From sequence record PP216085: a stretch of DNA of 64,000 nucleotides; one strand, written 5' to 3'. Under the pieces are notes generated by a model. That model did not search any database. It was not told the origin of the DNA and saw nothing but the letters and a program-made list of their open reading frames with translations. The translations under genes were made by a program, and so were the position numbers. Position 1 is the first letter of the stretch. The number at the start of each line of letters is the position of its first letter. Shown piece by piece: positions 1 to 64,000 of this stretch. The DNA comes from Escherichia phage vB_EcoM_HZ_ZJUN4.

Positions 1-133
1 ATTCCAATAAATGAATAGAAACGAAATCAACTTCTGCCGGTGATAAATTTGGACAAATAGAATCGATCAAAAGTTTTAAATTTTCATCGGGTCCTTTAAC
101 ATCTTTTAAAATGTTATAATGTTTAAGACCCAT
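1..133 (-). CDS. 28: baseplate hub subunit gp28, N-terminal fragment running off the window edge
   Basis: Reverse-strand ATG at 131-133 opens a frame (MGLKHYNILKDVKGPDENLK...) just downstream of gene 27, the position gene 28 holds in T4. Confidence 0.5.
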   Translation of the reverse strand, partial: MGLKHYNILKDVKGPDENLKLLIDSICPNLSPAEVDFVSIHLLE

Positions 134-152
134 TTTAGGAATAGAAACTTCT

Positions 153-1328
153 TTATTGCTTATTGGAAGAACTACTTTCTTCAGTGGTAGTATCAGATTT
201 AAATTCATTTTTAACCTTAACTGGGTCTATTGTTTCCAGTTTCGTTGCATTAGTGAACATATATAGATGAGTTACTGAATTATTATTGGATAATTCGTGG
301 ATAACTTCATCAACGTAAAATTCTGTTTTAAATTGGTTTTTACTATCATTAAAAATAATTTTAACGCCAGGTGTCAAGTTAAAATTACCGACAGTAGAAC
401 ATTTAGCATAGCCATCGTATTGTGCCATAGTTTGAAGACGAATAGCTTCTTCATATCCATTCCTATAAGTCATTTCAGAATAAGCACCTGACCTTGACAC
501 TACAATAGAGTTTTCGCCTTTTCCTGTAGTAATCATTGGCAATGAAGAATCTAAAAATGAATGCGCATAGATAGTAGCATTTTTCATTGGGTCACGTTTG
601 TGAGGATTCGATTTAGTCAACCAAACGAAATCATACGCTAATGGATATTTTAATTCTTGGATGAATTGACCTATTAAAGATGGCTCACCGACAATCATTG
701 GATATGGTTCTTGATTTATCATCATGTCATAGTCCATCATGTTAACTCCCATGATGTCTTGCCACACAAATACAAATTTGTCACTTCCTACAGCTAGAGC
801 AACTTCTCTGACATACGACAAATAGTTTTCAAATGTACTAGTCCACGGAATATCAGGAACATAAGCATTTATAGCATTTATCGCTGGAGTTAATAGCGTG
901 CGGTCTTGATAAATGACACCAAGCATTTCCTTTATAGATTCACCTGCATCAGGGAAAAACGGTCTGCCAAATTTAAGATTTTCTATAGAATGAATAGTTC
1001 CCAATTCAATAGCAATGATGTTATCACCTTTTGAATCTACTGACACTGAAAAATGCTTACATCCATAAATTCTTGTTTTAACATTATTAATATCGTTTGC
1101 ATTAGCTACAGAAATCTGAATTATTTCATTTCCATCCATTTTTGTATGGATATTTTTAGAATCATAAAACTGCAGCATTCCTTCATTTCGGCCATAAAGA
1201 GAATCCCGCATAGTTAATGTGGTAATAGTAGCAGCTAATTCAACAAATCTATTATTACTCCAAGCGTCGTAGCTATCAAATAATTTAACGCTGAGATTTG
1301 GATATCCTGGGCGTTGCAACATACTCAT
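153..1328 (-). CDS. 27: baseplate hub subunit gp27
   Basis: 391 aa, same length as T4 gp27; synteny 51-27-28. Confidence 0.9.
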
Positions 1329-2077
1329 TATTGTTTATCCTTCTCAATCAGTTTTAATACGAATCCGCGCTCAGCAGGAATCATTTTCATTATTGAATTT
1401 AAGCTATAATTACTTTTTACGAGCGTGTGATTAATTTGATAAAAAGTAAATATTTCATCTGGGTTAACTAATAGCTTAAACACATCTACTATATCAGTGT
1501 ATTTTTTTACATACTTATCACAGCAGGACATATGTAGCGTTAAATTAATAGGATTCATTGCATCGAGAATTTTTTCTAATGTTTCTATCTCGATGGCGTC
1601 AACAAGTTCTATTTGACTTGATTCACTAATTTCCTTCCAATCATACCATGTTTCATCTACTTGAACAGAATGAATATTTTCAGTAATCATCTTCGCTTTA
1701 TTTTCATAAAACTCAGAAGGAAACTTTAATTTAATTTTAACATTAGCTACATCAAAAACAGGTTCCTTTAATTCTTTTTGATATATTTCAAATGGAACTG
1801 TCTTTTCTTTTTTACATTTTGGACATACAAATGTGACCGGTACTTTAGTTTTACCTATTGACCCTACAAATACCTGCAAAAATATAAATGGTTGCCAAGT
1901 CTTCGGATAGTCTCCAAAATAATCAGCAATTAAATCAGCAATTATTTCTTTTTGTTCTTGTGGTGACCGATGTTCTATATCGTTTCGAACTAACAAAAAA
2001 TCTCGATAATCTTCTACCGTAAATGGTTTAAAACGATGAACACCATCTGGTAATTTACAACGAATAATGTTTGCCAT
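1328..2077 (-). CDS. 51: baseplate hub assembly catalyst gp51
   Basis: 249 aa as in T4; stop/start overlap with gene 27; synteny. Confidence 0.85.
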
Positions 2078-2127
2078 AGATGCTCCTTTTATTCTATTTA
2101 TAAATATGATAAATAAAGGAGCTAAAT

Positions 2128-2754
2128 ATGTATGAATACAAATTTGGCGTGAGAGTTGGTTCTAAAATAATCAACTGTCGCGCATTTACTCTTAAAGAAT
2201 ATCTAGAACTTATTACTGCTAAAAAGAACGGTTCAGTAGAAGAGATCGTTAAAAAGCTAATCAAAGACTGTACAAATGCAAAAGATTTAAACCGCCAAGA
2301 ATCAGAACTCTTGTTGATTCATTTATGGGCACATTCTCTTGGGGAAGTTAATCACGAAAACTCCTGGAAGTGCACCTGTGGAACTGAAATACCAACCCAT
2401 ATAAATCTATTACATACGCAAATAGATGCACCAGAAGACCTCTGGTATACACTGGGTGACATTAAAATTAAGTTCCATTACCCTAAAATTTTTGATGATA
2501 AAAATATAGCCCACATGATAGTATCATGTATAGAAACGATTCATGCTAACGGTGAAAGCATTCCAATTGAAGACTTAAATGAAAAAGAGTTGGAAGATTT
2601 ATATTCTATCATCACAGAGTCAGATATTGTAGCTATAAAAGATATGCTTTTAAAGCCTACTGTTTATTTGGCTGTTCCAATTAAATGTCCAGAGTGTGGA
2701 AAATCTCACGCTCACGTAATAAGAGGACTCAAAGAATTCTTTGAGCTATTGTAA
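2128..2754 (+). CDS. 26: baseplate hub subunit gp26
   Basis: 208 aa as in T4; Cys pairs CTCG...CPECG; followed by gene 25 with ATGA-type overlap. Confidence 0.8.
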
Positions 2755-3152
2755 TGGCAAATATTAATAAGCTTTATTCTGACATTGACCCAGAAATGAA
2801 AATGGATTGGAACAAAGATGTTTCTAGATCTCTTGGATTAAGGTCAATTAAAAATAGCCTTTTGGGAATTATTACAACCAGAAAAGGGTCAAGACCTTTT
2901 GACCCAGAATTTGGATGCGATTTATCTGATCAGCTTTTTGAGAATATGACTCCTCTTACTGCTGATACAGTTGAGCGTAACATCGAAAGCGCAGTAAGAA
3001 ACTACGAGCCACGTATTGATAAATTAGCAGTTAATGTAATACCAGTTTATGATGATTATACTTTGATAGTAGAAATACGCTTTTCGGTCATCGATAACCC
3101 TGATGATATTGAACAGATAAAACTACAACTGGCTTCCAGTAATAGAGTATAA
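2754..3152 (+). CDS. 25: baseplate wedge subunit gp25
   Basis: 132 aa; N-terminus [22 protein letters not shown] recognised as T4 gp25. Confidence 0.9.
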   Translation: MANINKLYSDIDPEMKMDWNKDVSRSLGLRSIKNSLLGIITTRKGSRPFDPEFGCDLSDQLFENMTPLTADTVERNIESAVRNYEPRIDKLAVNVIPVYDDYTLIVEIRFSVIDNPDDIEQIKLQLASSNRV

Positions 3153-3218
3153 TGCTTCACGTATAAACGTGGTATAATGAATCTAAGTCCATCCAATAAC
3201 AATTGAATAGAGAACAAT

Positions 3219-3632
3219 ATGAGATTAGAAGATCTTCAAGAAGAATTGAAGAAAGATGTGTTTATAGATTCGACTAAATTACAGTATGAAGCAGCTAATA
3301 ATGTGATGTTATATAGTAAATGGCTTAATAAGCATTCAAGTATTAAAAAGGAAATGCTTAGAATTGAAGCACAGAAAAAAGTTGCTCTTAAAGCTAAATT
3401 AGACTACTACTCGGGACGAGGAGATGGTGATGAATTTAGTATGGATCGTTATGAAAAATCAGAAATGAAGACAGTTCTATCAGCTGATAAGGATGTTTTA
3501 AAAGTTGATACTTCATTACAATATTGGGGAATTTTATTGGATTTCTGTAGCGGAGCTCTTGATGCTATTAAATCACGTGGATTTGCTATTAAGCATATTC
3601 AAGACATGCGAGCATTTGAGGCTGGAAAATAA
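3219..3632 (+). CDS. uvsY: UvsY recombination mediator
   Basis: 137 aa as in T4 UvsY; position between gene 25 and uvsW. Confidence 0.9.
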   Translation: MRLEDLQEELKKDVFIDSTKLQYEAANNVMLYSKWLNKHSSIKKEMLRIEAQKKVALKAKLDYYSGRGDGDEFSMDRYEKSEMKTVLSADKDVLKVDTSLQYWGILLDFCSGALDAIKSRGFAIKHIQDMRAFEAGK

Positions 3633-3856
3633 TGAAATATAGCATTGATGATGCTTTTAATTATGAAGAAGAATTCGAAACGGAAATTCAATTTTTAATG
3701 AAAAAGTATAATCTCAAGCGTCAGGATATTCGTATCCTGGCCGACCACCCATGCGGTGAAGATGTACTTTATATTAAAGGAAAATTTGCCGGATATCTTG
3801 ATGAATATTTTTATTCTAAAGATATGGGCATTGATATGCATATGAGAGTTATATAA
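3632..3856 (+). CDS. small protein at the uvsY.-1 position
   Basis: 74-aa ORF coupled to the uvsY stop (ATGA overlap); synteny only. Confidence 0.6.
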   Translation: MKYSIDDAFNYEEEFETEIQFLMKKYNLKRQDIRILADHPCGEDVLYIKGKFAGYLDEYFYSKDMGIDMHMRVI

Positions 3857-3859
3857 ATA
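3852..3859 (+). promoter_or_regulatory. T4-type late promoter box TATAAATA
   Basis: Exact TATAAATA 26 nt upstream of the 3885 ATG, followed by GAGGAG ribosome-binding site. Confidence 0.5.
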
Positions 3860-3884
3860 GATATATAATTTAGAGGAGACAATC

Positions 3885-4052
3885 ATGTCAGATAAGATTT
3901 GTGTTGTCTGTAAAACTCCAATCGATTCTGCATTGGTTGTTGAAACAGACAAAGGTCCTGTACATCCTGGGCCTTGCTATAATTACATTAAAGAACTACC
4001 AGTTTCAGAAAGTTCGGAAGAACAATTAAATGAAACACAACTTTTGCTATAG
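3885..4052 (+). CDS. 55-aa Cys-containing small protein at the uvsY.-2 position
   Basis: ORF below the track cutoff, translated by hand (MSDKICVVCKTPIDS...PGPCYNY...); strong RBS, late promoter box, terminator downstream. Confidence 0.5.
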   Translation: MSDKICVVCKTPIDSALVVETDKGPVHPGPCYNYIKELPVSESSEEQLNETQLLL

Positions 4053-4074
4053 TGTGACCTTTAGTCTATAGTTT

Positions 4075-4104
4075 TGGCCCTTCCTTTTTGGTTGGGCCTT
4101 TTTT
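4075..4104 (+). terminator. intrinsic terminator hairpin
   Basis: GGCCC...GGGCC stem followed by TTTTTT. Confidence 0.6.
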
Positions 4105-4107
4105 AAT

Positions 4108-4350
4108 TTAAAAGCTTTCTTCTACTTCATCGTCTGAATCTTCTAATTCAGCTCTTTTTCCTGCCAAAGCATCTCTGACTGAGATGTCATCAGTATCTTT
4201 TAATTCAGTTTCTTTAACTCTTTTCTTATAATAAGCTTCAAGTTCTTCTAGACCTTCTAATGTTTGGCAAGAGGCAATTTTACCCATAAATTCATCAATA
4301 GAAGCTTCATAAAGAAATTGTTTAAATTCTAGTAACATCTTTTTCTCCAA
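4108..4350 (-). CDS. uvsW.1: UvsW.1 small acidic protein
   Basis: 80-aa ORF immediately downstream of uvsW, as in T4. Confidence 0.7.
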   Translation of the reverse strand: MEKKMLLEFKQFLYEASIDEFMGKIASCQTLEGLEELEAYYKKRVKETELKDTDDISVRDALAGKRAELEDSDDEVEESF

Positions 4351-4363
4351 AGGGCCGAAGCCC

Positions 4364-5875
4364 TTATAAATTAACTGTTTTCATTACGTAATTAAATTTT
4401 TCATCTGCGTAGCGCTGAATACGATCAATGCCGTGTTTTAAAAGATAGTTCAAATGAACATATTTCTTTTTCGTATTAGCAGATTTTGGCTTGACGCCAC
4501 AATCATCAATGAGGTCCCAGACCGTTGCGATTGTTTTAGAACCATGCTTACGTAATACACGACCTATTGTTTGCAATACAATAATTTTAGATTTAACACC
4601 GTGCGCTAAAACAACGTGATGCAGATTTTTAACTGAAATACCAGTAGAAAATACACCATAACTAGCTACTATAATTATTCCTTTACCGTTTTCAGCTAAG
4701 GTTTTCATTACATTGCGAGTTTCGGTATCAACTTCCCCCGATACGTAATAAACTTTATCGTATTCATTTTTAATTAAATCGAAAATAGCTTTACCATGTG
4801 ATACATGTTTAAACATGACAAAAGCGTTTTCATCTTTTTGTGCAAGTTTAATAGCTAATTTAGCGATCCATTTATTTCTTTTACTGAGCCCAGTAATAAT
4901 TTTTATTTCTTCTTGGTAAGTTTTTCCCTTTAATTTAGTAGTGAACTCATCAGGATAACGAAGAAAAATACTATTAATTTTTAGCTCAGTTACTTGTCCA
5001 TCTTCCATTAATTTAGAAGTCGTTACTGGCTTAAATATTTCACCAAACATTCCAACATACTGCATGATATTAGCTTTGCCATCACGTAATGAACCTGATA
5101 GACCAAATTTGAACATGCAGTTATTTAAACCTGATATGATAGATGAAATACTTTTTCCTGTGGCAAGATGGCATTCATCATTCATCATCATTCCAAACTG
5201 TGAGAACCATTCTTTTGGTTGTTTTACTACAGTTTGCCATGTACCAACAATTACCGGTGCATCATTTTTATATTTATCATCTTTTGATGCTCCACCACCG
5301 ATTTTCTTTATCATTGCATGACTGAATAAACGATAGTCAACAAAGTCATCAGCCATCTGAGTTGTCAGAGCAGTTGTTGGAACAATGATAAGAATTTTAC
5401 CTTCATAATTTTCCAAATAATAACGTGCAAGCAAAGCTTGAATTAAAGATTTACCTGCGGATGTTGGAAGATTAAGAATTCTACGACGATTAACTAATCC
5501 TTCGAACACTGCATCTTTTTGATACCAGTGTGGTTCAATTCTTTTATTTCCTGAATAGATTTCTAACTTAGAAAGCCATTCATCAAAATCTTTTCTTGAT
5601 AATTCTTCTTTTTCGTTAATTTGCGGGTCAATCCAAGCTTTATAGCCAAAGTTATCGCAGAACTTTTTAATTTGCCCAACTAAGCCGAATGGAAGAAGGC
5701 GATTATAATCTAAAAGACGGATTCGTCCATCCCAGTGACCATATTTGTATTTCGGATTAAAACGATACCCATCAGCTTCAAAGCTAAAGAAATCACGGAG
5801 TTCATGAAATGTACTTTCTTCACAATCAATTCTCACGTGACTAAAATCATAAAAATGTACTTTAATGTCAGTCAT
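4364..5875 (-). CDS. uvsW: UvsW DNA helicase (SF2)
   Basis: 503 aa; Walker A NLPTSAGKS and DECH box; N-terminus MTDIKVHFYDFSHVRIDCEEST recognised. Confidence 0.95.
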   Translation of the reverse strand: MTDIKVHFYDFSHVRIDCEESTFHELRDFFSFEADGYRFNPKYKYGHWDGRIRLLDYNRLLPFGLVGQIKKFCDNFGYKAWIDPQINEKEELSRKDFDEWLSKLEIYSGNKRIEPHWYQKDAVFEGLVNRRRILNLPTSAGKSLIQALLARYYLENYEGKILIIVPTTALTTQMADDFVDYRLFSHAMIKKIGGGASKDDKYKNDAPVIVGTWQTVVKQPKEWFSQFGMMMNDECHLATGKSISSIISGLNNCMFKFGLSGSLRDGKANIMQYVGMFGEIFKPVTTSKLMEDGQVTELKINSIFLRYPDEFTTKLKGKTYQEEIKIITGLSKRNKWIAKLAIKLAQKDENAFVMFKHVSHGKAIFDLIKNEYDKVYYVSGEVDTETRNVMKTLAENGKGIIIVASYGVFSTGISVKNLHHVVLAHGVKSKIIVLQTIGRVLRKHGSKTIATVWDLIDDCGVKPKSANTKKKYVHLNYLLKHGIDRIQRYADEKFNYVMKTVNL

Positions 5876-5925
5876 GTCTAAATACCATGTAATAAATATA
5901 TCTATATTTATACTGAGGAAATATT

Positions 5926-6606
5926 ATGATAGATAAAGATTATATTGCAGAGCTGAAGGCTCTTGATGATAATAAAGAAGCTAAAGCTAAATTAGCTGAA
6001 TATGCTGAACAGTTTGGTATAAAGGTCAAAAAGAATAAATCTTTTGATAATATCGTTATTGATATTGAAGAAGCCCTCCAGAAGCTCGCTAGTGAACCTA
6101 TGCCAGAGACTGATGGGTTATCTATTAAAGACTTAATCAATGCTGCTGATGCTGCAGAGGGATTAAAATATGACGATGAAGAGGTCAATCCAGAAGCAGC
6201 ACTTCTGATTGATTCTCCGGTTAAATCTGATATTAAAATTGAAGTAGTAGAAACGGATAAAATTCCTGAAAATACCGATGTTTTGATTGAAGATACTCCT
6301 TTTGTTGAAGAAAAATTCGAACAGGCTGTAGCTGAGATTATTGAATCTGAAAAACCGTCTGTATTTACTCTTCCGGAAAACTTTAGTCCGAATCTTCAGC
6401 TGATTGGAAAAAATCCAGGATTCTGCACTGTTCCTTGGTGGATTTACCAGTGGATTGCTGAAACTCCGGATTGGAAATCTCACCCAACTAGTTTTGAACA
6501 CGCGTCGGCACATCAAACTTTATTTAGCTTAATTTACTACATTAATCGTGACGGATCAGTTCTAATTCGTGAAACACGTAATTCTTCTTTCGTAACATTA
6601 AAATAA
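5926..6606 (+). CDS. inh: Inh, inhibitor of prohead protease (by synteny)
   Basis: 226-aa ORF between uvsW and hoc. Confidence 0.6.
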   Translation: MIDKDYIAELKALDDNKEAKAKLAEYAEQFGIKVKKNKSFDNIVIDIEEALQKLASEPMPETDGLSIKDLINAADAAEGLKYDDEEVNPEAALLIDSPVKSDIKIEVVETDKIPENTDVLIEDTPFVEEKFEQAVAEIIESEKPSVFTLPENFSPNLQLIGKNPGFCTVPWWIYQWIAETPDWKSHPTSFEHASAHQTLFSLIYYINRDGSVLIRETRNSSFVTLK

Positions 6607-6615
6607 GGATAACTT

Positions 6616-7749
6616 ATGGCTTTTACAGTTGATATAACTCCTAAAACACCTACTGGAGTTATAGATCAGACTCAGCAGTTTACTGCTACACCCAGTGGTG
6701 AAACTGGAGGTGGAACTATTACCTATGCTTGGACTGTAGATAATGTTCCACAAGATGGGGCTGAAGCAACTTTTAGTTATGTACTAAAAGGACCTGCCGG
6801 TCAAAAGACTATTAAGGTGGTTGCAACAAATACAATTCCAGATACTGATGCTGAAACAGCAGAAGCTACTACAACTATTACAGTTCAAAACAAGACACAG
6901 ACAACTACCTTAGCTGTAACTCCTGCTAGTCCTGCTGCTGGAGTAATTGGAACCCCAGTTCAATTTACTGCTGCCTTAGCTTCTCAACCATCAGGTGCAT
7001 CTGCTACGTATCAGTGGCATGTAGATGATTCTCCTGTGAGCGAAGCAACTAGTGCTACATTCAATTACACTCCTACTACAAGCGGAGTTAAAAAAATTAA
7101 GTGTGTAGCTCAAGTAACCGCGGCAGATTATGATGCACTGAGCGTTACTTCTAATGAAGTATCACTGACTGTTAATAAGAAGACAATGAATCCACAGGTT
7201 ACACTGACTCCTCCTTCTATTAATGTTCAGCAAGATGCTTCGGCTACATTTACTGCTAATGTTACTGGCGCACCTGACGCAGCACAAATTACTTACTCGT
7301 GGAAGAAAGATTCTTCTCCTGCAGAAGGGTCAACTAATGTATACACTGTTGATACATCATCTATTGGAAGTCAAACCATTGAAGTTACTGCAACTGTTAC
7401 TGCAACTGACTATGATAGCAAAACTATCACAGCAGAAGGTCAAGTTCAGGTAACTGATAAAGTTGTTGCTCCGGAACCAGAAGGTGAATTACCTTATGTT
7501 CATCCTCTTCCACATCGTACTTCAGCTTATATCTGGTGCGGTTGGTGGGTTATGGATGAAATCCAAAAAATGACTGAAGAAGGTAAAGATTGGAAAACTG
7601 AAGATCCAGATAGTAAGTACTACTTGCATCGTTACACTCTTCAGAAGATGATGAAAGACTATCCAGAAGTTGATGTTCAAGAATCACGTAATGGATACAT
7701 CATTCATAAAACTGCTTTAGAAACTGGTATCATCTATACCTATCCATAA
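6616..7749 (+). CDS. hoc: Hoc outer capsid decoration protein
   Basis: 377 aa; repeated Ig-like modules (TATPSG...TYAW / TYQW / TYSW); C-terminal YVHPLPHR...CGWWVMDE recognised. Confidence 0.9.
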   Translation: MAFTVDITPKTPTGVIDQTQQFTATPSGETGGGTITYAWTVDNVPQDGAEATFSYVLKGPAGQKTIKVVATNTIPDTDAETAEATTTITVQNKTQTTTLAVTPASPAAGVIGTPVQFTAALASQPSGASATYQWHVDDSPVSEATSATFNYTPTTSGVKKIKCVAQVTAADYDALSVTSNEVSLTVNKKTMNPQVTLTPPSINVQQDASATFTANVTGAPDAAQITYSWKKDSSPAEGSTNVYTVDTSSIGSQTIEVTATVTATDYDSKTITAEGQVQVTDKVVAPEPEGELPYVHPLPHRTSAYIWCGWWVMDEIQKMTEEGKDWKTEDPDSKYYLHRYTLQKMMKDYPEVDVQESRNGYIIHKTALETGIIYTYP

Positions 7750-7754
7750 TCATA

Positions 7755-7780
7755 AGGGGCTTCGGCCCCTTTCTTCATTT
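7755..7780 (+). terminator. intrinsic terminator after hoc
   Basis: AGGGGC-TTCG-GCCCCT hairpin followed by a T-rich tract. Confidence 0.7.
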
Positions 7781-7838
7781 TGAAAGCACACAAAACACAA
7801 TCAGAAAACGATGTATATAATGGCACCAACTCGATAAC

Positions 7839-8054
7839 ATGAGATTGATTATGAGAACTGAGGTTGTGGTGTTTACACTCCATGAGTCTGGAAAGTCATT
7901 CATTGAAATTGCTCGTGAATTGAACTTACAGGCAAAGGAAGTGGCTGTATTATGGGCTCGAGCTATGACTGCTAAGAATAAATTTGAGACTCGAGAAAAA
8001 GTTGTCTATAGAAAAAGACATATTAATAAAAAGGTGAAAAATGGAACAGTATGA
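7839..8054 (+). CDS. hypothetical small protein (position of T4 24.3)
   Basis: 71-aa ORF; synteny only. Confidence 0.5.
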   Translation: MRLIMRTEVVVFTLHESGKSFIEIARELNLQAKEVAVLWARAMTAKNKFETREKVVYRKRHINKKVKNGTV

Positions 8055-8319
8055 TCTTTATGAAAATGAATCTTTTGCTAATCAATTACGCGAAAAAGCA
8101 CTTAAAAGTAAACAGTTTAAACTAGAGTGTTTTATTAAAGATTTTTCGGAACTTGCTAATAAAGCAGCTGAACAAGGTAAAACATATTTTAGTTATTATT
8201 GCACTGCTCGCGATAAATTGATTACTGAAGAAATTGGTGATTGGCTGAGAAAAGAAGGATTTAGCTTTAAAGTCAATAGTGATCAGCGTGATGGTGATTG
8301 GTTAGAAATTACATTTTGA
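8041..8319 (+). CDS. hypothetical small protein (position of T4 24.2)
   Basis: 92-aa ORF overlapping the previous stop; synteny only. Confidence 0.5.
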   Translation: MEQYDLYENESFANQLREKALKSKQFKLECFIKDFSELANKAAEQGKTYFSYYCTARDKLITEEIGDWLRKEGFSFKVNSDQRDGDWLEITF

Positions 8320-8328
8320 GGATTAATT

Positions 8329-9333
8329 ATGTTTAAAAAGTATAGCAGTCTTGAAAATCATTACAATTCTAAATTCATTGAAAAACTTTACAGTTTAGGA
8401 TTGACTGGCGGCGAATGGGTAGCTCGTGAAAAGATTCATGGCACAAATTTCTCACTAATTATTGAACGCGATAAAGCAACTTGTGCTAAACGTACTGGAC
8501 CGATTCTTCCTGCTGAAGATTTCTTTGGGTATGAAATTATTCTAAAGAATTACGCTGATTCCATTAAAGCAGTACAAGATATTATGGAAACTTCGGCAGT
8601 TGTATCTTATCAAGTCTTTGGCGAATTCGCTGGACCTGGCATTCAGAAGAATGTTGATTATGGTGATAAAGATTTTTATGTATTTGACATTATTGTTACT
8701 ACCGAAAGTGGTGATGTGACTTATGTCGATGATTATATGATGGAATCATTCTGTAATACATTTAAATTTAAAATGGCTCCACTTTTAGGTCGCGGTAAAT
8801 TTGAAGAGCTTATTAAATTGCCAAATGATTTAGATTCTGTCGTTCAAGATTATAATTTTACAGTAGACCATGCTGGATTAGTTGATGCAAATAAATGCGT
8901 TTGGAATGCCGAAGCAAAAGGCGAAGTATTTACCGCTGAAGGTTATGTATTGAAACCTTGTTATCCTTCTTGGATGCCTAACGGAAATCGTGTAGCTATT
9001 AAATGCAAGAACTCTAAATTTAGTGAAAAGAAAAAGTCTGATAAGCCTATTAAAGCTAAAGTTGAACTGTCAGAAGCTGATAACAAATTGGTGGGAATTT
9101 TAGCTTGTTACGTTACACTGAACCGAGTAAATAACGTTATTTCTAAAATTGGCGAAATTGGTACAAAAGATTTTGGAAAGGTGATGGGACTAACTGTTCA
9201 AGATATTTTGGAAGAAACTTCTCGTGAAGGTATTACTCTAACTCAAGCAGATAATCCTTCTTTGGTTAAAAAGGAATTAGTTAAAATGGTACAAGATGTA
9301 CTTCGTCCGGCTTGGATTGAATTGGTAAGTTAA
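8329..9333 (+). CDS. rnlB: RNA ligase 2 (Rnl2)
   Basis: 334 aa; adenylylation lysine motif EKIHGTN; N-terminus [16 protein letters not shown] recognised. Confidence 0.9.
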
Positions 9334-9337
9334 ATAA

Positions 9338-9366
9338 AAAGGGACCGAAAGGTCCCTTTGTTTTAT
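9338..9366. terminator. bidirectional terminator between rnlB and gene 24
   Basis: AAAAAGGGACC-GAAA-GGTCCCTTTGTTTT; U-tract on both strands. Confidence 0.7.
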
Positions 9367-10646
9367 TCATCAACAATAATTTTTGGTAGCTTAACACCTA
9401 ATAAAACAGACAAATCTGAACGACCCGCCATTTTATCCATGTCTCCACCATCAATTATTCTTGCTTCTTTTTCATCTTTTGCTACAGTGTAAGGATTTGC
9501 AGATAAAGCATATCTAACTAATAAACCGATAGATGGCTGCAAACTTTCTGGATCAACTACAACTTTAAATGCACCTACATGTTCAGGGTCATCTAAGTCA
9601 AGACCTTCTGTATACGGAGCATAGAAAATTGATCCAACAATTTCTTTTTCGCCAATATTTTCTACCACGCCAACGATTACATAATCTAATGGGCTGTTAG
9701 TATCGCAATAAAGCGGTAAACCATTAGCTAAGAACCCGTAGGCATTTTGTGAAAGATATTTGTCATCTTCTGGTTTATGTTTTAACCAACCTGATGCAGC
9801 AAGAATCGCAGCGGCACGAGCTGAAGCAACACAGAACGTTGCTGTATAAGTTGATTCTTTTTGGATATGCGAAACCATTTCACACACCATTCGATATAAT
9901 GAACGACCAGCTTCAGGTGCAGATGCATAACTCAAATCAATGAAACCGGTATCAGTAATTCCTGTAACTTTATAGCGTTTTGATACTGTAATCAAAGACT
10001 GTAGAATATCTTTATTGATTTCATCCGCCATTTCAGTTGCAAGCAAATCTTCCAAGAAATTAGGAGCATCGAATCCATTTGCTTCTAAATCTTGTGCTAA
10101 TTCAACTGTGATGCCAGTTTTAAGTTTACGAGATTTAACTGCGGTTTGCCATTTATTAATCTGGAATCTAGCATCCGCAATTTCGCTATCAGAGCTTTCA
10201 AATTTGCTCGTTGACGCTGCATCAGAAAATAGACGAACCTTTAAAAGAACAATTGCAATCTGAAGAGCTAATTCTAAATCGCTTTCTTCAATGGTAGCAA
10301 ATGGTGTATCTTCTAATACTTTATAAACGATATTATTGTATTTGAATAAATCGCCTTTATTGAGAGTTAATTTAGACTCTTCTGTTAATTCTGTGATTTG
10401 TTCTCGGTCTACATACCCAGCTTCGCCAGCGTAAGTAGCACCAGTTTTAAAAGTAAATTCGTTATCTGGATTAAGGTATTTGATACCATAAAAAGCAGCA
10501 ACAGGTTGATTAGTTCTTTGCGTTGCTACAATGTCAGAATATATTAATTTAGTGGTAGCGCGAGTCAAAGCAACGAGATTTGGGCGACCGATTGAGTTGC
10601 TATTCGTTGTGGTTGATTCGCGCAGAAGTTCGTTGATTTTAGCCAT
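9363..10646 (-). CDS. 24: head vertex protein gp24
   Basis: 427 aa as in T4; paralog of gp23; synteny. Confidence 0.95.
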   Translation of the reverse strand: MAKINELLRESTTTNSNSIGRPNLVALTRATTKLIYSDIVATQRTNQPVAAFYGIKYLNPDNEFTFKTGATYAGEAGYVDREQITELTEESKLTLNKGDLFKYNNIVYKVLEDTPFATIEESDLELALQIAIVLLKVRLFSDAASTSKFESSDSEIADARFQINKWQTAVKSRKLKTGITVELAQDLEANGFDAPNFLEDLLATEMADEINKDILQSLITVSKRYKVTGITDTGFIDLSYASAPEAGRSLYRMVCEMVSHIQKESTYTATFCVASARAAAILAASGWLKHKPEDDKYLSQNAYGFLANGLPLYCDTNSPLDYVIVGVVENIGEKEIVGSIFYAPYTEGLDLDDPEHVGAFKVVVDPESLQPSIGLLVRYALSANPYTVAKDEKEARIIDGGDMDKMAGRSDLSVLLGVKLPKIIVDE

Positions 10647-10674
10647 TGCGCTTTCCTTGTTGAGAGTATATGTT

Positions 10675-10682
10675 TATTTATA
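10675..10682 (-). promoter_or_regulatory. late promoter box for gene 24
   Basis: Plus-strand TATTTATA (TATAAATA on minus) 29 nt upstream of the gp24 start. Confidence 0.5.
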
Positions 10683-10748
10683 AAAGTTGTTTACAGCAAG
10701 GTTATCACATGTTACTATAGACCTATCAAAAACATGAGGAGATTAAAA

Positions 10749-11015
10749 ATGAACAAGTTAAACTTTATTCGTACTACTCTGTCCGCTCTTGATAAAGACA
10801 TCAAAGCCCTGGTAGAAAAATATGGTTCCAATCCTAACGGTAATGCAGTGAATGCCCTAGTTAAGAAATATGAAACCATGGCTTATGCTACTGACTTCTG
10901 GTGGAACGGTGAATATTCTACCCATACCAAAGACAAATCTGGTAACTGGCTGAAAATCCAAGAAAATCGTATTGACTTCCGTGACATCATCAACCGTCGA
11001 GTTAAGATTGCGTAG
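10749..11015 (+). CDS. hypothetical 88-aa protein convergent with gene 23
   Basis: Track ORF starts at 10734; internal ATG at 10749 has better spacing from a GAGGAG RBS; ends at the shared hairpin. Confidence 0.45.
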   Translation: MNKLNFIRTTLSALDKDIKALVEKYGSNPNGNAVNALVKKYETMAYATDFWWNGEYSTHTKDKSGNWLKIQENRIDFRDIINRRVKIA

Positions 11016-11022
11016 TATAGAA

Positions 11023-11044
11023 ACAAGAATGGGAGACCGAAGTC
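11023..11044. terminator. perfect hairpin shared by convergent transcripts
   Basis: ATGGGAGAC-CGAA-GTCTCCCAT; minus strand has a T-rich tail. Confidence 0.5.
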
Positions 11045-11064
11045 TCCCATAATAAGGTTATATC

Positions 11065-12630
11065 TTAGATACCTTTAACATATACACGGCGGAAGTAAGC
11101 GTTTTTACCAAGGCTATTCAGAATAGAAGGCATACCGCTCTGGATGCGAGAAGCCGGAGCCTGAGCAGCGGATTCTGCAAATGGGTTGATACCGATACCG
11201 TAACGAGTTTTGAATCCCATTACTGGTTGGAAGTTCTTCGGATCGGAACCACGCAGCGGAGTCAGAGCTACATATGGAGCATAGTAAATACCAGCATCCA
11301 TTTCGTTCGGACCTTTATAACCTACAGTGAAATAATCCTGTTTAGCATACTGGTCGATATATACACGGTATTTACCACCCAGAACACCCGCAAATACTGA
11401 CTTGGTAGTATCAGTGTTAAAGCCGGTAGCCAGACCCTGTGCAGCATAAGAAATGCCAGTATCAACTGAAGCCAGAACGTTAACTACGTTACGGGAAGCG
11501 ATAATGAAGTTACCTTCACCACGACCGGTCTGACGAGCAATTTCAACTGCTTCTTTGTCAATCTGGAACAACAGAGCTTTAAAGGATTCACCCGCCCAGC
11601 GAGCACCACGAATATCAATCGGATCCTGGAAGTCAAATACACCAGCTTTAGAACCCGGAGTCAGGGTCATACCAGATTTACCAACCTGAGCCGAGTAGTT
11701 AATCCAATCGACAACTTCACGGTTGATTTCCAGCATGATTTCTGTAGCCAGAATACCAGACAGTTCAGCATCAGCATCCATACCGTGAACAGCGCGGAGG
11801 TCTTGTGCTAATTCGATAGAGTAAGCAGCTTTCAGCTGGCGAGATTTAGCTTCGATAACTTGTTTATCGATACGGAAGCCCATTTCATTCCATGGGTTAT
11901 CGGTAGAACCGTTGAAACCTTCCTGAAGTTCAGCGATAGAAGTAGCCATACCTTCAGCGATTTCTACCAGTACACCAGCTTCCATTTGTTTCTTAATTTC
12001 AGCATCTAATTTAGCTGCGTCAGTTGCACTAGTATCAATTTGCTTAACTTCTGTAGCTTGCAGATACACAGTACCAGTGTCCTGGAAGAAGTGGGTGTAA
12101 ATAGTTCCAACTTCAAGAGTATCACTTGCTTTCAAAGCAGCGAATTTCTTAGCAGCACCCTGACCAGAGAACATTGCATCTGGACCATACATTGGGTGGA
12201 ATGCTTCTTTAGCACCGGCAGCGATTGGGTCTTTACCATATACTGCGCGCAGTGCGAATACCTGACCGGTCGGGCTATTCATCGGCTGAACACCGCAAAT
12301 ATCGAAAGCAATCAGGTTAGGAATAGCACGACGTACCATACCCATAACAGCTGGGCCAATCTGAGTTACTGCACCAGAAGTCTGACCGGCAGCGATGTTA
12401 GTAGCATTGTAACCGTGGTCACCACCGATTTCAGCTTCTGTTAAGAAAGAACCGAACGCCTGAGCGATTTTTTCGTCTTTGTACTCTGGAGCTGTCTGGA
12501 AATCTTTTTCCTGGTTTTCAAAGATTTTAGCGATAATCGCTTGTTTGCTATTAGCAATTTCCGGTAAACCTTCACCTTCCAGTAATGGCTTCCATTTGTT
12601 CAAAAGTTCAGCTTTAGTTTTGATAGTCAT
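11065..12630 (-). CDS. 23: major capsid protein gp23
   Basis: 521 aa; N-terminus MTIKTKAELLNKWKPLLEGEGLPEIANSKQAIIAKIFENQ recognised as T4 gp23. Confidence 0.97.
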   Translation of the reverse strand: MTIKTKAELLNKWKPLLEGEGLPEIANSKQAIIAKIFENQEKDFQTAPEYKDEKIAQAFGSFLTEAEIGGDHGYNATNIAAGQTSGAVTQIGPAVMGMVRRAIPNLIAFDICGVQPMNSPTGQVFALRAVYGKDPIAAGAKEAFHPMYGPDAMFSGQGAAKKFAALKASDTLEVGTIYTHFFQDTGTVYLQATEVKQIDTSATDAAKLDAEIKKQMEAGVLVEIAEGMATSIAELQEGFNGSTDNPWNEMGFRIDKQVIEAKSRQLKAAYSIELAQDLRAVHGMDADAELSGILATEIMLEINREVVDWINYSAQVGKSGMTLTPGSKAGVFDFQDPIDIRGARWAGESFKALLFQIDKEAVEIARQTGRGEGNFIIASRNVVNVLASVDTGISYAAQGLATGFNTDTTKSVFAGVLGGKYRVYIDQYAKQDYFTVGYKGPNEMDAGIYYAPYVALTPLRGSDPKNFQPVMGFKTRYGIGINPFAESAAQAPASRIQSGMPSILNSLGKNAYFRRVYVKGI

Positions 12631-12648
12631 TTGTGTTAACCTTTAAAA

Positions 12649-13458
12649 TTAGAAACGAGATGCGACTTTCGCATATACACTTACAATATCTTCTGCACCA
12701 GGTGCAGCTTTATCTTCTACAGCTTCAGTGACGAAATTCAGTCCGGCTGCTTCAGTATCAGGAGTATTTATACCCTCAGTAATAGTGCTTTCATCTTTAT
12801 TAGACTTCTTCACCATTTCTACGATGGCACTCAATTTATTTGAGAATTCATCTGAATAATCCATACCTTCGACCAGAGCAGAGACTTTTTCTTTTTGAGA
12901 CTCAGTCAGATCTTTAGTACTTTCGCTCAATGCCACTTCACGCTGCACATAATTGATATATGCGTCGCGCATATTGAGTTCTTCGAACAGACGAGCTGAT
13001 TCTTCTTTATGTTCTTGCAGCTCTTCTTCCATTTCAGCCACAACATCAACTGATTCTTCTGGAACAACAACGTTGTGTTCAACAAAGAGCTCTTTTAATC
13101 CACCAAGCATGGATTCAAACAGTTCGGCTTTGATGCCTTTATCAACTGCTAATTTATTTTCAGCGAGCCATTCTTTCGCAAGATGGTCGATGAATTTAGA
13201 AGCTTGCTCAGCGATTTTCTTCTCAGCTTTTTCTTCGGCTTCTTCTTTATTTTTTTCTACTTCTTCTTCTGCTTTTTCAGCAATTTTAGCGATATGAGAT
13301 TCAGCTAATTTAACGGCGTGCTGCTTGACGGTAGCTTCGAATACAGTGCCGAAAGTTTCTTTTGCTTCCGGAGAAATATTAACTGATTCGAAAATACTAT
13401 CAAGAGCAACGGAAGCATCAATTTTTTGCGCTTCAGCAATCAGTTGTTCTTTAAGCAT
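12649..13458 (-). CDS. 22: prohead core scaffold protein gp22
   Basis: 269 aa; acidic, coiled-coil-rich; synteny 21-22-23. Confidence 0.9.
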   Translation of the reverse strand: MLKEQLIAEAQKIDASVALDSIFESVNISPEAKETFGTVFEATVKQHAVKLAESHIAKIAEKAEEEVEKNKEEAEEKAEKKIAEQASKFIDHLAKEWLAENKLAVDKGIKAELFESMLGGLKELFVEHNVVVPEESVDVVAEMEEELQEHKEESARLFEELNMRDAYINYVQREVALSESTKDLTESQKEKVSALVEGMDYSDEFSNKLSAIVEMVKKSNKDESTITEGINTPDTEAAGLNFVTEAVEDKAAPGAEDIVSVYAKVASRF

Positions 13459-13485
13459 TTTGTAGTCCTGTTGTTTAGATAATAA

Positions 13486-13493
13486 TATTTATA
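13486..13493 (-). promoter_or_regulatory. late promoter box for gene 22
   Basis: TATAAATA on minus strand 28 nt upstream of the gp22 ATG. Confidence 0.5.
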
Positions 13494-14127
13494 ACGCTTT
13501 TTTCATGGCCTCTGCGAGAGCCATATAGGCGTCATCGGCACTTGTATCGGCTTCCGCCGTCTGTGATTCGGTAATTTCCTTAGGAGTTACCCATGCATCT
13601 GGAGCACTTGGACCCCATACTGCATCAACACCTACAGTTAATTTGAATCCTTCGTTTACGATACGATAACCTTTATTTGTGTCAGTCAATGAACCTAATC
13701 CACGAGAAGAAACTCCTGGAATCCATCCGGCACGAATATTAGCTGCTAATTTATCTCCAGGACCGTGGTCACCTTCAATAACACGAGCTCGTCCGTATAC
13801 GTCATTTCCTTTCCACCACATATCTTCTATAATGATAGCGGCTTGCATCGGGTCAACATTAGCGCGTGGAGGATGATTTAATTCTCCGAGAGCTTGTTTA
13901 GTTAAAACTTGCTCATTAATATAGTCTTTTACCGCTTTTTCTAATATGCGTTTTGGATAAAGACGTTTATTTCTATTGACGACTTCTGCTTGCATGAATA
14001 TTCCTTCGATGTATAAACCCGGTTTTAAACCTAAGTCTTTTCCATCGTGGGATTCAAGCATTGGCACACCATCAATAATTTCGCCAGGTTGACCCCAAGT
14101 TTCAATTAGTAATTGGGGTTCATTCAT
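13489..14127 (-). CDS. 21: prohead protease gp21
   Basis: 212 aa as in T4; synteny. Confidence 0.9.
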   Translation of the reverse strand: MNEPQLLIETWGQPGEIIDGVPMLESHDGKDLGLKPGLYIEGIFMQAEVVNRNKRLYPKRILEKAVKDYINEQVLTKQALGELNHPPRANVDPMQAAIIIEDMWWKGNDVYGRARVIEGDHGPGDKLAANIRAGWIPGVSSRGLGSLTDTNKGYRIVNEGFKLTVGVDAVWGPSAPDAWVTPKEITESQTAEADTSADDAYMALAEAMKKAL

Positions 14128-14552
14128 TAGCTTAATCCTAATGCTTTACGGCGTTTAAGAGCTTTTTTACGCTTACGCTGAGCACGAGATTGACCTGCTG
14201 GATTGGCAATCTTCGTTTTGGTAGCTTTGCGAGCAATTTGTCTACGTTTTGCTTTAGACAGCCCAGTGGTTTGAAATGCATTACGTTCGCGTGTTTTGCG
14301 GTCTTTAGTACGTGTAATTTCACCACGAGCTGAAACGTGCTTAACAATGAATTCATTTAACGGCATGTTTTCATTAATAGAAGCTAATGCAACTGCTAAA
14401 TCAGTTTCATCATCAAGCATATTCTCGACAATTGTATTTATATCGTCTTTATTTAAAGCAGAAGACAATTCGTCAAAGCGACCCTGTGCTTCAGGAATAA
14501 GTGCTTCGACATTCTCGAGAACTAATTCATGAGTTTCAGGGATCAGAAGCAT
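14127..14552 (-). CDS. 68: prohead core protein gp68
   Basis: 141 aa; basic C-terminus; synteny 20-67-68-21. Confidence 0.7.
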
Positions 14553-14790
14553 TATTCATCATCCTCGTCTTCGTCATCTTCGTCAGAGTCTTTGTCTTTT
14601 TTATCATCACCATCTTCGTCTTCGTCATCATCCTCGTCTTCAGGTTCTTCACCTTCGATTAAGAAATTACGAGCGATAGCGATTTTTTCTTCTTTAATTA
14701 AATCAATCGTTCTTGCAGCCATGGCTTCAGCAAATAATTTACGAGCGGCTACGAGGTCGTTTGATTTAATAGCTTCAATTAAACCTTCCA

Positions 14791-14791
<1 letters not shown>
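14552..14791 (-). CDS. 67: prohead core protein gp67
   Basis: 79 aa ending in a long Asp/Glu low-complexity tail; synteny. Confidence 0.7.
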
Positions 14792-16416
<1,625 letters not shown>

Positions 16417-16448
16417 TTAAGCAGGATGGGGATTTCTCCCCATTCATT

Positions 16449-16940
16449 TTATTCCCAATAATCGAGAGCGAGAGTTACTTCAAAGGTTTGGATTTCATTG
16501 TTTGAATCCCAATCTAATTGAAGTTCACCCACGTTAGTAGGCCACAGGCCTTTAATTTCGACTTCTTTTGTTACAGTTTTAGCGTCACGAGCATATTGGC
16601 GTACAATAGCACTCTTTTTATACTCTGCTGGTTTTCCACCAGTAATTTCGTTTCCTTGCCCAGCAGCAATGCTTTGCCAATCAACAAACTTCTGACGTGC
16701 ATCATGCGCCTCATCATTCATTACTGTAATAGTCCAGTCATCGAATGTACGATCGCCTGCTACGTTAATTTTACGGTTCATAAATCCGACTGGAATTTTT
16801 TCTACAATACCAGCTGGTAAAGCAGTGGCTTTACATTGAAACGTAAAATTTTGTCCAAGATAAGAAATTTCTACTTGGAATAAGTTAGGTCGAGCAAAAT
16901 CACCAGATTCAAACGCTCGTGTTACATCATCTACAAACAT
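16449..16940 (-). CDS. 19: tail tube protein gp19
   Basis: 163 aa as in T4; synteny. Confidence 0.95.
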   Translation of the reverse strand: MFVDDVTRAFESGDFARPNLFQVEISYLGQNFTFQCKATALPAGIVEKIPVGFMNRKINVAGDRTFDDWTITVMNDEAHDARQKFVDWQSIAAGQGNEITGGKPAEYKKSAIVRQYARDAKTVTKEVEIKGLWPTNVGELQLDWDSNNEIQTFEVTLALDYWE

Positions 16941-16954
16941 ATTAGCCTCTGTAG

Positions 16955-17021
16955 TATTTATATCCCTATGTTTAACCTAGGGCATATAGAATTAAAGAAT
17001 TAAGGATATAGTGTATTTATA
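16955..17021 (-). promoter_or_regulatory. two late promoter boxes upstream of gene 19
   Basis: Minus-strand TATAAATA at 16955-16962 and 17014-17021. Confidence 0.45.
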
Positions 17022-17056
17022 TGGCCTGCCGAAACAGGCCTTTAGAATGCACCATA

Positions 17057-19036
17057 TTAACCTGCAAGACCAGTTAACTCATCGAAATCTGCACCAGTAG
17101 CAGTTGCTACGAAGTTCAAGGTAATGTAGTTAATGCTTCTAGCCGGTTGGATGTAGAATGTTGCAACAAACTCATTTCTATCAATTACTGACGGAGTGTT
17201 ATTTGTTGTATCGCAAACTACACGATATTCATAAATTCCACCGAGAGCTTTAATTCCCTGTAAGTATTGGGCAGTTTCTGTGCGGAATGATGAACGAGTA
17301 AACGCGTTGTTTAATTCGAACAAACGATATTTTGAACTACGTCCGATATTCGTTTTCAGCATATTAAACAGACGACGAACGTTAATACGATCAAATGGAG
17401 AAGGAACAGAAGTAGCTGTTTTATCACCATACAATACGTAACCATCACCACCTGTACCGGTTACCGGGTTGATAGCTTCTTGGTATAAACGATCGCGCTG
17501 CGCCTGGCGAGTTTCAATAGCAAGTTTAATAACGTTAAGAATCTGGCCGCGATTATAACCAGCTGGAGACATCCAAGTCTGAGAAACGTTATCGGTTCTT
17601 GCACATAAACCGGCAATATCAGCTGCTAATGGAACCCAACGATTCACATCATTATATTTGTCATACTGATACTTGTAGTTACCATCAATTGCTGCGTAGG
17701 TTGAACTGATATTAAAGTTATTATCGGTGTATGAACCTGCTGCAGTTCTCCAATTGACTAAGTTATCAACAGCACGAGTTACAGGAATTCCAACTACAGT
17801 TTCACGCGGTGGTGAGCACAATACTAAGCAATCTTGGCGAGCATCCCCAATTGAAACGACGTGTTTTTGGACAGTAGATGCTGTTTCTAAAGATTCACCG
17901 GCACAAGAACCCGCAATAAACAACTGAACGTCAACAGATTCACGGTCAGCAAAGAAGTCCCAGGCTTCCATCAAATCTCCTGCTGTTACTTCAGCATTTG
18001 ACGATAATCCACCAGACAGAGTTAAAATTCCGGAGAAGCCTTCTGGCCAGTTTTGTGCAGTTGCGAAAATATATTCTGAACCGCCTTTTGCGAAAAAGTC
18101 ATCAATATAGATGTTACTATCGTAAATATCTTTTTCACCACGCTTTGTTGAAAGAACAACGCTTTGAACAATAGCATCATTACGACGAACTATAATAGCG
18201 TATTGCGAATCAGTTTGTGGTCCATATCCAAACACTGCTTTGGCAGTAGATGCGCGTGTTCCGCCACCTGGATAAATTGGTAGTAATGCAGAAGCACCTT
18301 TTGCGTAGTCAGCTTTAGATACGATTTCGATTTCGATTTTATCGCCCAACTCGCCTGGATAAAGAGCTACTACTCCTGGAATTCCATATTTTTCGAGATT
18401 TGTTTGAAATTCAACTGCTGTCATAGCAGCTTCAGCATTTTCAATCTCAGCTAATAAAATACCGGAATCAGTAATAATTTTTCCAAGAGTTATTACTGCA
18501 GCTAAACCAGATGAAGACGAAGAAATTTCCGCGGTCCAGTTAGAACCTAATGCTGGATATTCACCGACTTCTTTCGCTTTAGCGATAATTTTTGCGGTAG
18601 GAATATTAATTTTCTTAATTTTTCCATCAGCATCTACTTCGGTAATTTTACCTTCCGTTTCAATGTCTTCTGAAACATACTTAACTGTGATTTTATCTCC
18701 AACCGCGTAGTTACTACCTGGAGTAGAAATAGTGTATTCAATATTACCGGCAATCGGAGATGAGTTTTTAGCGGTATCTCTATCGACAGCACGCACAACT
18801 CGCAAATCATTTCCATATTGTAAGAAATTCATTGCAGACATAAAATAGTCAGCAGTTTCAGCTGTAGGTTGACCAAAAGTATTAACTAAATCTACTTCAT
18901 TTGTAACCTGTTTAATCTGAAAAGCAGGACCCCACTGGAATTTACCGGCCAAAGCTGCTGTACCAGTAGAGTTATTAACCACGGTGCTTTGAACCGTAGT
19001 TTCTTTGAGCTCAATGCCCGGAGATAATAAAGTCAT
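17057..19036 (-). CDS. 18: tail sheath protein gp18
   Basis: 659 aa as in T4; synteny. Confidence 0.95.
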   Translation of the reverse strand: MTLLSPGIELKETTVQSTVVNNSTGTAALAGKFQWGPAFQIKQVTNEVDLVNTFGQPTAETADYFMSAMNFLQYGNDLRVVRAVDRDTAKNSSPIAGNIEYTISTPGSNYAVGDKITVKYVSEDIETEGKITEVDADGKIKKINIPTAKIIAKAKEVGEYPALGSNWTAEISSSSSGLAAVITLGKIITDSGILLAEIENAEAAMTAVEFQTNLEKYGIPGVVALYPGELGDKIEIEIVSKADYAKGASALLPIYPGGGTRASTAKAVFGYGPQTDSQYAIIVRRNDAIVQSVVLSTKRGEKDIYDSNIYIDDFFAKGGSEYIFATAQNWPEGFSGILTLSGGLSSNAEVTAGDLMEAWDFFADRESVDVQLFIAGSCAGESLETASTVQKHVVSIGDARQDCLVLCSPPRETVVGIPVTRAVDNLVNWRTAAGSYTDNNFNISSTYAAIDGNYKYQYDKYNDVNRWVPLAADIAGLCARTDNVSQTWMSPAGYNRGQILNVIKLAIETRQAQRDRLYQEAINPVTGTGGDGYVLYGDKTATSVPSPFDRINVRRLFNMLKTNIGRSSKYRLFELNNAFTRSSFRTETAQYLQGIKALGGIYEYRVVCDTTNNTPSVIDRNEFVATFYIQPARSINYITLNFVATATGADFDELTGLAG

Positions 19037-19064
19037 TTTTAATCCTCTTTAATATGCTTTAATA

Positions 19065-22205
<3,141 letters not shown>

Positions 22206-22246
22206 GATTTCTCCTAATCTGGGCTTTAATTAGTTTATAATATTTA

Positions 22247-23948
<1,702 letters not shown>

Positions 23949-23961
23949 TTAAAAATCCTTT

Positions 23962-23977
23962 GGGGCCTTGCGGCCCC
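23962..23977 (-). terminator. hairpin between wac and gene 13
   Basis: GGGGCC-TTGC-GGCCCC; U-rich tail on minus strand. Confidence 0.5.
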
Positions 23978-23980
23978 ATG

Positions 23981-25438
23981 TTATGCTGGTGATAAAAAGG
24001 TAGAAAGTAGTACCCATTCGCCGTCTTTACGAACGTAAGCTTGGCCATCTTTTGGAGCTTCAGGGATATAACCTGCTTCCTGTAAAGTCTGAACATCCCC
24101 CTGTAATGAAGATACATTACTTTTAATACTACGCATTTCTTGATTAATAGAAGAAATGTTAGTTTCATTAGCTTTTATTGAATTAGTTAATCCGCGCTCT
24201 TCTACCGTTGAACCATTTGGATTTGTGCCGCTTACTAGTTTATTTAGTGCAACAACTTGGCCTTTAATTCCAGTAGTGTTATTACCAATTTCAACTTGTA
24301 AGTTTTGAACATCATTGTTCAGTCTATTAACTGAAGTTTCAACAGTTGAAACCCTATTTAAAAGAGACCCAGGAGGAGAAGGCTGACCTCCACTAGAATC
24401 AGTTCCAACGATTTGGTTTAGCCATGAAACGTTTGCTCGTAGTCCAGATGAAGTGTTTTCACCAACAATTCCATTTAAAAACTCAATAGATGTTGTATTA
24501 TCTTTAATTCTACCTTTAATACTAGAAGGAATATCATCTGAGCCAATTGACGTTTCAATGACAGTCAATCGTTGTTTAATACCTCCGCTTTTATTTAGTT
24601 CATCATTTAAAGCTGAAACTTCTCGTGTATTAGTGTTAACATCTGTGATTATTGAAGTATTTCCTGGATATCCAATAGAAGTTTTGATAGATTTAATTTC
24701 GGAACTAAGATTAATCTGCGATTGATCTAAATTATGAACACGTGAATATATGCTTTCACTGAATGAAGATGGTCTTTGTCCAAGTTCTTGTCTAAGATTT
24801 CCGACTTCAATTGTCAGTGAACCTACATCAGATTCAATAAATTTTTCTTCCAAATCACTTAGACGTATTCCTTGGGAAGTTATAGCATCTGTATTATTAA
24901 TGATACGGTGCTTCATCCCCGTGCTGCTATTTCCTACAACAGGAAGACCATTAATGTCTTGCCCAGCATATTGTCCTAATTCCCTTTTAATCCATAACAA
25001 ATCATTTCTAATCGTTCTATAAACTGAATTTGCTTGCGAATTAAATGGACCAATATCAGAAAGAATATTATCAACCGTGGTATTTGTACCATTTAATATA
25101 TCAGTGTGTTCATTCGTGAGTGTCTTTAAATTTGATATATCATTTTTATTAATGCTGATCTGTGATAGCGCTTCTATATCTCCTGATACATCTAAAATGC
25201 CTTGAATGGTTTTAATATCTTCCTGAGATGTTTCAATGGCAGTTTTAAGAATTCCTACATTTTCGTCGAGAACCTCGACATTTTTAAACACGGAAACAGT
25301 TGGTCTATTCATTGACCCATCGTTTCCATACTTAGTACTAGCTCCTAATATTTCTTCACCATTTTTAATCCATGAAATACGTTCCTGACCTTCGCCAGGA
25401 ACGCTATCAACAAAAGGTAACTCTTTTAATTCAATCAT
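23981..25438 (-). CDS. wac: fibritin (whisker) Wac
   Basis: 485 aa; coiled-coil heptads; C-terminal foldon [27 protein letters not shown] recognised. Confidence 0.92.
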
Positions 25439-25447
25439 TTGTAATCC

Positions 25448-26998
25448 TTAGTAATGAACTTTAATAATATAGTTTAATGATATATTCCATGGTCTAGTTT
25501 CATAACCAATTAATCCTTCACGATTAAGTGTACCATGAGCATCTCTCGGTCCACCTAATTCAAATCCATCATTAGTGAAGTATGAAGCATTATCCCAGTC
25601 GGAATATTTTCTAGTTCCAAGATATCCTTGATAAACTGACGCGCCAAATGGGCCTTCACTTCTGTTATATTCACCCCAACCACCAGCATGTTTATGGTAT
25701 GACATTTGTTGTGCCTGAACACCACCAACATGCATTCCGTCACATCCTACACCAAGTCTATCCTTCCCATAGCCATCTTGTCCTCGTTGATTTAAAATAT
25801 GACCGCCCGTGCCAGCTCCTCTGACGAAAAGACCTCGCATATCAGGAATGCCAGGGTTATTCCAATCACCACCAAATCTTGTTCCAACTGTGTTTCTATA
25901 ATCAGGATATTGATCTCCTGACACGGTTCCGCCGTGGCACATAATCCAACCCGGAGGTGCTGAATCACCCGCAAACATCATAATAGTTCCAACTGGAACT
26001 CTTTCGGACGCATATCTTTCAGTGGCAACAGGTTGATCGCCATTTTTCCACATACCGCCGCGTGACCAAATTCCGTTTGCTGTAAGATGGTCTAAATTTA
26101 AAGAACCATTAATAGTTTGTCCACCACGAGTATTAATTACATCTGCGTTCCATGCTAATGCTCCAGAGCTATCACCCTCGGGGGCAATACCGGCTTGCGT
26201 CGTTAATTTTACCACCCCACGCATAGAACCAGTAGCTCCTCGACCATTTAGTGTTTCACCTGTTACTGCAACATCTCCTAAATTACTGTTAATTTCCGAT
26301 TGTGTTCCTAAACGTATAACACCCTTATATTCTTGTGTTGCAACAGAATTCATAAAGGTATACGGAGAAATTGCATATCCTTCGCGGAGAGTTCCTTGAC
26401 GAGTTTGCGCAACGGTAGATAATTGAACTACACCTCTCACAGATTCTGATGCAGTATCTTCGGAAGGAGCTATTTGTGAAATTAATTTTATTGCAAGTTT
26501 TTGCGTTTTTAATGGAGTCATTGCCGTAGTATCATCAACACCAGCTAAAGCTGCAGGTGTTGATGATATTTTAATAACCCCGTTTGATGACTCAGACGAA
26601 TATCTATTTTGGAACACATCGTCAGTATGGTATTTCAGTTTTTGCGGCGTTATTGATGAATTATTATCTGAGCCTTCTAATGTTTCTTCATTTGTTGAAT
26701 AGCGCGTTAAACCATACTTAGTTTCAGTAGCATTTGGATACAATAATCTTGTTGCTAATGTAGCTGGTGTAACGATTTTAGAATTATTAGTTCCATCTAA
26801 AACCTCTTGCTCTGACGCAATCATTGCTATTCCTTTAACTTCCATAGTTGCATCAGGAATACCATTTACACCGATATTACTTATTTTTGATAATGCAGAC
26901 TGCACTGTCGTGACAGTGTCAGGAAAATTCGATCCAGTAGGATCGAATTTAACATATTTTGATTCATTTGATACGTGCTGATATGTATTGTTACTCAT
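25448..26998 (-). CDS. 12: short tail fibre gp12
   Basis: 516 aa (T4 527); synteny. Confidence 0.9.
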
Positions 26999-27654
26999 GC
27001 TATTCTCTCAAAATAATAAAATACCGTAGGTTGTGTGTGACTATCTAGCGTGACAGTTTGCGCACCTAATAATTGCCAAGTTCCGTATCCAGGTTTAGAA
27101 GGAGAAATTATTTCTTGTTTGAAAGTAATTCCTTTATCAGAGTATTGTTCTAAGATATGTTCTTGGTTATCTAAATACTTAACTTGTATTTTATTTCCTA
27201 TGGTAGGATGGTCTTCAAATGAATCAATTGCAATAAATTTTGCAACCATTTCCTGCAGAGCTGTTCTAACGGCACTGGTAAATTCGATTGAAGTCATTCC
27301 GTTAGTAGCTTTAACAGGAATGCCAAACATATTAACAATAACTGGGTCACCTGGTTTGGCTGAAGTATCATTGACAGTTCCTTCAAATGACCAATAGTCT
27401 GTTTGCTGCACGCCAGTAGGAGATACGCCACTTATATTAACTAATACAGCTCCAACCTGTTGCTCTGCCATATTTCTAACATCATTAATAGCAGATTCTA
27501 CATTTGGGTCATAAAACCCTTTTGCTATTTGTGAAATTGTTACAGCACCTACTGGCTGATTATTCATAACCGAAATATCATTTTTCTTAGTTCTAAAACC
27601 AAGAAAATCTGCTAAGCGGGAAATAACTCCCGCTTTATTATTAAGTAAACTCAT
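26995..27654 (-). CDS. 11: baseplate wedge / short-fibre attachment protein gp11
   Basis: Track ORF is 225 aa; likely true start is [20 protein letters not shown] (219 aa), giving a stop/start overlap with gene 10. Confidence 0.85.
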
Positions 27655-29459
27655 TATGCAATCCTTATCCAACGGTATACAGTAATAGACGGTTGAATAT
27701 TACTAATATTAGCAGGAGGAGTATGTGAAGAGTTTGTTGTTGCGTAGTCTTCACGATATTTTGTATATATAGGACCAGTTTCATCTGGGTCATATTGGCA
27801 ACCTCCAATAATAACCGATCCATTTTCGTCTTCAATTAAAACTCTTTCGTCGGTTTTAGTTGCAGGAAGATTTGCGTTTTCAAGCGTTACTGATGTTGTT
27901 CCAACTGTTCCACCGGCAGTATGTGAAGGATTTCCGCTAGAATCTAAATCATTATTGTTTAAAGCAAAGTTTGGATCCGTAACATCATCATTCCATCCTA
28001 CTAAAACTTGTCCTTTACCAAATAATTTCCATGAACCAAATCCCATATAAGTCACCGGATTATTTGGATTTATAGCATTTTCATAAATTGAACCTACAGG
28101 ATAAATGCTATCGAAAATAGATGATATTGAATTATACGTTCTAGTATAAGAATCAACTTTTTCAACATTTGGCCAACCGATTTTATCAAAATCTGTTAAG
28201 GCCACATCACCAGTAACTTCAGTAGATGATCCTTTGCTAACATAGCGGTCATCAGTCAATTCAATAATGTCATCTTTTTCTAAAAGAGTTCCTAAATCGT
28301 TATTGAACCATGTTATAACGATAATGTCACCTGATTCAAATTTTCTATCAAATAAAAGACTGGTAGGTTTTCCATCTTCATATTCTATAGAATAATCTGT
28401 GTTTGATTCTTTCCATTCGCCACCAAGAGATATACATCCTTCTTGTGTATCTGAACTAGCGCCTTCACACAAAAACAGAGGATATCCAGCTGTTCCAGCC
28501 TGCTGCTGTAAAATTCCATTAAAACGAACCTCAAGAGAATTAGGATTAATGGGTTCACCAGGAATTAATCCAAATGCAGAAAATGGAATTGATTTCATCG
28601 CCGATAAATCAGTAACATAAATGCTTCCTTCTAAAGAAGTCTTTGATGTTAGTTTTGAATCTAGTACTTTTATTTGGCGTCTTGTATATGAACTTCTCCA
28701 TTGTGATACACCATCCATAAATGTTTCAATTTGAACAGTGTCACCAATATTACAAGGCTGTCTTAATCGAATATTAAATCCATCAAGAGGAACTAATTCG
28801 CCTTCATTTTCGCCCGGAGAGCCAAAGTCACTGTTTTCACTAAATACATCGCCGTAATACAATTCGTTACCACGATGTTTTACTCTGATGTTATTGACAT
28901 TATAACTAGTTCCATTGAAAACATCTAAAAAGTCAGTTTGTCCTTGAACTTCAACTAAAAATTCTTTGCGAGCTACATTACTAATATCTGAACTAACAAT
29001 TTTGTCAATTTGTTTGTTTTTGACATATTCCCAACGTCCTGGAGCGCAATAAACGAGCTCTAAATCACTAAATTGAATATTAATTTCAACTGACGATGAC
29101 GACCCTTTAATTGTATCTCCGGAAGCAGCTACTAAAGTAACTGGATTGATGTTCCACGTTGCAAATACATCCCTGGCTCTAATTACCTTGTTGTAATCAT
29201 TGACAGTTCCTTTAGGAAGTTGTAGAGTTACTCTTCCAGAAGAGGTATTAATAGCGTATGATTTTCCCCATTCTGCCGTTAGTGTTTGTCCAGATGAAGC
29301 ATCATAAGTTTTCCAGGCACCGGCTGAATATGGAACATCTCCATCACCAAGTTCATAATAAAGTTCATCAAAGTTTTCATTTATTTTTATACCACCTTTA
29401 CGCAGGTAGTCACCGGTACCATCATCAACAACATTACCGATATTAATATTTTGTTTCAT
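27654..29459 (-). CDS. 10: baseplate wedge protein gp10
   Basis: 601 aa; synteny. Confidence 0.9.
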
Positions 29460-30325
29460 TATTGAGCCACCCCGATTTTCTGCGTAGCGATAACTTTAAC
29501 TGCTGCTCTCATACCGACAGTTGAAGAACTTATAGTCGCCGTTACATAATTTTCTTTAATACTAAATGCAATATTAGCGATTTCGTCTTCTTCGGTTTCA
29601 TTCCCAACCCGCATGACAGCATATTCAGAAGAAATGACCGTTGAATTAACAGTATCTACAAGAATATTTATTTCTGCCGTTTTAATTTTTCTTCCATCTA
29701 CCGATTGACAAGTAACTAGCAATTTAGCCATATTGTATTCAGTACGATGAAATAATGGAATGTCAACTGATCCAGATGTAGAAATATTCCATGTACCTTC
29801 AGCCGGTGATTCCTTTTGGCCAAACATACTTTCAATAGAATAATTCCAAACTGACGTAGAATTATCAGATGAAATACAACGTAAAGTAACTTTACTATAT
29901 GGACTAGTTACTACCAAATTACCTGAAACACCTTTAATTGAATCAATCGCTTGAATCGTTAAAGGATTGGTAACTGATATAGATCCATTTGAGTTAATAA
30001 ATTCAACGCAATCACCAAGTTCGCCTCTTTCAATGATAACTTTAACACCTACAGCAGAGGTATCAATATCATGTCTAGTACCAACTTTCACCGGAGTTGC
30101 GTACTCTGTGATAGAATGCTTTTGATAATATCCAGTAGCATGGATAATTTGGCCGTCAGCACCAGTACCATTTGCTACTGCCATTTTACGCTGATCGCCA
30201 AACGCGTTATAAATTGCATTAAAATCACTATTAATTTTATTACCACCGTCGAATAAGATATCACCAGTAGAAGCGTTACCAATTTCGCCGGTATCAATCA
30301 ATTTCTTTGGTTCTTGAATGAACAT
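29459..30325 (-). CDS. 9: baseplate wedge / long tail fibre socket gp9
   Basis: 288 aa as in T4; synteny. Confidence 0.9.
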   Translation of the reverse strand: MFIQEPKKLIDTGEIGNASTGDILFDGGNKINSDFNAIYNAFGDQRKMAVANGTGADGQIIHATGYYQKHSITEYATPVKVGTRHDIDTSAVGVKVIIERGELGDCVEFINSNGSISVTNPLTIQAIDSIKGVSGNLVVTSPYSKVTLRCISSDNSTSVWNYSIESMFGQKESPAEGTWNISTSGSVDIPLFHRTEYNMAKLLVTCQSVDGRKIKTAEINILVDTVNSTVISSEYAVMRVGNETEEDEIANIAFSIKENYVTATISSSTVGMRAAVKVIATQKIGVAQ

Positions 30326-30363
30326 AGCGGTTTCCTTATGAGTTTATAGTATTTATAAAGAAA

Positions 30364-30386
30364 AAGGGAGCCCATGGGCTCCCTTA
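30364..30386 (-). terminator. intrinsic terminator after gene 8
   Basis: GGGAGCC-CATG-GGCTCCC followed by TTTTTCTTT on minus strand. Confidence 0.65.
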
Positions 30387-30388
30387 AT

Positions 30389-31393
30389 TTAAAATGTAAA
30401 CAGAATATTGATTTCTTCTGTTTGATCCATTGCCATAATAATAGGTGGCCTATTTTCCATATAAATCATTTCGCCCGAATGCCTCATTAAATCTTCCGGA
30501 TCATAGTAATCCTTTTCAGCTTTAACGTTTGGGTCATTTGGATGAACTTTAGCTTCAAGAGGATTCGTGATTATCGATATTTGTCTAAATCCTTTATTTC
30601 CTGGCAATGCAGCTTCAGGAAAATAAACTGAATCTAAGTATGCTTTAAAACGAATAGTATTTGCCTTAACCCGGTAAATTAATCCAAAATCATCTTGCTG
30701 CCAAGTGAGGTTATCTTCATACCCCCATCTAGTCGGGTCTTCTTTTAATTCCTCGGGCCAAGGAACCACGATATATTCATTCGTGCATCTGTTTATAGAT
30801 ACATCAGGCGGAATCTCAAAAAGATATTCCCATACATACCCGTCTCCAGGTTCGATTGTTCCTTCCGCGTCTCCTCGACCTTCAGGAGGAGTCATTGACC
30901 TAACAGAAGGAGTCCATTTTCCACCTAACTTAAGGCATTCATCCTTATTAGTTAAAGACTCAATTGAGCACACTCCTGTATCAGGAACATCTAAACAACG
31001 ATATACTAACCAACCTGCACCTGATTCAGTAGCATTGTAAGGAGCTGAGTTACACACTACAATATCGTTAATTCTAAATGTGTATGGATCCGGATATCTA
31101 GTATCTCCCCAATCTCTACGAGGAATAACTGCATCAAGCATAGATGGAAGAACCTTTACGGTTCCCATCATATGAGTCCACATGTCAGTTACACCTAACA
31201 CAGAATCGGTGGGATAAGGTGGGGCAAATCCCACCTCATTTTCGTTTGATGACCACGGTTCTGATCTTCCAAATGTAATAAAGATAGTGTTTTTATCCGG
31301 ACCACTTCCAATTGAATTATAAAAATTCAACATTTTTTCTGTTCTAAATTTTGAAGTAACTATCGCACGATAGATAACACTTGAATCATTCAT
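30389..31393 (-). CDS. 8: baseplate wedge protein gp8
   Basis: 334 aa as in T4; synteny. Confidence 0.9.
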   Translation of the reverse strand: MNDSSVIYRAIVTSKFRTEKMLNFYNSIGSGPDKNTIFITFGRSEPWSSNENEVGFAPPYPTDSVLGVTDMWTHMMGTVKVLPSMLDAVIPRRDWGDTRYPDPYTFRINDIVVCNSAPYNATESGAGWLVYRCLDVPDTGVCSIESLTNKDECLKLGGKWTPSVRSMTPPEGRGDAEGTIEPGDGYVWEYLFEIPPDVSINRCTNEYIVVPWPEELKEDPTRWGYEDNLTWQQDDFGLIYRVKANTIRFKAYLDSVYFPEAALPGNKGFRQISIITNPLEAKVHPNDPNVKAEKDYYDPEDLMRHSGEMIYMENRPPIIMAMDQTEEINILFTF

Positions 31394-34300
31394 CTATTTT
31401 AACCTGTGTTGGATTTTCAGGGTCTCTTGGATTTCCTATATTATCTTTTAGACGTTTATTAACTAAATCCCTAAATTGCGCAAATGTTGTTCCAGATGCA
31501 TCAAATAGAGGACTCATTAATTTACGTCGTTCAGAAGGCAATTGACCTTGAAATATTGAATTATTATTTTCAGCATTATAGTCATCAGGAAGAGGATATT
31601 CTACACCAGCCATTGGGCCAGGTTCATAAATTGCTTCGCCTGTTACTGAATCATGCTCAATTTCACCGGTTGGAGTCAATTTAGCTACTCTATCAGCGTA
31701 TTCAGTAGGCAATCCAGAATCCCATTTATAGTTTTTGTATTTATTAATTATAGTCTCTGTGTGTTTAAGAGTTAAACCAACATTAATAAACATTGTTAAA
31801 AGGGTAATTGCTATAAATCCAAATCCTACTGGATGAACAAAACGAATAACGTCAGATTTCCAGCGGGAAGAAGGTAAATTGGATTTAATTTTCATTACAT
31901 AATATGATCTACTTCTATTAATATAGTCTATATTATTTTGAAGCAAATCCTTTCCTTTAACCCCGCGAATAATTTCGCCTTCGAAACTAGGGAGTCTTTC
32001 TGCTTTAACTTCTTGACCGGCAATTAATCTTCCCAAAAGATTATGAATAGTTACGGTCCATTGTAATTTACCATTAGAATAGCTTCTTTCTATATAAGTA
32101 ACATTACATCTTCCTGTAGCTGTATAAATCGTTTGTCCTACTAAGTCTTCGGTCAAAGAATCAGATTGAACGATTATATCATATTCAGTACCAGCCCCAG
32201 ATTCAATTTCAATTTCAACTTCTTCATTATAAAGAACTTTAAAAAGAAATTTGTATGATGCTTCAATTCCTTTAGTAGAATAAAAATCATAGCTACGTGA
32301 TTCAAAAAATCTTGCAACAGCATCACGTTTATCAGCATTTAAATAAATGTTTCTTTTATATATCTCTGACCACAAATATTCCCACGCATGCTCTTCTCGC
32401 GGATATTGGTTACGAATTAAATTTCGTAAATTATTATACTGAGTTCCATATCCATCAGAAAGATACTGAATATATGCTTCGCAGAATGCCTCAAAATTAG
32501 AATCCTGTAGCAAATAAGAATCAGGCATCATTGTGCCAATCAATGGTCTTAAATCAGGATCAGCTAATCCATGCTCTTCTTCCGGGGACCAAGGAGTTTC
32601 ACGCTCTTGGTTTTGTAAAAATGCTTTTAAAAATATTCCAGTTGGCTTCCAAATTATTTCAACCGTGTCTCTCACTCGATAGTTAAAATCATAGTAAGAA
32701 ATTATTTCACCAGAAGATTTATAAAAAAGCATCCCAGACGCATATTTTTTAAATCCCGTGAATTTAACATTTGGCATTACTATCGTGCAATCACCATCAT
32801 CCCAATATTCATGAACTAATCTATCTGGCGATGTTTCCGGAATATTTTCTATAACTTTAGTGTATTTTAAATCAGCATAAACTACTACAGCTCTATCAGA
32901 GTTGTTTATCCAACAGCGTGTGTTAGATTTTTTAGACCAGTTAAAGAATGGTTCTGCATAGTATTTCATCGGCTGAGGCGTAAAAGTTTCCCAATCAGAT
33001 TTTTCATCTGCTATAAATGCCATCATATGATAATGCTTATCAGCTAGCCATTCACGAGGAAATTCATATTTAACAGCACCGATTAACTGATATTTCGCTG
33101 CAGTTTCAGGGTCATTAACAATGTTATCACTTAAAAATTTAAAATTACTCGAAGATAGAGAAACTAATTTACCGTCAGTTGACATATTCGCATATCCAGG
33201 TTGAATACGTCTTCTTTCTTCTTCAGTGTTGCCAAAAACTCTTTTCCATGTTTTCGTAGCATGATTTAAAACATATATTCCTTTATCGGCAGAATCAATT
33301 ATTTTTGATGTTCTAGGATTAGCATTTAATGTTTCAACTTCACCAATAATAAGAGCAAAAACTTTATCACCGACAGAATCCATTTTATAACATACTGCTT
33401 TAGGATTTCCAGTTATAGTCATCGTATCAGGTTCAAATAGCCTTTCCGAATATGTTGGAGATAATGGGTCAGAATCTATAGGTGCATTACTCGTTTTTAT
33501 GTATCTAACTTTGTCTCTGGCGACAACGTAAATGTAATCATTAGTGCAAGTAATAGCTTCTGCAATGCGGTATACATTAGCTGGCAAAGTCGCGTAAGTG
33601 GCAAAAATTTCTACATCAAATCCTAGATGTAATTGGTCGCCAAGTTTAGCGAATGTTATATCCTGCGAACTAAATCTGACATCATCAGCTGACCATCTAA
33701 CATCAGTAGATTTGCGGCCATAGAAAATCTTGTCGTATCCTAGAACGTATGTTGTGTTTGCAGATTGGTAATATACAGTCTTAGATAAAGGATATCCTAC
33801 ACGGTCATTGAAGAGCTTTACAGCTTTCCAGGTTTGTCCTTTATCATTAGATACTTTAACTACAGGTTGATAACGCTCAAAAAGATATAGAATCCCTTCT
33901 GATTCCATCAAATAAACTCGGTTAATATCCTTACATACTTGCTGAATAGAACCTTGTATTTCATGATACTCATTTTCACCAATAATAAAATTACTTATTG
34001 ATGAAACATCAACATATGATGGGCTGAATTGAAACGATTCATTCATCAATGCAGCCATTATAGTGTCATTGTTAAAATTGACATAGTCAGAATTATTAAG
34101 AGTAAATTTTTCCTGAATGAATTTATTAGCTAATTGCATTTCAATCATGTTTTGAAATGTATAAGCGTTTGTAGCAAAAGTTTCAAACTCTTCAGTATAA
34201 ATCCAATCAGACTGCTCAAAATCCTGCGCAGCTGTAGCTACTCTAATAATGTACGATGTCAATGGGTCAGCATTATCAAAAAAGAAGCTGTTATTTGCAG

Positions 34301-34484
34301 TATATCCTAAGTTAACCCATCTGTATTGATTACTCGGGAGATTTTCCCCCGAGTCTGTTTTTGTCTCAGCGATTTCTACAAAATAGTAGAAATTAGCACC
34401 AACGTCATCCCAGCGTACTTGCACCTGATTTGCGGATAACTTGGAAATTCTGAGACTAGTGACTGAAGGTGCTTTTACTGTCAT
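31386..34484 (-). CDS. 7: baseplate wedge initiator gp7
   Basis: 1032 aa as in T4; synteny. Confidence 0.9.
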   Translation of the reverse strand: MTVKAPSVTSLRISKLSANQVQVRWDDVGANFYYFVEIAETKTDSGENLPSNQYRWVNLGYTANNSFFFDNADPLTSYIIRVATAAQDFEQSDWIYTEEFETFATNAYTFQNMIEMQLANKFIQEKFTLNNSDYVNFNNDTIMAALMNESFQFSPSYVDVSSISNFIIGENEYHEIQGSIQQVCKDINRVYLMESEGILYLFERYQPVVKVSNDKGQTWKAVKLFNDRVGYPLSKTVYYQSANTTYVLGYDKIFYGRKSTDVRWSADDVRFSSQDITFAKLGDQLHLGFDVEIFATYATLPANVYRIAEAITCTNDYIYVVARDKVRYIKTSNAPIDSDPLSPTYSERLFEPDTMTITGNPKAVCYKMDSVGDKVFALIIGEVETLNANPRTSKIIDSADKGIYVLNHATKTWKRVFGNTEEERRRIQPGYANMSTDGKLVSLSSSNFKFLSDNIVNDPETAAKYQLIGAVKYEFPREWLADKHYHMMAFIADEKSDWETFTPQPMKYYAEPFFNWSKKSNTRCWINNSDRAVVVYADLKYTKVIENIPETSPDRLVHEYWDDGDCTIVMPNVKFTGFKKYASGMLFYKSSGEIISYYDFNYRVRDTVEIIWKPTGIFLKAFLQNQERETPWSPEEEHGLADPDLRPLIGTMMPDSYLLQDSNFEAFCEAYIQYLSDGYGTQYNNLRNLIRNQYPREEHAWEYLWSEIYKRNIYLNADKRDAVARFFESRSYDFYSTKGIEASYKFLFKVLYNEEVEIEIESGAGTEYDIIVQSDSLTEDLVGQTIYTATGRCNVTYIERSYSNGKLQWTVTIHNLLGRLIAGQEVKAERLPSFEGEIIRGVKGKDLLQNNIDYINRSRSYYVMKIKSNLPSSRWKSDVIRFVHPVGFGFIAITLLTMFINVGLTLKHTETIINKYKNYKWDSGLPTEYADRVAKLTPTGEIEHDSVTGEAIYEPGPMAGVEYPLPDDYNAENNNSIFQGQLPSERRKLMSPLFDASGTTFAQFRDLVNKRLKDNIGNPRDPENPTQVKIDE

Positions 34485-36463
34485 TGTGATATAGGCTCCA
34501 AATCGATAGTTAAGTATTGTGGACGTAAATCATTTTCAAATACAATCAGTGAACCATCGCGTGTGAAAATAACATCGTCTATTGGATCAGAATATAGCTC
34601 AATAGTCTGAACCTCAAATTTATCGGATGTTAAATTAATTTTAGCGATATTCCAATAAATCATGTCAGCTGGATAATTTATTTCACCGATAACGTAGTAT
34701 TTGTCGCGTCCATCGGAACTTGCTAATTTATTAAAATCATTGCCTGTATATGGCTGAATGTTTTCATTTTCTGTAACATCACCCGAAGCAAATGGACCAA
34801 TAATAACTTTACCAATTCCTTTAGAATCTCGGTCTGTTGATACTATACGAACGTCATATAATACATCTTCTTCTAAGCCAGTATCAGGATTTACAACCTT
34901 TCGTCCGGAATTAAATGAAAACGTATTAGATTCCATAGAACGATCTTTTATTTGATTATTGTATTTAATACCCGCTTCAGGCGTTTTATAGAAGTTTTGT
35001 ACTTCACGTACCATTTGAATTGTCGCGGATGAGCCAATAATAGAATGATCTGCATCATCTACATATGTCAACATCTTAGATTTAGCGAAAGATGAGTTAA
35101 AAATTTCTACATCTTCGGTATAATAACGATCAATTTTATCAATTATTTGACCTTCTAGCCACTGTTCTGATTCTTGCAGCTTATTTAAAGCATATGTGAC
35201 TTTTAAATTAGTCTTAACAAAAAGATAATTAGGAGAAATAATTGATGGTGTAATAGGAGCTAAATTATAATCTTTGAGATAATTTTTAATATCTTCACGT
35301 TGTACAGTAGTTAAATATAGTCCTGATTTAGGTTTAGCAGCAATAAATGCATAACCAGGCTTAGTAGAATCAGTGAAAGTCTGAACTGCTTGAATAATAG
35401 AACCGAATCTTTCTGAGACGAATGTATCATAATCAGTCGCAGTTACGCATCGTTGCTGGGTTTCACGTTTAATAGTACCCAATTCGCGAATACGTTCAAT
35501 ATCTTCTGGGTCACCGCCGCCATCTGCCCCAACAAAATCTGGGTCATCGTTTGGGTTTTCGTTAATATTGATGACAGTTATATTTGTTAATGTATCTGCG
35601 TATGAAAATCCGACTGCACCGTTCGCATCTGCACCGTTAGTACTGATGTACTCAATAACAATCGTAGAGTTCTGAGTAGGTTTAAGACCTCCAATATAAT
35701 TAGCAGTCAATGCTCCTTCTGCCGCATTAACGGAAATCTCACCTTCACCAAAATAAAATTCAGTATTTCCATCAATAGTTTCACGCATGTAGTAAATTGT
35801 TGATGTAGAACCAGCATGAACCATTGACTTTCTTGTCCAGTTAATCCATTCTGCTCCATCAACGTATAGTTTAACTTGGTTTCTATCTATATTTTTGTCA
35901 TAAATGATAATAGGTGTTAATTTATCATAAATGATTTCAGTTCTTACTATACGTCCCTGGGCTAATTTTAAACGCGGAAAATATTGGTTATTTTTATCGC
36001 GAATAGCAATAACATCTTCAGTAGATACAAAGTTATAAGGATTAACGGAAGTATCTTTTGCATATGCTAAAAAGCGAGTACCGCGAGGAATAGTAATGTA
36101 ATTTCTATTCAATGCGTCTGTGCAAGTTAGCATAATTTCAGTTTGAGCAGCTGATTTTGAAGTAGGTAAATATCCATTATCTTGTGCCGCTTGAACTACT
36201 GAACTACGTAAGTTAGCAGTACGCATAAAGCTTTCATATACAGCAGCATTACCAAACTGCTGAATGTACAATGTATTATAAGCCAAAAGGTCACACAGAA
36301 CGTTTAATCTTGAGCCTTCAAAATCATAATCCAAAAATTCATTTTGGCCATTAAGCCATTCAATGAGGTTTTGTTTTATTTCAGCAAATGTACCCCCGAC
36401 GAATATCTCGGGAATAGCATTTGCTGTTCTTGTTAATTGATAATTTACAGGGGTCTTTGCCAT
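34481..36463 (-). CDS. 6: baseplate wedge protein gp6
   Basis: 660 aa as in T4; synteny. Confidence 0.9.
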   Translation of the reverse strand: MAKTPVNYQLTRTANAIPEIFVGGTFAEIKQNLIEWLNGQNEFLDYDFEGSRLNVLCDLLAYNTLYIQQFGNAAVYESFMRTANLRSSVVQAAQDNGYLPTSKSAAQTEIMLTCTDALNRNYITIPRGTRFLAYAKDTSVNPYNFVSTEDVIAIRDKNNQYFPRLKLAQGRIVRTEIIYDKLTPIIIYDKNIDRNQVKLYVDGAEWINWTRKSMVHAGSTSTIYYMRETIDGNTEFYFGEGEISVNAAEGALTANYIGGLKPTQNSTIVIEYISTNGADANGAVGFSYADTLTNITVININENPNDDPDFVGADGGGDPEDIERIRELGTIKRETQQRCVTATDYDTFVSERFGSIIQAVQTFTDSTKPGYAFIAAKPKSGLYLTTVQREDIKNYLKDYNLAPITPSIISPNYLFVKTNLKVTYALNKLQESEQWLEGQIIDKIDRYYTEDVEIFNSSFAKSKMLTYVDDADHSIIGSSATIQMVREVQNFYKTPEAGIKYNNQIKDRSMESNTFSFNSGRKVVNPDTGLEEDVLYDVRIVSTDRDSKGIGKVIIGPFASGDVTENENIQPYTGNDFNKLASSDGRDKYYVIGEINYPADMIYWNIAKINLTSDKFEVQTIELYSDPIDDVIFTRDGSLIVFENDLRPQYLTIDLEPISQ

Positions 36464-36471
36464 TTTAAATC

Positions 36472-36765
36472 CTATTTAATGAATACTTTAGATGATGCCT
36501 GAGCCACAGTATCACCGCATGATATTGGATCAGCCATTTGAACAGCTTTCTTTCCAGTGACATATACCTTAGAAGTTCTAGGTTGTGTCACTCCGCCATG
36601 TGTTTCATATGGCTTTTTAATTTCTGTATGCTCTGTAATTGGATCACCTGCTACGAGAACAGCAATTCCTCCAGTGAATACTTTACTTTGTGTAGCATTC
36701 ACAACTGTTGGAGGCCATGCTTCATGGCCAGCAGTAACACACTTATCATAACTTAATCCTGACAT
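36472..36765 (-). CDS. 5.4: PAAR-repeat spike tip protein gp5.4
   Basis: 97 aa; PAAR-like Gly/His/Cys-rich composition; directly after gene 5/5.1. Confidence 0.85.
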
Positions 36766-37322
36766 TATTGCCTCTCATATACGTAGCTTCTCAATTTATT
36801 AGCCCAACGGCTCCAATTTCCAACTATAGTTTTTGTGTAATTTTTAACAAGAGTTTTTCTTATTGGAGCAGGAGGATCGGTTGGTTCAGTAGTATCAGAA
36901 GATGACCTAGAATTACTGCCAGAACCTCCAGATTCACTTTGTTCTTGGTAGTCATATATTAATGTTACTTCGTAAGTGAATGTCTTCTGAAGGTTTTGAG
37001 GAGCTTTCCATAGATATAACTGAGTATTAGAATCAGTTGGAAGGTCTTCCCACGAAGCAGCAGTTTTAAATTCATCATCTAAACGATATTTCAATGCGTC
37101 ATTTCCAAATCCAAACACAGATTCATACGTTCCATATAAACGATTTTCTTCTACTGAAACTCCAGGAGTTTCATCGTAACTAGTTATATTTATAGATACT
37201 AACGTTTCACCCGTTTCTAATTGAGCGGTAAAGGTGACGTCGATAGAAGAACCTTCCATGGATTCTCCTAAATCAGCGCTCATTGGAAGTATATTAGCCA
37301 ATGTCAATCCTCGATCCATCAA
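36765..37322 (-). CDS. 5.1: hypothetical protein at the gene 5.1 position
   Basis: 185-aa ORF between gene 5 and 5.4; synteny only. Confidence 0.55.
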
Positions 37323-39021
37323 TTGTGTATTGACCAGATGAAATAGAACTCATAGATGCCATTTTTTCTGTCCAATCACCACCAACGTCCCAATCAACTG
37401 TCCCAGCAACTTTCCAAGAAAGATTTCCATTTACTGTATTAGTTTGATTTCCTTCAACTAAAGTAGTAGCATCCCCTTTAACTGTAATGTCAGCATTACC
37501 TTCAACTACAATAGTAACATTACCTTTTACTAGGATAGTTCCATTACCTTCAACTGTCTTAGTTTCATCGCCACGTACAAATATTGTATTGCTTCCATCT
37601 ATTTGATGGAGACGATTATCCATGTTGTAATAAATTTCTGATCCACCGACGTTAGTCTTTTTATCGCCAGCTACCAAAAAATTACCATCAGCATTTGTTA
37701 TATCATACAAATTATCAACAGTTTTTCTTGTTCTTCTTCCTGACGGTGATACTTCCTCATATGTTCCAGTCGGATGAACTAATCTGTATCGTTCTTGTCC
37801 CGGGGTATCGTCAAATTCCTGAATATGACCGCTTTCAGTTTCCATTGTATGAACATACGGATATTCACCTTTATATGAAGAAACAGGTTCTTTAAATAAA
37901 ATTCTCGAATCATTCGGAATAGGAGGGTCAGCTGGATCAGAAGACTTTGCTACAGCAGCAGCCATTGCTGACAAAGACCTAGCCGGTGTTTTCACTTCAA
38001 TACCGTATGATTCCAAATTACCTGTAAGAATAATCATGGTAACACGGGATGCACGGCCTTTTGTTTGTTGATACCACAATGAATCACGACCAGCTTTATA
38101 TGCTTTTTCCCAATCTCCGGCTAACATAGCTGTTAACATTGTGTTAAATTTAGCTACACCGCCAACACCCATCTGAAATGCCATATTTTCTAATGCCATT
38201 TGACGAGAACGATTAACTGCTTTCCAAACTGGGCCAACTTTAGAATGTGATTTAATGTCACGTTGCATATCAGCTAAATCACGTTCAAATAAAGTTACCG
38301 CTTCTTCCATTGTAATAGAACCTGGATTTCCGGTAATTTCACGACCAACTTGTTTTGATAAAACTTTATTAATTTGGGCCATATCACGAACTGGCTGCTT
38401 CATGATAAGATGACCAATACCAATTGTCGGATATCCTTCAGTATCCCAATAAACTTTTAGTCTTAATCCTTCATCACGGCGAAGCATTTCAGCCATTGAC
38501 ATATTTGGATTATCATCAGTTGGAATCTCTGATAGCGGTCTATCATCGGGATTTATCGCAGTGTCTAGATTACTATCTTGGATAATATTAGAAGACGAAT
38601 CATATCCTACTTCTCCGCCTTGGTTTAATACGTTAGTATCATTTCCTAGACGTCTAGGATACTGACCAGTTGGGTCAGAAAATCCTTCAAGTCTATTAGG
38701 TTTTTCGCGAACTATTCCACCATACGTTCCAAGGACAATTCCGTTAGTTTTCCATTTGTCTAAAAAATGACCATATACTCTAGTTCCTTCTACTGGCCCT
38801 GTAACAGAACCTCCAATTCCAGACATTGCTGCAGAAGTTATAGGTTGAATAACTGACATCCATGGTAATTTATCAGTTGGAATACCCATTACATCGCCTT
38901 GCGCTCTTTGAGGTGGATGCAGACCAACTACACGAACACGAACACGACCTAATTTTAATGGGTCCATTCTATCTTCAACAACACCAACAAACCAATTGAG
39001 GTTATTACTTATCATTTCCAT
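37294..39021 (-). CDS. 5: baseplate central spike with lysozyme domain, gp5
   Basis: 575 aa; internal lysozyme motif LRLKVYWDTEGYPTIGIGHLI; C-terminal beta-helix VxGxxxxx repeats. Confidence 0.95.
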   Translation of the reverse strand: MEMISNNLNWFVGVVEDRMDPLKLGRVRVRVVGLHPPQRAQGDVMGIPTDKLPWMSVIQPITSAAMSGIGGSVTGPVEGTRVYGHFLDKWKTNGIVLGTYGGIVREKPNRLEGFSDPTGQYPRRLGNDTNVLNQGGEVGYDSSSNIIQDSNLDTAINPDDRPLSEIPTDDNPNMSMAEMLRRDEGLRLKVYWDTEGYPTIGIGHLIMKQPVRDMAQINKVLSKQVGREITGNPGSITMEEAVTLFERDLADMQRDIKSHSKVGPVWKAVNRSRQMALENMAFQMGVGGVAKFNTMLTAMLAGDWEKAYKAGRDSLWYQQTKGRASRVTMIILTGNLESYGIEVKTPARSLSAMAAAVAKSSDPADPPIPNDSRILFKEPVSSYKGEYPYVHTMETESGHIQEFDDTPGQERYRLVHPTGTYEEVSPSGRRTRKTVDNLYDITNADGNFLVAGDKKTNVGGSEIYYNMDNRLHQIDGSNTIFVRGDETKTVEGNGTILVKGNVTIVVEGNADITVKGDATTLVEGNQTNTVNGNLSWKVAGTVDWDVGGDWTEKMASMSSISSGQYTIDGSRIDIG

Positions 39022-39595
39022 AAGATTTCTCCATTATACGTATAAGGTCGTTCATAAATGAATTGATGTCTGATTTTGCTATTATTTTTATTTGACGAAG
39101 TTTTTCATTTTCAAGAACAGCAGCTTCATACGTATCGACCGCAGCAAGTGCTCCTTCATATTGAGGATATTTTCTGGCTTTATCGCCTTTGTCATACCAA
39201 ACATATGGATTATCATCGTATGATATTAAATTATAAAATTTTTCACCATTCTCATTCACATGATATACTATTTGGTCTCCACCTATGTTTTTGTATTTTT
39301 GTATAGATGCTTGATAAGCAGCTTCTTGCGAAGTAATCCATCCATAATACGGATCATAATTATCATTACACATCAATAAAACCCAATACAACTGCGGATT
39401 TCCATATATAGCATTTGCTAATTCTTCCGGGCGTGGTGAACCTTTAATATAATAAGTACGTAAACGGTATCCCGCAAGAGCGCGTTTGAAATAGTCTTTA
39501 TAGTTTCTAAAAATGTCTGTCATAGGAATAGTCGGCGCGTTTTTATTCACCGTTTTGGCCGCATATTCAATCGGATCAAAAAATGTAAAGAGCAT
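39005..39595 (-). CDS. 53: baseplate wedge protein gp53
   Basis: 196 aa as in T4; synteny. Confidence 0.9.
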   Translation of the reverse strand: MLFTFFDPIEYAAKTVNKNAPTIPMTDIFRNYKDYFKRALAGYRLRTYYIKGSPRPEELANAIYGNPQLYWVLLMCNDNYDPYYGWITSQEAAYQASIQKYKNIGGDQIVYHVNENGEKFYNLISYDDNPYVWYDKGDKARKYPQYEGALAAVDTYEAAVLENEKLRQIKIIAKSDINSFMNDLIRIMEKSYGNDK

Positions 39596-39608
39596 GGGCC
39601 CTCCTGTT

Positions 39609-39632
39609 TATAAATATATTATCTATTTATAA
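39609..39632. promoter_or_regulatory. divergent late promoter boxes (gene 4 rightward, gene 53 leftward)
   Basis: TATAAATA at 39609-39616 on plus and at 39625-39632 on minus. Confidence 0.45.
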
Positions 39633-39642
39633 GGAGAATCCA

Positions 39643-40095
39643 ATGGCATATTCTGGAAAATGGGTTCCTAAAAATATATCAAAATATAGAGGTGACCCTA
39701 AAAAAATTACGTATAGATCAAATTGGGAAAAATTCTTTTTTGAATGGTTAGATAAAAATCCAGAAATTATTGCATGGGGTAGTGAAACAGCAGTAATTCC
39801 TTATTTTTGTAATGCAGAAGGGAAAAAACGTAGATACTTCATGGATATTTGGATGAAAGATTCTTCTGGGCAAGAATTTTTTATTGAAATAAAACCTAAA
39901 AAAGAAACACAACCACCAGTTAAACCAGCACATCTAACAACTGCAGCGAAGAAAAGATTTATGAATGAAATTTATACATATTCCGTTAATACTGACAAAT
40001 GGAAAGCAGCACAATCTTTAGCTGAAAAGCGTGGAATAAAATTTAGAATTCTAACAGAAGATGGATTACGAGCTCTTGGCTTTAAGGGGGCATAA
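39643..40095 (+). CDS. 4: head completion protein gp4
   Basis: 150 aa as in T4; synteny 53/4/2/3/1. Confidence 0.8.
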
Positions 40096-40919
40096 TGGCT
40101 ATTTTTCAAATAATTAATGAAAGCACTCCCCAAGTTCCAAAGGTTAAGCAATCATTAAACGAAAAGAAATGGATTCAGATAGGTCTTGAATACAAAAAGG
40201 CCAAAGCAAAAGGAATGACAGGAAAGCAATTTGCTGAAGAAAAAGGAATTAAATATTCTACGTTTACTTCGGCAATGTCAAAATATGCTTCAGGAATTAA
40301 AACGGCTGAAAAGATTCAAAAGCTTGAATCAAAACCAATGAATAAACTCAATAAGCAAGAAAGACAACTGCTTATGATAAATTCATTCAGACAAACATTG
40401 CGTGATAAAATTCGTAATGAAGGCGCAGCAATTAATAATAAAACCAGAAAGTGGTTTGCTGAAACTATTAAGCAGGTAAAAGGACATAAAGTTGTTCGCC
40501 CGCAGCCGGGACGAATATATGCTTTTGCTTATGATGCTAAACACAAGGAAACTCTTCCTTATTGGGATAAATTTCCTTTGATAATTTACCTCGGTTTAGG
40601 TAAACATAATTTAATGTATGGATTGAACTTGCACTATATTCCACCTAAAGCTCGTCAGCAATTTCTAGAAGAGCTTTTAAAGCAATATTCAAATACACCT
40701 ACTATTACTAATAAAACGAAATTAAAAATTGATTGGAGTCAAGTGAAAGGATTTAGGGGTGCAGACCAAATGATTAAGGCATATATACCCGGTAATATTA
40801 TGGGTAGCCTTGTTGAAATCGCCCCGAAAGACTGGGCGAACGTTGTGTTAATGCCACTTCAGCAGTTCGTTTCAAAAGGAAAACGTTTCTCTGCAAACAA
40901 AGTCTGGTCAAATATCTAA
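40095..40919 (+). CDS. 2: DNA end protector protein gp2
   Basis: 274 aa as in T4; synteny. Confidence 0.85.
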
Positions 40920-41025
40920 TTCTATTATCTTCCATTCTTTTCTATTGTTTGTTCTAATTGGAATTGAATGGAAGGGACTTAGACCCATTATACCACCAAC
41001 ATTTATAAAGCATTATGAGGAATAT

Positions 41026-41556
41026 ATGTCACAAGCTCTGCAACAAATTTTTAACCAAGCAAATACAACTAACTTTGTAGTATCAATACCGCATAGTAAT
41101 ACTACATCTGCTTTTACTTTAAATGCTCAGTCAGTTCCTATTCCGGGAATTAGGATACCTGTTACTGATACCGTGACTGGGCCGTTTGGACTGGGCAGAG
41201 CACAACGTCCAGGAGTTACATTTGAGTACGACCCACTCATCGTGAGATTTATAGTTGATGAAGAGCTTAAGTCGTGGATAGGAATGTATGAATGGATGCT
41301 AGGAACTAGTAACTATCTTACAGGCGAAAATACTGCCCAAAAAACAGGTCCTGAATACATTACGCTTTACATTTTAGATAACAGTAAAACTGAAATCGTG
41401 ATGTCAATAAATTTTTATAAGCCTTGGGTTTCTGACCTGTCCGAAGTAGAATTTAGCTACACGGAAGATTCAGACCCGGCTTTAGTATGTACAGCAACGA
41501 TTCCTTATACGTATTTTCAAGTAGAAAAAGATGGTAAAATTATAGCAGAAGTTTAA
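41026..41556 (+). CDS. 3: tail completion / sheath stabiliser gp3
   Basis: 176 aa from the first ATG (GAGG RBS); the track's 203-aa ORF begins at a TTG. Confidence 0.8.
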   Translation: MSQALQQIFNQANTTNFVVSIPHSNTTSAFTLNAQSVPIPGIRIPVTDTVTGPFGLGRAQRPGVTFEYDPLIVRFIVDEELKSWIGMYEWMLGTSNYLTGENTAQKTGPEYITLYILDNSKTEIVMSINFYKPWVSDLSEVEFSYTEDSDPALVCTATIPYTYFQVEKDGKIIAEV

Positions 41557-41605
41557 TGCTTCAGTTTCATGTGTTATAATCTTAACTAAATTTGAGGAGA
41601 AACAT

Positions 41606-42318
41606 ATGAAACTAATCTTTTTAAGTGGTGTAAAGCGTAGTGGAAAAGATACTACTGCAGATTTTATTATGAATAATTATTCTGCAGTTAAATATCAACT
41701 TGCTGGTCCTATTAAAGATGCATTGGCTTATGCATGGGGTGTATTTGCAGCAAACACTGACTATCCTTGCTTAACTCGTAAAGAGTTTGAAGGAATTGAC
41801 TATGATCGTGAGACTAATTTAAATCTGACTAAATTAGAAGTAATTACGATTATGGAACAAGCATTTTGCTATCTTAATAGTAAAAGCCCAATTAAAGGCG
41901 TGTTTGTTTTTGATGACGCAGTTAATTTCGTAGCATTTAACAAGATTGCTGACGTTATAAATAATATTGAAGATCAATGGTCAGTCCGTCGTCTGATGCA
42001 AGCCCTAGGTACGGATTTGATTGTTAATAACTTCGACCGCATGTATTGGGTAAAATTATTTGCTTTAGATTATCTTGATAAATTTAACTCAGGTTATGAT
42101 TATTATATCGTTCCTGATACTCGTCAAGATCATGAAATGGATGCGGCTAGGGCGATGGGTGCTACAGTAATTCATGTAGTTCGTCCTGGTCAAAAATCCA
42201 ATGATACACATATTACAGAAGCTGGATTGCCAATTCGTAATGGTGATTTAGTAATTACAAACGATGGTTCTCTTGAAGAACTTTTTTCTAAAATTAAAAA
42301 TACACTAAAGGTACTATA

Positions 42319-42319
<1 letters not shown>
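41606..42319 (+). CDS. 1: dNMP kinase gp1
   Basis: 237 aa; P-loop GVKRSGKDT; synteny. Confidence 0.9.
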
Positions 42320-43016
<697 letters not shown>

Positions 43017-43028
43017 TTTCACAAAGTT

Positions 43029-43058
43029 GTTTACACGCTGATGAGGTAGTGATACTAT
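43029..43058 (+). promoter_or_regulatory. T4-type early (sigma70) promoter
   Basis: -35 GTTTAC at 43029-43034, 18-nt spacer, extended -10 GTGATACTAT. Confidence 0.6.
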
Positions 43059-43088
43059 TATCTCATCAAAATTAATTAGGAAAATAAA

Positions 43089-43376
43089 ATGAAAACATTT
43101 AAAGAATTTACTTCTACAACTACCCCGGTTTCTACCATTACCGAAGCTACTCTTACTTCTGAAGTTATTAAAGCAAATAAAGGACGAGAAGGTAAACCAA
43201 TGATTAGTCTGGTTGATGGCGAAGAAATCAAAGGTACTGTTTACCTAGGCGATGGGTGGTCTGCTAAAAAGGACGGTGCTACAATCGTTATCTCTCCTGC
43301 TGAAGAAACTGCGTTGTTTAAAGCTAAACACATTTCTGCGGCACATCTCAAAATTATTGCTAAAAATCTTTTGTAA
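43089..43376 (+). CDS. ipI: internal protein I (IPI) precursor
   Basis: 95 aa; long CTS MKTFKEFTSTTTPVSTITE followed by ATLTSEVIKANKGREGKP, recognised. Confidence 0.85.
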   Translation: MKTFKEFTSTTTPVSTITEATLTSEVIKANKGREGKPMISLVDGEEIKGTVYLGDGWSAKKDGATIVISPAEETALFKAKHISAAHLKIIAKNLL

Positions 43377-43394
43377 TAAATATTTCACAAAGTT

Positions 43395-43424
43395 GTTTAC
43401 ATAGGGTTTTAGTTGTGATACTAT
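43395..43424 (+). promoter_or_regulatory. T4-type early promoter
   Basis: GTTTAC, 18-nt spacer, GTGATACTAT. Confidence 0.6.
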
Positions 43425-43452
43425 TACCCTATCAACTACTGAGGAGAATAAA

Positions 43453-43638
43453 ATGAAACGTTGTGAATTAATTCGAAATGTTGCTATTGCAATTTCTGCT
43501 TCTGCTTTTAGTTTTTCAATGTTTGTTGGATTTATATGTGGATTATTAACTACAGCAGAAAACGTTTTTTCACTTGTAGTAGCATTTTTAATTGGTTTAA
43601 TCGCTATTGTTATGGATAAAATTTCTAAAGGTGAATAG
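43453..43638 (+). CDS. small membrane protein (two predicted TM segments)
   Basis: 61-aa strongly hydrophobic ORF with its own early promoter. Confidence 0.5.
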   Translation: MKRCELIRNVAIAISASAFSFSMFVGFICGLLTTAENVFSLVVAFLIGLIAIVMDKISKGE

Positions 43639-43639
43639 A

Positions 43640-44017
43640 ATGTACAAAGTGTACGCGGATTATCAGGCTAATCCATCTAAAAAGCCAAGCTGTCAAATAG
43701 GATGGGCTCATGATACTTTGCTTGAAGCAGTAGATGCTGCTCAAAAATTGGGATATAAATATGTAGAGATTGTTCAACTTCCATCAGGAACAGTTATTAC
43801 TCTCGAAGAGTTTAATAATATTAAACCAAACTTTTTACTTTTTGCAGGTGATAATTATTATCCTCGTGGTGGATATGATGATTTGATTGCGTATGCTGAA
43901 ACAGAAGATGAATTACGCCAAATTATTGAAGACAATAAATCAAAACGATTTGGCGATAGTTTCGACTGGTGGCAAATCGTAAATGCCCATACACATACTA
44001 TTGTTGATAAAGGTTAA
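43640..44017 (+). CDS. hypothetical protein
   Basis: Start at ATG 43640 after the previous stop (track ORF 43607 overlaps the upstream gene); 125 aa. Confidence 0.5.
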   Translation: MYKVYADYQANPSKKPSCQIGWAHDTLLEAVDAAQKLGYKYVEIVQLPSGTVITLEEFNNIKPNFLLFAGDNYYPRGGYDDLIAYAETEDELRQIIEDNKSKRFGDSFDWWQIVNAHTHTIVDKG

Positions 44018-44019
44018 TA

Positions 44020-44307
44020 ATGATTCTTTATGCGAAAGTATCATCCATTGAAAATGGATATAAATATGATCAAGAAGCAGCTAAAGCCTTGATTGATGAT
44101 TATGGCATTTTAACATGTTTTGAAGTTGAAAAGGTTTACATTGACCGTTCATCTTCTCAAGTTAAATTAGTGAAGGAAGACCGTAAATTTAATACAGTAA
44201 ATTTTGATTTCTTTATTGAAACAGAAAAAGGTCCTCTTGAATATGATATTTTCAAGAATCCTTTGGGTCTTGAATGCATCGTAAATATGTATCATCATAA
44301 ATGGTAA
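44020..44307 (+). CDS. hypothetical protein
   Basis: 95-aa ORF tightly packed behind the previous gene. Confidence 0.5.
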   Translation: MILYAKVSSIENGYKYDQEAAKALIDDYGILTCFEVEKVYIDRSSSQVKLVKEDRKFNTVNFDFFIETEKGPLEYDIFKNPLGLECIVNMYHHKW

Positions 44308-44404
44308 ATATGCTTTAAGAATTATTTGTTATTATTAACTCATATCGCACTGATTAATACCCTCTATCATCAAGGGTTCTTGCTTGAGAGCCTTTGTTAA
44401 TAAT

Positions 44405-44477
44405 TGGGAATTAGCCAAGTTGGTAAGGCACTGGATTTTGATTCCAGGATGCAAAGGTTCGAGTCCTTTATTCCCAG
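44405..44477 (+). tRNA. tRNA-Gln (anticodon UUG)
   Basis: Cloverleaf folded by hand: acceptor TGGGAAT/ATTCCCA, anticodon loop TTTTGAT, T-loop GGTTCGAGTCC. Confidence 0.8.
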
Positions 44478-44478
44478 C

Positions 44479-44565
44479 GCGAGAATGGTCAAATTGGTAA
44501 AGGCACAGCACTTAAAATGCTGCGGAATGATTTCCTTGTGGGTTCGAGTCCCACTTCTCGCACCA
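44479..44565 (+). tRNA. tRNA-Leu (anticodon UAA), type II, CCA encoded
   Basis: Acceptor GCGAGAA/TTCTCGC, anticodon loop CTTAAAA, long variable arm, GGTTCGAGTCC. Confidence 0.8.
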
Positions 44566-44570
44566 AATTT

Positions 44571-44644
<74 letters not shown>

Positions 44645-44654
44645 ATTTAATTTA

Positions 44655-44728
44655 CTCCGTGTAGCTCAGTTTGGTAGAGCGCCTGATTTGGGATCAGGAG
44701 GTCCAAGGTTCAAATCCTTGTATGGAGA
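44655..44728 (+). tRNA. tRNA-Pro (anticodon UGG), no encoded CCA
   Basis: Anticodon stem CCTGA/TCAGG, loop TTTGGGA; GGTTCAAATCC T-arm. Confidence 0.8.
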
Positions 44729-44730
44729 CT

Positions 44731-44820
44731 GGAGGCGTGGCAGAGTGGTTTAATGCACCGGTCTTGAAAACCGGCAGTCGCTCCGGCGACTCATAGGTTC
44801 AAATCCTATCGCCTCCGCCA
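44731..44820 (+). tRNA. tRNA-Ser (anticodon UGA), type II
   Basis: Acceptor GGAGGCG/CGCCTCC, anticodon stem CCGGT/ACCGG, loop CTTGAAA, long variable arm. Confidence 0.8.
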
Positions 44821-44825
44821 GTTTT

Positions 44826-44901
44826 GCTGATTTAGCTCAGTAGGTAGAGCAACTCACTTGTAATGAGAAGGTCGGCGGTTCGATTCCGTCAATCAGCACC
44901 A
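44826..44901 (+). tRNA. tRNA-Thr (anticodon UGU)
   Basis: Acceptor GCTGATT/AATCAGC, anticodon loop CTTGTAA, GGTTCGATTCC T-arm. Confidence 0.8.
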
Positions 44902-44902
44902 A

Positions 44903-44977
44903 GGCCCTGTAGCTGGAAGGTTCAAGCAAGCGACTCATAATCGCCAGATGGTGGTTCAATTCCACCCAGGGCCACCA
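44903..44977 (+). tRNA. tRNA with CAU anticodon (Ile by synteny with T4, reading AUA after modification; Met not excluded)
   Basis: Acceptor GGCCCTG/CAGGGCC, anticodon loop CTCATAA, GGTTCAATTCC T-arm. Confidence 0.7.
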
Positions 44978-44990
44978 AATTAAGAATTAA

Positions 44991-45077
44991 GGGGAGTTAT
45001 CCCGTAGAGGTAGCGGTGTGGACTGTAAATCCATTGTCATTGCGACTCGGGTGGTTCGACTCCATCACTCCCCACCA
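44991..45077 (+). tRNA. tRNA-Tyr-like (anticodon GUA), type II
   Basis: Acceptor GGGGAGT/ACTCCCC, anticodon stem GTGGA/TCCAT, loop CTGTAAA, long variable arm, T-arm GGTGG-TTCGACT-CCATC; D-arm pairing imperfect. Confidence 0.6.
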
Positions 45078-45081
45078 ATTT

Positions 45082-45156
45082 GGATGTGTAGCTCAATGGC
45101 AGAGCGATCGCCTGTTAAGCGATTGGTTATAGGTTCGAATCCTATCACGTCCGCCA
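45082..45156 (+). tRNA. tRNA-Asn (anticodon GUU)
   Basis: Acceptor GGATGTG/CACGTCC, D-stem GCTC/GAGC, anticodon stem ATCGC/GCGAT, loop CTGTTAA, GGTTCGAATCC T-arm. Confidence 0.7.
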
Positions 45157-45160
45157 AATC

Positions 45161-45236
45161 CGAGGCATAGCTCAGAAGGAAGAGCAAGGACCTTCTAAGT
45201 CCTAGGTCGTAGGTTCGATCCCTACTGCCTCGACCA
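45161..45236 (+). tRNA. tRNA-Arg (anticodon UCU)
   Basis: Acceptor CGAGGCA/TGCCTCG, D-stem GCTC/GAGC, anticodon stem AGGAC/GTCCT, loop CTTCTAA, GGTTCGATCCC T-arm. Confidence 0.8.
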
Positions 45237-45252
45237 ATTAAGTGAGGAAAAT

Positions 45253-45603
45253 ATGAAAGGTAATGTTTATTTAGTAGTTCATGATTTAACATTCTATTTT
45301 AATCACAATGACACTGTTATTTCTGAACGTGTAATTAATTTACTTTATCAGCATGCAGATTATGTTTATGTCGAAAACGAATACGGTCATTGGCAATTTC
45401 TCAAAAATCGTTCATTTGGTTTAGATGGTTACGAATACTTTGAACGTAAAGACCTTTTAGATAAAATTCCGTTATCTACACAATATCAAAATCATAAGTC
45501 TTTATATAAATGCCGTCCAATTCGAAATGCTGAATCTGCGTATGAAGTAATTGATTTATGGCGTAAACGTCGTGGACAGGTTGATGCTTTAAAAGAATAC
45601 TAA
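45253..45603 (+). CDS. hypothetical protein
   Basis: 116-aa ORF starting 17 nt after tRNA-Arg, with a GAGG RBS. Confidence 0.5.
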   Translation: MKGNVYLVVHDLTFYFNHNDTVISERVINLLYQHADYVYVENEYGHWQFLKNRSFGLDGYEYFERKDLLDKIPLSTQYQNHKSLYKCRPIRNAESAYEVIDLWRKRRGQVDALKEY

Positions 45604-45771
45604 GAAACCGGGTCGCTACCGGTAAGTCGTCGGACTGATGTTCCCTGGGTAAGGAATTGTGTTAATAAATCTTTATGATTTGTTGATGCCCTCTTACATC
45701 ACAGCAGAAACGGCGCACCGAATTATCGATTCGAGGAAATATCTTTGCCGTAAGCCGAGTAGCGTTTTTGA

Positions 45772-45863
45772 CGGAACGTTCGGATATGGTCGAGATATGG
45801 CCTTTTAAAAATATTAAGTAGCGTCAACTGCTTAATAACCGGGTTCGAATCCCGGCGTTTCGT
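45772..45863 (+). ncRNA. tRNA-like element (acceptor stem plus T-arm with divergent core); possible stable RNA or degenerate tRNA
   Basis: 7-bp acceptor-like helix CGGAACG/CGTTTCG flanking a T-arm CCGGG-TTCGAAT-CCCGG; ORF-free, GC-rich. Confidence 0.3.
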
Positions 45864-45914
45864 ACAAACACTTGCCTTAGCAGGTGGAACCCCGACAAGG
45901 TTGCCGCAAGGCTT

Positions 45915-45943
45915 AGCCCCGACCGAAAGGTTGGGGCTTTTTA
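45915..45943 (+). terminator. intrinsic terminator (repeat copy 1)
   Basis: 10-bp stem AGCCCCGACC/GGTTGGGGCT with GAAA loop, then TTTTT. Confidence 0.75.
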
Positions 45944-45944
45944 G

Positions 45945-45952
45945 TATAAATA
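45945..45952 (+). promoter_or_regulatory. late promoter box TATAAATA
   Basis: Exact TATAAATA 40 nt upstream of the 45992 ATG. Confidence 0.45.
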
Positions 45953-45991
45953 TAGTAGTGTATTAAATCACGAATTAAAACAGGAAATAAG

Positions 45992-46465
45992 ATGAAATCA
46001 TATGCTCAATTTTTAAATGAAGTGGTGTTAAATGAAGCATCCGCTTCAGATGTTCGCGCTGTAGCAACTGCTGCTATTAAAGCTGGTAAATATTCTTATA
46101 AAGATGCTTCTGACGAATCCCGGTACAAGTTCTACGACGATATGAGAGCTGAAGGCTTTGTGGGTAACTATGTTACCACCGCCTGGAAAAGTCTGGTTGC
46201 TACTGGTGCGGCTTTCGAAAAACCTTCCGGTAAACCTGCTCCTAAAGCAGATCCTAAAGCTGCACAAGAAAAAAATATTGTTAAAGGAATTATCGCTAAA
46301 TATGAAGCTATACTTAAAGAGCTTTTAGTAATTAAAACCGAAGGCCAAAAATTAGCCCGTGCCTATAGTTTCAAAGATAATCCACATGCTCATGACCTAG
46401 AGTATGTTGAAGACATCCAAAAAATTATTAAAGACCGCATTTGGTCTGCTAAACAAATCAAATAA
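45992..46465 (+). CDS. candidate internal (capsid-targeted) protein, unrecognised family
   Basis: 157 aa; N-terminus MKSYAQFLNE matches the 10-residue CTS of T4 internal proteins; flanked by identical terminators. Confidence 0.6.
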   Translation: MKSYAQFLNEVVLNEASASDVRAVATAAIKAGKYSYKDASDESRYKFYDDMRAEGFVGNYVTTAWKSLVATGAAFEKPSGKPAPKADPKAAQEKNIVKGIIAKYEAILKELLVIKTEGQKLARAYSFKDNPHAHDLEYVEDIQKIIKDRIWSAKQIK

Positions 46466-46472
46466 CATTCTT

Positions 46473-46501
46473 AGCCCCGACCGAAAGGTTGGGGCTTTTT
46501 A
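46473..46501 (+). terminator. intrinsic terminator (repeat copy 2)
   Basis: Same hairpin as 45915-45943, then TTTTT. Confidence 0.75.
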
Positions 46502-46590
46502 GTTTGAATCGCATAGAGAATGCTGTTACGGATAATAACAAAGTAATAAATAATTAATAACTGACCGATAAATTATTTCAAGGATTTTAA

Positions 46591-47154
46591 ATGAAAACCT
46601 ATGCCGAATTTTTAACCGAAGCAGCAAAATTACCATCTGAAGCAGAACTTACTAAAGTATTCTTCCAATTGGACCCAAAAGACCGTGGCGATTTTCTTAA
46701 GTGGAAAGCTAAAGCTATTGAAATGTATAACATTGATAATAGTTCTTTTACGATGAGTCAAGAAAATAAATTCAATAAAGCATTTTTCAAAATTTCTAAG
46801 AAACTGGCATCTGGCGCTCAGGTTCCTAAATCTGCCTTAGCTACTCCTGAACGTGCGCCTGTTAAAATTTCTAAGAATATGTTCGACACTAAAAAATACG
46901 TTAATGCTTTGAATAAAGCTCTTGATGCATTGGATGATGCAAAGAAGGCAGCCCGTGATCTTCAAGACGTGTACATCGATTTTGATCGTAAAACTAAAGG
47001 TTCTATTTCAAATAGCGAACGCAATAGTGTAAGCGTTTATTCTGATAGCCTTGACGTTCTTGGCGATGCGTATACTGAAATTAAAAATCGTATTAACACC
47101 GCATCTAAACTAAAAGCTGCCGCAGAAGCTATAATAGCTAAACTAGGTAAATAA
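46591..47154 (+). CDS. candidate internal (capsid-targeted) protein, unrecognised family
   Basis: 187 aa; N-terminus MKTYAEFLTE matches the T4 CTS; Lys/Ala-rich body. Confidence 0.6.
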   Translation: MKTYAEFLTEAAKLPSEAELTKVFFQLDPKDRGDFLKWKAKAIEMYNIDNSSFTMSQENKFNKAFFKISKKLASGAQVPKSALATPERAPVKISKNMFDTKKYVNALNKALDALDDAKKAARDLQDVYIDFDRKTKGSISNSERNSVSVYSDSLDVLGDAYTEIKNRINTASKLKAAAEAIIAKLGK

Positions 47155-47163
47155 TTTTAAACC

Positions 47164-47188
47164 CCCTATCTAAATGATAGGGCTTTTT
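47164..47188 (+). terminator. intrinsic terminator
   Basis: CCCTATC-TAAAT-GATAGGG then CTTTTT. Confidence 0.6.
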
Positions 47189-47322
47189 GGTATCTAGGCC
47201 TTTCTGGACCTCTCTAAGAATCATTTAGTTTCTACCCTTTATAATATATTATCCTATCCTTTAATTGCCCCTCCCTGTCCTAGAATTCCCTAAAACTTTT
47301 TAAAAAATTTTTTCACAAAACT

Positions 47323-47352
47323 GTTTACATCCCCGTTCTTCCATGGTACTAT
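47323..47352 (+). promoter_or_regulatory. T4-type early promoter
   Basis: GTTTAC, 18-nt spacer, GGTACTATACAACTATCAAC. Confidence 0.6.
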
Positions 47353-47395
47353 ACAACTATCAACTGCTGATACAGAAAACAACTTGGAGAATGAA

Positions 47396-47659
47396 ATGGA
47401 TAATTACGGCGAACTGTTCAACTTCTTTATGAAATGCGTTTCAGAAGATTTCGGTCGTACAGTGAATGATATTAAAGTCATCGGTCCTGACCATCCGATG
47501 TTTGAAACTTACGCAGTAATGGGTAATGAAGACGGTCAGTGGTATACTGTAAAAGTTGTGATTAATATGTTCACTGCTGAAGGTTATGTTAAACTGTCTT
47601 CTAAAGTTTACCACGATAACGATGAAATCGCAGAAGAATATTTCAATAATATGAAATAA
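47396..47659 (+). CDS. hypothetical protein
   Basis: Track ORF begins at TTG 47384; first ATG at 47396 with GGAGA RBS; 87 aa. Confidence 0.5.
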   Translation: MDNYGELFNFFMKCVSEDFGRTVNDIKVIGPDHPMFETYAVMGNEDGQWYTVKVVINMFTAEGYVKLSSKVYHDNDEIAEEYFNNMK

Positions 47660-47947
47660 GTGTGTACAAACACCAAGGACGGTGTTATTATAGACTTATC
47701 AAAACAATCACAGAAGCGGAGAAATAAATGACTACTTTAACTATTTGGTTTGACGAAAATGAAGAAACATACTGTGTGAACATTGATGAAAGTACAATGC
47801 CAGAATTTGAATCTTTAGATAAAAACTCGGTTGTATCTTGGGTTGAAGGTTATAAAGCAGCAAAAGGCGATGTTGAAATAGTTTACAAACTATCCGGAGT
47901 ATAATACTCTCATGGATTTTAAATCTTAATTAACCTAAGGAAATACT

Positions 47948-48541
47948 ATGAACACACTGAAGAAAATTGTTGATTTTATTCGCACTAAACTTGGTTCTGC
48001 AATGGCTAAAAATCTATCTGTTGAAGAACAGTATACTGCTGCAGCAGCAAAACTGCTTGATAAAATTAAAGACCTAAAAACTGCTTCTGTTAAATCTATT
48101 AATGAAGAAAAACGTATTCGTGAACTTATTGTTGAAAAGAATAAACAGGCTGAATCAAAAGAGCGTGAAATTCGCAAGCTTCTTTCCGAAGGTCAAGATG
48201 TAACAATGCATGCTAAACTTGGCTTGCTATATCGTCGAACAGCTGAACAGCTGACTACTAAAGCTGATGGGTATGCTGAAATGCGAATTGAAATCGCCAA
48301 GAAAGTAGTTGAGTTAGATGATGCTCGTCAAGAACTTGCAGTTAAATTGGAATATATCCGTGAAACTCGTGCGGCAAATGCCCTTGGAATTAGTACTGCT
48401 GATGATGTAGTTGAAATCGCAGCGCTAACTAAGGTTGATATTGAAGATACCCTTGCTCGAGTTGAAACCTTTAACGGTAATATTTCTGGGGTTGAAACCA
48501 CTTCTGCCGATGTTCAGGAATACATTAATTCTCTGAAATAA
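47948..48541 (+). CDS. coiled-coil protein, possibly PspA/IM30-like
   Basis: 197 aa, almost entirely heptad-like Lys/Glu/Ala/Leu helices; the PspA resemblance is by eye only. Confidence 0.45.
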
Positions 48542-48581
48542 TGATAAGGGGCTTCGGCCCCTATTACTGGAGTAAATAGGA

Positions 48582-49190
48582 ATGAGAATGCAAAATGATT
48601 TCAATTCAATGTTTGAAGAGTTCCAAAGACATGTTGATGTTCCAGACCAATTACTAAATGCTCTTAAACGTATGGCAGAAGGACGTAATTACTATTGGGG
48701 CTCTTCGTATGAAACTGATGAAAGCCTTTCTGGAAGACTTTATAGAGGTAAAAAGTCTTTAATACGTCCTGGAATACTTATTAACAGTATTGAATCAATT
48801 CATTCATTGACATGTGATTTTGATGTTGAATTTACTGATTTCATTTCCCCTGAATGGACGGTATGCTATTTAAACGATGATTATGACTATCTTGGCATTT
48901 ATAGTTTAAGTGACGCGGGGTTTAGACGTAATTTACAAAAGTCAAATTTATTTTATATTGATACTACGGTAAAATTTCAAGGCAAGAAATATTTCTTTAC
49001 TCTTATAGTTGACTCTGAAACAAAATATGAAAATAAACGTATTCTTAGTAAAAAGAATATCTTGACTATTATTGATGATCTTTTTGATAAATTCGTGGAA
49101 AATCCTAATTTTGAAAGCGATTTATTATTAGAAAAATTTGTTAAGGAATGTAGAGAATATGTCAAAGCCATCACTATACCTTCCAAGTAA
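48582..49190 (+). CDS. hypothetical protein
   Basis: 202-aa ORF. Confidence 0.5.
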   Translation: MRMQNDFNSMFEEFQRHVDVPDQLLNALKRMAEGRNYYWGSSYETDESLSGRLYRGKKSLIRPGILINSIESIHSLTCDFDVEFTDFISPEWTVCYLNDDYDYLGIYSLSDAGFRRNLQKSNLFYIDTTVKFQGKKYFFTLIVDSETKYENKRILSKKNILTIIDDLFDKFVENPNFESDLLLEKFVKECREYVKAITIPSK

Positions 49191-49551
49191 ACCTTTGAAG
49201 TATGAATTAAAGCGCCAGATAATTTCTACCGATGTATTAATAGGTCCTGTTATACTCATATCATTTGTAATTCTATTGATTATTGGAGGTGTTTTAGATG
49301 TTATGACTGATATTGATTCTGGCGAAATACTTGTATTAATGCTAATTCTTCCATTAATAGTTCCATTTTTATTAGTACCTGTAAATTGGGTAGGATACTG
49401 GTATCAAGGAAGGCATTATCGTAAACGCGTACGTGATTGGAAAGCACAGTGTAAAAAGATTAAAAAGGAACACCAGCTTAAACTAGATATGTATGAATTT
49501 GATGAAATTATGAAATTTGTTAAGGAATCACGATGCAAAGGCCAAAACTAA
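49159..49551 (+). CDS. small membrane protein
   Basis: Start at ATG 49159 (MSKPSLY...); two hydrophobic segments, basic C-terminus. Confidence 0.5.
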   Translation: MSKPSLYLPSKPLKYELKRQIISTDVLIGPVILISFVILLIIGGVLDVMTDIDSGEILVLMLILPLIVPFLLVPVNWVGYWYQGRHYRKRVRDWKAQCKKIKKEHQLKLDMYEFDEIMKFVKESRCKGQN

Positions 49552-49895
49552 ATAAAGTCAAATATTCGCTTCCTGAGTCATTTTTAATTTTTGCTGTGGC
49601 GTTGGCTGCAGCTCTTGCGGGTAGTCTTTTTGGATTGTTAATTGACTGTCTTATTTTAAACATCGATGGCACAGTAAATATAATAGAAGTTTGGAGTGAA
49701 CTTCGCTATACTAAAATTATTTCATTATTTTCATTCTTTTGTATCATTCTATATTTTCATTATGATAATTTTAAAATAAATTGGCAAAGAAAAAAGGATT
49801 ACAAAATACAATTAAAAGAATATAATAGCTACATGTCTTATATTGAAAATGAATCAATGAAAGAGTTTGTGATTGATTGCAGGAAATTAAAATGA
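49533..49895 (+). CDS. small membrane protein
   Basis: 120 aa with two hydrophobic segments; overlaps neighbours. Confidence 0.5.
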   Translation: MQRPKLNKVKYSLPESFLIFAVALAAALAGSLFGLLIDCLILNIDGTVNIIEVWSELRYTKIISLFSFFCIILYFHYDNFKINWQRKKDYKIQLKEYNSYMSYIENESMKEFVIDCRKLK

Positions 49896-50332
49896 AAACA
49901 TTATCAGCTGGTATTATCTTTATGACAGAAGATAAAGATTTATTCATGGGACGGGTTACCGGTTCTCGTAAGTCTGGAATGATGGCCCATCGCTGGGATA
50001 TTCCAAAGGGCCGTGTAGAAAATTCTGATTTAAGCGCACTAGAGGCAGCACGAAGAGAGTGTTTAGAAGAGACTGGCTTTAGCAATTATAATCCAGACCT
50101 TCTAGAAGACCTAGGTGTATTTAAATATTCTAGTAATAAAGACTTACAGTTATTTTATTATACGATTCCAGTAGAGCATGAGATGTTTAGAAATTGCCAC
50201 TGCGAGTCTTATTTTGAAAATAAAGATGGCGTTATGATTCCAGAGATGGACGCTTTTGCTCTTATTCCTCGTACTCAGTGGCAATATGTGATGGGTCCTT
50301 CACTTTACCGAATAATGAACAACCTCTTTTAA
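49877..50332 (+). CDS. nudE: Nudix hydrolase NudE (e.1)
   Basis: 151 aa; Nudix box GRVENSDLSALEAARRECLEETGF; directly upstream of e in the window. Confidence 0.85.
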   Translation: MQEIKMKTLSAGIIFMTEDKDLFMGRVTGSRKSGMMAHRWDIPKGRVENSDLSALEAARRECLEETGFSNYNPDLLEDLGVFKYSSNKDLQLFYYTIPVEHEMFRNCHCESYFENKDGVMIPEMDAFALIPRTQWQYVMGPSLYRIMNNLF

Positions 50333-50863
<531 letters not shown>

Positions 50864-50867
50864 AGTT

Positions 50868-50897
50868 GTTTACTTTCTCCTAGAACTGTGATAGTAT
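50868..50897 (+). promoter_or_regulatory. T4-type early promoter
   Basis: GTTTAC, spacer, GTGATAGTAT. Confidence 0.55.
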
Positions 50898-50934
50898 ATT
50901 CATAGTTACTAATTAAAATATTTAAAGGAACCAT

Positions 50935-51252
50935 ATGAAAACGTTTAAAGAATTTATTGCAGAATCTGCCCAAGGACAACGTGTAGAAGGCGGTTATATC
51001 TGGATTGAACAAGTTGAGCCGCCAAGTCGCACTTCTACAGGTAAATGGAAAATCACTGTTGATGGTCCTGGTGGTAAACGTAGGACTCTTAAAGAAATTA
51101 ACGGGTACTATGAAGAAGCTCTTTCTGACGCGGGTACTTATATGATGCAAATCATGATTAAAAACCCAGAAAATCGTTTTGCGGCTAGAGTTTTCCGCCG
51201 TATTGGAAATAAGCTTTATGATGCATATTCTAAAAACTTCCCTAAAGAATAA
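50935..51252 (+). CDS. internal protein with CTS (IPII/IPIII-type)
   Basis: 105 aa; N-terminus MKTFKEFIAE; locus next to e as in T4. Confidence 0.7.
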   Translation: MKTFKEFIAESAQGQRVEGGYIWIEQVEPPSRTSTGKWKITVDGPGGKRRTLKEINGYYEEALSDAGTYMMQIMIKNPENRFAARVFRRIGNKLYDAYSKNFPKE

Positions 51253-51268
51253 AAATTAAAGGATACAC

Positions 51269-51742
51269 ATGAAAACATATCAAGAATTTATTACTGAAGC
51301 AGCTATTAATTCTCAAATTATTGCTGAATCTTTTACTGATCTTTTGAAATTTAAAAAAGGACAGAAAATCACTGCTGTATTGGATGATGGTACAGAAGTT
51401 GAGATGGATGTACAGGGATATAATTATGCAGTAGATGGAAAACTGTATAATAAATCTCATGCTAAATTTGATTCATTTGACGACTTTGTTAATACAGTTG
51501 AAGATGAAAAAACTCGTCGATCCATTGCAACTGGTGATGCTAAGGTTCTTATGGCACATGGTCATGAACGCATTCGCGCTAAACAGAATAAAATGGGTGA
51601 AGATAATTTTGCATTAGTTGGTTATCAATCTGGTAAGCAAACTTATGGCTATCAGCGTACTGCTACCATGTATAATAAAAATGGTAAAATCGCTTTCGTG
51701 AATAGTAAAGGTTCTATTCAGTACGTTAAATCGTTCAAATAA
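51269..51742 (+). CDS. internal protein with CTS (IPII/IPIII-type)
   Basis: 157 aa; N-terminus MKTYQEFITE; locus next to e as in T4. Confidence 0.7.
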   Translation: MKTYQEFITEAAINSQIIAESFTDLLKFKKGQKITAVLDDGTEVEMDVQGYNYAVDGKLYNKSHAKFDSFDDFVNTVEDEKTRRSIATGDAKVLMAHGHERIRAKQNKMGEDNFALVGYQSGKQTYGYQRTATMYNKNGKIAFVNSKGSIQYVKSFK

Positions 51743-51882
51743 TATGGGAACAACCTGGACCTCATGATTCTGTGAGGGATTCCCGCCAACCTGTAATAAG
51801 GTCGAGCCCAAGTGCGGTAATGGGTAAATACAGAAATGGACAATTCATGCGCCACGGAATGGCCCAAATTTAGAGAGAAGAA

Positions 51883-52422
51883 ATGAGAACATTTTTAACT
51901 GGTCCTTATCTATCCCTGATGAATGCTTTTACACACCATTCTGATGCTAGAGTAGAAGAAATTTGTAAAAACGAATATATCCCGCCATTTGAAGACTTAC
52001 TTAAACAGTACTGCACACTTCGACTAGATGGTGGACGTCAATCCGGTAAATCAACTGCAATAACTAATTTTGCCGCTAATTGGTTATATGATGGTGGAAC
52101 AGTTATTGTTCTTTCTAATACTTCAGCTTACGCTAAAATTTCTGCGGGCCACATTAAAAAAGAATTTTCTCGTTATTCTAGCGATGATATTCGATTCCGC
52201 TTATTTACCGATTCTGTCCGTAGTTTTATCGGTAATAAAGGAAGCAAGTTCAGAGGTTTATCGCTTTCGCGGATTTTGTATATAATCGATGAGCCTGTTA
52301 AATCTCCTGATATGGATAAGATTTATAGTGTCCATATTGACACTGTACACTGCTGCTGTAATATTAAATGTTGTATTGGTGGTATTACTCGTCCACAGTT
52401 TTTCGTAATCGGAATGCAATGA
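51883..52422 (+). CDS. small P-loop NTPase with Cys-rich C-terminus
   Basis: 179 aa; Walker A GGRQSGKST, Walker B-like ILYIIDEP, tail HCCCNIKCC. Confidence 0.5.
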   Translation: MRTFLTGPYLSLMNAFTHHSDARVEEICKNEYIPPFEDLLKQYCTLRLDGGRQSGKSTAITNFAANWLYDGGTVIVLSNTSAYAKISAGHIKKEFSRYSSDDIRFRLFTDSVRSFIGNKGSKFRGLSLSRILYIIDEPVKSPDMDKIYSVHIDTVHCCCNIKCCIGGITRPQFFVIGMQ

Positions 52423-52748
52423 TGACAGACACTCAGCTTTTCGAATATCTTTATTTTTCGCCAAAAACTATTAAAAATAAATTGGTGAATCATTTTGAAA
52501 TTTTGGCAAATAACAACGTCTTGAGCGAATTTTATCCTAAGCAATACAAATTACAAAAAGGTGTATTCAAAGGATGCAGAGTTTTGTGCACTGCTCCTAA
52601 TGAAAGATTAATGAATAAAATTCCATATTTTACCATGGAATTTATTGATGGACCTTTTAAAGGACTAATCACCCAAAGTTTAATGGCATATGATTCTGAG
52701 CCATTTTTAATTAAAGAACAATCTTGGATAAATTTATTTTCTAATTGA
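52419..52748 (+). CDS. hypothetical protein
   Basis: ATGA overlap with upstream stop; starts [10 protein letters not shown] (track ORF 52368 has a spurious extension). Confidence 0.5.
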
Positions 52749-52755
52749 GGTTTAT

Positions 52756-53118
52756 ATGAAAGCATATCAAATTCTTGAAGGCACACATAAAGGTACTATT
52801 TATTTTGAAGACGGTATTCAAGCACGAATTATTGTTTCTAAAACCTTTAAAGAGGACTCTTTTGTAGACCCAGAAATTTTCTATGGTTTGCATGCCCGTG
52901 AAATTGAAATTGAAACACAACCTACAGTTAAAATCGAGGGTGGTCAACACCTGAACGTTAACGTTCTGCGTCGTGAAACTCTGGAAGATGCAGTTAAGCA
53001 TCCGGAAAAATATCCGCAACTGACCATCCGTGTATCCGGTTATGCAGTTCGCTTTAACTCTCTGACTCCGGAACAGCAGCGCGACGTTATCGCTCGTACC
53101 TTTACTGAGAGCCTATAA
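52756..53118 (+). CDS. autonomous glycyl radical cofactor (GrcA/YfiD-like)
   Basis: 120 aa; C-terminal [60 protein letters not shown] recognised as the glycyl-radical domain (RVSGY). Confidence 0.85.
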
Positions 53119-53339
53119 TGGCAAAGATAATTATTGAAGGTTCTGAAGATGTGTTAAATGCTTTCGCCGAATGGTTTAGTAATTCAGGCGAACAGCAATT
53201 TAACGAAGCGTGGAACATGGGTGATATTAATGGAATTTATCCTACGACAGAAATTTCTGTTCAAGGATATGGCATTAATGAGCCTATTCGTTTAGTTGAA
53301 TATGATTTGGGAACAGGTGAGGAAGTCAAATATGATTGA
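53118..53339 (+). CDS. hypothetical small acidic protein
   Basis: 73-aa ORF, ATGA overlap with upstream stop. Confidence 0.5.
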   Translation: MAKIIIEGSEDVLNAFAEWFSNSGEQQFNEAWNMGDINGIYPTTEISVQGYGINEPIRLVEYDLGTGEEVKYD

Positions 53340-53598
53340 AGACATTAAAGGTTATAAGCCACATACTGACGATAAAATCAGTAAAGTGAATGCTATCAAA
53401 GACGCTGAAGTTCGTTTAGGACTTATCTTTGATGCTTTATATGATGAATTCTGGGAAGCGCTAGATAATTGTGAAGATGATGAACTCACGAAGAATTACG
53501 CCGAAAGCCTCGATCAGTTAACTATTGCTAAAACGAAACTCAAAGAAGCCAGTATGTGGGCTTGTCGTGCAGTGTTCCAACCAGAGGAAAAATACTAA
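53332..53598 (+). CDS. hypothetical small protein
   Basis: Start at ATG 53332 with GAGGA RBS (track ORF begins 53296); 88 aa. Confidence 0.5.
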
Positions 53599-53876
53599 TG
53601 GCTCAATTAAGCGCAGGGTTTGGTTATGAGTATTATACTGCCCCTCGTCGTGTATCTGTCGCTCCTAAGAAAATTCAAAGTCTTGATGACTTCCAAGAAG
53701 TAGTCCGTAAAGCTTTCCAGGACTACGCATGTTATCTTAAAGAAGATTCACAGGACTGTCTCGAAGAAGATGAAATTGCTTACTATGAGCAGCGTCTTGA
53801 ACAGCTTAAAAACTTACATGAGGTTCGTGCAGAAGTTACAAAGTCTATGAATAAATTGATTAGATTTAAAGAATAA
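53598..53876 (+). CDS. hypothetical small protein
   Basis: TAATG stop/start overlap at 53596-53600; 92 aa. Confidence 0.5.
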
Positions 53877-53878
53877 CT

Positions 53879-53908
53879 GTTTACTTTTCCTCTTGACTGT
53901 GGTATAAT
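53879..53908 (+). promoter_or_regulatory. T4-type early promoter
   Basis: GTTTAC, spacer, TGTGGTATAAT. Confidence 0.6.
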
Positions 53909-53935
53909 TTTTCTATCAGTTAAGAGGAGAATAAC

Positions 53936-54397
53936 ATGACTATCAACACAGAAGTTTTTATCCGTCGAAATAAACTCCGTCGTCACTTTGAGTCGGAGTT
54001 TCGTCAAATTAACAATGAGATTCGTGAGGCATCAAAAGCAGCAGGAGTCTCATCGTTTCATCTAAAATATTCTCAACATCTTCTTGATCGTGCAATTCAA
54101 CGGGAGATTGATGAGACATATGTTTTTGAATTATTCCATAAAATAAAAGACCATGTTTTAGAAGTTAATGAATTCCTGAGTATGCCTCCACGCCCTGACA
54201 TTGACGAGGATTTTATTGATGGGGTTGAATATCGTCCTGGGCGTTTAGAAATCACTGATGGAAATCTTTGGCTTGGATTTACAGTTTGTAAACCTAATGC
54301 GAAGTTCAAAGACCCGTCACTTCAGTGCAGGATGGCAATTATCAATAGTCGTCGTTTACCAGGAAAGGCTTCTAAAGCAGTAATTAAAACTCAATGA
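53936..54397 (+). CDS. regB: RegB endoribonuclease
   Basis: 153 aa as in T4 RegB; basic protein; position between the small-ORF block and the tk region. Confidence 0.75.
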   Translation: MTINTEVFIRRNKLRRHFESEFRQINNEIREASKAAGVSSFHLKYSQHLLDRAIQREIDETYVFELFHKIKDHVLEVNEFLSMPPRPDIDEDFIDGVEYRPGRLEITDGNLWLGFTVCKPNAKFKDPSLQCRMAIINSRRLPGKASKAVIKTQ

Positions 54398-54404
54398 GGT
54401 AAGC

Positions 54405-54950
54405 ATGAGAAAAGCACTACTCGCTGGTCTATTGGCCATTTCAATGATGGCACATAGCTCCGAGCATACTTTCAGTAATGTCCAACTCGATAACATGCGT
54501 TACGCGTATCAATTCGGGGAACAATTTTCTAAGGATGGAAAATATAAAACACATAAAAATATCCACAAGAGCGGATTAGGTCATATAATGGCTGCTATTT
54601 TATGGCAAGAAAGCTCTGCCGGAGTTAATTTAAAATCTAAACCAAAGCATCATGCCTACGGAATGTTCCAAAATTATTTGCCAACTATGCGAGCAAGAGT
54701 TAAGGAACTTGGTTATAATATGACCGATGCCGAAATAAAAAGAATGTTGAATAAACGGTCCAATTCAGCTTCCTGGGCGTACATTGAACTTTCTTATTGG
54801 TTAAATATACATAAGGGCGATATAAGAAAGGCAATATCCTCTTATAATTCGGGATGGAATGTTAAAGCAGGTTCTAAATATGCTTCTGAAGTCCTAGAAA
54901 AGGCTAACTACCTTAAAAATAATAAACTACTGGAAATAGTAAATGACTAA
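54405..54950 (+). CDS. secreted lytic transglycosylase-like protein (SLT motifs)
   Basis: 181 aa; signal peptide MRKALLAGLLAISMMAHS; QESS...YGMFQ motifs. Confidence 0.55.
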   Translation: MRKALLAGLLAISMMAHSSEHTFSNVQLDNMRYAYQFGEQFSKDGKYKTHKNIHKSGLGHIMAAILWQESSAGVNLKSKPKHHAYGMFQNYLPTMRARVKELGYNMTDAEIKRMLNKRSNSASWAYIELSYWLNIHKGDIRKAISSYNSGWNVKAGSKYASEVLEKANYLKNNKLLEIVND

Positions 54951-55284
54951 AATTTTGGTTTTATGTGTAGGATTAATTTCATTTTCTGCGTTAGCAAATA
55001 CATCATACACTGAAATTAGAGAGTATGCAAACCGTACTGCCGCGGATTATTGTGGGAAAAATAAAGCATGCCAAGCTGAATTTGCACAGAAATTAATATA
55101 TGCATATAAAGACGGAGAAAGAGATAAATCAAGCAGATATAAAAATGATACTTTATTAAAACGATATGCTAAAAAGTGGAATACCTTAGAATGTTCAGTT
55201 GCGGAGGAGAAAGATAAAGCCGCTTGTCATTCAATGGTTGACCGTTTGGTAGATTCTTATAATCGAGGATTGAGTACTAGATGA
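54943..55284 (+). CDS. small secreted Cys-containing protein
   Basis: 113 aa; signal peptide MTKILVLCVGLISFSALA; four Cys in the mature part. Confidence 0.5.
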   Translation: MTKILVLCVGLISFSALANTSYTEIREYANRTAADYCGKNKACQAEFAQKLIYAYKDGERDKSSRYKNDTLLKRYAKKWNTLECSVAEEKDKAACHSMVDRLVDSYNRGLSTR

Positions 55285-55760
55285 TTGTAAAATATATCAA
55301 GGGCGATATTGTCGCCCTATTTCTTCAAGGTAATATTATTGCGCACGGATGCAACTGCTTCCACACAATGGGCTCTGGTGTAGCGGGTCAATTAGCAAGA
55401 GCCTATCCTAAAATTTTAGAAATAGATAAAACCACTACCGAATACGGTTCTCGTGATAAATTAGGCGATATGTCTATTGTTTTTAAGCATAGCCCTACGG
55501 GATTTGGTATATGCTATAACCTGTATACACAATACGAACCGGGTCCTAATCTTGATTATGGTGCTTTAGTAAATTGCATGATAGAATTAAATCTACAGGC
55601 AGAAACCCTTTTGTTTAAACCAGTAATTTACATTCCACGCATAGGTTGCGGTATTGCTGGAGGCGATTGGGATAAGGTTTCTAAATTAATCGACATGTTT
55701 ACTCCTGATATTGATTTAATAGTGGTGGATTATGAAAGTACATTACCCGCATCCGTTTGA
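55281..55760 (+). CDS. macro-domain-like protein (ADP-ribose binding/processing fold)
   Basis: 159 aa; GDIVALF...NIIAHGCNC...MGSGVAGQLA and IPRIGCGIAGGDW resemble macro-domain motifs. Confidence 0.55.
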   Translation: MIVKYIKGDIVALFLQGNIIAHGCNCFHTMGSGVAGQLARAYPKILEIDKTTTEYGSRDKLGDMSIVFKHSPTGFGICYNLYTQYEPGPNLDYGALVNCMIELNLQAETLLFKPVIYIPRIGCGIAGGDWDKVSKLIDMFTPDIDLIVVDYESTLPASV

Positions 55761-55944
55761 CCCTAAAAATAAAGCGGAAATTATTCGTCAATGGGAACGC
55801 ATTTGCCGTACTAAATGCCCAATTAATAGTCCACATGATGTAGATAAAGACTACATCGGAACATTCGTTGAATATACCTTTATTGATAAGAAAGGTCGTA
55901 AACAACATGTAGAAGAATATTGCTTAAAGGTTACATGGTTATGA
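55732..55944 (+). CDS. hypothetical small protein
   Basis: 70-aa ORF overlapping the end of the macro-domain gene. Confidence 0.4.
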   Translation: MKVHYPHPFDPKNKAEIIRQWERICRTKCPINSPHDVDKDYIGTFVEYTFIDKKGRKQHVEEYCLKVTWL

Positions 55945-56126
55945 GTTTAAGTAAAGAACAAAAAGACAGACTGTTTTCTCTTATTCACGAAGTTATTGAT
56001 AAAAATAGTGAATTGGAAAAAGTTTGCGATGAATGCGGTCCTTTTAATACCGACGAATACGAAGAACTGTGTAAAGATTTCGACGATAAAGAACAAGAAC
56101 TTATTGATTATATAAATTCCTTATGA
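55941..56126 (+). CDS. small helical protein, member of a tandem paralog family
   Basis: About 61 aa, MSLSKEQKDRLFSLIHEVI...ELIDYINSL; track ORF 55920 contains this. Confidence 0.5.
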   Translation: MSLSKEQKDRLFSLIHEVIDKNSELEKVCDECGPFNTDEYEELCKDFDDKEQELIDYINSL

Positions 56127-56311
56127 TTACTCGCGAACAAAAGAATGAAATACGATTTTTAATCAGCGAAATTATTAGTTTAGAACGAGATTTATCTTTT
56201 GAATTGGCTTCGGATTATGGAGATGCTGAAACATACTACGAATTAGTAAAATCTATCGATAAAGCTGAAAATGATTTAGAAACATATTTAGAAAATTTAA
56301 CTAAGGACTAA
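56123..56311 (+). CDS. small helical protein, paralog family
   Basis: 62 aa, MITREQKNEIRFLISEII...LETYLENL. Confidence 0.5.
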   Translation: MITREQKNEIRFLISEIISLERDLSFELASDYGDAETYYELVKSIDKAENDLETYLENLTKD

Positions 56312-56312
56312 G

Positions 56313-56894
56313 ATGGCGAGTTTAATTTTTACTTATGCAGCAATGAATGCTGGAAAATCTGCTTCTCTTTTGACTGCTGCGCATAATTATAAAGAACGCG
56401 GAATGAGTGTATTAGTTCTTAAGCCTGCTATTGATACTCGCGATTCTGTTTGTGAAGTCGTTTCTCGCATTGGAATTAAGCAGGAAGCGAATATTATTAC
56501 GGATGATATGGATATTTTTGAGTTCTATAAATGGGCTGAAGCACAAAAAGATATTCATTGCGTATTTGTAGATGAAGCACAGTTTTTAAAAACTGAACAG
56601 GTGCATCAATTAAGCCGAATTGTCGATACATATAATGTTCCTGTTATGGCTTATGGTCTAAGGACTGATTTCGCTGGAAAATTATTTGAAGGTTCTAAGG
56701 AACTTTTGGCGATTGCAGATAAACTTATTGAACTGAAGGCAGTTTGTCATTGCGGTAAAAAAGCGATTATGACAGCTCGATTAATGGAAGATGGAACACC
56801 AGTTAAAGAAGGTAATCAAATCTGTATTGGTGATGAAATTTATGTTTCTTTGTGTAGAAAACATTGGAATGAATTAACTAAAAAGCTTGGTTAG
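56313..56894 (+). CDS. tk: thymidine kinase
   Basis: 193 aa as in T4 Tk; P-loop AAMNAGKSASLL; C-terminal Cys/His cluster. Confidence 0.9.
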   Translation: MASLIFTYAAMNAGKSASLLTAAHNYKERGMSVLVLKPAIDTRDSVCEVVSRIGIKQEANIITDDMDIFEFYKWAEAQKDIHCVFVDEAQFLKTEQVHQLSRIVDTYNVPVMAYGLRTDFAGKLFEGSKELLAIADKLIELKAVCHCGKKAIMTARLMEDGTPVKEGNQICIGDEIYVSLCRKHWNELTKKLG

Positions 56895-56936
56895 TCCAAA
56901 AGTTATAAATAGGTTTATCTAACTAAAGGGGTATAT

Positions 56937-57149
56937 ATGCTACAATTAACTGAAAAGCAACTTCGCAATCTTACTGTGCTTCAATTAGATGAAATTCGTA
57001 GGGAAGTTGGAAATATCATTTCAGCTTTGCGTCGAGAAGTATCGCTCAACCAATCTCCGGCAGACTATACTAGATTGCGAAATTTTGAAAAATACCTTGA
57101 TAAAGTTAAGGCCGTGCACCGGCATAAAGTAAATACAGGACAAAAATGA
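56937..57149 (+). CDS. small helical protein (rI.1 position), paralog-family-like
   Basis: 70 aa, [12 protein letters not shown]...FEKYLDKV. Confidence 0.5.
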
Positions 57150-57161
57150 TAGGAGGCCTTT

Positions 57162-57455
57162 ATGGCCTTAAAAGCAACGGCACTATTCGCCATGCTAGGA
57201 TTAGCGTTTGTTTTATCTCCGCCGATTGAAGCGAATGTCGATCCTCATTTTGATAAATTTATGGAATCTGGTATTAGGCACGTTTATACACTTTTTGAAA
57301 ATAAAAGCGTAGAATCGTCTGAACAATTCTATAGTTTTATGAGAACGACCTATAAAAATGACCCGTGCTCTTCTGATTTTGAATGTATAGAGCGAGGCGC
57401 GGAGATGGCACAATCATACGCTAGAATTATGAACATTAAATTGGAGACTGAATGA
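57162..57455 (+). CDS. rI: lysis inhibition regulator RI
   Basis: 97 aa; N-terminal signal-anchor MALKATALFAMLGLAFVLSPPIEA; position next to tk. Confidence 0.85.
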   Translation: MALKATALFAMLGLAFVLSPPIEANVDPHFDKFMESGIRHVYTLFENKSVESSEQFYSFMRTTYKNDPCSSDFECIERGAEMAQSYARIMNIKLETE

Positions 57456-57838
57456 AATTCAGCGACTTTTCACAAAGTGGAAAACCTTCAAAGGCAGATG
57501 AATACTTAGGTTTATTAATGGCTGCACAAGCTTATTTTCATTCTGCACATTTTGAAACTAAAAGTTATGCTAGACACAAAGCATACGATTTTATTTTTTC
57601 CGAGTTGCCAGATTTGATTGATAAATTTGGTGAGCAATATTTGGGGTATTCTGGTAGAAAATACACACCTTCAATTCCAGATGCTAGTAAACTTCCTACA
57701 GACACAATTAAAATGATTGATCGTATACTAGACCAATCTAACATCATTTACAAAGAAATGCCTCCAGCCATTCAAAGCACGATAGATGATATTACTGGAA
57801 TGTTTTATCAAAGTAAATATCTTCTTTCCCTAGAATAA
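57452..57838 (+). CDS. hypothetical protein (rI.-1 position)
   Basis: 128-aa ORF, ATGA overlap with rI stop. Confidence 0.5.
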
Positions 57839-57843
57839 CATTA

Positions 57844-57866
57844 GTCTCCTTCGGGAGACTTTTTTC
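57844..57866 (+). terminator. intrinsic terminator
   Basis: GTCTCC-TTCG-GGAGAC then TTTTTT. Confidence 0.75.
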
Positions 57867-57875
57867 ATTTTACCG

Positions 57876-57905
57876 GTTTACTTTCCATTTGAGCTGTGAT
57901 ACTAT
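57876..57905 (+). promoter_or_regulatory. T4-type early promoter
   Basis: GTTTAC, spacer, GTGATACTATACAACTATC. Confidence 0.6.
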
Positions 57906-57933
57906 ACAACTATCGGATAAAGAGGAGAACATC

Positions 57934-58122
57934 ATGAAAATTGAAGCACTTAATCAAGAAGGAAATATCTACGTCATCATTAATGGTGATTTTTTCGTCG
58001 ACATGGATGAAGTTACTAGTGAAGAACTTGAAGAACTTCTTAAGAAACGTTATGATATGTGTGATGAAGCTGCAACTCATATGGCGTGTGCAATATTCTC
58101 TCTTTCATATGTGGTGGAATAA
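57934..58122 (+). CDS. hypothetical small protein
   Basis: Start at ATG 57934 after a GAGGAG RBS; 62 aa. Confidence 0.5.
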
Positions 58123-58325
58123 TGATTAGTATCGAACAAGCAGATAAAATTAAAGAATTGGTAGCTTTAATTCGCAAAGCAGATGAGGAACTTAGTGACT
58201 TTGCTTGGTTTTCGGCAGGCATTGCAAATAAAGGTATTGAAGAATTTGAAGCTAAAGTTGATAATGCTGTAGAAGCTTTAGATATGTTTCTTGATGAAAT
58301 TATCGATCACAATACGAGAGTTTAA
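58122..58325 (+). CDS. small helical protein, paralog family
   Basis: TAATG overlap; [17 protein letters not shown]...LDMFLDEI. Confidence 0.5.
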   Translation: MISIEQADKIKELVALIRKADEELSDFAWFSAGIANKGIEEFEAKVDNAVEALDMFLDEIIDHNTRV

Positions 58326-58327
58326 GT

Positions 58328-58522
58328 ATGCTGACACACGAACAGTTTGAAAAAATCATTAAATTAGCACGTGATGTTGAAATAGATTCATATCAATTAG
58401 CAGTTGAGCATTGTGAAGGATATTCATACGAAGGTATAGCAGCAGCTAAAAGAGATTTGGATAAATCTAAAGCTAAGTTAGTTCAATATCTTGAAATGAT
58501 TAGGTGGAATAATGAAAACTGA
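58328..58522 (+). CDS. small helical protein, paralog family
   Basis: 64 aa, MLTHEQFEKIIKLARDV...LVQYLEMI. Confidence 0.5.
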   Translation: MLTHEQFEKIIKLARDVEIDSYQLAVEHCEGYSYEGIAAAKRDLDKSKAKLVQYLEMIRWNNEN

Positions 58523-58685
58523 AAAGCAGATGTTTTTAATGAAGCTAATTGAAGAATATGCTAATGCAGTTTCTGACTATGAGTGTTCTTCTCGTGAAAG
58601 GGGTATAGCTTTCGCAAAAGAAGAAATGAAAATCATGGTTGATGCTCACACAAAGCTTCAGAATTTTATTGAAAACGTCATTTAA
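58512..58685 (+). CDS. small helical protein, paralog family
   Basis: 57-aa ORF below the track cutoff, hand-translated: MKTEKQMFLMKLIEEY...LQNFIENVI. Confidence 0.4.
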   Translation: MKTEKQMFLMKLIEEYANAVSDYECSSRERGIAFAKEEMKIMVDAHTKLQNFIENVI

Positions 58686-58687
58686 CG

Positions 58688-58717
58688 GTTTACAAGTTGG
58701 CAAGGTTATGGTATAGT
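58688..58717 (+). promoter_or_regulatory. T4-type early promoter
   Basis: GTTTAC, spacer, TATGGTATAGTAAT. Confidence 0.5.
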
Positions 58718-58849
58718 AATCTTGTCAACTGCTAAGGAGAAGAGAATGAAAATTTTGTTTGTTGTGTATGTGATGATTCAATATAATTACCCAATGTTTA
58801 CTTATAATCTGGTGAACAACATTATTGATATTATTCAAAGGAGCATGTA

Positions 58850-59035
58850 ATGACAAGTGAGCAGGCTTTTAAATTAAGAGAATTAATTGAGATGTATAGT
58901 AAAGCTGTTCATGCATCAACAGTTATTGATGAATCAGCTTTCTCCGGACATGCTAATAAGATTAAATACAAAACTCTTATGGAAGAAGCTAAAGTAAATC
59001 TTGATTCTTATATTGAAACTTTAATTGGTGAATAA
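58850..59035 (+). CDS. small helical protein, paralog family
   Basis: 61 aa, MTSEQAFKLRELIEMY...LDSYIETLIGE. Confidence 0.5.
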   Translation: MTSEQAFKLRELIEMYSKAVHASTVIDESAFSGHANKIKYKTLMEEAKVNLDSYIETLIGE

Positions 59036-59036
59036 C

Positions 59037-59303
59037 ATGAGCTTTCCTAAATTAGAAGTAGGCGATTTAGTCTTAACAAAATTGTGGAATGATGCTCAAT
59101 CAGTAGAAATCTGTCAATATCGTGGAGCAACAGGTAATTTGATGTACACGATTTATAACCCAGAAATTTTGTTAGAGTGTCATTTGGAACGCTTTATAAA
59201 AGACACCGATAGTATGCCTTATAGTGTATCGATTGTACGTAAATCTGATACAAAGGAATACTCTAAAATTTTAGAACAAATTCATGCCAATAAAAAGGAT
59301 TAA
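59037..59303 (+). CDS. hypothetical protein
   Basis: Start at ATG 59037 immediately after the previous stop; 88 aa. Confidence 0.5.
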   Translation: MSFPKLEVGDLVLTKLWNDAQSVEICQYRGATGNLMYTIYNPEILLECHLERFIKDTDSMPYSVSIVRKSDTKEYSKILEQIHANKKD

Positions 59304-59304
59304 T

Positions 59305-59835
59305 ATGAAACGATTAGTACTAGAAGTTAGTTCACTTTTTGGTGAATTGGCTATAGAAAAAGTAAATAATATGTATCGTTTGACGCAAGAAGACGATATG
59401 CTATATTTTACGCCTAGCGAAATTATTCATTTAACCCAAATTGAAAAACCTTACACTGATAAAATTGTAAGCATTAATGATGAGCATAAAATTCATTTTT
59501 ATTCTTTATGCCCAGGATTTAATATTGAAAGCGAGTCAATATGCTTATCAATTAATAATTGGGATAATTTTATAGCTAAGATTAAATATTTCTATTATTC
59601 TAATGAAAGAAAACATGGTTTAAAATGGTTTAAAAATTGCAATGCTATTATTACTAACGCTTGTAATCAAAATTATGAAACTGTTTTAAATGTATCAAAA
59701 TGCTATGAAGAGGGAGATGTCTTAACTATTCGTCAATCGGTAAATGATGTTAATGTTGTTGTATTAAACAAAGAAGAAGCTGTTTTATTAAAGACTTATC
59801 TTGATTCTGTCATTCCAACTATGATTTCAAAGTGA
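59305..59835 (+). CDS. hypothetical protein, tandem paralog A
   Basis: Start at ATG 59305 (AAGGA RBS); C-terminus ...EEAVLLKTYLDSVIPTMISK. Confidence 0.5.
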   Translation: MKRLVLEVSSLFGELAIEKVNNMYRLTQEDDMLYFTPSEIIHLTQIEKPYTDKIVSINDEHKIHFYSLCPGFNIESESICLSINNWDNFIAKIKYFYYSNERKHGLKWFKNCNAIITNACNQNYETVLNVSKCYEEGDVLTIRQSVNDVNVVVLNKEEAVLLKTYLDSVIPTMISK

Positions 59836-59841
59836 GGAAAT

Positions 59842-60363
59842 ATGTTTATTTCAAGTGGAAGTGGTTTAATTCGTGTTGAATTTAAAAATGACATCTTTCT
59901 TATTCAAGGAGATGATATTATTAAAATGAGTTATGACGAAATCAAGAAAATTTGTCATGCTCTTGAAAGTCATGGAAAAGTGAACGCTGTTATTGATATT
60001 GGCGATTTATGGGTGACACTTTATGAAGTATCCGAAGGATTTAACATTGAAGATGAAAATAACATTTTAGCTATTGATAAAAGAAGTGATTTGTTTGATG
60101 TATTAAAAATTTATGAACAGCCAAATGGCGGAAGAAAAGCTGTATTGATTTATCAAAAACCGCATTCATGCGGAACTGCTTCAATCATTTCAAATATTGA
60201 AGATGAAACTGATACTTATATGTGTGTTTTAAAAGCTGGTGGTGATCGTCATCCGGATTTTATTTCTATTCGTCAAAACAATGAAGAAATTTCATTATCA
60301 AAATCAGAAGCTGAAGCTATGATTAAGTATTTAACAACTGTTACACCTTCAATGAAAGGATAG
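59842..60363 (+). CDS. hypothetical protein, tandem paralog B
   Basis: 173 aa; C-terminus ...SEAEAMIKYLTTVTPSMKG parallels the upstream gene. Confidence 0.5.
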   Translation: MFISSGSGLIRVEFKNDIFLIQGDDIIKMSYDEIKKICHALESHGKVNAVIDIGDLWVTLYEVSEGFNIEDENNILAIDKRSDLFDVLKIYEQPNGGRKAVLIYQKPHSCGTASIISNIEDETDTYMCVLKAGGDRHPDFISIRQNNEEISLSKSEAEAMIKYLTTVTPSMKG

Positions 60364-60365
60364 TT

Positions 60366-60827
60366 ATGATTATTAATGAAAGCTCTTGGCACTATAAATT
60401 ATTCAAAATGTTTAATGATGAATGGAAACGACCTAAGACACTGTGCGCGTATTTTTGGTCTATTGTTATTCCTACATTTTTCGTTTCTTTTTTCGGATGT
60501 ACTATACTCGCAGGTCTAACTATCATCTGCGCAGAAATCATACAGAAATGGCTTATTTTTGGTAGTTTATGGACTCTTATTCCATCAGCATTTATACTTG
60601 CCATTTTGCTTGTTTTACTTATTATCGGTTCATTTGTTATTCCTGCACATTTGCGTGAAAAATATAAAGATTATAAATGGAAAAAGGATTATGCTTTACA
60701 TGTAGAAAATATTGATAGGGCGTATAAAGGTTTACCTCCTATTCAACCCAAGAAATCTATTATCGTCAAATTTTTAAAAGCCCGTAAAGCTAAAGTATGT
60801 CCTGTTATTGAATATAAGGCTGAATGA
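60366..60827 (+). CDS. membrane protein (two predicted TM helices)
   Basis: 153 aa with two long hydrophobic segments; ATGA overlap with the downstream gene. Confidence 0.5.
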   Translation: MIINESSWHYKLFKMFNDEWKRPKTLCAYFWSIVIPTFFVSFFGCTILAGLTIICAEIIQKWLIFGSLWTLIPSAFILAILLVLLIIGSFVIPAHLREKYKDYKWKKDYALHVENIDRAYKGLPPIQPKKSIIVKFLKARKAKVCPVIEYKAE

Positions 60828-61837
60828 TGAAAACAGTAATGAAAAGCTATTTTGGTAGTCATCTTTATGGAACTTCTACTCCAGAATCTGATGTAGATTT
60901 TAAAGAAATCTTTGTTCCTCCTGCTCGCGATATTCTTATCGGAAATGTTAAAGAGCATATGAGTAAAAACACTAACAACACATCATCTAAAAACACTAAA
61001 GATGATATTGACCATGAACTATACAGTCTTAAATATTTCTTTAAATTAGCAGCAGATGGTGAAACTGTAGCATTGGATATGCTCCACACTCCACCTGAAC
61101 TGGTAGTTAAATCTGATTTGCCTGATGTATGGAAGTTTATTCAAGACAATCGTTCTCGTTTTTATACAACTAACATGAAATCTTATTTAGGATATGTCCG
61201 CAAGCAAGCTTCTAAATATGGTGTCAAGGGTTCTCGTTTGGCCGCATTGCGTGATGTATTGAAAGTAGTTAATCAAATCCCCGATCAGTGGGTTGATTAT
61301 CAAGAAGACGGTTCCATTAAGCAGCGTCGCACTAAAGTTGAAGATATTAAGCATCGTCTTCCAGAAAACGAATTCTGTGAATGGGTGTTCCATAATCATG
61401 AGAAAACAGGCCCACAAATGTTCTATACTGTGTTGGGTCGTAAATATCAGACAACTCTTTCTCTTATTGAGCTTAAGCAGTCTTTGAATAAACTTGATGC
61501 TGAATACGGCGAACGTGCTCGTAAAGCTGAAGCGAATGAGGGCATTGACTGGAAAGCACTGAGTCATGCTTGCCGCGGTGGACTCCAACTATTGGAAATT
61601 TACAAAACTGGTGACTTAGTCTATCCACTTCAAGATGCTCCGTTTATTCTCGACGTGAAGCTGGGTAAACATCCATTTAAAACTGTTCAAGAGTTTTTGG
61701 AAGATGTGGTCGATCAAGTAGAAGCAGCATCCATTGAAGCTTCTAAGAACGGTATGCAGCAAAAAGTAGACATGGGTTTCTGGGATGACTTCCTTGAGAG
61801 GGTTTATCTTGAAAACCACCGAAGTTATTATAAATGA
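60824..61837 (+). CDS. nucleotidyltransferase-fold protein (Pol-beta-like)
   Basis: 337 aa; N-terminal GSHLYGTSTPESDVDF fits the NTase G[SG]...[DE]h[DE] signature. Confidence 0.5.
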   Translation: MMKTVMKSYFGSHLYGTSTPESDVDFKEIFVPPARDILIGNVKEHMSKNTNNTSSKNTKDDIDHELYSLKYFFKLAADGETVALDMLHTPPELVVKSDLPDVWKFIQDNRSRFYTTNMKSYLGYVRKQASKYGVKGSRLAALRDVLKVVNQIPDQWVDYQEDGSIKQRRTKVEDIKHRLPENEFCEWVFHNHEKTGPQMFYTVLGRKYQTTLSLIELKQSLNKLDAEYGERARKAEANEGIDWKALSHACRGGLQLLEIYKTGDLVYPLQDAPFILDVKLGKHPFKTVQEFLEDVVDQVEAASIEASKNGMQQKVDMGFWDDFLERVYLENHRSYYK

Positions 61838-61839
61838 TA

Positions 61840-61868
61840 GGGAGCCTTCGGGCTCCCTTTTTTGTTTA
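61840..61868 (+). terminator. intrinsic terminator
   Basis: GGGAGCC-TTCG-GGCTCCC then TTTTTTTGTTT. Confidence 0.75.
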
Positions 61869-61886
61869 AAATGACGTCACAAAGTT

Positions 61887-61916
61887 GTTTACAGGCATAA
61901 AGCTTTATGGTATTAT
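61887..61916 (+). promoter_or_regulatory. T4-type early promoter
   Basis: GTTTAC, spacer, GGTATTATACAACTATCAAC. Confidence 0.6.
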
Positions 61917-61950
61917 ACAACTATCAACTGATACGGATTTGGAGAATAAA

Positions 61951-62919
61951 ATGAAAACTGTAACTATCAATAAGGGTATCTACTTCGGTAAAGAAATCTC
62001 TGGAACTTTTGAGCTCTTAGGCGAATGGTTCCCAGATAATGCTCCGGTAGATGCACAAGGAGATGGTAAAGTTTTTGTTGAAATTGACGGCAAACGCCGC
62101 GGTGTTTGGGTTTACAAATCAGATATTTCATATGATGGTGTAAAAGTTGAAGAAGTTAAAGAATCATATGAAGATATGAAAACCCGCATTAATAAAAGAT
62201 TTAATGTTATGGGAATGATGACGAATGGTATTATTAACGGAAATATTCGTTCATTAATTATCTCTGGTGCGGCGGGTATTGGTAAAACGTATTCTTTAGA
62301 TAAAGCTTTGAATAAAGCAAATGATAATGGATACATTGAATATAAAAGCATTAATGGTAAAATCTCTGGTATCGGTCTTTATGAACAGCTTTGGAATAAT
62401 CGTGAAGAGAATTCTGTCCTTTTGATTGATGATGTGGATGTTTTCTCTGATATGGACATTCTTAATCTTCTGAAAGCTGCTCTGGACACTGGAGAGTCCC
62501 GTAAAGTCTGCTGGAGCACTGAATCTTCTTACTTAGAAGAAAAAGACATTGACCGTGAGTTTGAATTTAAAGGAACGATTGTTTTTATCACAAACGTTGA
62601 CATTGACCGCGAATTAGACCGTGGTACTAAACTTGCTCCACACTTACAAGCATTAGTGTCCCGCTCAGTTTATTTGGATTTGGGTGTTCACACTAATGAA
62701 GAAATTATGGTCAGGGTTGAAGATGTTATTCTTTCAACTGACATGATGCAAAAGCGCGGTCTTTCTGATGAAGAAACTTATAAAGCATTATCATGGATGA
62801 AAGTTAATGTTAATCGTTTACGCAATGTTTCACTGCGTACTGCTCTTTATCTTGCTGACTTTATTATGACCGACAAAAACGGTTGGGAAGAAATTGCTGA
62901 GGTTACTCTTCTGAAATAA
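61951..62919 (+). CDS. AAA+/P-loop ATPase
   Basis: Start at ATG 61951 with GGAGA RBS (322 aa); Walker A GAAGIGKT, Walker B VLLIDDVD. Confidence 0.6.
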   Translation: MKTVTINKGIYFGKEISGTFELLGEWFPDNAPVDAQGDGKVFVEIDGKRRGVWVYKSDISYDGVKVEEVKESYEDMKTRINKRFNVMGMMTNGIINGNIRSLIISGAAGIGKTYSLDKALNKANDNGYIEYKSINGKISGIGLYEQLWNNREENSVLLIDDVDVFSDMDILNLLKAALDTGESRKVCWSTESSYLEEKDIDREFEFKGTIVFITNVDIDRELDRGTKLAPHLQALVSRSVYLDLGVHTNEEIMVRVEDVILSTDMMQKRGLSDEETYKALSWMKVNVNRLRNVSLRTALYLADFIMTDKNGWEEIAEVTLLK

Positions 62920-63020
62920 TTCATAAGAGGACTTCTATGACAAAAAGGCAGTTCAGAAATAGATTATATGGACTGCCATCAAAAAGATGACTAGAATTAA
63001 ACTGGTGAATGGAGGTAGTG

Positions 63021-63323
63021 ATGTTATACTCAAAGGCTCGTGAAATTTACGAAACTAAGATTAAAGAAGCTGTATTTCAATTCGCAACGACAATGCGATG
63101 GACAAATGACTGGGAGTATTCAAAAAATCATAAGAAGCCCATGGTGACAAGAAAGGCTCATATGTTAGTGTTAATAGACCGTGAGCAGATTAAAGCCCGA
63201 GAAGCCCTCCAGAATCATAAAAAGGCTGCCTTTGAATGGTTTATGGATAACACTGCACCCGAGACTAAGAAAGCAGTGAGCGCATGGTTCAGTGGAAAAA
63301 ATTGTGAAAGAAGTTTCTTTTAG
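63021..63323 (+). CDS. hypothetical protein
   Basis: ATG 63021 with GGAGG RBS; 100 aa. Confidence 0.5.
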   Translation: MLYSKAREIYETKIKEAVFQFATTMRWTNDWEYSKNHKKPMVTRKAHMLVLIDREQIKAREALQNHKKAAFEWFMDNTAPETKKAVSAWFSGKNCERSFF

Positions 63324-63325
63324 TG

Positions 63326-63355
63326 GTTTACAAGACTGTTCCTCTGTGGTACTAT
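63326..63355 (+). promoter_or_regulatory. T4-type early promoter
   Basis: GTTTAC, spacer, GTGGTACTATACAACTATCAAC. Confidence 0.6.
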
Positions 63356-63383
63356 ACAACTATCAACTACGGAGGAACAGAAA

Positions 63384-63911
63384 ATGAACGCTAAAGATAT
63401 TTTCAACCTGGTAAATTACAACGATGGTAAATTTAAATCTGAAGCACAAAGCAAGTTCTTTAATGACATCTCAATCGGAGGTGAAATCACTGTTGATGGA
63501 GGACAAATTTACAAATCCCGTTGGAATTGGATCGTTATTATTGATGAGATCGGTATTGTAGAAATTTACAAGAATACGAATAAAAATCGTACATTACACT
63601 GGTCTCGTGATACTAACGAACAGTACAAAAAGGATAAAGCATCTAAAATGTCTCGTGTAACTCAAGAAGATATTGAGTTCATCAAGAAAGATATTTTAAT
63701 GTATGATAACTTAATTGCTGAAGAGCAAGCTGTTATTGATAAATTTGATGAGATTAAAGCTTCTCGTGAAATTCCTGATTTTATGAAAGAATCAGTAAAT
63801 GAACGATACTCTCTCATTTCAGAGCGTATTGAAACTTACAAAAAGCAAAGAGCTGAACGCCAAAATACTCTTCGGAAGTTTGAAGAACGGTTAAAGACGG
63901 TACTCGCATAA
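63384..63911 (+). CDS. hypothetical protein
   Basis: 175-aa ORF with GGAGGA RBS behind an early promoter. Confidence 0.5.
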   Translation: MNAKDIFNLVNYNDGKFKSEAQSKFFNDISIGGEITVDGGQIYKSRWNWIVIIDEIGIVEIYKNTNKNRTLHWSRDTNEQYKKDKASKMSRVTQEDIEFIKKDILMYDNLIAEEQAVIDKFDEIKASREIPDFMKESVNERYSLISERIETYKKQRAERQNTLRKFEERLKTVLA

Positions 63912-64000
63912 CCGCTTTATACCAAGGATGGTATAATGGTTCTAAGCCCTTTTAATTGAGATTATTATGAAACAGTTGATAATTAAAAGATTGAATTTAT

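Follow-up and report, generated by a model that had tools for sequence, protein, structure and literature searches.

Tyrosine and asparagine tRNA genes in a T2-type module of the tRNA cluster of Escherichia phage vB_EcoM_HZ_ZJUN4

The DNA analyzed here (the window) is a stretch of 64,000 nucleotides from Escherichia phage vB_EcoM_HZ_ZJUN4 (sequence record PP216085), a Tequatrovirus whose tRNA cluster region is 98.5% identical to those of EcNP1 and Nami. ARAGORN places ten tRNA genes on the + strand between 44405 and 45236, in the order Gln(UUG), Leu(UAA), Gly(UCC), Pro(UGG), Ser(UGA), Thr(UGU), CAU tRNA, Tyr(GUA), Asn(GUU), Arg(UCU). An initial annotation, made from the letters alone, had counted ten tRNAs against eight in T4, which agrees with ARAGORN and with the T4 annotation, and had put a type II GUA tRNA of 87 nt and a GUU tRNA between the CAU tRNA and tRNA-Arg(UCU), exactly where ARAGORN calls them. 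The features of the cluster and its downstream flank are as follows:

44405..44901, + strand: tRNA-Gln, Leu, Gly, Pro, Ser and Thr, the T4-like left part of the cluster (ARAGORN, Rfam, 94% identical to T4)
44903..44977, + strand: CAU-anticodon tRNA, T2-type allele (diverges from the T4/T6 allele beyond about nt 12; T4 homology breakpoint at about 44922)
44991..45077, + strand: tRNA-Tyr(GUA), type II, 87 nt, CCA encoded (ARAGORN, Rfam 30.2 bits, covariation, RNAalifold)
45082..45156, + strand: tRNA-Asn(GUU), 75 nt, CCA encoded (ARAGORN, Rfam 74.1 bits; identical to T2L tRNA-Asn, AJ880101)
45132..45158, unstranded: predicted preferred 27-bp site of the SegB homing endonuclease, GGTTCGAATCCTATCACGTCCGCCAAA, running from the T-arm of tRNA-Asn to just beyond its CCA
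45161..45236, + strand: tRNA-Arg(UCU), T2-type allele (ARAGORN, Rfam; sequence unrelated to T4 tRNA-Arg(UCU))
45253..45603, + strand: 116-aa ORF equivalent to T2L trna.2 (phrog_3355, a family of unknown function), within the module absent from T4
about 45600..45719, + strand: rnaD homolog (T4 species 2 stable RNA), with 110 identical positions against nt 4-119 of T4 rnaD (T4 and T2L annotations)
45726..45864, + strand: rnaC homolog (T4 species 1 stable RNA), 136/139 identical to T4 rnaC
45915..45938, + strand: intrinsic-terminator-like hairpin (10-bp stem with 7 G-C pairs, then TTTTT)

All ten tRNAs pass Rfam model RF00005 (gathering score 29), with Asn at the top and Tyr at the bottom; the covariance-model check proposed with the initial annotation thus leaves both genes above threshold. 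The cluster contains no segB, as had been noted: ORFs of at least 40 aa there are confined to frames that overlap tRNAs. Eight of the ten tRNAs encode CCA; tRNA-Pro lacks it and most others have it, as stated before, and tRNA-Gln is to be added to the exceptions. After each of these two genes (tRNA-Gln at 44405-44478, tRNA-Pro at 44655-44729), the next tRNA (Leu and Ser, respectively) starts within 1-2 nt. Dimeric Gln-Leu and Pro-Ser precursors are known from T4, and the tight spacing together with the missing CCA is consistent with precursors of that type. A scan of 43900-46100 found five sigma-70-like sites against 5.8 expected by chance; since such sites are no commoner than chance, no promoter is claimed for the cluster. 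The hairpin at 45915-45938 likely marks the end of the transcription unit for tRNAs and stable RNAs.

The Tyr-Asn arrangement is already known: it was sequenced and mapped in T2L in 2008 and is routinely annotated in Tequatrovirus genomes. The T2L cluster (GenBank AJ880101, 2,371 bp; Brok-Volchanskaya et al., NAR 2008, PMC2330249) shares with the window the order CAU, Tyr(GUA), Asn(GUU), Arg(UCU), trna.2, rnaD, rnaC; tRNA-Asn is identical, tRNA-Tyr is 1 nt apart, the Tyr-Asn segment is 98.3% identical, and segB is absent from both. Unlike the window, T2L lacks tRNA-Thr and carries the ORF trna.1 between Ser and the CAU tRNA; the presence of Thr and absence of trna.1 in the window make its left half T4-like. 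There are 445 phage records, AJ880101 among them, that cover no less than 80% of the 176-nt Tyr-Asn segment. The same ten tRNAs are annotated in records such as Nami, and the arrangement is also found in the ECO07P2 and PinkRuby records, whose tRNA-Tyr is identical to that of the window. In T6 the gene is again 87 nt long, with two differences (anticodon stem, T-stem) and the same variable arm and GUC|A cleavage context (PMC13096335). The T6 gene differs in being followed by segB, which drives its tandem amplification; with no segB adjoining the window tRNA-Tyr, that route is not available in cis. The tRNA-Tyr of T5 and SP15 has a variable arm (UGUCAUUGCGACUCG) and T-arm (GGUGGUUCGACUCCAUC) identical to those of the window and, as here, 4 nt between acceptor stem and D-stem, but T5, from a different phage family, has another acceptor, D-stem (CUGU/GCAG) and anticodon stem, with about 85% identity overall.

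Tyr and Asn genes adjoin one another in three gene orders in different lineages: phage-plasmids have Asn-Tyr-Thr, FelixO1-like phages Asn-Tyr-Asp and T-evens CAU-Tyr-Asn, the counts being lineage-redundant. About 270 E. coli plasmids of about 110 kb carry the block Asn-Tyr-Thr(UGU), for example pEC881_2 (109 kb; positions 527-773 of locus L013); these are probably phage-plasmids, and their Tyr gene belongs to the same family with a long acceptor-D connector, at about 84% identity over the segment. A host origin for the window genes was rejected: chromosomal E. coli tRNA-Tyr and tRNA-Asn genes do not match them at E <= 1e-3, and the best E. coli matches are the plasmids of about 110 kb.

Many close relatives have an extra 190 bp between Asn and Arg (positions 1658-1847 of the ECO07P2 locus, L003, and 1654-1846 of the PinkRuby locus, L004). 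In both, this is a 114-nt spacer with an inverted repeat TGTGACA...TGTCACA, in which ARAGORN at a relaxed threshold found no degenerate tRNA, followed by tRNA-His(GUG). Their accessory block is thus Tyr-Asn-His, all with GUN anticodons (queuosine family). The window lacks the insert, and its junction reads CCAAAT / CCAATT.

Codon use offers one explanation for the retention of the two genes. In an AT-rich phage proteome, where codons for Tyr (UAU) and Asn (AAU) are far more frequent than in the host, extra tRNAs would lift late decoding with no link to defense. Of the codons in 78 window ORFs, 4.5% are Tyr and 5.65% Asn, with TAT at about 2.1 times and AAT at about 2.4 times their E. coli K-12 frequencies, and with both enriched, simple supply could explain why the genes are kept. 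However, T4, whose codon bias is the same, grows although it lacks both genes; the block of sibling phages includes tRNA-His(GUG) despite depletion of His codons (1.5%, counted in the window); and experiments tie the near-identical T6 gene to escape from the defense system Septu. We therefore hold pure supply to be unlikely, while noting that supply and counter-defense are compatible rather than mutually exclusive.

The anti-Septu and anti-retron roles of tRNA-Tyr are already published, in sister phages. During infection, Septu EcB88 (PtuAB) attacks E. coli tRNA-Tyr, which it cuts within the variable arm (Chihara et al., Nat Commun 2026, PMC13096335). Growth of T6 under Septu is restored by overexpression of T6 tRNA-Tyr or by its SegB-driven amplification, and northern blots together with this rescue establish expression and function of the T6 gene; T2 is resistant, whereas T4, without tRNA-Tyr, is sensitive (PMC13096335). 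As T6 tRNA-Tyr is itself a substrate of EcB88, alongside the host tRNA (PMC13096335), protection against Septu comes by dosage, not resistance. Retron-Eco7, by contrast, cleaves host tRNA-Tyr but not that of the T5-like phage SP15, with the phage variable loop required (PMC12673091), and T5 tRNA-Tyr likewise evades retron-Eco7 (Azam et al. 2024, PMC11555353). By homology with these genes, the window tRNA-Tyr would be a working tRNA with a counter-defense role.

The structure of the window gene bears on whether it can work at all. Its parts, all on the + strand, are:

44991-44997/45067-45073, +: acceptor stem
44998-45001, +: acceptor-D connector, 4 nt, UAUC
45002-45005/45013-45016, +: D-stem, CCGU/GCGG
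45006-45012, +: D-loop, AGAGGUA
45018-45022/45030-45034, +: anticodon stem
45025-45027, +: anticodon GUA
45035-45049, +: variable arm, 15 nt including a 3-bp stem
45050-45066, +: T-arm
45074, +: discriminator A

All the marks of a bacterial type II tRNA-Tyr are present (GUA anticodon, long variable arm, G1-C72, A73), and in the register with a 4-nt connector the D-loop has A14, G18, G19 and A21 in canonical places. The canonical connector of 2 nt (positions 8-9) is replaced here by one of 4 nt. Homologs were sampled from fetched records plus 103 IMG/VR loci matching a pattern across the anticodon loop and variable arm, which gave 29 distinct tRNA-Tyr sequences from T-even, Karamvirus, T5-like, Vequintavirus and FelixO1-like phages and from plasmids of about 110 kb; as the search pattern fixes both the anticodon loop and the variable arm, these carry no covariation information. 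Across the 29 homologs, 99.1% of cells in the cloverleaf are paired and 10 pairs are changed on both sides; slid controls pair at 44-60%, and the observed covariation score was reached by 0/500 shuffles. RNAalifold independently predicts the same cloverleaf.

The initial annotation had described an imperfect D-arm and suggested that the gene might be degenerate or otherwise unusual. A pseudo-tRNA with a damaged D-arm would show a marginal covariance-model match, and the Rfam score (30.2 bits, gathering score 29) is indeed marginal; the single-sequence minimum free energy fold is also no cloverleaf (-29.3 kcal/mol, z = -0.91; z = -2.0 for tRNA-Asn), and a C.C mismatch appears in the D-stem if the connector is given its conventional 2 nt. 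Each of these points has another source. Single-sequence folding is uninformative for tRNAs, which is why comparative analysis was used instead. The mismatch arises only in the wrong register: the stem UCCC/GCGG implied by a 2-nt connector pairs in 66.4% of cells, with one position C.C in 29/29 homologs, while CCGU/GCGG pairs in 100% and shows a compensatory change from C-G to U-A in four T5-like sequences. The Rfam model itself, like RNAalifold, picks CCGU/GCGG and keeps its 2-nt connector by sliding the acceptor stem by 2 nt; this shift absorbs the long connector at the cost of acceptor and T-stem pairs, so that the weak score reflects the connector and not decay. The D-arm is sound, and what had been called imperfect was a register error.

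Connectors of 4-5 nt (UAUC, UAUU, UAGU, UAAU, UAUA, UAAUU, UAUUU) occur throughout the phage tRNA-Tyr family, including the functional T5 and T6 genes of the same architecture, and are therefore no argument against tRNA function. A note in the T5 record describes its tRNA-Tyr with a changed anticodon as an efficient amber suppressor, which implies that E. coli charges and uses tRNAs of this architecture. ARAGORN makes no Tyr(gta) call at 18 of 113 pattern matches, the 5-nt-connector (Karamvirus-type) variants being missing from its calls. A tRNA-Sec reading (RF01852) was rejected, with 34.4 bits against a gathering score of 47 and a GUA anticodon where UCA is required. Covariation in the homologs and the published function of the T6 and T5 genes (PMC13096335; PMC11555353) contradict degeneracy, which we judge very improbable. 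The window tRNA-Tyr is not degenerate; its true oddity is the acceptor-D connector of 4-5 nt.

Comparison with T4 defines what the two genes belong to. T4 has the order Gln-Leu-Gly-Pro-Ser-Thr-Ile, segB, Arg, rnaD, rnaC, and aligns with the window by blastn as follows:

43828-44922 of the window: T4 73113-72014, 94% identity
44922-45603 of the window: no T4 counterpart
45603-45947 of the window: T4 71168-70825, 95% identity

The Gln-Leu-Gly-Pro-Ser-Thr part and the rnaD/rnaC part are thus 94-95% identical in the two phages. Between them T4 differs in having segB between the CAU and Arg tRNAs, other alleles of both tRNAs, and no Tyr, Asn or trna.2; a module of about 680 bp (3' part of the CAU tRNA, Tyr, Asn, Arg, trna.2) replaces the T4 segment made of the 3' part of tRNA-Ile, segB and tRNA-Arg. 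The two genes had been described as lying where T4 carries its small stable RNAs. In T4 that gap is filled by segB and the stable RNAs follow tRNA-Arg, so the space between the CAU tRNA and Arg is the segB, or homing-exchange, slot. That the Tyr and Asn genes are diverged T4 species 1 and 2 RNAs has rough proximity to the tRNA cluster in its favor, nothing more, and is scarcely credible given that T4 rnaD and rnaC lie downstream of tRNA-Arg, that the window has its own copies at 45600-45864 (95-98% identical to T4), and that 44991-45156, in the alignment to T4 that had been proposed as a refutation, gave no blastn match to either RNA.

The remaining members of the module and its flank deserve comment. 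The T2L counterpart of the CAU tRNA is annotated as tRNA-Met(CAU) in AJ880101, yet the best E. coli matches of the window gene are genes annotated as tRNA-Ile (ileX type; 76-82% identity over full length), with which it has in common the C4-G69/C5-G68 pairs and an anticodon stem of GCGA/UCGC. A tRNA-Ile2 that depends on lysidine and reads AUA is the probable identity, and the tRNA-Met label given by ARAGORN and many GenBank records is probably wrong. The window tRNA-Arg has no blastn match in T4 tRNA-Arg. A Pfam search with the trna.2-like protein gave no match; the stop of its ORF overlaps the annotated 5' end of rnaD (45600), so that a protein-coding gene of the same orientation separates tRNA-Arg from the stable RNAs. 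Further downstream, a terminator-like hairpin element (CCCCGACCGAAAGGTTGGGGCTTTTT) is present in three copies (45912-45982, 46470-46540 and 47163-47193), which bracket two paralogous ORFs (45992-46465, 157 aa, and 46591-47154, 187 aa), both phrog_2280 (unknown function). T4 lacks these ORFs between rnaC and e.8, and the arrangement suggests a tandem insertion or duplication with repeated terminators at its borders.

The window tRNA-Asn aligns to RF00005 over model positions 1-71 with no non-canonical pairs flagged. The identity elements for AsnRS are the GUU anticodon and the G73 discriminator; both are present in the window gene (anticodon at 45114-45116; discriminator G, then CCA). Positions 36-41 read UAAGCG in the window, UAAGUU in T5 and UAAUCC in host asnT. 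In E. coli tRNA-Asn(GUU), a secondary target but one of biological relevance, AriB, the nuclease of PARIS, cuts at U36AAUC|C41; T5 tRNA-Asn is one contributor to PARIS escape, and a U39 substitution in tRNA-Lys abolishes AriB cleavage (PMC12409363). G39 and G41 of the window tRNA-Asn suggest resistance to AriB and a possible anti-PARIS role. AriB also reads elements distant from the cleavage site (PMC12409363), and with tRNA-Asn being only a secondary target, G39/G41 need not confer resistance. Escape from PARIS also calls for replacement of tRNA-Lys(UUU), a tRNA missing from the cluster, so that tRNA-Asn could not be enough by itself. Elsewhere, Karamvirus and T5-like loci carry GUU (Asn) tRNAs of 83-85 nt with a long type-II-like variable arm (e.g., GUCAGAAAUGAC), as at 974-1058 of the Karamvirus PG7 locus (L012), where the copy is annotated "tRNA-Asx," and in L014, L029, L037 and L053. 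These keep the host-like UAAUCC motif, and their variable arm is unusual for an Asn tRNA.

The window tRNA-Asn gene also contains the predicted SegB target. The preferred SegB site lies in T2L tRNA-Asn, and in T4 x T2L crosses SegB cutting there leads to replacement of the T2-type module; the site is described as beginning GGTTCRANTCC and ending CCAR, with distinguishing bases G6, A16, G18, A26 and A27 (PMC2330249). Its coordinates in the window were placed from the wording of that description, and 45132-45158 agrees with every base named. The window cluster thus reads as a segB-less (T2-type) allele with an intact predicted SegB homing target.

Taken together, the two genes are quite probably bona fide phage tRNAs of a T2-type module, with tRNA-Tyr most likely serving in counter-defense and tRNA-Asn probably doing likewise. 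Gene identity, structure, homology and module boundaries come from the present analysis, whereas tRNA-Tyr expression, its anti-Septu and anti-retron role, and SegB cleavage in tRNA-Asn come from literature on near-identical genes. The T2-type right-hand module comprises the CAU tRNA, Tyr, Asn, Arg and trna.2, with His between Asn and Arg in some relatives. Its Tyr and Asn genes would share a transcript with rnaD/rnaC and the remaining tRNAs and mature through host RNase P, yielding tRNAs whose encoded CCA and expected identity elements should make them competent for translation. When PtuAB nucleases of host Septu or retron-Eco7 cut the variable arm of host tRNA-Tyr upon infection, the phage copy would sustain tyrosine decoding, by dosage under Septu and, under retron-Eco7, through a longer, cleavage-resistant variable loop. 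Where a nuclease such as PARIS AriB depletes tRNA-Asn, the phage tRNA-Asn probably does likewise, by way of its substitutions at cleavage-site positions 39 and 41. The DNA of tRNA-Asn would at the same time be the preferred target for a T4-type SegB, by which the module could be overwritten in co-infection.

A further-reaching proposal can be put forward only tentatively, and we think it somewhat improbable: that the long connector is an adaptive deviation, and that Tyr, the G39/G41 Asn and the His gene of siblings form a "counter-defense tRNA island" directed against several tRNA-cleaving systems rather than at codon supply. The connector could, for example, place the variable arm where PtuAB-type nucleases have less success in binding or cutting it while TyrRS still charges the tRNA.

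Two traits of these tRNA families are possibly under-appreciated, namely the conserved 4-5-nt connector of phage tRNA-Tyr and the G39/G41 signature of T-even tRNA-Asn. For the phage itself, the predicted homing target implies that its allele would be a recipient sensitive to SegB. The analogy with T2 further predicts that the phage would be less sensitive than T4 to defenses that cleave tRNA-Tyr, which would be relevant to the choice of T-even phages for therapy.

Follow-up and report, generated by a model that had tools for sequence, protein, structure and literature searches.

Orthologues of T4 rnaD and rnaC at the distal end of a phage tRNA operon, with a predicted tRNA-like, ring-closing fold for rnaC

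The window analysed here is a 64,000-nucleotide stretch of Escherichia phage vB_EcoM_HZ_ZJUN4 (PP216085), within which positions 45604-45950 are the distal end of a tRNA operon in a T4-like phage (Tequatrovirus). Comparison with T4 shows that this region encodes two non-coding RNAs, orthologues of T4 rnaD and rnaC; a trailer with structure of its own comes next, and then an intrinsic terminator. T4 aligns to it at 95.4% identity over 99% of its length, under the features annotated as rnaC and rnaD, and 805 of 50,697 phage records match the region. The genes themselves are already known and annotated in T4, whose species 1 and 2 were sequenced at the RNA level in the 1970s; the new results are the structure of rnaC and rnaD and their wider distribution. 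A sequence-only reading of this DNA had compared the region with T4 species 1 and 2 near tRNA-Arg and had offered, as its first alternative, a small, stable RNA carrying a tRNA-like handle. That alternative was right, since these are the very genes to which the region is orthologous. The handle was found, but on one of two separate RNAs that are followed by a trailer, rather than on a single molecule.

All features lie on the plus strand, and their order (rnaD, 6-nt spacer, rnaC, trailer, terminator) is common to the window and T4. The rnaD (species 2 RNA) orthologue, of about 120 nt, is placed at 45600-45719 by the T4 alignment, covariation and a covariance model (R2). A spacer, GAAUUA (45720-45725, mapped from the T4 annotation), separates it from the rnaC (species 1 RNA) orthologue at 45726-45864, a predicted four-arm, tRNA-like RNA of 139 nt identified from the T4 alignment, its fold, covariation and a second covariance model (R1). 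The 3′ trailer (45865-45914), delineated by folding and conservation, folds into a 7-bp hairpin (45869-45886) plus two small ones; its conservation extends across Tequatrovirus and to IME08, a phage without rnaC. The operon of tRNAs, rnaD and rnaC ends in a predicted intrinsic terminator (45915-45943), as had been proposed: a stem at 45915-45938 with ten pairs, seven of them G-C, and a 4-nt GAAA loop is followed by UUUUU, which qualifies it as a Rho-independent terminator. In Kha5h and G2133, a terminator is annotated downstream of rnaC in regions that align to the window. A second copy of the terminator is present at 46473-46501.

The region is indeed GC-rich, at 46.7%; the window as a whole has 35.9%, and the ORFs on either side have 30.5% and 38.0%. 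ARAGORN places ten tRNAs in the window and none in this region. The neighbourhood differs from that of T4 in two respects. In T4, rnaD starts directly 3′ of tRNA-Arg, whereas here tRNA-Arg ends at 45236 and an ORF of 116 amino acids (351 nt, 45253-45603) is inserted between the two. The stop codon of this ORF overlaps the position that corresponds to the 5′ end of rnaD in T4, and Kha5h and several IMG/VR contigs are arranged likewise. In addition, T4 has segB where the tRNA cluster of the window has Tyr and Asn genes.

The rnaC orthologue is identical to T4 rnaC (AF158101 70908-71046) at 136 of 139 bases and scores 175.9 bits with model R1. Its minimum-free-energy fold has a z-score of -4.1, with none of 200 shuffles as good; folding of the whole region, a check suggested by the sequence-only reading, gave z = -5.3, again with no shuffle as good (0 of 100). 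We assembled 27 rnaC homologues from at least nine Tevenvirinae lineages. RNAalifold recovered the same fold from a MAFFT alignment made without a structure reference, in which pairing holds in 97.2% of the cells and both partners change at 22 pairs (0 of 500 shuffles as good); when the 3′ partners were slid by 1-3 columns as a control, only 38-46% of the cells were paired. With more distant homologues added, 41 pairs change on both sides; pair counts from alignments A7 and A8 lean towards the modelled stems, because these alignments were fitted to covariance models, and the loop-loop (kissing) helix described below lies outside model R1.

Comparison thus shows rnaC to be, as predicted from its alignments, a 139-nt tRNA-like four-way junction. 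Its acceptor-like helix joins the 5′ strand CGAUUCG (45727-45733) to the 3′ strand CGUUUCG (45856-45862) around a tandem U.U, and the U and A that follow (to 45864) form the T4-annotated 3′ end. Five Watson-Crick pairs of this helix are kept in all 24 of 24 sequences, the third pair being A-U in 12 and G-C in 12; Jiaodavirus has U-A and A-U in place of the two U.U pairs, and phage Cronus has G-C in place of the first. A different acceptor helix, between 45772-45778 and 45856-45862, had been drawn from the sequence alone. It can be formed in this single sequence, but across the homologues it shows 79.9% pairing and zero compensatory changes, 421 of 500 shuffles were equal or better, and 16 of the 27 sequences disrupt one of its pairs; the strand with which 45856-45862 truly pairs is 45727-45733, at the 5′ terminus of rnaC.

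The T-arm (45839-45855) withstood the same comparison. CCGGG (45839-45843) and CCCGG (45851-45855) enclose the loop UUCGAAU (45844-45850), and the arm is stacked directly on the 3′ strand of the acceptor-like helix. Its middle pair occurs as G-C, U-A, C-G and A-U among the homologues. The loop reads UUCRANU in most lineages, and some phages of Kanagawavirus and Winklervirus have UGCAUGC or UGCAUUC instead; because the consensus is lost in these homologues, full tRNA mimicry is not strictly required. Among relatives, then, the T-arm is kept, as is the 5′ hairpin of rnaD (see below), and the acceptor helix as first drawn is without support.

The other two arms occupy the positions of the D-arm and the anticodon arm of a tRNA. 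Long arm I (45734-45803) has an AGG/CCU base and then irregular helices; 22 of the 26 pairs of its helices 2 and 3 change on both sides. It is conserved in length, at about 60-70 nt, and is kept in VPA32, PEi20, Marfa and Jiaodavirus phages despite quite different sequences. Hairpin II (45812-45837) has a 10-bp stem, nine pairs of which change on both sides, and a loop of six rather than seven nucleotides, in which a consistent anticodon is absent.

Covariation supports a predicted kissing helix between the hexaloops of these two arms, UUGACG in loop I (45768-45773) and CGUCAA in loop II (45822-45827). The loops occur in four versions (UUGACG/CGUCAA, UUGCAG/CUGCAA, UUGGCG/CGCCAA and UUAGCG/CGCUAA), all of them exact reverse complements. 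The 6-bp helix is paired in 100% of the cells in 27 sequences, three of its six pairs change on both sides, and compensating changes are found in three other lineages. The pairing probably closes the two arms of rnaC into a ring, the sides of which are alike in length (about 20 bp and about 23 bp). The covariation is also compatible with a dimer, or with a pairing that would form only in the precursor, and does not tell these apart from an intramolecular kissing helix.

Measured against a canonical tRNA (RF00005), rnaC resembles one at its ends and departs from it elsewhere. Its termini form a 7-position acceptor helix of five Watson-Crick and two U.U pairs, which abuts, with zero intervening bases, a 5-bp T stem with the 7-nt loop UUCGAAU; an unpaired base follows the helix, with CCA encoded next in some lineages, and the gene lies within tRNA arrays with tRNA-like spacers. 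In contrast, rnaC is 139 nt in length, has neither a D arm nor a 7-nt anticodon loop, carries a tandem U.U in its acceptor and has two replacement arms that would kiss. Scans of the window and five related loci at Rfam gathering thresholds returned ordinary tRNAs only, and a permissive scan of the region (E ≤ 10) gave matches at chance level only. The Rfam tRNA model (RF00005) has zero matches in the region, and the tRNA-Sec model a weak one (17.3 bits against a gathering score of 47). No tmRNA was found by ARAGORN in the window or by Rfam, and rnaC has no tag reading frame.

Known RNAs offer parallels for both halves of this architecture. In the tRNA-like domain of tmRNA and in the Y-RNA-like YrlA RNAs of bacteria, an acceptor/T-arm module gives tRNA-like processing and recognition to a stable non-coding RNA, and rnaC similarly joins such a module to a molecule that is otherwise not a tRNA. 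The arms of rnaC are, however, closed by the predicted kissing helix, which is not known to have an equivalent in tmRNA or YrlA, and against the YrlA comparison no Ro/Rsr context is known for rnaC. Hairpin loops with full Watson-Crick complementarity over 6-7 nt occur in ColE1 RNA I/RNA II and at the HIV-1 dimerisation site; rnaC likewise has two fully complementary hairpin loops, but both are in one molecule, beside a tRNA-like minihelix.

To follow rnaC among phages, we fetched the loci of relatives with the gp1 dNMP kinase as an anchor; the Trna.3 protein was dropped for this purpose, the ORF in Erwinia phage Cronus being not clearly homologous. In Karamvirus, Kanagawavirus, Winklervirus, Jiaodavirus and Moonvirus phages and in Citrobacter phage Ursula, rnaC starts 5-7 nt past the 3′ end of a tRNA, and the A-rich spacer that parts the two in other genera is the same as that between rnaD and rnaC. 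Where a tRNA is present downstream, the gap is again a few nucleotides (for example, Trp-rnaC-Gly, Pro-rnaC and Met-rnaC-Gly). The acceptor helix is followed by UACAA here; in Marfavirus and Jiaodavirus the bases at this position are UCCAA, and a CCA is thereby encoded. A candidate second tRNA-like RNA downstream of rnaC in Kanagawavirus phages was rejected (z = 0.28, no model match).

The gene was not found in the searched regions of Dhakavirus IME08, Gaprivervirus TH55 and Serratia phage 92A1, and its absence from these regions indicates that it is dispensable. Model R1 (E ≤ 0.01) identified no rnaC in TH55, in 92A1 or in the more distant T4-like loci L072-L127, L074 and L084 excepted. A sequence-pattern scan, with the pattern checked on known copies, recovered ten T4-like contigs from a metagenome collection; the same pattern matched zero bacterial genomes in a genome collection.

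By comparison, rnaD is shown to be a separate conserved RNA, predicted to fold into a hairpin at its 5′ end and a closed stem-loop of considerable length. It is about 93% identical to T4 rnaD (AF158101 71053-71171) and scores 142.8 bits with model R2, and its fold has z = -2.2 (6 of 200 shuffles as good). In its consensus structure, 93.4% of the cells are paired and 20 pairs change on both sides, a covariation score reached by none of 500 shuffles. The 5′ hairpin, ACCGG-GUCGCUA-CCGGU (45607-45623), had been recognized from the sequence alone and is borne out by alignment A8: all five pairs show compensatory changes, and 100% of the cells are paired across 18 distinct homologues. The body (45626-45718) is closed by a nearly invariant helix of GUCGUCG (45626-45632) with CGGCG.AC (45711-45718), in which a G-C pair is swapped to C-G in three sequences, and encloses a variable central hairpin that differs in sequence in L021, L022 and IME08 and retains its pairing. 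Model R1 has no match on rnaD, and we rejected the idea that rnaD is a paralogue of rnaC.

T4 rnaC and rnaD have been classed as late RNAs, with a check by Northern blot, and their function is given as unknown (PMC9697503). When a T4-like phage was evolved on host strain ECOR34, a single SNP arose in the rnaD homologue of every line (PMC12685909), which hints at a host-dependent role.

We infer that rnaD and rnaC are co-transcribed with the tRNAs and excised by host tRNA-processing nucleases; the ends of the RNAs, the processing enzymes and RNA stability in this phage would be as extrapolated from T4. The acceptor/T-arm minihelix of rnaC may be the handle for RNase P and 3′ trimming, with an encoded CCA end after it in some lineages, and such a handle would account for the accumulation of rnaC as a stable RNA. 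That RNase P makes the 5′ end of rnaC is suggested by the minihelix and by the placement of the gene in tRNA arrays. The T4-annotated ends, a 5′ end one base (U) before the helix and a 3′ end at ...GUA without CCA, mean that rnaC differs from a standard RNase P product and from a CCA-ended substrate.

Several other explanations of the region can be weighed against this account. That it encodes small proteins is exceedingly improbable. As had been noted from the sequence, it is without a long ORF, with none of at least 60 amino acids in 45604-45950 and only a 49-amino-acid GTG ORF (45659-45808, plus strand) and a 34-amino-acid ORF on the minus strand. The first of these, and the ‘hypothetical protein’ coding sequences that several GenBank records place over the homologous region, speak for coding, but the 49-amino-acid ORF crosses the boundary between rnaD and rnaC, its frame is not conserved because T4 and the window differ by three 1-nt indels within 45640-45690, and substitutions track RNA pairing rather than codon positions. 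A functionless, decayed tRNA pseudogene left in the tRNA cluster, the other alternative of the sequence-only reading, is a very improbable identity for rnaC. A canonical T-arm and an acceptor-like helix are what such a relic might retain, tRNA-Sec is weakly matched at 17.3 bits, and GenBank records call the 3′ 94-96 nt a tRNA: Met in vB_Ecl_id4496 (where ARAGORN agrees), Phe in KKP_3262 and Lys in G2133. Yet the anticodons called differ among phages, the calls depend on the helix that comparison rejects, and both ARAGORN and the Rfam tRNA model are silent on rnaC in the window. Across genera, and in at least nine lineages, compensatory changes have preserved the loop-loop helix and every arm, even the two that a tRNA does not have. 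This upkeep implies purifying selection, not decay; in T4, moreover, the RNA stably accumulates (PMC9697503).

Two further explanations, both of them unlikely in our judgement, grant the RNAs a function of another kind. The RNAs could act in cis only, as processing punctuation or 3′-end protection of the tRNA operon, with the released molecules being by-products that have no role in trans. In Tequatrovirus, rnaD and rnaC do occupy the operon's 3′ end, immediately upstream of the terminator, and tRNA-like processing signals are found elsewhere, such as the t-elements of plant mitochondria (PMC1920247). Other genera, however, have rnaC in the middle of a tRNA array and rnaD after other tRNAs, so 3′-end protection cannot be the general role; IME08 has precisely removed rnaC and retained the rest of the operon; and co-varying hexaloops, a length-conserved arm and invariant junction bases far exceed the needs of a cleavage signal. 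Alternatively, rnaC, rnaD or both could be regulatory small RNAs that base pair with host or phage mRNAs through conserved single-stranded segments. Candidates for such segments are the invariant unpaired junction of rnaC (UUUUAAAAAU) and two parts of rnaD, its loop GUCGCUA, which is invariant among Tequatrovirus-type sequences, and its conserved stretch UUCCCUG; the two RNAs have also been termed ‘small regulatory RNAs’ (PMC9697503), with the evidence not given there. The most conserved loops of rnaC would nevertheless be consumed by their mutual pairing, and no T4 trans-acting small RNA was functionally characterised according to a review (PMC3014915).

We therefore return to the account of two tRNA-operon RNAs, one of them tRNA-like, which as a whole is very probably the best explanation of the region. 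As to function, we offer as a tentative guess that rnaC is an anticodon-less tRNA mimic that binds or titrates a tRNA-recognising protein of the host or phage and takes no part in decoding; candidate targets would be a tRNA-directed defence nuclease or an enzyme of tRNA maturation or modification. A broader and more speculative possibility is that rnaC represents a widespread, largely unannotated class of phage tRNA mimics, present in about 1,000 Tevenvirinae genomes of at least nine lineages and with CCA encoded in some lineages, in which the fusion of a minihelix to a rigid ring would bind or neutralise a tRNA-recognising host protein such as a tRNA-directed anti-phage nuclease, and that rnaD would be a second, independent RNA, likewise conserved, whose role is host-specific. 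The structural part of this broader reading is well supported.

The role of rnaC and rnaD has been elusive for about 50 years, and the comparison gives concrete handles on it. These include a secondary structure that has been corrected and has covariation behind it, a loop-loop helix open to designed disruption and repair, the behaviour of rnaC as one more member of the tRNA arrays of many genera, a CCA encoded in two lineages and phages that naturally lack rnaC. There is also a problem of annotation. The Rfam scan that the sequence-only reading had proposed as a check returned no family for either RNA, and several GenBank genomes have the two annotated as aberrant tRNAs or hypothetical proteins.

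The interval 45604-45950 matches 805 of 50,697 phage records by BLAST, nearly all of them from Tequatrovirus phages of Escherichia, Shigella, Yersinia and Salmonella, with phage REP4 as the top match (100%). In T4 (AF158101) and RB3 the matching stretch, directly 3' of tRNA-Arg, is annotated with rnaD ('small, stable RNA; species 2 RNA') and rnaC ('species 1 RNA'); the record of phage Kha5h has rnaC plus a terminator annotated. Pairwise alignment of the T4 features onto the window places, all on the + strand, rnaD at 45600-45719 (~93% identity to T4, with three 1-nt indels), a 6-nt spacer at 45720-45725, rnaC at 45726-45864 (136 of 139 bases the same as in T4), a 3' trailer at 45865-45914 that contains a hairpin at 45869-45886, and the operon terminator at 45915-45938 followed by UUUUU (to 45943). 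The interval therefore comprises two known RNA genes and the end of their operon. The finding is real, and the sequence-only reading was correct in its leading interpretation, a small stable RNA comparable to T4 species 1 and 2; the genes concerned are, however, already known. No Rfam family matches rnaC or rnaD. Their RNA sequences date from the 1970s, and laboratory hosts support the growth of T4 mutants from which the tRNA region is deleted. A 2022 transcriptome study places both among the late RNAs, with their function unknown, and its authors checked this assignment by Northern blot (PMC9697503). In a 2025 evolution experiment on strain ECOR34, every line of the T4-like phage acquired one SNP, which lies in the homologue of rnaD (PMC12685909).

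The region is GC-rich, as had been noted (46.7%, versus 35.9% across the window and 30.5% and 38.0% in the ORFs on either side), and its predicted structure is borne out by folding: the region as a whole (z = -5.3), rnaC (z = -4.1) and rnaD (z = -2.2) all have better folding energies than shuffled sequence. The sequence-only reading had also proposed an acceptor-like helix, of which homologue alignments uphold the 3' strand (45856-45862, CGUUUCG) and reject the 5' strand (45772-45778, CGGAACG). In a 27-sequence alignment the pairing with 45772-45778 shows no compensatory change and is equalled or bettered by 421 of 500 shuffles. In the minimum-free-energy fold of the T4-delimited RNA, 45856-45862 pairs with 45727-45733 (CGAUUCG), the extreme 5' end of rnaC, forming a terminal helix with a tandem U.U inside. 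Homologues were drawn from GenBank phages, from IMG/VR by sequence pattern and from metagenomes, and 24 distinct rnaC sequences were aligned with MAFFT (alignment A3), from which RNAalifold independently returned the same helix. All of its Watson–Crick positions are paired in 24 of 24 sequences, the third pair being A-U in 12 and G-C in the other 12; the equivalent positions of the rejected model form G-U in 12 sequences and G-C in 2, and do not pair in the other 10. In the 27-sequence alignment, U-A and A-U replace the tandem U.U in Jiaodavirus (CGGUAUG with CAUACCG) and G-C replaces the first U.U in Cronus, which confirms the helix as continuous.

Comparative analysis shows rnaC to be a four-way junction, at which this acceptor-like helix (45727-45733 paired to 45856-45862) meets a long arm of irregular build (45734-45803), hairpin II (45812-45837, with a 10-bp stem and a 6-nt loop) and the T-arm already recognized (45839-45855). 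Across A3, 97.2% of cells in the whole model are paired and 22 pairs change on both sides; none of 500 shuffles is as good, and sliding the partners drops pairing to 38-46%. The long arm in VPA32 and PEi20 differs in sequence and keeps its shape. The bases 3' of the terminal helix are U-ACAA in most lineages and U-CCAA in Marfavirus and Jiaodavirus, in which rnaC encodes a UCCA end in the style of tRNAs.

The hexaloops of the long arm and hairpin II are exact reverse complements in every lineage compared: UUGACG/CGUCAA in 21 sequences (Tequatro-, Karam-, Kanagawa- and Winklervirus), UUGCAG/CUGCAA in 3 (Jiaodavirus), UUGGCG/CGCCAA in 2 (Marfavirus) and UUAGCG/CGCUAA in 1 (Cronus). The resulting kissing helix is 100% paired in the 27 sequences of alignment A7, with three of six pairs changing on both sides, a non-circular result because the helix is absent from the model behind that alignment. 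Geometry would favour an intramolecular helix, although the pairing may instead join two rnaC copies as a dimer. At its base the long arm measures ~20 bp, similar to the ~23 bp of the return path through the apical stem, kissing helix and hairpin II, so that a ring would form given a sharp bend at the internal loops; arm lengths also vary little from lineage to lineage.

A covariance model built from A3 (R1) was searched against loci anchored on conserved neighbours, the lysozyme gene e and the dNMP kinase gene 1, the latter yielding 80 IMG/VR loci. It detected divergent copies of rnaC in Marfavirus (Klebsiella phage Marfa, 92 bits), Jiaodavirus (AM_K3 and 311F, 84-87 bits), Roskildevirus (Erwinia phage Cronus, 51.6 bits, E ~1e-11), and Moonvirus NM4.3 and Citrobacter phage Ursula (108-111 bits). 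R1 did not find rnaC in Gaprivervirus TH55 or Serratia phage 92A1, and a sequence-pattern scan of bacterial genomes found no copy. By BLAST, rnaD is confined to Tequatrovirus and Dhakavirus loci; its own covariance model (R2) matches strongly in Gaprivervirus TH55 (145.8 bits) and more weakly, yet significantly (24-45 bits), in loci including known Karamvirus, Marfavirus and Jiaodavirus phages. The neighbouring tRNA of these weaker matches, where known, lies directly upstream (for example, tRNA-Asn in VPA32). In alignment A8, the rnaD structure has 93.4% of its cells paired and 20 pairs with changes on both sides, and no shuffle of 500 reached the covariation score; the hairpin that had been pointed out at 45607-45623 changes on both sides in all five pairs. 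A8 was fitted to the covariance model, and the structure-free alignment A4 yields the same helices. The two RNAs occur independently of one another and are therefore probably separate functional units.

Several explanations compete for the region. That it encodes small proteins is very unlikely, though in some public records rnaC or rnaD is overlain by CDS features named 'hypothetical protein'; as originally described, the region has no ORF of at least 60 aa, and its sole + strand ORF of at least 25 aa, a 49-aa GTG ORF spanning the rnaD/rnaC boundary, has a frame broken by indels relative to T4. A decayed tRNA is likewise very unlikely, though some GenBank records label the 3' 94-96 nt of rnaC 'tRNA' (L005 1554-1648, L014 1479-1574 and L015 1473-1566, all loci of related phages). 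The identity given varies by phage (Met, Phe or Lys), and the label depends on the rejected helix with 45772-45778.

In Tequatrovirus, rnaC lies 3' of rnaD; in other lineages it starts 5-7 nt past a tRNA, often with another tRNA a few nucleotides downstream (Trp-rnaC-Gly in Karamvirus, Pro-rnaC in Jiaodavirus, Met-rnaC-Gly in Moonvirus and Trp-rnaC in Ursula). From this placement and the acceptor/T-arm minihelix, we infer that RNase P and 3' nucleases would release rnaC by way of the minihelix, and its stability would follow from such release; rnaC and rnaD would be co-transcribed with the tRNAs. In Dhakavirus IME08 (L007 1491-1700), a clean deletion has removed rnaC and left rnaD immediately next to the trailer and terminator; the operon is otherwise intact, which makes this phage a natural knockout for rnaC. 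Our best guess at function, of fairly low probability, is that rnaC mimics a tRNA, though lacking an anticodon, and occupies a tRNA-recognizing protein. Less probable still are an element that acts only in cis, in processing, and a base-pairing small RNA. To the known genes, the analysis adds a corrected, covariation-backed structure, the kissing helix, a wider range for both RNAs and an annotation gap.

Other unannotated features adjoin rnaC. In Kosakonia phage Kc304, a tRNA directly upstream (L013 1354-1425, Rfam 36 bits) is not annotated in the GenBank record. Downstream of rnaC in Kanagawavirus (L004 1655-1790, L012 1652-1790), an ORF-free stretch of ~135 nt holds elements that recall a tRNA. 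They comprise a terminal helix of 8 bp, GUGGUGAAAUUUGGUAGACAC resembling a D arm, the hairpin CCUGG-UUGGUAC-CCAGG and, as T-arm, GUAGG-UUCGAGC-CCUAU. The stretch is called by neither ARAGORN nor Rfam and does not fold better than shuffled sequence (z = 0.28).

Within the window, ARAGORN and Rfam identify ten tRNA genes at 44405-45236 (Gln, Leu, Gly, Pro, Ser, Thr, Met(CAU), Tyr, Asn and Arg), in an order typical of T4-like phages. tRNA-Tyr and tRNA-Asn (together 44991-45156) sit where T4 (L001 1250-1915) has the homing endonuclease gene segB; tRNA-Tyr is barely over the Rfam tRNA threshold (30.2 bits versus 29). A MotA-box-like TATGCTTTA at 44309, ~95 nt upstream of tRNA-Gln, is a candidate promoter, as are two TATAAATA late-promoter motifs at 43754 and 44059, in the trna.3 and trna.2 ORFs further upstream. 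Together they could drive middle and late transcription of the operon, in keeping with the classification of rnaC and rnaD as 'late RNA'. Inside the operon, between tRNA-Arg and rnaD, lies a 116-aa ORF (45253-45603; phrog_3355, function unknown) with no Pfam match; Kha5h shares it with several IMG/VR contigs, and T4 and RB3 lack it. The ORF stops with a TAA (45601-45603) that overlaps the 5' end of rnaD as mapped from T4. In vB_EcoM_HZ_ZJUN4, rnaD must therefore be excised from an mRNA-like precursor.

The terminator that had been flagged at the end of the region (45915-45943) has a near-exact second copy ~560 bp downstream (46473-46501); the two bracket one ORF (45992-46465), and another TATAAATA late-promoter motif lies at 45945-45952. 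This ORF and that at 46591-47154 are paralogues (both phrog_2280) that begin (MKSYAQFLNE and MKTYAEFLTE) much like two ORFs at 50935 and 51269 (MKTFKEFIAE and MKTYQEFITE) just downstream of the lysozyme gene, the position at which T4 carries its internal-protein genes. Because the shared motif looks like the T4 capsid-targeting sequence, these ORFs may encode extra internal proteins gained through duplication or insertion.

Follow-up and report, generated by a model that had tools for sequence, protein, structure and literature searches.

Organization of the rnaC–e.8 region

The DNA analyzed here (hereafter the window, 64 kb in full) is that of a Tequatrovirus, a T4-like phage, and its closest match at the locus of interest is phage Nami, at 97.5% identity. 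What is the + strand of the window is the minus strand in the GenBank record of T4, and every feature described below lies on the + strand. An ipI homolog (43089–43376), which matches both Pfam IPI_T4 and PHROG 4363, is followed by trna.4, trna.3 and trna.2, by ten tRNA genes (44405–45236) and by a 116-amino-acid open reading frame (ORF116). Two stable RNA genes come next, homologs of rnaD (species 2 stable RNA; 45610–45719) and rnaC (species 1 stable RNA; 45726–45864), which were positioned by manual transfer of the T4 annotation (L001, 2498–2616 and 2623–2761, respectively). The rnaD–rnaC segment is 96% identical to T4, rnaC is the last gene of the tRNA/stable-RNA transcription unit, and its 3' anchor, AACCGGGTTCGAATCCCGGCGTTTCGTAC, is present in every Tequatrovirus and Mosigvirus locus examined. 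A search of Rfam (E up to 1) returned no family matching rnaC, rnaD or the terminator that follows them.

That terminator, found by exact-repeat search, terminator scan and folding, is the first copy of a 34-bp element (copy 1, 45912–45945) and starts 48 nt past the end of rnaC, with a stem at 45915–45938, a GAAA loop and a T-run. Its final base is overlapped by a T4-type late promoter box, TATAAATA (45945–45952), a perfect box that lies 39 nt upstream of the ATG of a 157-amino-acid ORF (cargo 1, 45992–46465) with the N-terminus MKSYAQFLNE, of the capsid-targeting sequence (CTS) type. In phage SA20RB the same TATAAATA box carries the annotation of a T4 late promoter; after copy 1 it is kept in all filled loci and missing from empty ones. 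The second copy of the element (copy 2, 46470–46503; stem 46473–46496) lies 4 nt past the cargo 1 stop codon, and neither the sequence nor a promoter scan gave a promoter within ~40 nt of it. A putative late promoter, AATAAATA (46545–46552), only a 7/8 match to TATAAATA, precedes a second CTS-type ORF of 187 amino acids (cargo 2, 46591–47154; N-terminus MKTYAEFLTE), and a motif of the AATAAATA type is kept in the leader of this gene in most of the 187-bearing loci examined. Both ORFs were taken from the ORF list, with a CTS pattern and PHROG 2280 as further support.

The cargo 2 cassette is bordered on its right by terminator 3 (47164–47200; stem 47164–47182), which has a distinct stem, CCCTATCTAAATGATAGGG. 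Despite this different stem, its 3' tail, GGGCTTTTTGGTAT, is common to the 34-bp copies, and the tail and the downstream flank GGGCTTTTTGGTATCTAGGCC match the T4 rnaC terminator. The e.8 early promoter (TTTACA-17-TACTAT, 47324–47352), detected by promoter scan and homologous to a site annotated in SA20RB as a T4 early promoter, lies ~140 nt from terminator 3, and the two make up a unit resembling a promoter-early stem-loop (PeSL). The e.8 early-promoter motif is also found on each side of ipI. The e.8 homolog itself (47396–47659), identified from the T4 annotation and 96% identical to T4 in nucleotides, is the conserved right neighbor of what proves to be a variable slot. In T4, a single terminator copy continues straight into the e.8 upstream region, with no intervening gene.

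A duplicated, predicted intrinsic terminator

An earlier note on this DNA, made from the sequence alone, had described an identical 34-bp terminator module on both sides of the first CTS ORF and its late promoter box. An exact search confirmed this description in every detail: the 34-mer, CTTAGCCCCGACCGAAAGGTTGGGGCTTTTTAGT, occurs at 45912–45945 and 46470–46503, both times on the + strand, and TATAAATA and the 157-amino-acid ORF stand between the copies, which are in direct orientation and 558 bp apart. It is the longest of the exact local direct repeats in the window, where no further copy was found with up to three mismatches permitted. The limits of identity are sharp both upstream (AAGG|CTTAG in copy 1, CATT|CTTAG in copy 2) and downstream (TAGT|ATAAAT and TAGT|TTGAAT, respectively). 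A chance origin can be rejected, as the 34-mer had no match in 100 dinucleotide-preserving shuffles, and so can an assembly artefact, as the structure was found again in more than 100 independently sequenced genomes.

The naming of the module as a terminator also holds. Both copies score as terminator-like in a scan, with a 10-pair stem containing seven G–C pairs, a GAAA loop and a TTTTT tail, and each folds with an energy of −20.3 kcal/mol (z = −5.2). A GC-rich stem-loop followed directly by a T-run is what an intrinsic terminator should have, and both copies lie where one would be expected, at the 3' ends of units whose neighboring genes are all on the + strand; on the reverse strand, no T-run follows the stem-loop. 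The identity of the copies extends to non-structural bases as well, with CTTA preceding the stem and AGT following the T-run. Copy 1 is orthologous to the one rnaC terminator found in T4, where the same element occurs once at the same position, and in SA20RB the element is annotated as a rho-independent terminator, although such annotation by other depositors is itself a prediction. From its structure and position, the 34-bp repeat is thus the predicted intrinsic terminator of the tRNA/rnaD/rnaC transcription unit.

Cargo proteins

The N-termini of the two cargo proteins, MKSYAQFLNE and MKTYAEFLTE, are of the kind that marks an internal protein (IP) gene (reference type MKTYQEFIAE), and they resemble those of the window ORFs at the ipII/ipIII position, which begin MKTFKEFIAE and MKTYQEFITE. 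A CTS of the IP type ends in an (L/I)-x-E prohead-protease site, the specificity of T4 gp21. BLASTP similarity between cargo 1 and cargo 2 is confined to the 10-residue CTS, and at the DNA level the ribosome-binding-site and CTS regions of the cargo genes are 76% identical. PHROG 2280, a family of unknown function, matches over their full length the 157-amino-acid ORF (E = 1.7e-54), the 187-amino-acid ORF and a 208-amino-acid ORF found in a relative (see below). Homologs of the 157-amino-acid protein are present in 511 phage records, mostly at 80–90% amino acid identity, and the 187-amino-acid gene in 164, Mosigvirus among them, with 163 of the 164 at an amino acid identity of at least 95%.

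Pfam and PDB sequence searches with both cargo proteins returned nothing credible; a sub-threshold match to cytochrome b562 and chance matches to ETV6 fusions were set aside. Pfam IPI_T4 and PHROG 4363, which both match the ipI homolog, gave no match to the cargo ORFs. Since IPs are known to have only the CTS in common, membership in the IP class is not excluded by the missing homology to characterized IPs. From their N-termini, the cargos are probable injected head proteins. Ip1, Ip2 and Ip3, each active against a different GmrSD restriction enzyme, are determinants of host range (PMC12373910), and by analogy with them the cargos are likely to be packaged and injected anti-defence proteins. 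PHROG 2280, which more than 500 sequenced phages carry, is a candidate family of anti-defence cargos.

Four states of the slot

To compare relatives, the locus was read base by base in about 20 phages, and a census was made by junction-specific BLAST against the INPHARED phage collection (50,697 phage records). All census counts are approximate and include duplicate GenBank/RefSeq records. IMG/VR, too sparse for a census, gave 10 loci through e.8 relatives and 5 stretches through the exact terminator pattern, and these served for the JS98-type configurations described below.

All four combinations of the 157- and 187-amino-acid cargo genes occur in public phage genomes. In the empty state, read in T4, ACG-C40 and PST, rnaC is followed by one terminator, GGTATCTAGGCC and then e.8; T6 likewise has one copy and no cargo, and the contiguous empty junction is present in 81 records. 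The state with the 157-amino-acid gene only, read in SA20RB, slur08, RB32 and two IMG/VR contigs (L004 and L005), consists of a terminator with TATAAATA, the gene, a second terminator and GGTATCTAGGCC, so that in single-cassette phages copy 2 continues directly into the T4-type flank; it accounts for most of the remaining records. The state with the 187-amino-acid gene only, read in ESh24 and CT01, has rnaC, one terminator, a leader starting AGTTTGAATC, the gene and terminator 3. Because BLAST sometimes merges both terminator copies into one place, rows of this state were counted by hand, and the junction is in a single piece in 37 of 55 records, including RB69, RB14 and Shfl2 (by BLAST). The state with both genes, arranged as in the window, was read in the window, Nami, three IMG/VR contigs and Mosigvirus ChristianSchoenbein; the 157–187 junction is present in ~125 records, a count that takes in merged rows that are double too.

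Wherever a base-level reading was made, the junctions between states lie inside the terminator. The structure with the 187-amino-acid gene only is, by its sequence, exactly the product that an exchange between copy 1 and copy 2 would be expected to give. At 90% identity or above, the 34-mer matches 518 places in 423 phage records, which means that ~95 records have two copies, and among the matches listed no record has more than two. Being widespread yet present at most twice per record among those matches, the repeat is common and confined to the rnaC–e.8 locus. The locus thus offers a very clean natural example of the gain, loss and passing-on of genes of the internal-protein type.

Other cargos and a shared adaptor

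Different cargo genes are also found at the repeat. In Mosigvirus pEK20, the CTS ORF that comes after copy 1 with TATAAATA is another one, 208 amino acids long. Contigs of the JS98 type carry a homologous variant of the terminator, GGCCCTTCCGAAAGGTTGGGCC, which occurs twice, each time with TATAAATA; the order is terminator with TATAAATA, a 184-amino-acid membrane-type ORF without a CTS, terminator with TATAAATA, and a 205-amino-acid CTS ORF. In two further contigs (L010 and L012) the order is permuted, with an ORF of the 157 family followed by the 184-amino-acid ORF and the pair bracketed by the JS98-type terminator variant, and in another (L008) only a deletion remnant of the 184-amino-acid ORF is left.

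The conserved flank extends past the terminator and is common to different cargos. A 157-family gene in one contig and a 205-amino-acid gene in another have a nearly identical left adaptor of ~120 nt, made up of the terminator, TATAAATA, the leader and the first 45 coding nucleotides, which include the CTS, and beyond this point similarity ends abruptly. On the right-hand side, the border of the 187-amino-acid cassette has only GGGCTTTTT(G/A)GT, ~14 nt, in common with copy 2, and the terminator after the 205- or 208-amino-acid gene in JS98 and pEK20 is unrelated.

These comparisons bear on the interpretation put forward in the earlier note, which explained the plasticity of the locus by the exchange of cassettes between conserved flanks. 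Four states with junctions inside the terminator lend support to that explanation at the level of sequence, and across T-even genomes the repeat does adjoin different cargo, as the note had suggested looking for, with a non-CTS membrane gene in JS98-type phages and the 208-amino-acid CTS ORF in pEK20. The note would have given up this explanation for a repeat restricted to one genome and a locus without cassette variation; the repeat is present in 423 records, and the locus is highly variable.

Patterns suggesting repeated exchange

Flank haplotype and cassette state vary independently of each other. The rnaD–rnaC flank of the window differs by 0.6% both from ESh24, which has the 187-amino-acid gene only, and from RB32, which has the 157-amino-acid gene only. 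CT01 (187 only) and L006 (both genes) share a rare left haplotype that is 0.7% apart between them and ~9% from other loci; right of the terminator, the two have different leaders.

The two cargo genes also appear to have different histories. Between the window and Mosigvirus ChristianSchoenbein, nucleotide identity is 74% for the 157-amino-acid gene, 74% for ORF116 and 80% for e.6, values that agree with the divergence of the genomes, whereas it is 95% for the 187-amino-acid gene and 93% for e.8. This contrast (74–80% versus 93–95%) suggests that the 157-amino-acid gene is old at the slot, and that the 187-amino-acid gene, together with e.8, underwent a more recent lateral spread. If the 157-amino-acid gene is old, then the empty and 187-only states are probably deletions.

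Within single genomes, the two copies of the terminator tend to carry the same lineage-specific variants: CCTTCC and GGCAT are common to both copies in a20, and in JS98-type loci both copies carry GGCCCTTCC...GGGCC. Such variants, common to both copies of one genome, suggest conversion between the copies.

A model for cassette exchange and its alternatives

We consider it highly probable, judging from the arrangement of the locus and its junctions, that the repeat forms both borders of a one-gene cassette and that its copies are ordinary terminators doubling as a recombination substrate. The cassette would comprise a terminator, a late promoter, a leader and a CTS-tagged gene whose product is probably an injected protein of the head. 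Copy 1 would end the stable-RNA transcript, and copy 2 would end the late transcript of the 157-amino-acid gene and insulate the next cassette. The pair should also be a substrate for recombination, being two identical sequences in direct orientation, with only 558 bp from one to the other, in a phage that recombines very actively. Exchange between the copies within one genome would remove the cassette and leave one copy, perhaps along with a mini-circle as the reciprocal product; cassettes could be added or swapped when co-infecting genomes recombine, or when a circle integrates again at a terminator already in place. Such a mechanism is plausible, given that deletions and amplifications, including the loss of ipIII, arise through 6–10 bp microhomologies in T4 during laboratory evolution (PMC9391042), and that excision between flanking stem-loop/promoter cassettes, with circular products, has been shown experimentally for RB49 and phi1 (PMC2839356). 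With the junctions falling in a 34-bp functional element, recombination at regulatory cassettes becomes easily testable.

From the positions of the junctions, we infer that recombination at the repeat, and not elsewhere, made the four states. Those positions would fit equally well with a small number of ancient events, had the products then been disseminated by ordinary crossing-over in the long flanks. The 187-amino-acid cassette is beyond what the 34-bp repeat can explain, since the right border of that cassette has only ~14 nt in common with copy 2, and a shorter homology or another route is needed.

A different explanation is that selection for termination maintains the likeness of the copies, each no more than a working terminator, and that the cassette variation came about, with the repeat uninvolved, through crossing-over in the long flanks, to the left in tRNA/rnaC and to the right in e.8/e.6. 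We regard this as improbable. Each copy is indeed located where a terminator is needed, the repeat is restricted to one locus, the thorough reshuffling of flank haplotypes implies frequent crossing-over in the flanks, and selection for terminator function alone could hold the stems similar. It would not so readily explain why identity reaches the non-structural CTTA and AGT, when terminator 3 has a quite different stem that serves equally well, or why the two copies within a genome have lineage-specific variants in common. Nor can crossing-over in the flanks between an empty and a double locus yield a locus with only the 187- or only the 157-amino-acid gene, for which a junction inside the ~34 bp is needed; both of these states are found, and in each the junction has one intact copy and no more.

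Another possibility, that a whole terminator–promoter–IP gene unit was once duplicated in tandem and left the repeat behind, with the 157- and 187-amino-acid genes as diverged paralogs, draws on the full-length matches of the 157-, 187- and 208-amino-acid ORFs to PHROG 2280 and on the 76% DNA identity of the ribosome-binding-site and CTS regions. It is very unlikely to explain what is seen today. BLASTP finds only the 10-residue CTS in common, the leaders after copy 1 and copy 2 are unrelated, the terminator after the 187-amino-acid gene differs, and the pattern of recent lateral spread is found in the 187-amino-acid gene and not in the 157-amino-acid gene. Moreover, an age sufficient to erase protein similarity would not leave 34 of 34 bases identical, unpaired ones included, without later conversion. 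A tandem duplication could explain the first origin of the repeat, but not the present polymorphism. That the repeat is instead a target-site duplication or homing footprint of a mobile element, such as a transposon or homing endonuclease cassette, is scarcely conceivable, and we reject it on gene content: the sole ORF between the copies encodes the 157-amino-acid CTS protein, and there is no transposase, integrase or endonuclease gene between them, nor an endonuclease gene in the tRNA cluster of the window. Terminal inverted repeats are likewise absent, and 34 bp is far above the typical length of a target duplication. In relatives, segB lies near the locus (T4, SA20RB, RB32 and PST), as do an HNH gene in ACG-C40 and another homing endonuclease gene in ESh24, and such nearby homing endonucleases could stimulate local recombination.

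Returning to recombination at the terminator, a wider reading joins these observations, and we offer it as speculation that is more doubtful than probable. In T-even phages, the gap between rnaC and e.8 might be a third site dedicated to receiving genes for injected anti-defence proteins, where the adaptor, from the strong terminator and late promoter to the leader and CTS codons, would combine the roles of expression signal, packaging signal and recombination site. Cassettes might then be taken up, cut out (perhaps in the form of mini-circles) and handed on from genus to genus in the manner of an integron without an integrase, and the PHROG 2280 cargos might be new inhibitors of type IV restriction enzymes (of the GmrSD type) or of similar first-line defences.

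Relation to known systems

The idea of cassette shuffling is not new. Krisch's group described shuffling via regulatory cassettes, both PeSLs and IP loci, and the locus leaves the picture of T4-type genome evolution unchanged, adding a late-promoter, single-locus example to it. PeSLs are mobile regulatory cassettes of T4-type phages (Arbiol et al., 2010, PMC2839356; Comeau et al., 2014, PMC4122927). As with PeSLs, a composite of stem-loop terminator and promoter directly flanks small non-essential ORFs, and the ORF is inserted, deleted or replaced among relatives, with one composite at the empty site. Recombination between flanking copies has been proposed for PeSLs too, and it is for them that the circular excision products of RB49 and phi1 were shown. 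The differences are equally clear. The stem-loop here is joined to the late promoter TATAAATA and not to a sigma-70-like early promoter, and the later study adds only a middle-promoter version (PMC4122927). Whereas a genome has many related PeSLs scattered over its hyperplastic regions, the element here is not dispersed, having at most two copies per genome among the matches listed, all at a single locus, and its adaptor continues into the coding sequence through the CTS. In addition, the PST/T4 pair of the 2014 study (PMC4122927) is empty at the rnaC–e.8 slot. The 34-bp element is therefore best called a late-promoter, single-locus analogue of a PeSL.

The IP loci of T-even phages are polymorphic (Repoila et al., 1994, as summarized in PMC2839356, PMC4122927, PMC3012670 and PMC12373910). 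As these summaries present them, they too consist of small genes that have only an N-terminal CTS in common and vary in number, order and identity among relatives, with conserved regulatory sequences adjoining the genes, and shuffling has been proposed as a route to changes in host range. The same summaries describe two loci, ipI and ipII/ipIII, whereas the rnaC–e.8 slot is a third site, empty in T4. The IP-associated elements they report are early promoters with weak AT-rich stem-loops; here the terminator is strong and GC-rich and the promoter late.

The repeat itself has been noticed before, in the GenBank record of RB32 (NC_008515/DQ904452), where RB32ORF133c carries the note "flanked by 34 bp imperfect direct repeat." This gene is the orthologue of the 157-amino-acid ORF, at the same position and with the same observation of a repeat. 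RB32 has an imperfect repeat and a single cassette, whereas in the window the repeat is perfect and a second cassette follows; the record gives the annotation note without interpretation, and RB32ORF133c was not mentioned in the papers searched. Finally, the deletions between short repeats studied in T4 (Srikant et al., 2022, PMC9391042) resemble the events proposed here in that direct repeats flank non-essential genes and deletion leaves one copy, which is how ipIII, among other genes, was lost; GGGC-associated deletions were described earlier (Mosig, 1998, as cited in PMC2839356). In those T4 deletions the repeats are fortuitous and of 6–10 bp, whereas the repeat at the rnaC–e.8 slot is a 34-bp functional element found across hundreds of genomes.

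The 187-Amino-Acid Gene and e.8

Comparison of the window with the Mosigvirus ChristianSchoenbein (L019 2501-3506) revealed a stretch of unusually close similarity at 46591-47659, within which the 187-amino-acid cargo gene (46591-47154) is 95% identical and e.8 is 93% identical, while the genes adjoining these two reach just 74-84%. The Mosigviruses pEK20 and a20 lack both the 187-amino-acid gene and e.8. The two genes form a mosaic patch, the left edge of which lies at the second copy of the 34-bp terminator repeat (46470-46503).

The two cargo proteins also differ in how well they are conserved. The 187-amino-acid protein is at least 95% identical in 163 of 164 records, whereas the 157-amino-acid protein encoded between the terminator copies (45992-46465) reaches at least 95% identity in only 10 of 511 records, with most falling at 80-90%. 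The window carries an unusual version of the 157-amino-acid protein, and the two cargo proteins have evolved at very different tempos.

Variable Slots and an Apparent Absence of rnaC in JS98-Type Phages

A 184-amino-acid membrane-type ORF (MKLLKYLSW...) occupies the first cargo position downstream of the stable-RNA genes in JS98-type phages (3636-4190 in contigs L009 and L011) and the second position in others (4326-4880 in L010). In contig L008 (4771-5000), this ORF is cut down to a remnant of approximately 90 nt that keeps the start and last codons. Upstream of the first cassette in the JS98-type contigs L008-L011, rnaD appears joined directly to what in T4 is the downstream flank of rnaC (…GGCGCACCGAACACTTGCCTAGCAGG…), and therefore rnaC seems to be missing from them.

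The tRNA and Stable-RNA Region

The window encodes an uninterrupted cluster of 10 tRNA genes (Gln, Leu, Gly, Pro, Ser, Thr, Met/Ile-CAT, Tyr, Asn, and Arg; 44405-45236), compared with eight in T4, where segB is inserted. The relatives examined all differ in which tRNA genes they carry and in their endonuclease insertions. Between tRNA-Arg and rnaD lies a 116-amino-acid ORF of PHROG 3355, a family of unknown function (45253-45603), which is shared with Nami, ACG-C40, slur08, ESh24, and Mosigvirus. T4, SA20RB, RB32, and PST lack this ORF and instead carry segB between tRNA genes. Judged by this distribution, the ORF represents another presence/absence polymorphism, located a few hundred bases upstream of the terminator-repeat locus.

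In several public records, short ORFs labeled "hypothetical protein" overlie the sequence annotated in T4 as the stable RNAs rnaD and rnaC (45659-45808 in the window, and 2070-2371, 2926-3213, and 1920-2247 in the related loci L003, L016, and L018, respectively), and these are probably spurious calls. No Rfam family detected rnaD or rnaC.

Repeats and Capsid-Targeting-Type ORFs Elsewhere in the Window

An early promoter motif of the T4 type (ATTTCACAAAGTTGTTTACA...TGATACTAT) is directly repeated on both sides of the ipI homolog (43089-43376), with the two copies (43016-43069 and 43382-43435) sharing 78% identity over 54 nt, and a third copy lies upstream of e.8 (47292-47370). The ipI-flanking arrangement resembles the promoter-based repeats reported around internal protein genes and PeSLs (promoter-early stem-loops, mobile regulatory cassettes of T4-type phages). 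Two further ORFs of the capsid-targeting-sequence type, encoding 105 (MKTFKEFIAE; 50935-51252) and 157 amino acids (MKTYQEFITE; 51269-51742), are found just downstream of the lysozyme gene, where T4 has its ipII/ipIII locus. At 14556-14653, TCATC/TCGTC-type units form a short, imperfect tandem array, whose opposite strand probably encodes an acidic stretch rich in Asp/Glu.

Follow-up and report, generated by a model that had tools for sequence, protein, structure and literature searches.

Paralogous cassette genes with a capsid targeting sequence at the rnaC-e.8 junction of a T4-like phage: candidates for injected anti-defence proteins

Two neighbouring open reading frames of Escherichia phage vB_EcoM_HZ_ZJUN4 (record PP216085), ORF1 and ORF2, probably encode paralogous, late-expressed proteins that are packaged into the phage head, each from its own cassette and with a likely anti-defence role. 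We give this reading a probability of about 0.65. Both proteins start with a short peptide that resembles the capsid targeting sequence (CTS) of the T4 internal proteins and ends in a candidate site of the prohead protease gp21. Judged by these signals, packaging and gp21 processing are likely. For the exact position of cleavage, the injection into the host, the anti-defence activity and its target, we infer what is proposed below from the T4 internal proteins. The analysis covers a stretch of 64,000 nucleotides of the phage genome, here called the window.

Results

Two genes with a capsid targeting sequence

The window is part of a Tequatrovirus (T4-like) genome, and its + strand equals the T4 minus strand. 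For this region, Escherichia phage vB_Eco_F25 gives the best match at the DNA level (98.4%). A first-pass annotation, made from the sequence, had proposed two CTS-bearing proteins here, and both genes are real: ORF1 (45992..46465, + strand, 157 aa) and ORF2 (46591..47154, + strand, 187 aa) start with ATG and have the N-termini MKSYAQFLNE and MKTYAEFLTE, respectively. The two genes used for comparison, at 50935 (MKTFKEFIAE) and 51269 (MKTYQEFITE), were also found as described. In a six-frame translation of the window the pattern MK[ST][YF]xxF[ILV]xE matched four times, against 0.0011 matches expected from amino-acid frequencies and none in 200 shuffles, which bears out the assignment of these N-termini as T4-type CTS. 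All four sites are the ATG of + strand genes, namely ORF1, ORF2 and the genes at 50935 and 51269, and a looser CTS pattern recovered the same four sites only. In the T4 record, the translations of IPII and IPIII both start with MKTYQEFIAE and that of IPI with MKTFKEFTST. Aligned with MKTYQEFIAE, ORF2 is identical at seven of the ten positions and ORF1 at five, with conservative replacements at the remainder. The low match of the ORF1 CTS to the consensus counts against our reading.

Both CTS end in a gp21-type motif (hydrophobic-X-Glu, with a small residue next; the slash marks the putative cut). The ORF2 CTS (46591-46620, + strand) has one candidate site after E10 (FLTE/A). The same FLTE/A occurs at the maturation site of gp23, the major capsid protein, in the window (GSFLTE65/AEIGG). 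In the ORF1 propeptide (45992..46036, + strand) the CTS is followed by VVLNE, which gives candidate sites after E10 (FLNE/V) and E15 (VLNE/A). In the ORF1 orthologue of Yersinia phage fD1, the predicted mature N-terminus would be AVLNEASSTEIQAVAK if cut after E10 and ASSTEIQAVAK if cut after E15. A tandem second [LIV]xE is found in ORF1 and in the JS98, Kosakonia, Enterobacter and metagenomic homologues. In most homologues outside Tequatrovirus this second site lies a few residues after the CTS, in forms such as SVLNE, SEMINE, SVELVTE and SLISE; shorter ORF1 orthologues have a single [LIV]xE site. This pattern suggests that ORF1 and most homologues outside Tequatrovirus have a bipartite propeptide with two protease sites.

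The assembly machinery is encoded in the same window. It comprises the prohead core serine protease gp21 (13489..14127, − strand; Peptidase_S77, E 1.5e-111), which is the enzyme expected to remove the CTS, the scaffolding core protein gp22 (12649..13458, − strand; T4_CASP, E 1e-89), which forms the core that takes CTS cargo, and gp23 (11065..12630, − strand). In T4, the CTS of about 10 residues alone loads foreign proteins such as GFP into the heads (PMC9958956). The protease gp21 trims the N-terminal peptides of IPI-III and takes 65 residues off gp23, and the internal proteins are embedded in the packaged DNA and injected along with it (PMC9958956; PMC3012670). Packaging and trimming of ORF1 and ORF2 are therefore expected, since the CTS is close to the consensus, the cleavage motif matches, and late promoters and a T4-type assembly machinery are present.

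Cassette structure and insertion site

Three terminator hairpins delimit two cassettes. The left edge of the array is the rnaC 3' terminator hairpin (AGCCCCGACCGAAAGGTTGGGGCT followed by T5; 45915..45943, + strand). Cassette 1 (558 bp) consists of a predicted late promoter of the T4 consensus, TATAAATA (45945..45952, + strand, 40 nt upstream of the ORF1 ATG), the ORF1 RBS AGGAAA (45982..45987, + strand; Shine-Dalgarno AGGA at 45982-45985, 6-7 nt upstream of the start), ORF1 and a second copy of the rnaC hairpin (46473..46501, + strand), which is identical to the first, closes the cassette and gives a repeat spacing of 558 bp. Cassette 2 (688 bp) consists of the late-promoter-like AATAAATA (46545..46552, + strand, 7/8 match, 39 nt upstream of the ORF2 ATG), the RBS AAGGA (46580..46584, + strand; Shine-Dalgarno 6-7 nt upstream of the start), ORF2 and a third hairpin (47164..47190, + strand) with the same GGGCTTTTT end. 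The exact hairpin copy of cassette 1 spans 46473-46496, and the hairpin of cassette 2 with its GGGCTTTTT end spans 47164-47182. Going by the sequence alone, late expression of ORF2 would have only AATAAATA or terminator read-through available, and the imperfect promoter is a further point against our reading. In CT01, Kosakonia 305, Clarke_MM3 and L008 the position of the ORF2 promoter is occupied by GATAAATA or CATAAATA.

In T4, the rnaC-e.8 interval is an empty 285-bp spacer. There, the sequence runs straight from the hairpin into GGTATCTA, with GGTTGGGGCTTTTT joined directly to GGTATCTAAGCC; in the window the same flanks lie ~1.25 kb apart and the T4-type flank resumes after the third hairpin. 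The insertion point is thus exactly after the rnaC terminator. All four states of occupancy are known from sequenced phages. The site is empty at the exact junction in T4, T2 and RB10, is occupied by ORF1 only in RB32, phage 107 and fD1, by ORF2 only in CT01, and by both genes in phages such as RB14, pSs-1, HY03 and Shfl2. In 118 records at least 80% of the two-cassette region is covered. The GenBank record of RB32 describes the ORF1 orthologue as 'flanked by 34 bp imperfect direct repeat', yet names it hypothetical. The same terminator-TATAAATA junction precedes the homologues in WG01, JS98 and KpnM6E1, and in WG01 and JS98 (Dhakavirus) the same terminator and TATAAATA repeats also bracket a membrane-protein cassette without a CTS. 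Because the repeats enclose this other cargo as well and several occupancy states exist, rnaC-e.8 is a modular insertion site.

The genes had been assigned to a hypervariable locus. That this is a site of CTS cargo held up; the locus is not one of the known hypervariable ones. By its position in the sequence, rnaC-e.8 is a third internal-protein locus that had so far gone unnoticed, apart from the classical 57B-trna.4 and e-denV loci. The window also contains ipI (43089..43376, + strand) in a classical internal-protein locus, its translation matching T4 IPI, an Ip10-type gene (50935..51252, + strand; its cluster includes Ip10 of phage Pol, CAA84455) and an Ip4-type gene (51269..51742, + strand; DUF7412; its cluster includes Ip4/IpIV). 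With ORF1 and ORF2, the phage therefore has five candidate CTS-type genes, two of which are unnamed.

Distribution of the family

PHROG 2280 ('unknown function') is matched by both proteins along their entire length (ORF1 E 1.7e-54, ORF2 E 3.4e-53). The eight ORF2-type sequences, which come from five named genera and two unclassified sources, all match it as well. The ORF1 type is found in 511 phage records, from Tequatrovirus and, as genes of about 70% identity, from Dhakavirus and related coliphages. The ORF2 type is found in 164 records. About 180 further records hold related types, namely the type of Yersinia phage fHe-Yen9-01 gp154 (131 records, including JS98-like coliphages and Enterobacter, Kosakonia and Klebsiella phages) and a hybrid type with the ORF1 N-domain and a 'TPDLY' C-domain (49 records, from Klebsiella, Yersinia, Serratia, Erwinia and other phages). 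All of these records are annotated 'hypothetical protein'. The family is thus common, and it occurs in genera that are used in phage therapy. A word-indexed protein search returned near-identical relatives only, and an exhaustive phmmer search with ORF2 added one distant relative.

At least six other genera of the Tevenvirinae hold relatives in the same place. Homologues belong to Dhakavirus, Tegunavirus, Jiaodavirus, Karamvirus and Kanagawavirus, or to a Klebsiella phage that has no genus in its record. In each genus examined the gene follows the tRNA cluster and precedes the e.8/e.6 genes, has a hairpin and then TATAAATA (or G/C/AATAAATA) ahead of it, and keeps the [LIV]xE site. The homologues have CTS-like starts (MKTYNEFLNE, MLNFKEFITE, MLQYNEFLKE, MKFKEFLAE, MITFNEFLNE). 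In a metagenomic relative, a cassette with a CTS-tagged ART-PolyVal domain directly follows the ORF2-like gene.

The two proteins had been ranked as the best candidates in the window for something undescribed. It is correct that the genes were never named; they are not rare, being members of a large, conserved family. No member of the 90%-identity clusters of ORF1 and ORF2 bears an Ip name; such names do occur in the clusters of Ip10 and Ip4. The WG01 annotation labels Ip7 and Ip9 and leaves the ORF1 homologue without an Ip label. The searchable full-text literature contained no paper on ORF1 or ORF2 genes, including RB32ORF133c and RB14ORF136. The family has escaped notice because it is absent from the model phages T4 and T2 and because annotation pipelines return 'hypothetical'.

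Evidence for packaging

In Yersinia phage fD1, g140 (67942-68415, 157 aa) was verified as the orthologue of ORF1. LC-MS/MS of ultracentrifuge-purified fD1 virions listed g140 as particle-associated at the strict threshold (PMC8309999). With DenV, lysozyme and NudE among them, 113-137 of the 277 gene products are flagged in the same dataset (PMC8309999), and the listing of g140 is of limited weight because of this low specificity. In Klebsiella Jiaodavirus virion-MS supplements, none of six tryptic peptides of a gp123-type homologue was found in the portion searched; these phages are not among the homologue matches.

The low specificity of the fD1 proteome leaves some room for the view that ORF1 and ORF2 are late proteins that are not stably packaged. 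Their CTS-like start could stem from cassette shuffling, with the 5' DNA serving as a recombination or translation-initiation module, or the proteins could enter the core and then be broken down completely, as gp67 and gp68 are. At the DNA level, the RBS-CTS segments of the two cassettes are indeed similar, the site also accepts the non-CTS cassette of WG01 and JS98, and ORF1 contains one internal [LIVM]xE, at E110. However, it is the peptide that is kept and not merely the DNA: genera differ in codons and residues and keep aromatic-xx-F/I-hydrophobic-x-E, and the ORF1 propeptide region has a dN/dS of 0.18. In the mature parts, further sites of the gp21 type are few or absent, the CTS suffices to package unrelated cargo (PMC9958956), and g140 was above the strict detection threshold in virions (PMC8309999). 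We consider this explanation quite improbable. Packaging agrees better with the CTS, the gp21-type motifs, the gp21 and gp22 genes, the promoters, the basic composition and the fD1 listing, all of which fit the original proposal of candidate internal proteins.

Domain organization, paralogy and selection

Both proteins are predicted to be all-helical. In the AlphaFold models, whose confidence is moderate to poor (pLDDT 73 for ORF1 and 60 for ORF2), a short helix formed by the CTS is followed by an N-domain of three helices; a disordered Pro/Lys/Ala linker then leads to a long helical hairpin at the C-terminus. In ORF1 the N-domain comprises residues 16-75, the P/K/A linker 76-95 and the hairpin 96-157; in ORF2 the corresponding parts are 11-73, 74-99 and 100-187. 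The predicted mature masses are about 16 kDa (ORF1) and 19.6 kDa (ORF2).

In a BLASTP comparison of ORF1 with ORF2 the alignment is confined to the CTS. A shallow hhalign comparison gave a probability of 34% and became convincing only when homologues from other genera were added; with the alignments enriched in this way, the C-terminal domains aligned with 95.9% probability (E 5e-9). Because of this significant hhalign match and the shared PHROG 2280, we regard the two proteins as diverged paralogues.

As had been suspected, the protein bodies do not resemble IPI-III: BLASTP against T4 IPII aligns the CTS alone. Scans with Pfam, NCBIfam and PADLOC gave nothing above noise, and profile searches of the PDB sequences gave no match. 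Foldseek searches of PDB and BFVD returned members of the own family and generic helical hairpins and no specific fold match; the ORF2 model (pLDDT 60) is too poor for a fold search. No sequence or structural similarity to known anti-defence proteins was detected, the structural part resting on the moderate-to-poor models. A remote homology of IPII and ORF2 was considered from DPKDR and AAIEAAKAI-like motifs seen by eye and was rejected, as BLASTP gives no support.

The mature proteins are rich in Lys (13.6% in ORF1 and 14.7% in ORF2), basic (pI 9.2 and 9.5) and free of Cys, closely similar to T4 IPII and IPIII. ORF1 is under purifying selection (pairwise dN/dS 0.05-0.20). Its C-domain is nearly frozen (dN/dS 0.03), whereas the N-domain is the most divergent part, with a dN of 0.188 against 0.022 in the C-domain, about 9-fold higher, and with two allelic types within Tequatrovirus. 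ORF2 shows 95-99% identity in 163 of the 164 records. The linker segment of ORF2 (46789..46877, + strand) has an exact direct repeat of 14 nt at each end (AAAATTTCTAAGAA, spaced by 75 nt) and is deleted in phage CT01.

This composition brings up the main rival to an anti-defence role. The proteins might be packaged and processed and act in a structural or physico-chemical way, as Lys-rich counter-ions or DNA organisers that aid DNA condensation or ejection. Lysines of the T4 internal proteins touch DNA phosphates in the head (PMC3012670), the family is kept at one position across genera, and its linker grows to 40-60 residues of KP/AP repeats in the JS98, Kosakonia and Enterobacter homologues. 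Such a role stays under consideration because ORF2 and the C-domain of ORF1 are strongly conserved and the linker is DNA-friendly. This conservation is unlike the rapid diversification usual in arms-race proteins and also counts against our reading. On the other hand, T4 and T2 lack both genes altogether, and CT01 has lost the ORF2 linker and retained the ORF. The three tested T4 internal proteins are specific restriction inhibitors in spite of a similar composition (PMC12373910), and the N-domain of ORF1, with its distinct allelic types and high dN, also speaks against such a role. A structural or DNA-organising function is therefore rated as unlikely, albeit as the strongest competitor of the anti-defence role.

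Discussion

If ORF1 and ORF2 behave like the T4 internal proteins, the following sequence of events can be envisaged. Late in infection, the N-terminal CTS of about 10 residues would steer the proteins into the gp22 scaffolding core of the prohead. There, gp21 would cut after hydrophobic-X-Glu, which is FLNE10 and probably also VLNE15 in ORF1 and FLTE10 in ORF2. The basic, Lys-rich mature proteins would stay within the packaged DNA and leave the head with it at the next infection. By analogy with Ip1-3, they may then disarm a first-response host defence ahead of all phage gene expression, with specificity probably residing in the divergent helical domain at the N-terminus. Neutralising such a defence on entry is, on this analogy, the most likely role of both proteins. 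Ip1, Ip2 and Ip3 are inhibitors of type IV restriction enzymes of the GmrSD type, a different enzyme in each case, and have only the leader in common (PMC12373910), and IPIII is needed by T4 for infection of ECOR17 (PMC9391042). Neither in sequence nor in fold do ORF1 and ORF2 show homology to any of these three proteins. This is not evidence against an inhibition of GmrSD enzymes, because Ip1-3 themselves are without homology to each other.

Since all three T4 Ips turned out to be inhibitors of GmrSD-type enzymes (Silas et al., 2025; PMC12373910), each further CTS-tagged protein becomes a testable counter-defence candidate. ORF1 and ORF2 are ready-made candidates for new injected anti-defence proteins, as they belong to a widespread, unstudied family that is absent from T4. 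In this respect T4 and T2 can be seen as natural knock-outs for the two cassettes. Together with the cassette format, the bipartite propeptide provides a simple rule by which T4-like genomes can be mined for further injected cargo. A specialist on T4 is unlikely to be surprised by such proteins; nevertheless, the proposal is directly testable and relevant after the Ip findings of 2025.

A more far-reaching idea, which we put forward as tentative, is that rnaC-e.8 serves as a loading dock throughout the Tevenvirinae. The cassette format would allow arbitrary capsid payloads to be swapped, among them the ADP-ribosyltransferase of one relative. PHROG 2280, whose N-domain varies and whose helical hairpin, behind a flexible linker, is conserved, would be a modular injected inhibitor of a defence not yet tied to any Ip. 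If so, the target may belong to a further subtype of type IV restriction or to some other first-response system, and differences in host range between T4/T2 and the phages that carry the family could be explained.

Comparison with known internal proteins

That T-even phages carry diverse CTS cargo has been well known since 1994. In that year Repoila et al. reportedly described such cargo and named Ip4, Ip7, Ip9, Ip10 and others. New are the recognition of PHROG 2280 as a CTS-bearing family, the paralogous pair, the third locus and its organisation in cassettes, the bipartite propeptide and the spread of the family across the Tevenvirinae.

Among the known proteins, ORF1 and ORF2 are most readily compared with T4 IPII and IPIII. 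All have a CTS of about 10 residues with a hydrophobic-X-Glu end, are small, basic, Lys-rich and Cys-free, are non-essential and variably present, and are encoded on the same strand as the neighbouring late genes. Processing by gp21 and co-injection with the DNA would, by analogy, be a further likeness. In contrast to IPII and IPIII, the bodies of ORF1 and ORF2 show no detectable similarity to them and are predicted to consist of two helical domains with a disordered P/K/A linker in between. The tandem second [LIV]xE of ORF1 and most non-Tequatrovirus homologues also sets them apart, as do the locus (rnaC-e.8 instead of e-denV) and the distribution, since the family occurs in many Tevenvirinae genera and is absent from T4 and T2.

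With T4 IPI/IPI* the two proteins would share the fate of a capsid-packaged, gp21-trimmed and injected protein. IPI, however, has a propeptide of 19 residues and is compactly folded, with two beta sheets and helices that flank them (PMC3012670). For ORF1 and ORF2 an all-helical structure is predicted; they are about twice as large and show no similarity past the first residues. Ip4 (DUF7412) and Ip10 are likewise CTS cargo of T-even phages other than T4, and the CTS is the only element common among the Ips. They differ from ORF1 and ORF2 in their locus and in that some records name them Ip or 'internal head protein', and the two proteins are not homologous to either. Finally, T4 Alt is a core-packaged, gp21-trimmed and injected effector, an ADP-ribosyltransferase, a kind of cargo that the ART-PolyVal cassette of the metagenomic relative recalls. 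Unlike Alt, ORF1 and ORF2 gave no sign of an enzymatic domain in Pfam, NCBIfam or fold searches.

The rnaC-e.8 site in related phages

In the Dhakaviruses WG01 and JS98, the rnaC-e.8 site is occupied by a 184-aa predicted membrane protein (WG01_138, positions 3010-3564 of the WG01 sequence L009; JS98 gp136, positions 1877-2431 of the JS98 sequence L011), which starts MKLLKYLSW and in which a capsid targeting sequence (CTS) is absent. It is bounded on both sides by the same terminator-plus-TATAAATA repeats as the cassettes in the window. Because the Dhakavirus site holds a membrane-protein gene lacking a CTS, the site is open to non-Ip cassettes as well. Escherichia phage T4_ev240 (LR597657.1) encodes an ORF1 homologue (85% identity), whereas the site is empty in reference T4, which suggests that the T4_ev240 lineage gained the ORF1 cassette by recombination.

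Within the ORF2 linker, a 14-nt direct repeat (AAAATTTCTAAGAA) is present in two exact copies, spaced 75 nt apart (46789-46802 and 46864-46877). Shigella phage CT01 carries ORF2 (positions 2501-2989 of its sequence L010) without ORF1, and its ORF2 lacks exactly the 25 linker codons bounded by the repeat. Thus, judging from this natural deletion, the linker is dispensable and, since ORF2 is found without ORF1, the two cassettes are independent. The end of the ORF2 CTS shares the FLTE|A context with the maturation cleavage site (GSFLTE65|AEIGG) of gp23 (11065-12630, minus strand).

Neighbouring genes

The ten tRNA genes at 44405-45236, including Met(CAT), Tyr and Asn, compare with eight in T4, and no segB homing-endonuclease gene lies inside this cluster, whereas T4 carries segB within its own. 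A 116-aa ORF (45253-45603) directly follows tRNA-Arg. The e.6 (47948-48541) and e.5 (48582-49190) homologues both lack a CTS; their orthologues g137 and g136 are also marked as particle-associated in the virion proteome table of Yersinia phage fD1. The phage retains ipI (43089-43376), its translation matching T4 IPI, but Ip10-type and Ip4-type (DUF7412) genes (50935-51742) replace ipIII and ipII at their T4 positions, and the gene that follows (51883-52422, 179 aa) is not denV.

A candidate enzyme cargo in a metagenomic relative

In a metagenomic T4-like contig (L008, Logan SRR28624380), an ORF2-like CTS protein gene (1419-2033) is directly followed by a second cassette (2092-2526) composed, in order, of a hairpin, CATAAATA, an MITFKQFLNE start, an ART-PolyVal/DUF3990 ADP-ribosyltransferase domain and another hairpin. 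From this arrangement, its product looks like a CTS-tagged enzyme cargo, a candidate analogous to T4 Alt.

Follow-up and report, generated by a model that had tools for sequence, protein, structure and literature searches.

The vs.6 locus

The gene described here lies at positions 52756..53118 on the + strand of a 64,000-nucleotide stretch of Escherichia phage vB_EcoM_HZ_ZJUN4 (PP216085), the whole of which is referred to as the window, and is an ortholog of T4 vs.6 (Y06I) coding for a GrcA-like autonomous glycyl radical cofactor. The open reading frame specifies 120 amino acids from an ATG start, the coordinates including the stop codon, and a Shine-Dalgarno sequence (GAGG; 52747..52750, + strand) can be read off the sequence 5 nt before the ATG. 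The phage is a T4-like member of the genus Tequatrovirus, and the 1.3 kb around vs.6 is 96-97% identical at the nucleotide level to phages Lutter, HP3, RB32 and RB33, with matches in 793 phage records.

Orthology with the T4 gene is evident in both sequence and position. The vs.6 product is identical at 118/120 amino acids to T4 Vs.6 (AAD42676.1; Y06I in UniProt), and it aligns with 1-120 of the 121 profile positions of phrog_1209 (E=5.4e-63). The ORFs of the window share with RB32, T4 and Lutter the gene order vs.8-vs.7-vs.6-vs.5-vs.4-vs.3-regB-vs.1-vs-tk.4, in which vs.6 is flanked by vs.7 and vs.5 within the early region extending from the denV/ip genes to regB. The ortholog is already known, and has been characterised biochemically as T4 Y06I. 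The gene is present in about 1,470-1,510 phage records, distributed across the Straboviridae and the T5-like phages. Their annotations are uneven: many phage records give "autonomous glycyl radical cofactor GrcA", the T4 reference record has "conserved hypothetical protein", PHROGs lists phrog_1209 as of unknown function, and further records name the gene as pyruvate formate-lyase or 2-ketobutyrate formate-lyase.

The gene is tightly packed among its neighbours. Immediately upstream is vs.7 (52419..52748, + strand), identified from the RB32/T4 annotation and by phrog_2049 (E=1.3e-53), which codes for a 109-amino-acid protein of unknown function and whose stop codon overlaps the Shine-Dalgarno sequence of vs.6; the TAA of vs.6 in turn overlaps the ATG of vs.5 (TAATG), and throughout vs.7, vs.6, vs.5, vs.4 and vs.3 the stops and starts either overlap or abut. 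A promoter-like site of the sigma-70/T4-early type (TTGACA-16-TAATAT; 52337..52365, + strand), scoring 10/12 in a consensus scan, is located within the 3′ end of vs.8, ~55 nt upstream of vs.7. The scan for promoters and terminators gave overall no enrichment over shuffled sequence, and the promoter evidence is restricted to this one site, which coincides with an annotated promoter at the same position in the relative Lutter (NC_054924.1). The next promoter-like site (53880-53908) precedes regB, at the end of the vs.7-vs.3 block. It is most likely that vs.6 is transcribed early, together with the other genes from vs.7 to vs.3, from a sigma-70-type promoter.

The vs.6 product and its probable function

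The vs.6 product is a small stand-alone protein with an N-terminal region of ~60 amino acids and a C-terminal radical domain, lacking a catalytic barrel, and it has every structural attribute of an autonomous glycyl radical cofactor. Pfam Gly_radical (PF01228) matches amino acids 60-101 with an E value of 2.2e-18 and 67.2 bits (cut-off 22.2), a domain match far beyond what would be expected by chance. Aligned with E. coli GrcA by BLASTP, the protein has 74/100 identities, and its amino acids 61-120 are 100% identical to GrcA 68-127. The predicted radical glycine, Gly95, is encoded by the GGT codon at 53038..53040 (+ strand) within the motif RVSGYAV, and is aligned with GrcA G102 and PflB G734. 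The sequence-only reading, which had recognised a stand-alone GrcA/YfiD-like cofactor related to T4 Y06I with a glycyl-radical domain in its C-terminal 60 residues, is borne out by these matches and by the orthology with vs.6, and the radical Gly of RVSGY, on which that reading hinged, is unsubstituted on exact alignment. In the record of the T4-like phage RB55 a 13-nt deletion in vs.6 takes out the Gly95 codon, so that either vs.6 is dispensable in ordinary culture or the record is in error.

Searches against structures and family models place the protein more precisely. With phmmer against all PDB sequences, the vs.6 product matches GrcA (the NMR structure 6OWR) with E=4.6e-42 and residues 697-759 of PflB with E=4.8e-26, and a total of 35 PFL-type glycyl radical enzymes are matched at E<=1; within the domain, identity is 100% to GrcA and about 80% to PflB. 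The pyruvate formate-lyase / formate C-acetyltransferase model TIGR01255 scores 89.2 bits against a cut-off of 994.2 and is matched at profile positions 680-744 only. The vs.6 product was considered as a pyruvate formate-lyase and rejected, as it has no ~750-amino-acid ten-stranded barrel with the catalytic Cys418/Cys419; judged on its sequence, the label 'pyruvate formate-lyase' is an over-annotation. The NCBIfam GrcA equivalog model TIGR04365 aligns with amino acids 20-120 and gives 154.6 bits, short of the cut-off of 170 because the N-terminus of vs.6 has diverged (E. coli GrcA reaches 233.9), and the models for the short variants GrcA2 and GrcA3 (NF008341 and NF038360) give 93.6 and 106.4 bits, below their cut-offs of 145 and 158. 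The protein would thus be best filed as Vs.6/Y06I, a GrcA-like phage lineage that would act as GrcA does, and not as a strict GrcA equivalog.

The diverged N-terminal half is alignable to GrcA from about amino acid 20-22 onwards (AR.IVSK, ED..V, RE.E.E..P.V), at low identity. In a set of 15 sequences from phages and hosts, K29 never varies and Q5, R48 and P56 hardly do, and among T4-like phages the dN/dS ratio of this half is 0.08-0.20, indicating purifying selection, which fits a retained docking role. A single-sequence AF2 model of the vs.6 product has a mean pLDDT of 35 and is uninformative for the N-terminal half.

PMC8683613 (citing Wagner et al. 2001, PMID 11444864) describes YfiD and T4 Y06I as ~14-kDa "spare part" proteins that acquire a glycyl radical from PFL-AE and whose complex with O2-cleaved pyruvate formate-lyase (PFL) restores its activity in vitro; no spare parts other than these two have been validated (PMC8683613). 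GrcA residues 61-127 duplicate PFL 693-759, comprising a beta-strand, the Gly loop and a helix at the C-terminus, and residues 1-60 are disordered in solution, yet are required for measurable binding of cPFL and for fourfold better radical installation (PMC8683613). The earlier suggestion that the phage protein replaces the oxygen-cleaved C-terminus of PFL is in keeping with the reported restoration of O2-cleaved PFL by Y06I (PMC8683613), whereas upkeep of the phage anaerobic ribonucleotide reductase, which was proposed alongside it, is not supported as a direct mechanism, the protein and the radical domain of NrdD having no similarity that could be detected.

As the ortholog of T4 vs.6, the gene very probably codes for a phage-encoded autonomous glycyl radical cofactor that rescues host PFL, probably early in infection. 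The host PFL-activating enzyme PflA, a radical SAM enzyme, would take hydrogen from Gly95, the C-terminal domain (strand, Gly loop and helix) would insert into host PFL that has been cleaved at Gly734 by oxygen, and PFL would again make acetyl-CoA and formate from pyruvate and CoA. By analogy with GrcA 1-60, the diverged N-terminal half probably aids activation and the docking to cleaved PFL. Because T4-type phages shut down the expression of host genes, an infected cell would be unable to induce its own grcA; the phage copy could then sustain fermentative ATP and acetyl-CoA when a low-oxygen infection meets oxygen, and may also sustain formate, the reductant of the phage class III ribonucleotide reductase (RNR). 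Early expression, a benefit in vivo, the formate link and the N-terminal role are what we infer beyond the reported biochemistry, and the searched literature yielded no in vivo phenotype of a vs.6 mutant.

Other roles for the radical domain have to be weighed against rescue of PFL. Vs.6 could in principle stand in for the radical domain of the phage NrdD, another glycyl radical enzyme that oxygen cleaves: a Gly_radical-type domain is present in both proteins, NrdD co-occurs with a vs.6-like gene in T4-like and T5-like phages, and a role in nucleotide metabolism was suggested by Nolan et al. 2006 on the basis of the glycyl-radical domain (PMC1524935). However, among all PDB sequences phmmer recovers no class III RNR at E<=1, though T4 NrdD structures exist, and BLASTP against RB32 NrdD gives nothing significant, the best E value being 2.7 at an unrelated position that is not the radical site. 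The NrdD C-terminus (...TIRRTCGYLGNPNERGFNLGK..., with RRTCGYLG) is unlike the Vs.6 domain, and a spare-part mechanism needs near residue-for-residue replacement of strand, loop and helix, for which the identities to GrcA and PflB given above point to PFL. The PDB search, the BLASTP comparison with RB32 NrdD and the difference in motif lead us to reject a direct NrdD spare part, and we give the idea almost no credence. Indirect help to NrdD through PFL-made formate is plausible, as the characterised class III RNRs take formate as their reductant (PMC4493059). NrdD and a grcA-like gene are found together in both the T4-like and the T5-like phages, though this amounts to no more than co-occurrence.

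It is also conceivable that Vs.6 serves other host PFL-type enzymes, such as the 2-ketobutyrate formate-lyase TdcE, alongside or instead of PflB. E. coli genomes contain a median of 3 DNA matches to vs.6 per genome, corresponding to grcA and presumably pflB and tdcE, the 2-ketobutyrate formate-lyase label is attached to the gene in several phage records, and spare parts for further glycyl radical enzymes have been considered conceivable (PMC8683613). Rescue has nonetheless been demonstrated only of PflB, for YfiD and Y06I (PMC8683613), and PflB is the abundant fermentative enzyme; a role with TdcE or its like is unlikely, if well short of negligible. Far less probable is that Vs.6 is a decoy that titrates PflA or occupies PFL and so turns off or diverts the fermentation of the host. 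The phage protein has a strongly diverged N-terminal half, the part on which GrcA relies for binding cleaved PFL and for being activated efficiently, and the score of Vs.6 is under the GrcA equivalog cut-off, both of which a decoy might explain. But T4 Y06I is reported to restore PFL activity (PMC8683613), and the catalytic half, in the window phage and nine other genomes, has no non-synonymous change from the functional E. coli GrcA, as would be predicted of a functional replacement and not of an inhibitor.

An E. coli-like tract in the 3′ half of vs.6

Less expected than the function is that the working half of vs.6 is almost identical to E. coli grcA DNA. The 3′ half is 97.8% identical at the nucleotide level to grcA, which was matched in all 5,426 complete E. 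coli genomes. The boundary is abrupt. Upstream of ...GTTAAAAT(T/C), vs.6 and E. coli grcA share 51% nucleotide identity (37% at third positions), and between GA(A/G)GGTGGTCAACAC... and the final sense codon the figure is 98.3% (95% at third positions). The change point in identity lies at about 52939 (maximum chi-square 103, reached in 0/2000 permutations). The 5′ part of the gene (52756..52933, + strand) is accordingly the portion diverged from grcA, and the following tract (52934..53108, + strand), which codes for the structured glycyl-radical domain (amino acids 60-118), has 3 differences from E. coli grcA, all of them synonymous. Base composition changes along with identity: GC climbs across vs.6 from about 0.30 to 0.52, and GC3 goes from 0.20 in the 5′ part to 0.42 in the tract, the latter being the value of E. 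coli grcA and higher than in any of 142 sixty-codon windows drawn from the window's 26 long ORFs (maximum 0.40).

The tract is flanked on both sides by phage-type sequence. When the whole 64-kb window was compared with E. coli genomes by megablast, the vs.6 tract was the sole chromosomal match, the other match being a phage tRNA-Tyr gene that is present on some plasmids. The alignment shows no similarity between the vs.6 region and E. coli grcA 3′ of the stop codon, and the last codons and TAA (53109..53118, + strand) are of phage type: vs.6 ends GAG AGY CTA TAA, as in Mosigvirus, Slopekvirus and Pseudotevenvirus, and the E. coli gene ends GAA AGC CTG TAA. This phage-type end implies that a grcA-like gene already present in the phage had an interior segment overwritten.

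The same structure is found in related phages. Among ten phages (four Tequatrovirus and six Mosigvirus) the tract has 0-6 differences from E. coli, mostly private to individual phages, and the left junction is common to 10/10; there are no differences at all in T4 strain 147, RB32, Lutter and Mosigvirus RPN187. No non-synonymous differences from E. coli GrcA were found in amino acids 61-120 of the window phage and nine Tequatrovirus/Mosigvirus genomes, and the T4 reference has R73H inside the GrcA-identical domain. About 499 phage records contain the tract at >=95% identity (that is, at least 95%) with the same ends.

An explanation of the near-identity by contamination or assembly error, or by extreme purifying selection on an anciently acquired gene, can be given very little weight. 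The protein sequence of the domain is almost invariant over hosts and phages, and some excess of nucleotide conservation is expected from this. Selection at the protein level cannot, however, account for 95% identity at third positions or for a dS to E. coli of 0.00-0.07, and the same domain is far more diverged elsewhere, both among the Klebsiella and Enterobacter phages (dS 0.69 to >1.6) and between E. coli and Citrobacter or Salmonella (0.41-1.07); the GC3 of the tract, above every sixty-codon window of the phage, argues in the same direction. Contamination or an assembly artefact is ruled out, since about 499 independent phage records, T4 included, have these junctions in common.

The direction of transfer can be read from the host gene and from phylogeny. 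E. coli grcA is not mosaic, with GC3 values of 0.42 and 0.41 in its two halves and similar synonymous divergence of both halves from Citrobacter, Salmonella, Klebsiella and Enterobacter, and movement from phage to host is ruled out by this uniformity. A neighbour-joining tree built on the final 180 nt places the sequences of Tequatrovirus and Mosigvirus within Escherichia, at 99.5% bootstrap support. The non-mosaic host gene and the nesting together indicate that the donor was Escherichia.

Comparison of the two phage genera shows that the tract is young. Divergence between Tequatrovirus and Mosigvirus is 29.7% in vs.7, 11.3% in the 5′ part of vs.6, 1.8% in the tract, 17% in the last 18 nt of vs.6, 28.4% in vs.5 and 31% in vs.4, and between T4 and RPN187 there are 0/165 differences in the tract versus 20/177 in the 5′ part (Fisher p=1.3e-6). 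Synonymous divergence follows the same pattern. Within the tract, dS is 0.00-0.07 between the phages and E. coli, against 0.047 between E. coli and Escherichia sp. MOD1-EC7003, 0.41 between E. coli and Citrobacter and 1.07 between E. coli and Salmonella, while the 5′ part of vs.6 has a dS of 0.36-0.45 between Tequatrovirus and Mosigvirus; in the Klebsiella and Enterobacter T4-like phages the upper values for this domain are saturated. The low divergence of the tract relative to its flanks and to the dS of the 5′ part therefore places it as much younger than the split between Tequatrovirus and Mosigvirus. Sequence comparison thus indicates that 52934-53108 replaced the matching part of an older phage grcA-like gene, that the donor was E. 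coli grcA, and that the replacement was recent relative to the split of the genera; the Escherichia origin and the recent age appear close to certain.

How the tract came to be in both genera could be explained in either of two ways: by separate or repeated entry into each genus, or by one entry followed by phage-phage recombination across genera at conserved edges. T4-type phages contain hmC and degrade host DNA. We tentatively suggest, as a possibility with somewhat less than even support, that recent replacement by E. coli chromosomal grcA DNA, which may have been repeated or independent, keeps the tract in step with the host, in effect a gene conversion from host to phage.

Phages of other genera have a different history at this locus. 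The 3′ halves of the genes of Klebsiella, Enterobacter, Cronobacter, Aeromonas, RB49-like and T5-like phages were compared with grcA of 80 Enterobacterales/Pasteurellaceae genomes (K. pneumoniae grcA not being among the 80), and no host-identical tract was found, the best identities being 75-88.5%; their differences from host grcA are spread across third positions and leave no shorter stretch identical. Old, synonymously saturated versions of the gene are carried by Jiaodavirus, Slopekvirus, Pseudotevenvirus, Krischvirus, the phages of Aeromonas and Cronobacter and the T5-like phages. Klebsiella phages have the Klebsiella/Salmonella-type LLDAVEH and E. coli phages have LEDAVKH, but in EBPL (Enterobacter host) and Phi1 (E. 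coli host) the residues do not match those of their hosts, and host tracking of residues in these other genera is suggestive only.

Comparison with known systems

The vs.6 gene itself is nothing new, T4 Y06I/Vs.6 being among the two experimentally validated spare parts. Its conservation in ~1,500 genomes from two families of enterobacterial phages that have a class III RNR too suggests that oxygen-perturbed fermentative infection, as in the gut, is a selective regime for them. The E. coli-identical tract offers a clean and datable case of host DNA entering T4-type genomes, and one that is experimentally tractable. If the gene-conversion reading is true, it would mean that a phage metabolic gene evolves in concert with the homolog of its host.

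T4 Vs.6 (Y06I, AAD42676.1) resembles the window protein in its 120-amino-acid length, its neighbours and its E. coli-identical tract, and differs in having P where the window protein has T54 and H in place of R73, together with a few synonymous changes. E. coli GrcA (YfiD) is likewise a stand-alone ~14-kDa protein with an identical C-terminal domain, ~98% DNA identity, the same radical Gly and the same RVSGYAV activase recognition motif; its N-terminal half is only weakly similar (51% nucleotide identity), that of the phage being 7 amino acids shorter, and grcA is situated at the host locus ung-grcA-eamB, whereas vs.6 lies behind a phage early-type promoter. The C-terminal radical domain of PflB (697-759) aligns end to end with the vs.6 product, including one 22-residue segment that is identical, but PflB is a 759-amino-acid enzyme and the phage protein is without its catalytic barrel. 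The short spare-part variants GrcA2 and GrcA3 (78-80 amino acids) have the radical domain in common with the vs.6 product, which, unlike them, keeps an N-terminal extension of ~60 amino acids as GrcA does.

A description of the vs.6 mosaic was not found in the searched literature, which left out key older T4 papers, and it may still have been reported. The nearest known precedent is psbA of the cyanomyoviruses, in which patchy host-like GC has been attributed to intragenic recombination (PMC3900582). It is likewise a host-derived gene of T4-like phages with patches of host composition, although it differs in gene, host and pathway, and the patch in vs.6 is a single tract of ~175 nt that is essentially the same as the present-day host allele.

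Variation and annotation of vs.6 in T4-like phages

In the T4 reference genome (AF158101.6) vs.6 lies at positions 2058-2420 of locus L101, and its codon 73 is CAT rather than CGT, placing a His within a tract that is otherwise identical to E. coli; T4 strain 147 and every other phage examined have Arg at this residue. The gene is still labelled 'conserved hypothetical protein' in this record, and the corresponding PHROGs entry (phrog_1209) is listed as 'unknown function', the 2001 biochemistry notwithstanding. The vs.6 region of the T4-like phage RB55 (KM607002.1; locus L100, 640-900) lacks a 13-nt stretch (CGGTTATGCAGTT) whose counterpart in the window is at ~53036-53048, such that the radical-glycine codon is lost and the reading frame is shifted, and the record contains no vs.6 CDS. 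Either vs.6 is dispensable under laboratory culture, or the RB55 record contains a sequence error.

Neighboring genes and similarity to E. coli sequences

Upstream of vs.6, vs.8 (window 51883-52422) codes for a 179-residue protein of unknown function (phrog_1488), and a weak match (E=6e-6) to phrog_2, a large terminase family, within its ATPase region suggests a P-loop NTPase-like fold. A cluster of ten tRNA genes (Gln, Leu, Gly, Pro, Ser, Thr, Met/CAU, Tyr, Asn and Arg) occupies window positions 44405-45236. When the window was compared with E. coli genomes by megablast, matches were found only at the grcA-like tract of vs.6 and at tRNA-Tyr (44991-45077), the latter having 80-90% identity to 257 E. 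coli plasmid records.

Host-type residues and genomic placement in other phages

Vs.6 proteins vary at residues ~76-81, where those of E. coli phages have the E. coli variant, LEDAVKH. Klebsiella-infecting T4-like phages from two different genera have RETLLDAVEH, the variant of Klebsiella, Raoultella and Salmonella GrcA; the site was compared in the Klebsiella/Enterobacter phages KP1, KP15 and phiEap-3 (loci L005, L006 and L007). These Klebsiella-type residues may represent older host-derived replacements. Two phages, EBPL, which infects Enterobacter, and Phi1, which infects E. coli, are mismatched with their own hosts at this site.

The grcA-like genes of the T5-like phages (Demerecviridae; e.g. 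BF23, locus L010, 1020-1388) and Aeromonas phage 44RR2.8t (locus L012, 1015-1383) are surrounded by tRNA genes and are not flanked by vs.7 and vs.5; separate phage lineages have therefore placed or acquired the gene independently.

Follow-up and report, generated by a model that had tools for sequence, protein, structure and literature searches.

The protein encoded by the open reading frame between vs and tk.3 in the DNA of Escherichia phage vB_EcoM_HZ_ZJUN4 (PP216085; the whole analysed stretch of 64,000 nucleotides is referred to here as the window) is a stand-alone macrodomain protein and the positional orthologue of T4 Tk.4, which has recently been named AdfM. Comparative analysis suggests that it probably acts by hydrolytic removal of the ADP-ribose that DarT2 installs on thymidines in phage single-stranded DNA, through a Gln/Asn-assisted, water-mediated chemistry like that of Streptomyces SCO6735. 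The gene is, then, the already known tk.4 (adfM), and its presence is explained without new biology.

The reading frame put forward in the preliminary description was found as claimed, with an ATG at 55281 and a stop codon ending at 55760 on the plus strand, and the three motifs quoted from it (GDIVALF, IIAHGCNCFHTMGSGVAGQLA and IPRIGCGIAGGDW) are all present, letter for letter, in the translated product, which has an acidic calculated pI of 5.0. The ATG of tk.4 overlaps the stop codon of vs (ATGA), and a Shine–Dalgarno-like sequence is found just upstream (Table 1). At the other end, the final 29 nt of the ORF overlap tk.3, compared with an overlap of 4 nt in T4, and tk (56313..56894) begins 553 nt past the end of the tk.4 ORF. 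The gene is part of a co-directional block, regB-vs.1-vs-tk.4-tk.3-tk.2-tk.1-tk-rI.1-rI-rI.-1. The best sigma-70-like match upstream of regB is, by its resemblance to the consensus, a candidate start of the regB...rI.-1 transcription block; promoter-like sites in the region are fewer than expected from shuffled sequence, so the promoter scan is uninformative. The hairpin with a T-run located after rI.-1, whose counterpart position in phage vB_EcoM_OE5505 carries an annotated terminator, is likely the end of the tk.4 transcription unit.

Table 1. Positions of tk.4, of its predicted expression signals and active-site motifs, and of the allelic cassette in the window.
Feature	Position	Strand	Remarks
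Sigma-70-like promoter match, best one upstream of regB	53880..53908	+	10/12, extended -10 TG; consensus only
Shine–Dalgarno-like GAGGA	55265..55269	+	11 nt before the tk.4 ATG; read from sequence, putative function
tk.4 (adfM) CDS	55281..55760	+	159 aa, stand-alone macrodomain protein; span includes the stop codon
Allelic cassette	55319..55767		DNA identity to T4 of 26–83% per 30-nt block (pairwise alignment)
HGCNC codons H22-G23-C24-N25-C26	55344..55358	+	H22 aligns with SCO6735 H24 and N25 with N27 (direct alignment to 5e3b)
NxYTQ codons N80-L81-Y82-T83-Q84	55518..55532	+	Q84 stands where TARG1 (K84) and DarG (K80) have the catalytic Lys; aligns with SCO6735 Q85
Codons P119-W130 (PRIGCGIAGGDW), glycine-rich, predicted phosphate-binding loop	55635..55670	+	G124 aligns with SCO6735 G128; A126 at the position of TARG1 D125
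Intrinsic-terminator-like hairpin, then T-run	57843..57860	+	After rI.-1; corresponding site of OE5505 has an annotated terminator

The window derives from a Tequatrovirus, and around tk.4 its DNA reaches 98.9% identity with several T4-like phages of Escherichia and Salmonella. In vB_EcoM_OE5505, gp117 has exactly the sequence of the window protein (100% identity), and all nine nucleotide differences between the two copies of the gene are synonymous third-position changes, which indicates that the gene is under purifying selection. T4 Tk.4 (NP_049723) and the window protein share 58% identity over 155 of 155 aligned residues, with no gaps (E-value, 1e-70). The ORF is located between vs and tk.3 in an order, regB, vs.1, vs, ORF, tk.3, tk.2, tk.1, tk, rI.1, rI, rI.-1, that T4 shares, which makes it the positional orthologue of tk.4. 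Apart from the locus, the two proteins have in common the PHROG assignment and the invariant H22, N25, Q84 and glycine-loop residues. They differ in length (155 aa in T4, and four extra C-terminal residues here) and in 42% of residues, mostly in residues 48–79 and 96–159; the phosphate-binding loop reads GIAGGDW, the family consensus, in the window protein and GIGKGNW, a rare form, in T4 Tk.4. Relatives are encoded in more than 2,700 phage records, where they are labelled 'phosphatase', 'macro domain protein' or 'Poa1p_like'. The T4 GenBank record annotates tk.4 as 'contains A1pp phosphatase motif'; the preliminary description made no link to T4 tk.4.

The evidence for the function of T4 Tk.4 is genetic. 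In HIDEN-SEQ, reported in a November 2025 preprint, tk.4 alone was significantly depleted when a T4 transposon library was grown on a host expressing DarTG2, and T4 with a clean deletion of tk.4 became sensitive to DarTG2 (10.1101/2025.11.20.689424). The authors of that study introduced the name adfM (anti-DarT factor Macrodomain), and proposed that its product removes ADP-ribose from DNA (10.1101/2025.11.20.689424). The finding closed a gap left by a 2024 study, in which T-even phages lacking AdfA and AdfN were noted to withstand DarTG2 nonetheless, through a factor then unidentified (10.1101/2024.07.11.602962). The counter-defences of T-even phages against DarTG now include AdfA (61.2), AdfN (30.3) and AdfM (tk.4). 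The suggestion of the preliminary description that the protein could reverse ADP-ribosylation, with relevance to bacterial immunity, agrees with this requirement for tk.4/AdfM in T4 (10.1101/2025.11.20.689424); the anti-DarTG2 phenotype is known from the T4 allele only.

Sequence and structure comparisons concur on the fold. The resemblance to macro domains, noticed earlier from sequence motifs, far exceeds chance and was borne out by profile searches, which returned a macro domain and no unrelated fold. The Pfam Macro profile (PF01661) was matched at positions 2–117 of 118 with a score of 32 bits (gathering score, 22; E-value, 1.3e-7), and PHROG 335, labelled 'phosphatase', was matched with an E-value of 1e-71. 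Both available DarG models were matched in their macro part: NCBIfam NF048014 at positions 2–142 of 338 (27.7 bits compared with a cut-off of 250), and the PADLOC model at positions 3–144 of 329. Sequence searches of the PDB likewise returned macrodomains, the best with an E-value of 4e-10 from the single sequence, and the closest solved structures were those of Bacteroides BT1257, yeast Poa1p, SCO6735, the Mycobacterium tuberculosis DarG macrodomain and human TARG1. With a 23-sequence family profile, these five matches improved to E-values between 4e-18 and 3e-11. The AlphaFold2 model, for which the alignment behind the same profile served as input, has a pLDDT of 92.3 and a pTM of 0.87. All of the 50 Foldseek PDB matches listed for it are macrodomains or designs on a macrodomain scaffold (probability, 1.00), with TARG1 at the top (E-value, 4e-10; TM, 0.73–0.83), together with BT1257 and Poa1p; the DarG macrodomains of M. 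tuberculosis and T. aquaticus follow at 5e-8 (TM, about 0.74), and the viral MacroD-type macrodomains rank below all of these. The assignment of the predicted three-layer alpha/beta/alpha fold to a true macro domain is secure, and, as judged from the sequence matches and the model, the subclass is that of the TARG1/DarG-like (ALC1-like) macrodomains.

Conservation was examined in an alignment of 118 homologues that are 38–100% identical to the window protein. All 118 share twelve residues (H22, G23, N25, C26, G33, A35, D49, N80, Y82, Q84, P119 and W130), and two glycines, G122 and G124, are each present in 117. In the profile alignment with TARG1, the catalytic K84 and D125 correspond to Q84 and A126, and direct alignment with SCO6735 pairs H24, N27, Q85 and G128 of the latter with H22, N25, Q84 and G124. 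For the display of the SCO6735 alignment, a chimeric query was used, consisting of window residues 1–112 and the C-terminal segment of SCO6735, and the anchoring in that display is artificial. According to the literature, SCO6735 is devoid of the catalytic Lys found at the equivalent positions of DarG (K80) and TARG1 (K84), and N27 is the Asn that locks its catalytic-site Gln (PMC9411070). The Q85A/E substitutions abolish hydrolysis of dT-ADPr DNA; the loss is nearly complete with N27S and substantial to nearly complete with G128E (PMC9411070). Because Q84 and N25 align with Q85 and N27 of SCO6735, and both are invariant in the 118 homologues, the window protein is assigned from sequence to the Gln-type enzymes, with an active site that is predicted to be SCO6735-like rather than DarG-like. 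The same assignment applies to T4 Tk.4, in which the motif reads NLYTQF.

SCO6735 (PDB 5e3b) is, like the window protein, a stand-alone TARG1/ALC1-like macrodomain that is not encoded beside DarT, and both have Gln in place of the catalytic Lys, the partner Asn, the His, the loop Gly and a loop of the form PRIGCGLAGG(T/D)W. The sequence match between the two is weak (E-value, 8.5e-8), and the lysines that position DNA in SCO6735 have no counterpart here: K34 corresponds to S32, and K89 lies in a five-residue insertion that is missing from the window protein. SCO6735 is furthermore the product of a bacterial gene induced by DNA damage, whereas tk.4 is a phage gene. BT1257 (2afc/2fg1), the best match by sequence, shares with the window protein the Gln and a PRIGCGLAGGKW loop. 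TARG1/OARD1 (4j5r) is the best match by structure, and its K84/D125 dyad is replaced by Q84/A126.

The DarG macrodomains (M. tuberculosis 5m3i and T. aquaticus 5m31) have the fold and the conserved Asn in common with the window protein, and the substrate, thymidine-ADPr in single-stranded DNA, is presumably shared. In the window protein, Lys80 of T. aquaticus DarG is replaced by Gln, the C-terminal DarT-binding domain is missing (full-length DarG comprises about 330–360 aa, compared with 159 aa here), and no darT lies adjacent to the gene. Membership of the DarG family was considered and rejected on these grounds, namely the missing catalytic Lys, C-terminal domain and darT neighbour (vs and tk.3 are found instead), together with a model score that falls well short of the cut-off. 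Gp104 of phage PhiKZ, for which the name AdfM was given independently, has been shown biochemically to remove the ADP-ribose added by DarT2 to DNA (Cell Rep 2026, PMC13309987). Both gp104 and T-even AdfM are stand-alone macrodomains of phages and counter DarTG2, but the two are distant (hhalign, 23% identity; probability, 95.5%), and gp104 contains the DarG-type motif FPTKDNWR with the catalytic Lys. The hhalign alignment is weak near the catalytic position, where it appears to be shifted by one residue, and was used for distant relatedness only. With gp104 being Lys-type and T-even AdfM being Gln-type, two lineages with different catalytic residues go under one name.

Bacterial relatives were collected at 76 loci (one genome per species), mainly from Rhodobacterales, Hyphomicrobiaceae, Nitrospirales and Clostridia, and the 28 loci examined encode mostly stand-alone ORFs of about 150–170 aa. 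In a small sample of ten scanned neighbours, no DarT was found beside the homologues, and all of the neighbours are housekeeping genes; they include ileS (IleRS) and lspA (LspA) on the two sides of the homologue in a Hyphomicrobiaceae metagenome-assembled genome, rpoC (RpoC) upstream in Ruegeria, a methylmalonyl-CoA mutase fusion, and EamA. These surroundings speak against the view that the lineage consists of DarG antitoxins that became detached.

The following sequence of events would best account for the observed fold, orthology, synteny, residue equivalences and purifying selection. The small stand-alone enzyme Tk.4 would be made from the regB-tk early-region transcription unit. In the infected cell, DarT2 of the host would ADP-ribosylate thymidines in single-stranded phage DNA, and replication would stall. 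The macrodomain pocket of Tk.4, composed of the HGCNC loop and the phosphate-binding loop PRIGCGIAGGDW, would bind the ADP-ribose, and the bond between thymine N3 and ribose C1'' would be hydrolysed, with the release of free ADP-ribose and intact DNA. As there is no catalytic lysine, Q84, held by N25, would hold the distal ribose in place while the cleavage is mediated by water. Tk.4 may in addition bind and inhibit DarT2 directly, as reported for SCO6735. SCO6735 itself removes thymidine-linked ADP-ribose from DNA and protects against DarT toxicity (PMC9411070), and we infer the same role as that of T4 Tk.4 and SCO6735 for the window allele. Certain features count against this explanation: the identity to the T4 protein with the known phenotype is only 58%, S32 replaces K34, the insertion with K89 is missing, and the low pI is unexpected in a DNA-binding enzyme.

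The substrate is the point on which the most serious of the alternatives turns. SCO6735-type enzymes act, besides, on Glu-linked ADP-ribose in protein (SCO6735 on auto-modified PARP1) and on uracil-ADPr in RNA; DNA-thymidine may accordingly be one substrate among others. It is conceivable, albeit unlikely, that the main substrates of Tk.4 are ADP-ribosylated proteins or RNA, such as those carrying the marks of phage Alt, ModA and ModB or those modified by host RNA- or protein-targeting ART toxins, and that the effect on DarT2 is a side activity. TARG1, the best structural match, is a protein Glu-ADPr hydrolase, and the acidic pI and the missing DNA-positioning lysines of SCO6735 would also fit a non-DNA substrate. 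However, the window protein has Q84 and A126 in place of the Lys84/Asp125 dyad with which TARG1 acts on protein substrates, nothing seen here links it to Alt or Mod, and sensitivity to DarTG2 is the sole phenotype reported for the orthologue, tk.4 being otherwise non-essential. The annotations point in another direction, towards a Poa1p-type phosphatase of ADP-ribose-1''-phosphate (Appr1p), in which case the gene would serve nucleotide-metabolite housekeeping and not anti-defence. We consider this very unlikely, even though T4 and many other records, as well as PHROG 335, carry the phosphatase label, Poa1p is among the closest solved relatives both by sequence (1.6e-09) and by fold, and the invariant H22 pairs with H23 of Poa1p, which carries a mutation in deposited structures. 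That label is inherited by homology, and T29, at the position of Poa1p S30 (which was also mutated in deposited structures), varies within the family among T, L, V, Q, S and M. Furthermore, the phenotype of the T4 knock-out concerns DarTG2 specifically. No pathway that makes Appr1p is known in T4, since the tRNA repair by T4 Rnl1/Pnkp leaves no 2'-phosphate.

Protection might also be mainly non-catalytic, with DarT2 bound and inhibited directly and the macrodomain pocket acting as a decoy. Catalytically dead SCO6735 Q85A does inhibit DarT in vitro, and more so than DarG K80A or TARG1 K84A (PMC9411070), and yet we give this explanation only a slight chance, a little below that of the phosphatase. 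The DarT-binding domain at the C-terminus of DarG is missing from the window protein, whose 159 aa correspond to the macro part only of profiles of about 330–340 positions. N25 and Q84 are invariant in the 118 homologues, including the bacterial stand-alone copies without an adjacent DarT, which argues for an enzymatic function over non-catalytic binding of DarT2. Least probable of all, and hardly to be expected, is the second option of the preliminary description, namely that the protein destroys or sequesters ADP-ribose-derived immune signals such as the gcADPR or His-ADPR of Thoeris. Macro domains do bind ADP-ribose moieties, and the phage carries another signal-degrading enzyme, Acb1 (57B), elsewhere in the window. 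This gene had been placed 3 kb from the macrodomain gene, but tblastn with T4 proteins located the homologue of T4 57B (99% identical) at 42558..43013, 12.3 kb upstream, within the block ipI-57B-57A-1. Neither the ORF lists nor tblastn revealed a 57B homologue within 3 kb on either side of tk.4, where vs.8, vs.7, vs.6, vs.4, vs.3, regB, vs.1, vs, tk.3-tk.1, tk, rI.1, rI, rI.-1 and ORFs of the mobD region are found. As the Acb1 gene belongs to another gene block, about 12 kb away, linkage does not argue for signal degradation. We found no report in the literature consulted of cleavage of cyclic ADPR isomers by a macrodomain of this class, and the T4 screen tied tk.4 to DarTG2 only (10.1101/2025.11.20.689424); this option is without support.

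Comparison with T4 revealed an exchange of alleles at this locus, where the region has its one strongly divergent stretch. The DNA flanking tk.4 is mostly about 90–100% identical to T4, with a few lower blocks; identity of about 90–100% holds up to 55318, drops from 55319, and recovers after about 55767. The replaced segment thus extends from codon 13 of tk.4 to its end and includes the first few codons of tk.3. At the protein level, the products of regB, vs.1, vs, tk.3, tk.2, tk.1, tk, rI.1 and rI are 85–100% identical to those of T4, compared with 58% for Tk.4, from which it follows that only tk.4 has been exchanged for another allele. The core of the cassette is present in 331 phage records at 78–98.5% DNA identity, including those of RB6 and BASEL phages, and the corresponding protein of JS98 is 93% identical to that of the window. 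As 692 records match the region including the flanks, both allele classes of tk.4 are common.

Two of these results, both modest, go beyond the literature consulted. About half of the related phage records contain a second tk.4 allele, in the form of a precise one-gene cassette, and the active site of T-even AdfM is predicted to be Gln-type, as in SCO6735, and not Lys-type, as in DarG or the PhiKZ namesake; mechanistic statements borrowed from DarG may consequently be wrong for the T-even protein. A further and doubtful proposal is that the window/JS98/RB6-type and T4/T6-type alleles of tk.4, with their 58% identity, are functionally non-equivalent, the two being adapted to distinct DarT2 variants or distinct ADP-ribosylated substrates (thymidine-ADPr in DNA or uracil-ADPr in RNA). 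Were this so, tk.4 would be a diversifying counter-defence hotspot. Part of the same doubtful proposal is that T-even phages recruited a Gln-type housekeeping macrodomain of bacteria as their AdfM independently, apart from the Lys-type, DarG-like AdfM of PhiKZ.

Comparison with T4 revealed that tk.4, the macrodomain gene of the window, is not the only variable gene in this stretch. The homologue of trna.3 is another allelic cassette that, like the one at tk.4, spans a single gene; the adjacent trna.2, trna.4 and ipI are 98–100% identical to those of T4. The ipII/ipIII slot, which is occupied by two different small proteins, is a variable internal-protein region of the typical sort. A tblastn search of the whole window yielded no matches to T4 denV, e.2, e.7 or segB. 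In the vs.8 homologue, codon 34, as counted from the T4 start, is an in-frame stop, and the ORF found in the window starts at 51883; its 179-aa product carries a Walker-A-like motif (GGRQSGKST). Either vs.8 is truncated in this phage or the start annotated in T4 is over-extended.

Features of the window compared with T4
Feature	Coordinates	Strand	Remarks
Acb1 (T4 57B) homologue	42558..43013	+	99% identity to T4
trna.3 homologue	43625..44014	+	51% identity to T4
nudE homologue	49877..50329	+	97% identity; 5 kb upstream of tk.4
ipII/ipIII slot, variable region	50863..51772		two different small proteins
Small protein 1 in the slot	50935..51252		
Small protein 2 in the slot	51269..51742		only 33% identity to ipII
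vs.8 homologue	51772..52422	+	93% identity to T4 over 219 aa
GC-rich hairpin AGGGCGAUAUUGUCGCCCU	55300..55318	+	within tk.4 codons 7–13

The hairpin located inside tk.4 is stable (free energy, -12.9 kcal/mol; z = -3.8 relative to shuffled sequences), is followed by a U-rich stretch, and ends at the exact point (55319) where DNA identity to T4 drops away. It could mark the boundary of a recombination event or serve in regulation, or it may be coincidental.

The Acb1 homologue, placed 3 kb from tk.4 in the preliminary description, is in fact found 12.3 kb upstream of it, within the ipI-57B-57A-1 block. The nudE product is annotated in T4 as a Nudix hydrolase with ADP-ribose among its substrates, and it could, speculatively, clear away the ADP-ribose that Tk.4 would set free.

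In bacteria, genes of the Tk.4-like Gln-type family were found in housekeeping gene surroundings: in locus L007 the gene order is ileS-macro-lspA, and in Ruegeria (L011) the gene lies immediately downstream of rpoC. Two further loci (L012 and L021) match the layout of L007, a likeness seen from ORF sizes alone; these three loci originate from Hyphomicrobiaceae and an uncultured alphaproteobacterium. DarT, an ADP-ribosylating toxin, was absent among the scanned neighbours of the bacterial Tk.4-like genes.

The name AdfM has been given independently to T4 Tk.4 (10.1101/2025.11.20.689424) and to PhiKZ gp104 (PMC13309987). T4 Tk.4 is a Gln-type, SCO6735-like protein with an NLYTQ motif (55518..55532 in the window), whereas PhiKZ gp104 is Lys-type and DarG-like, with an FPTKDNWR motif, and the identity between the Tk.4-type proteins and gp104 is only ~23% in the hhalign match. 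The two proteins are probably of independent origin, and their shared name masks differing catalytic residues.
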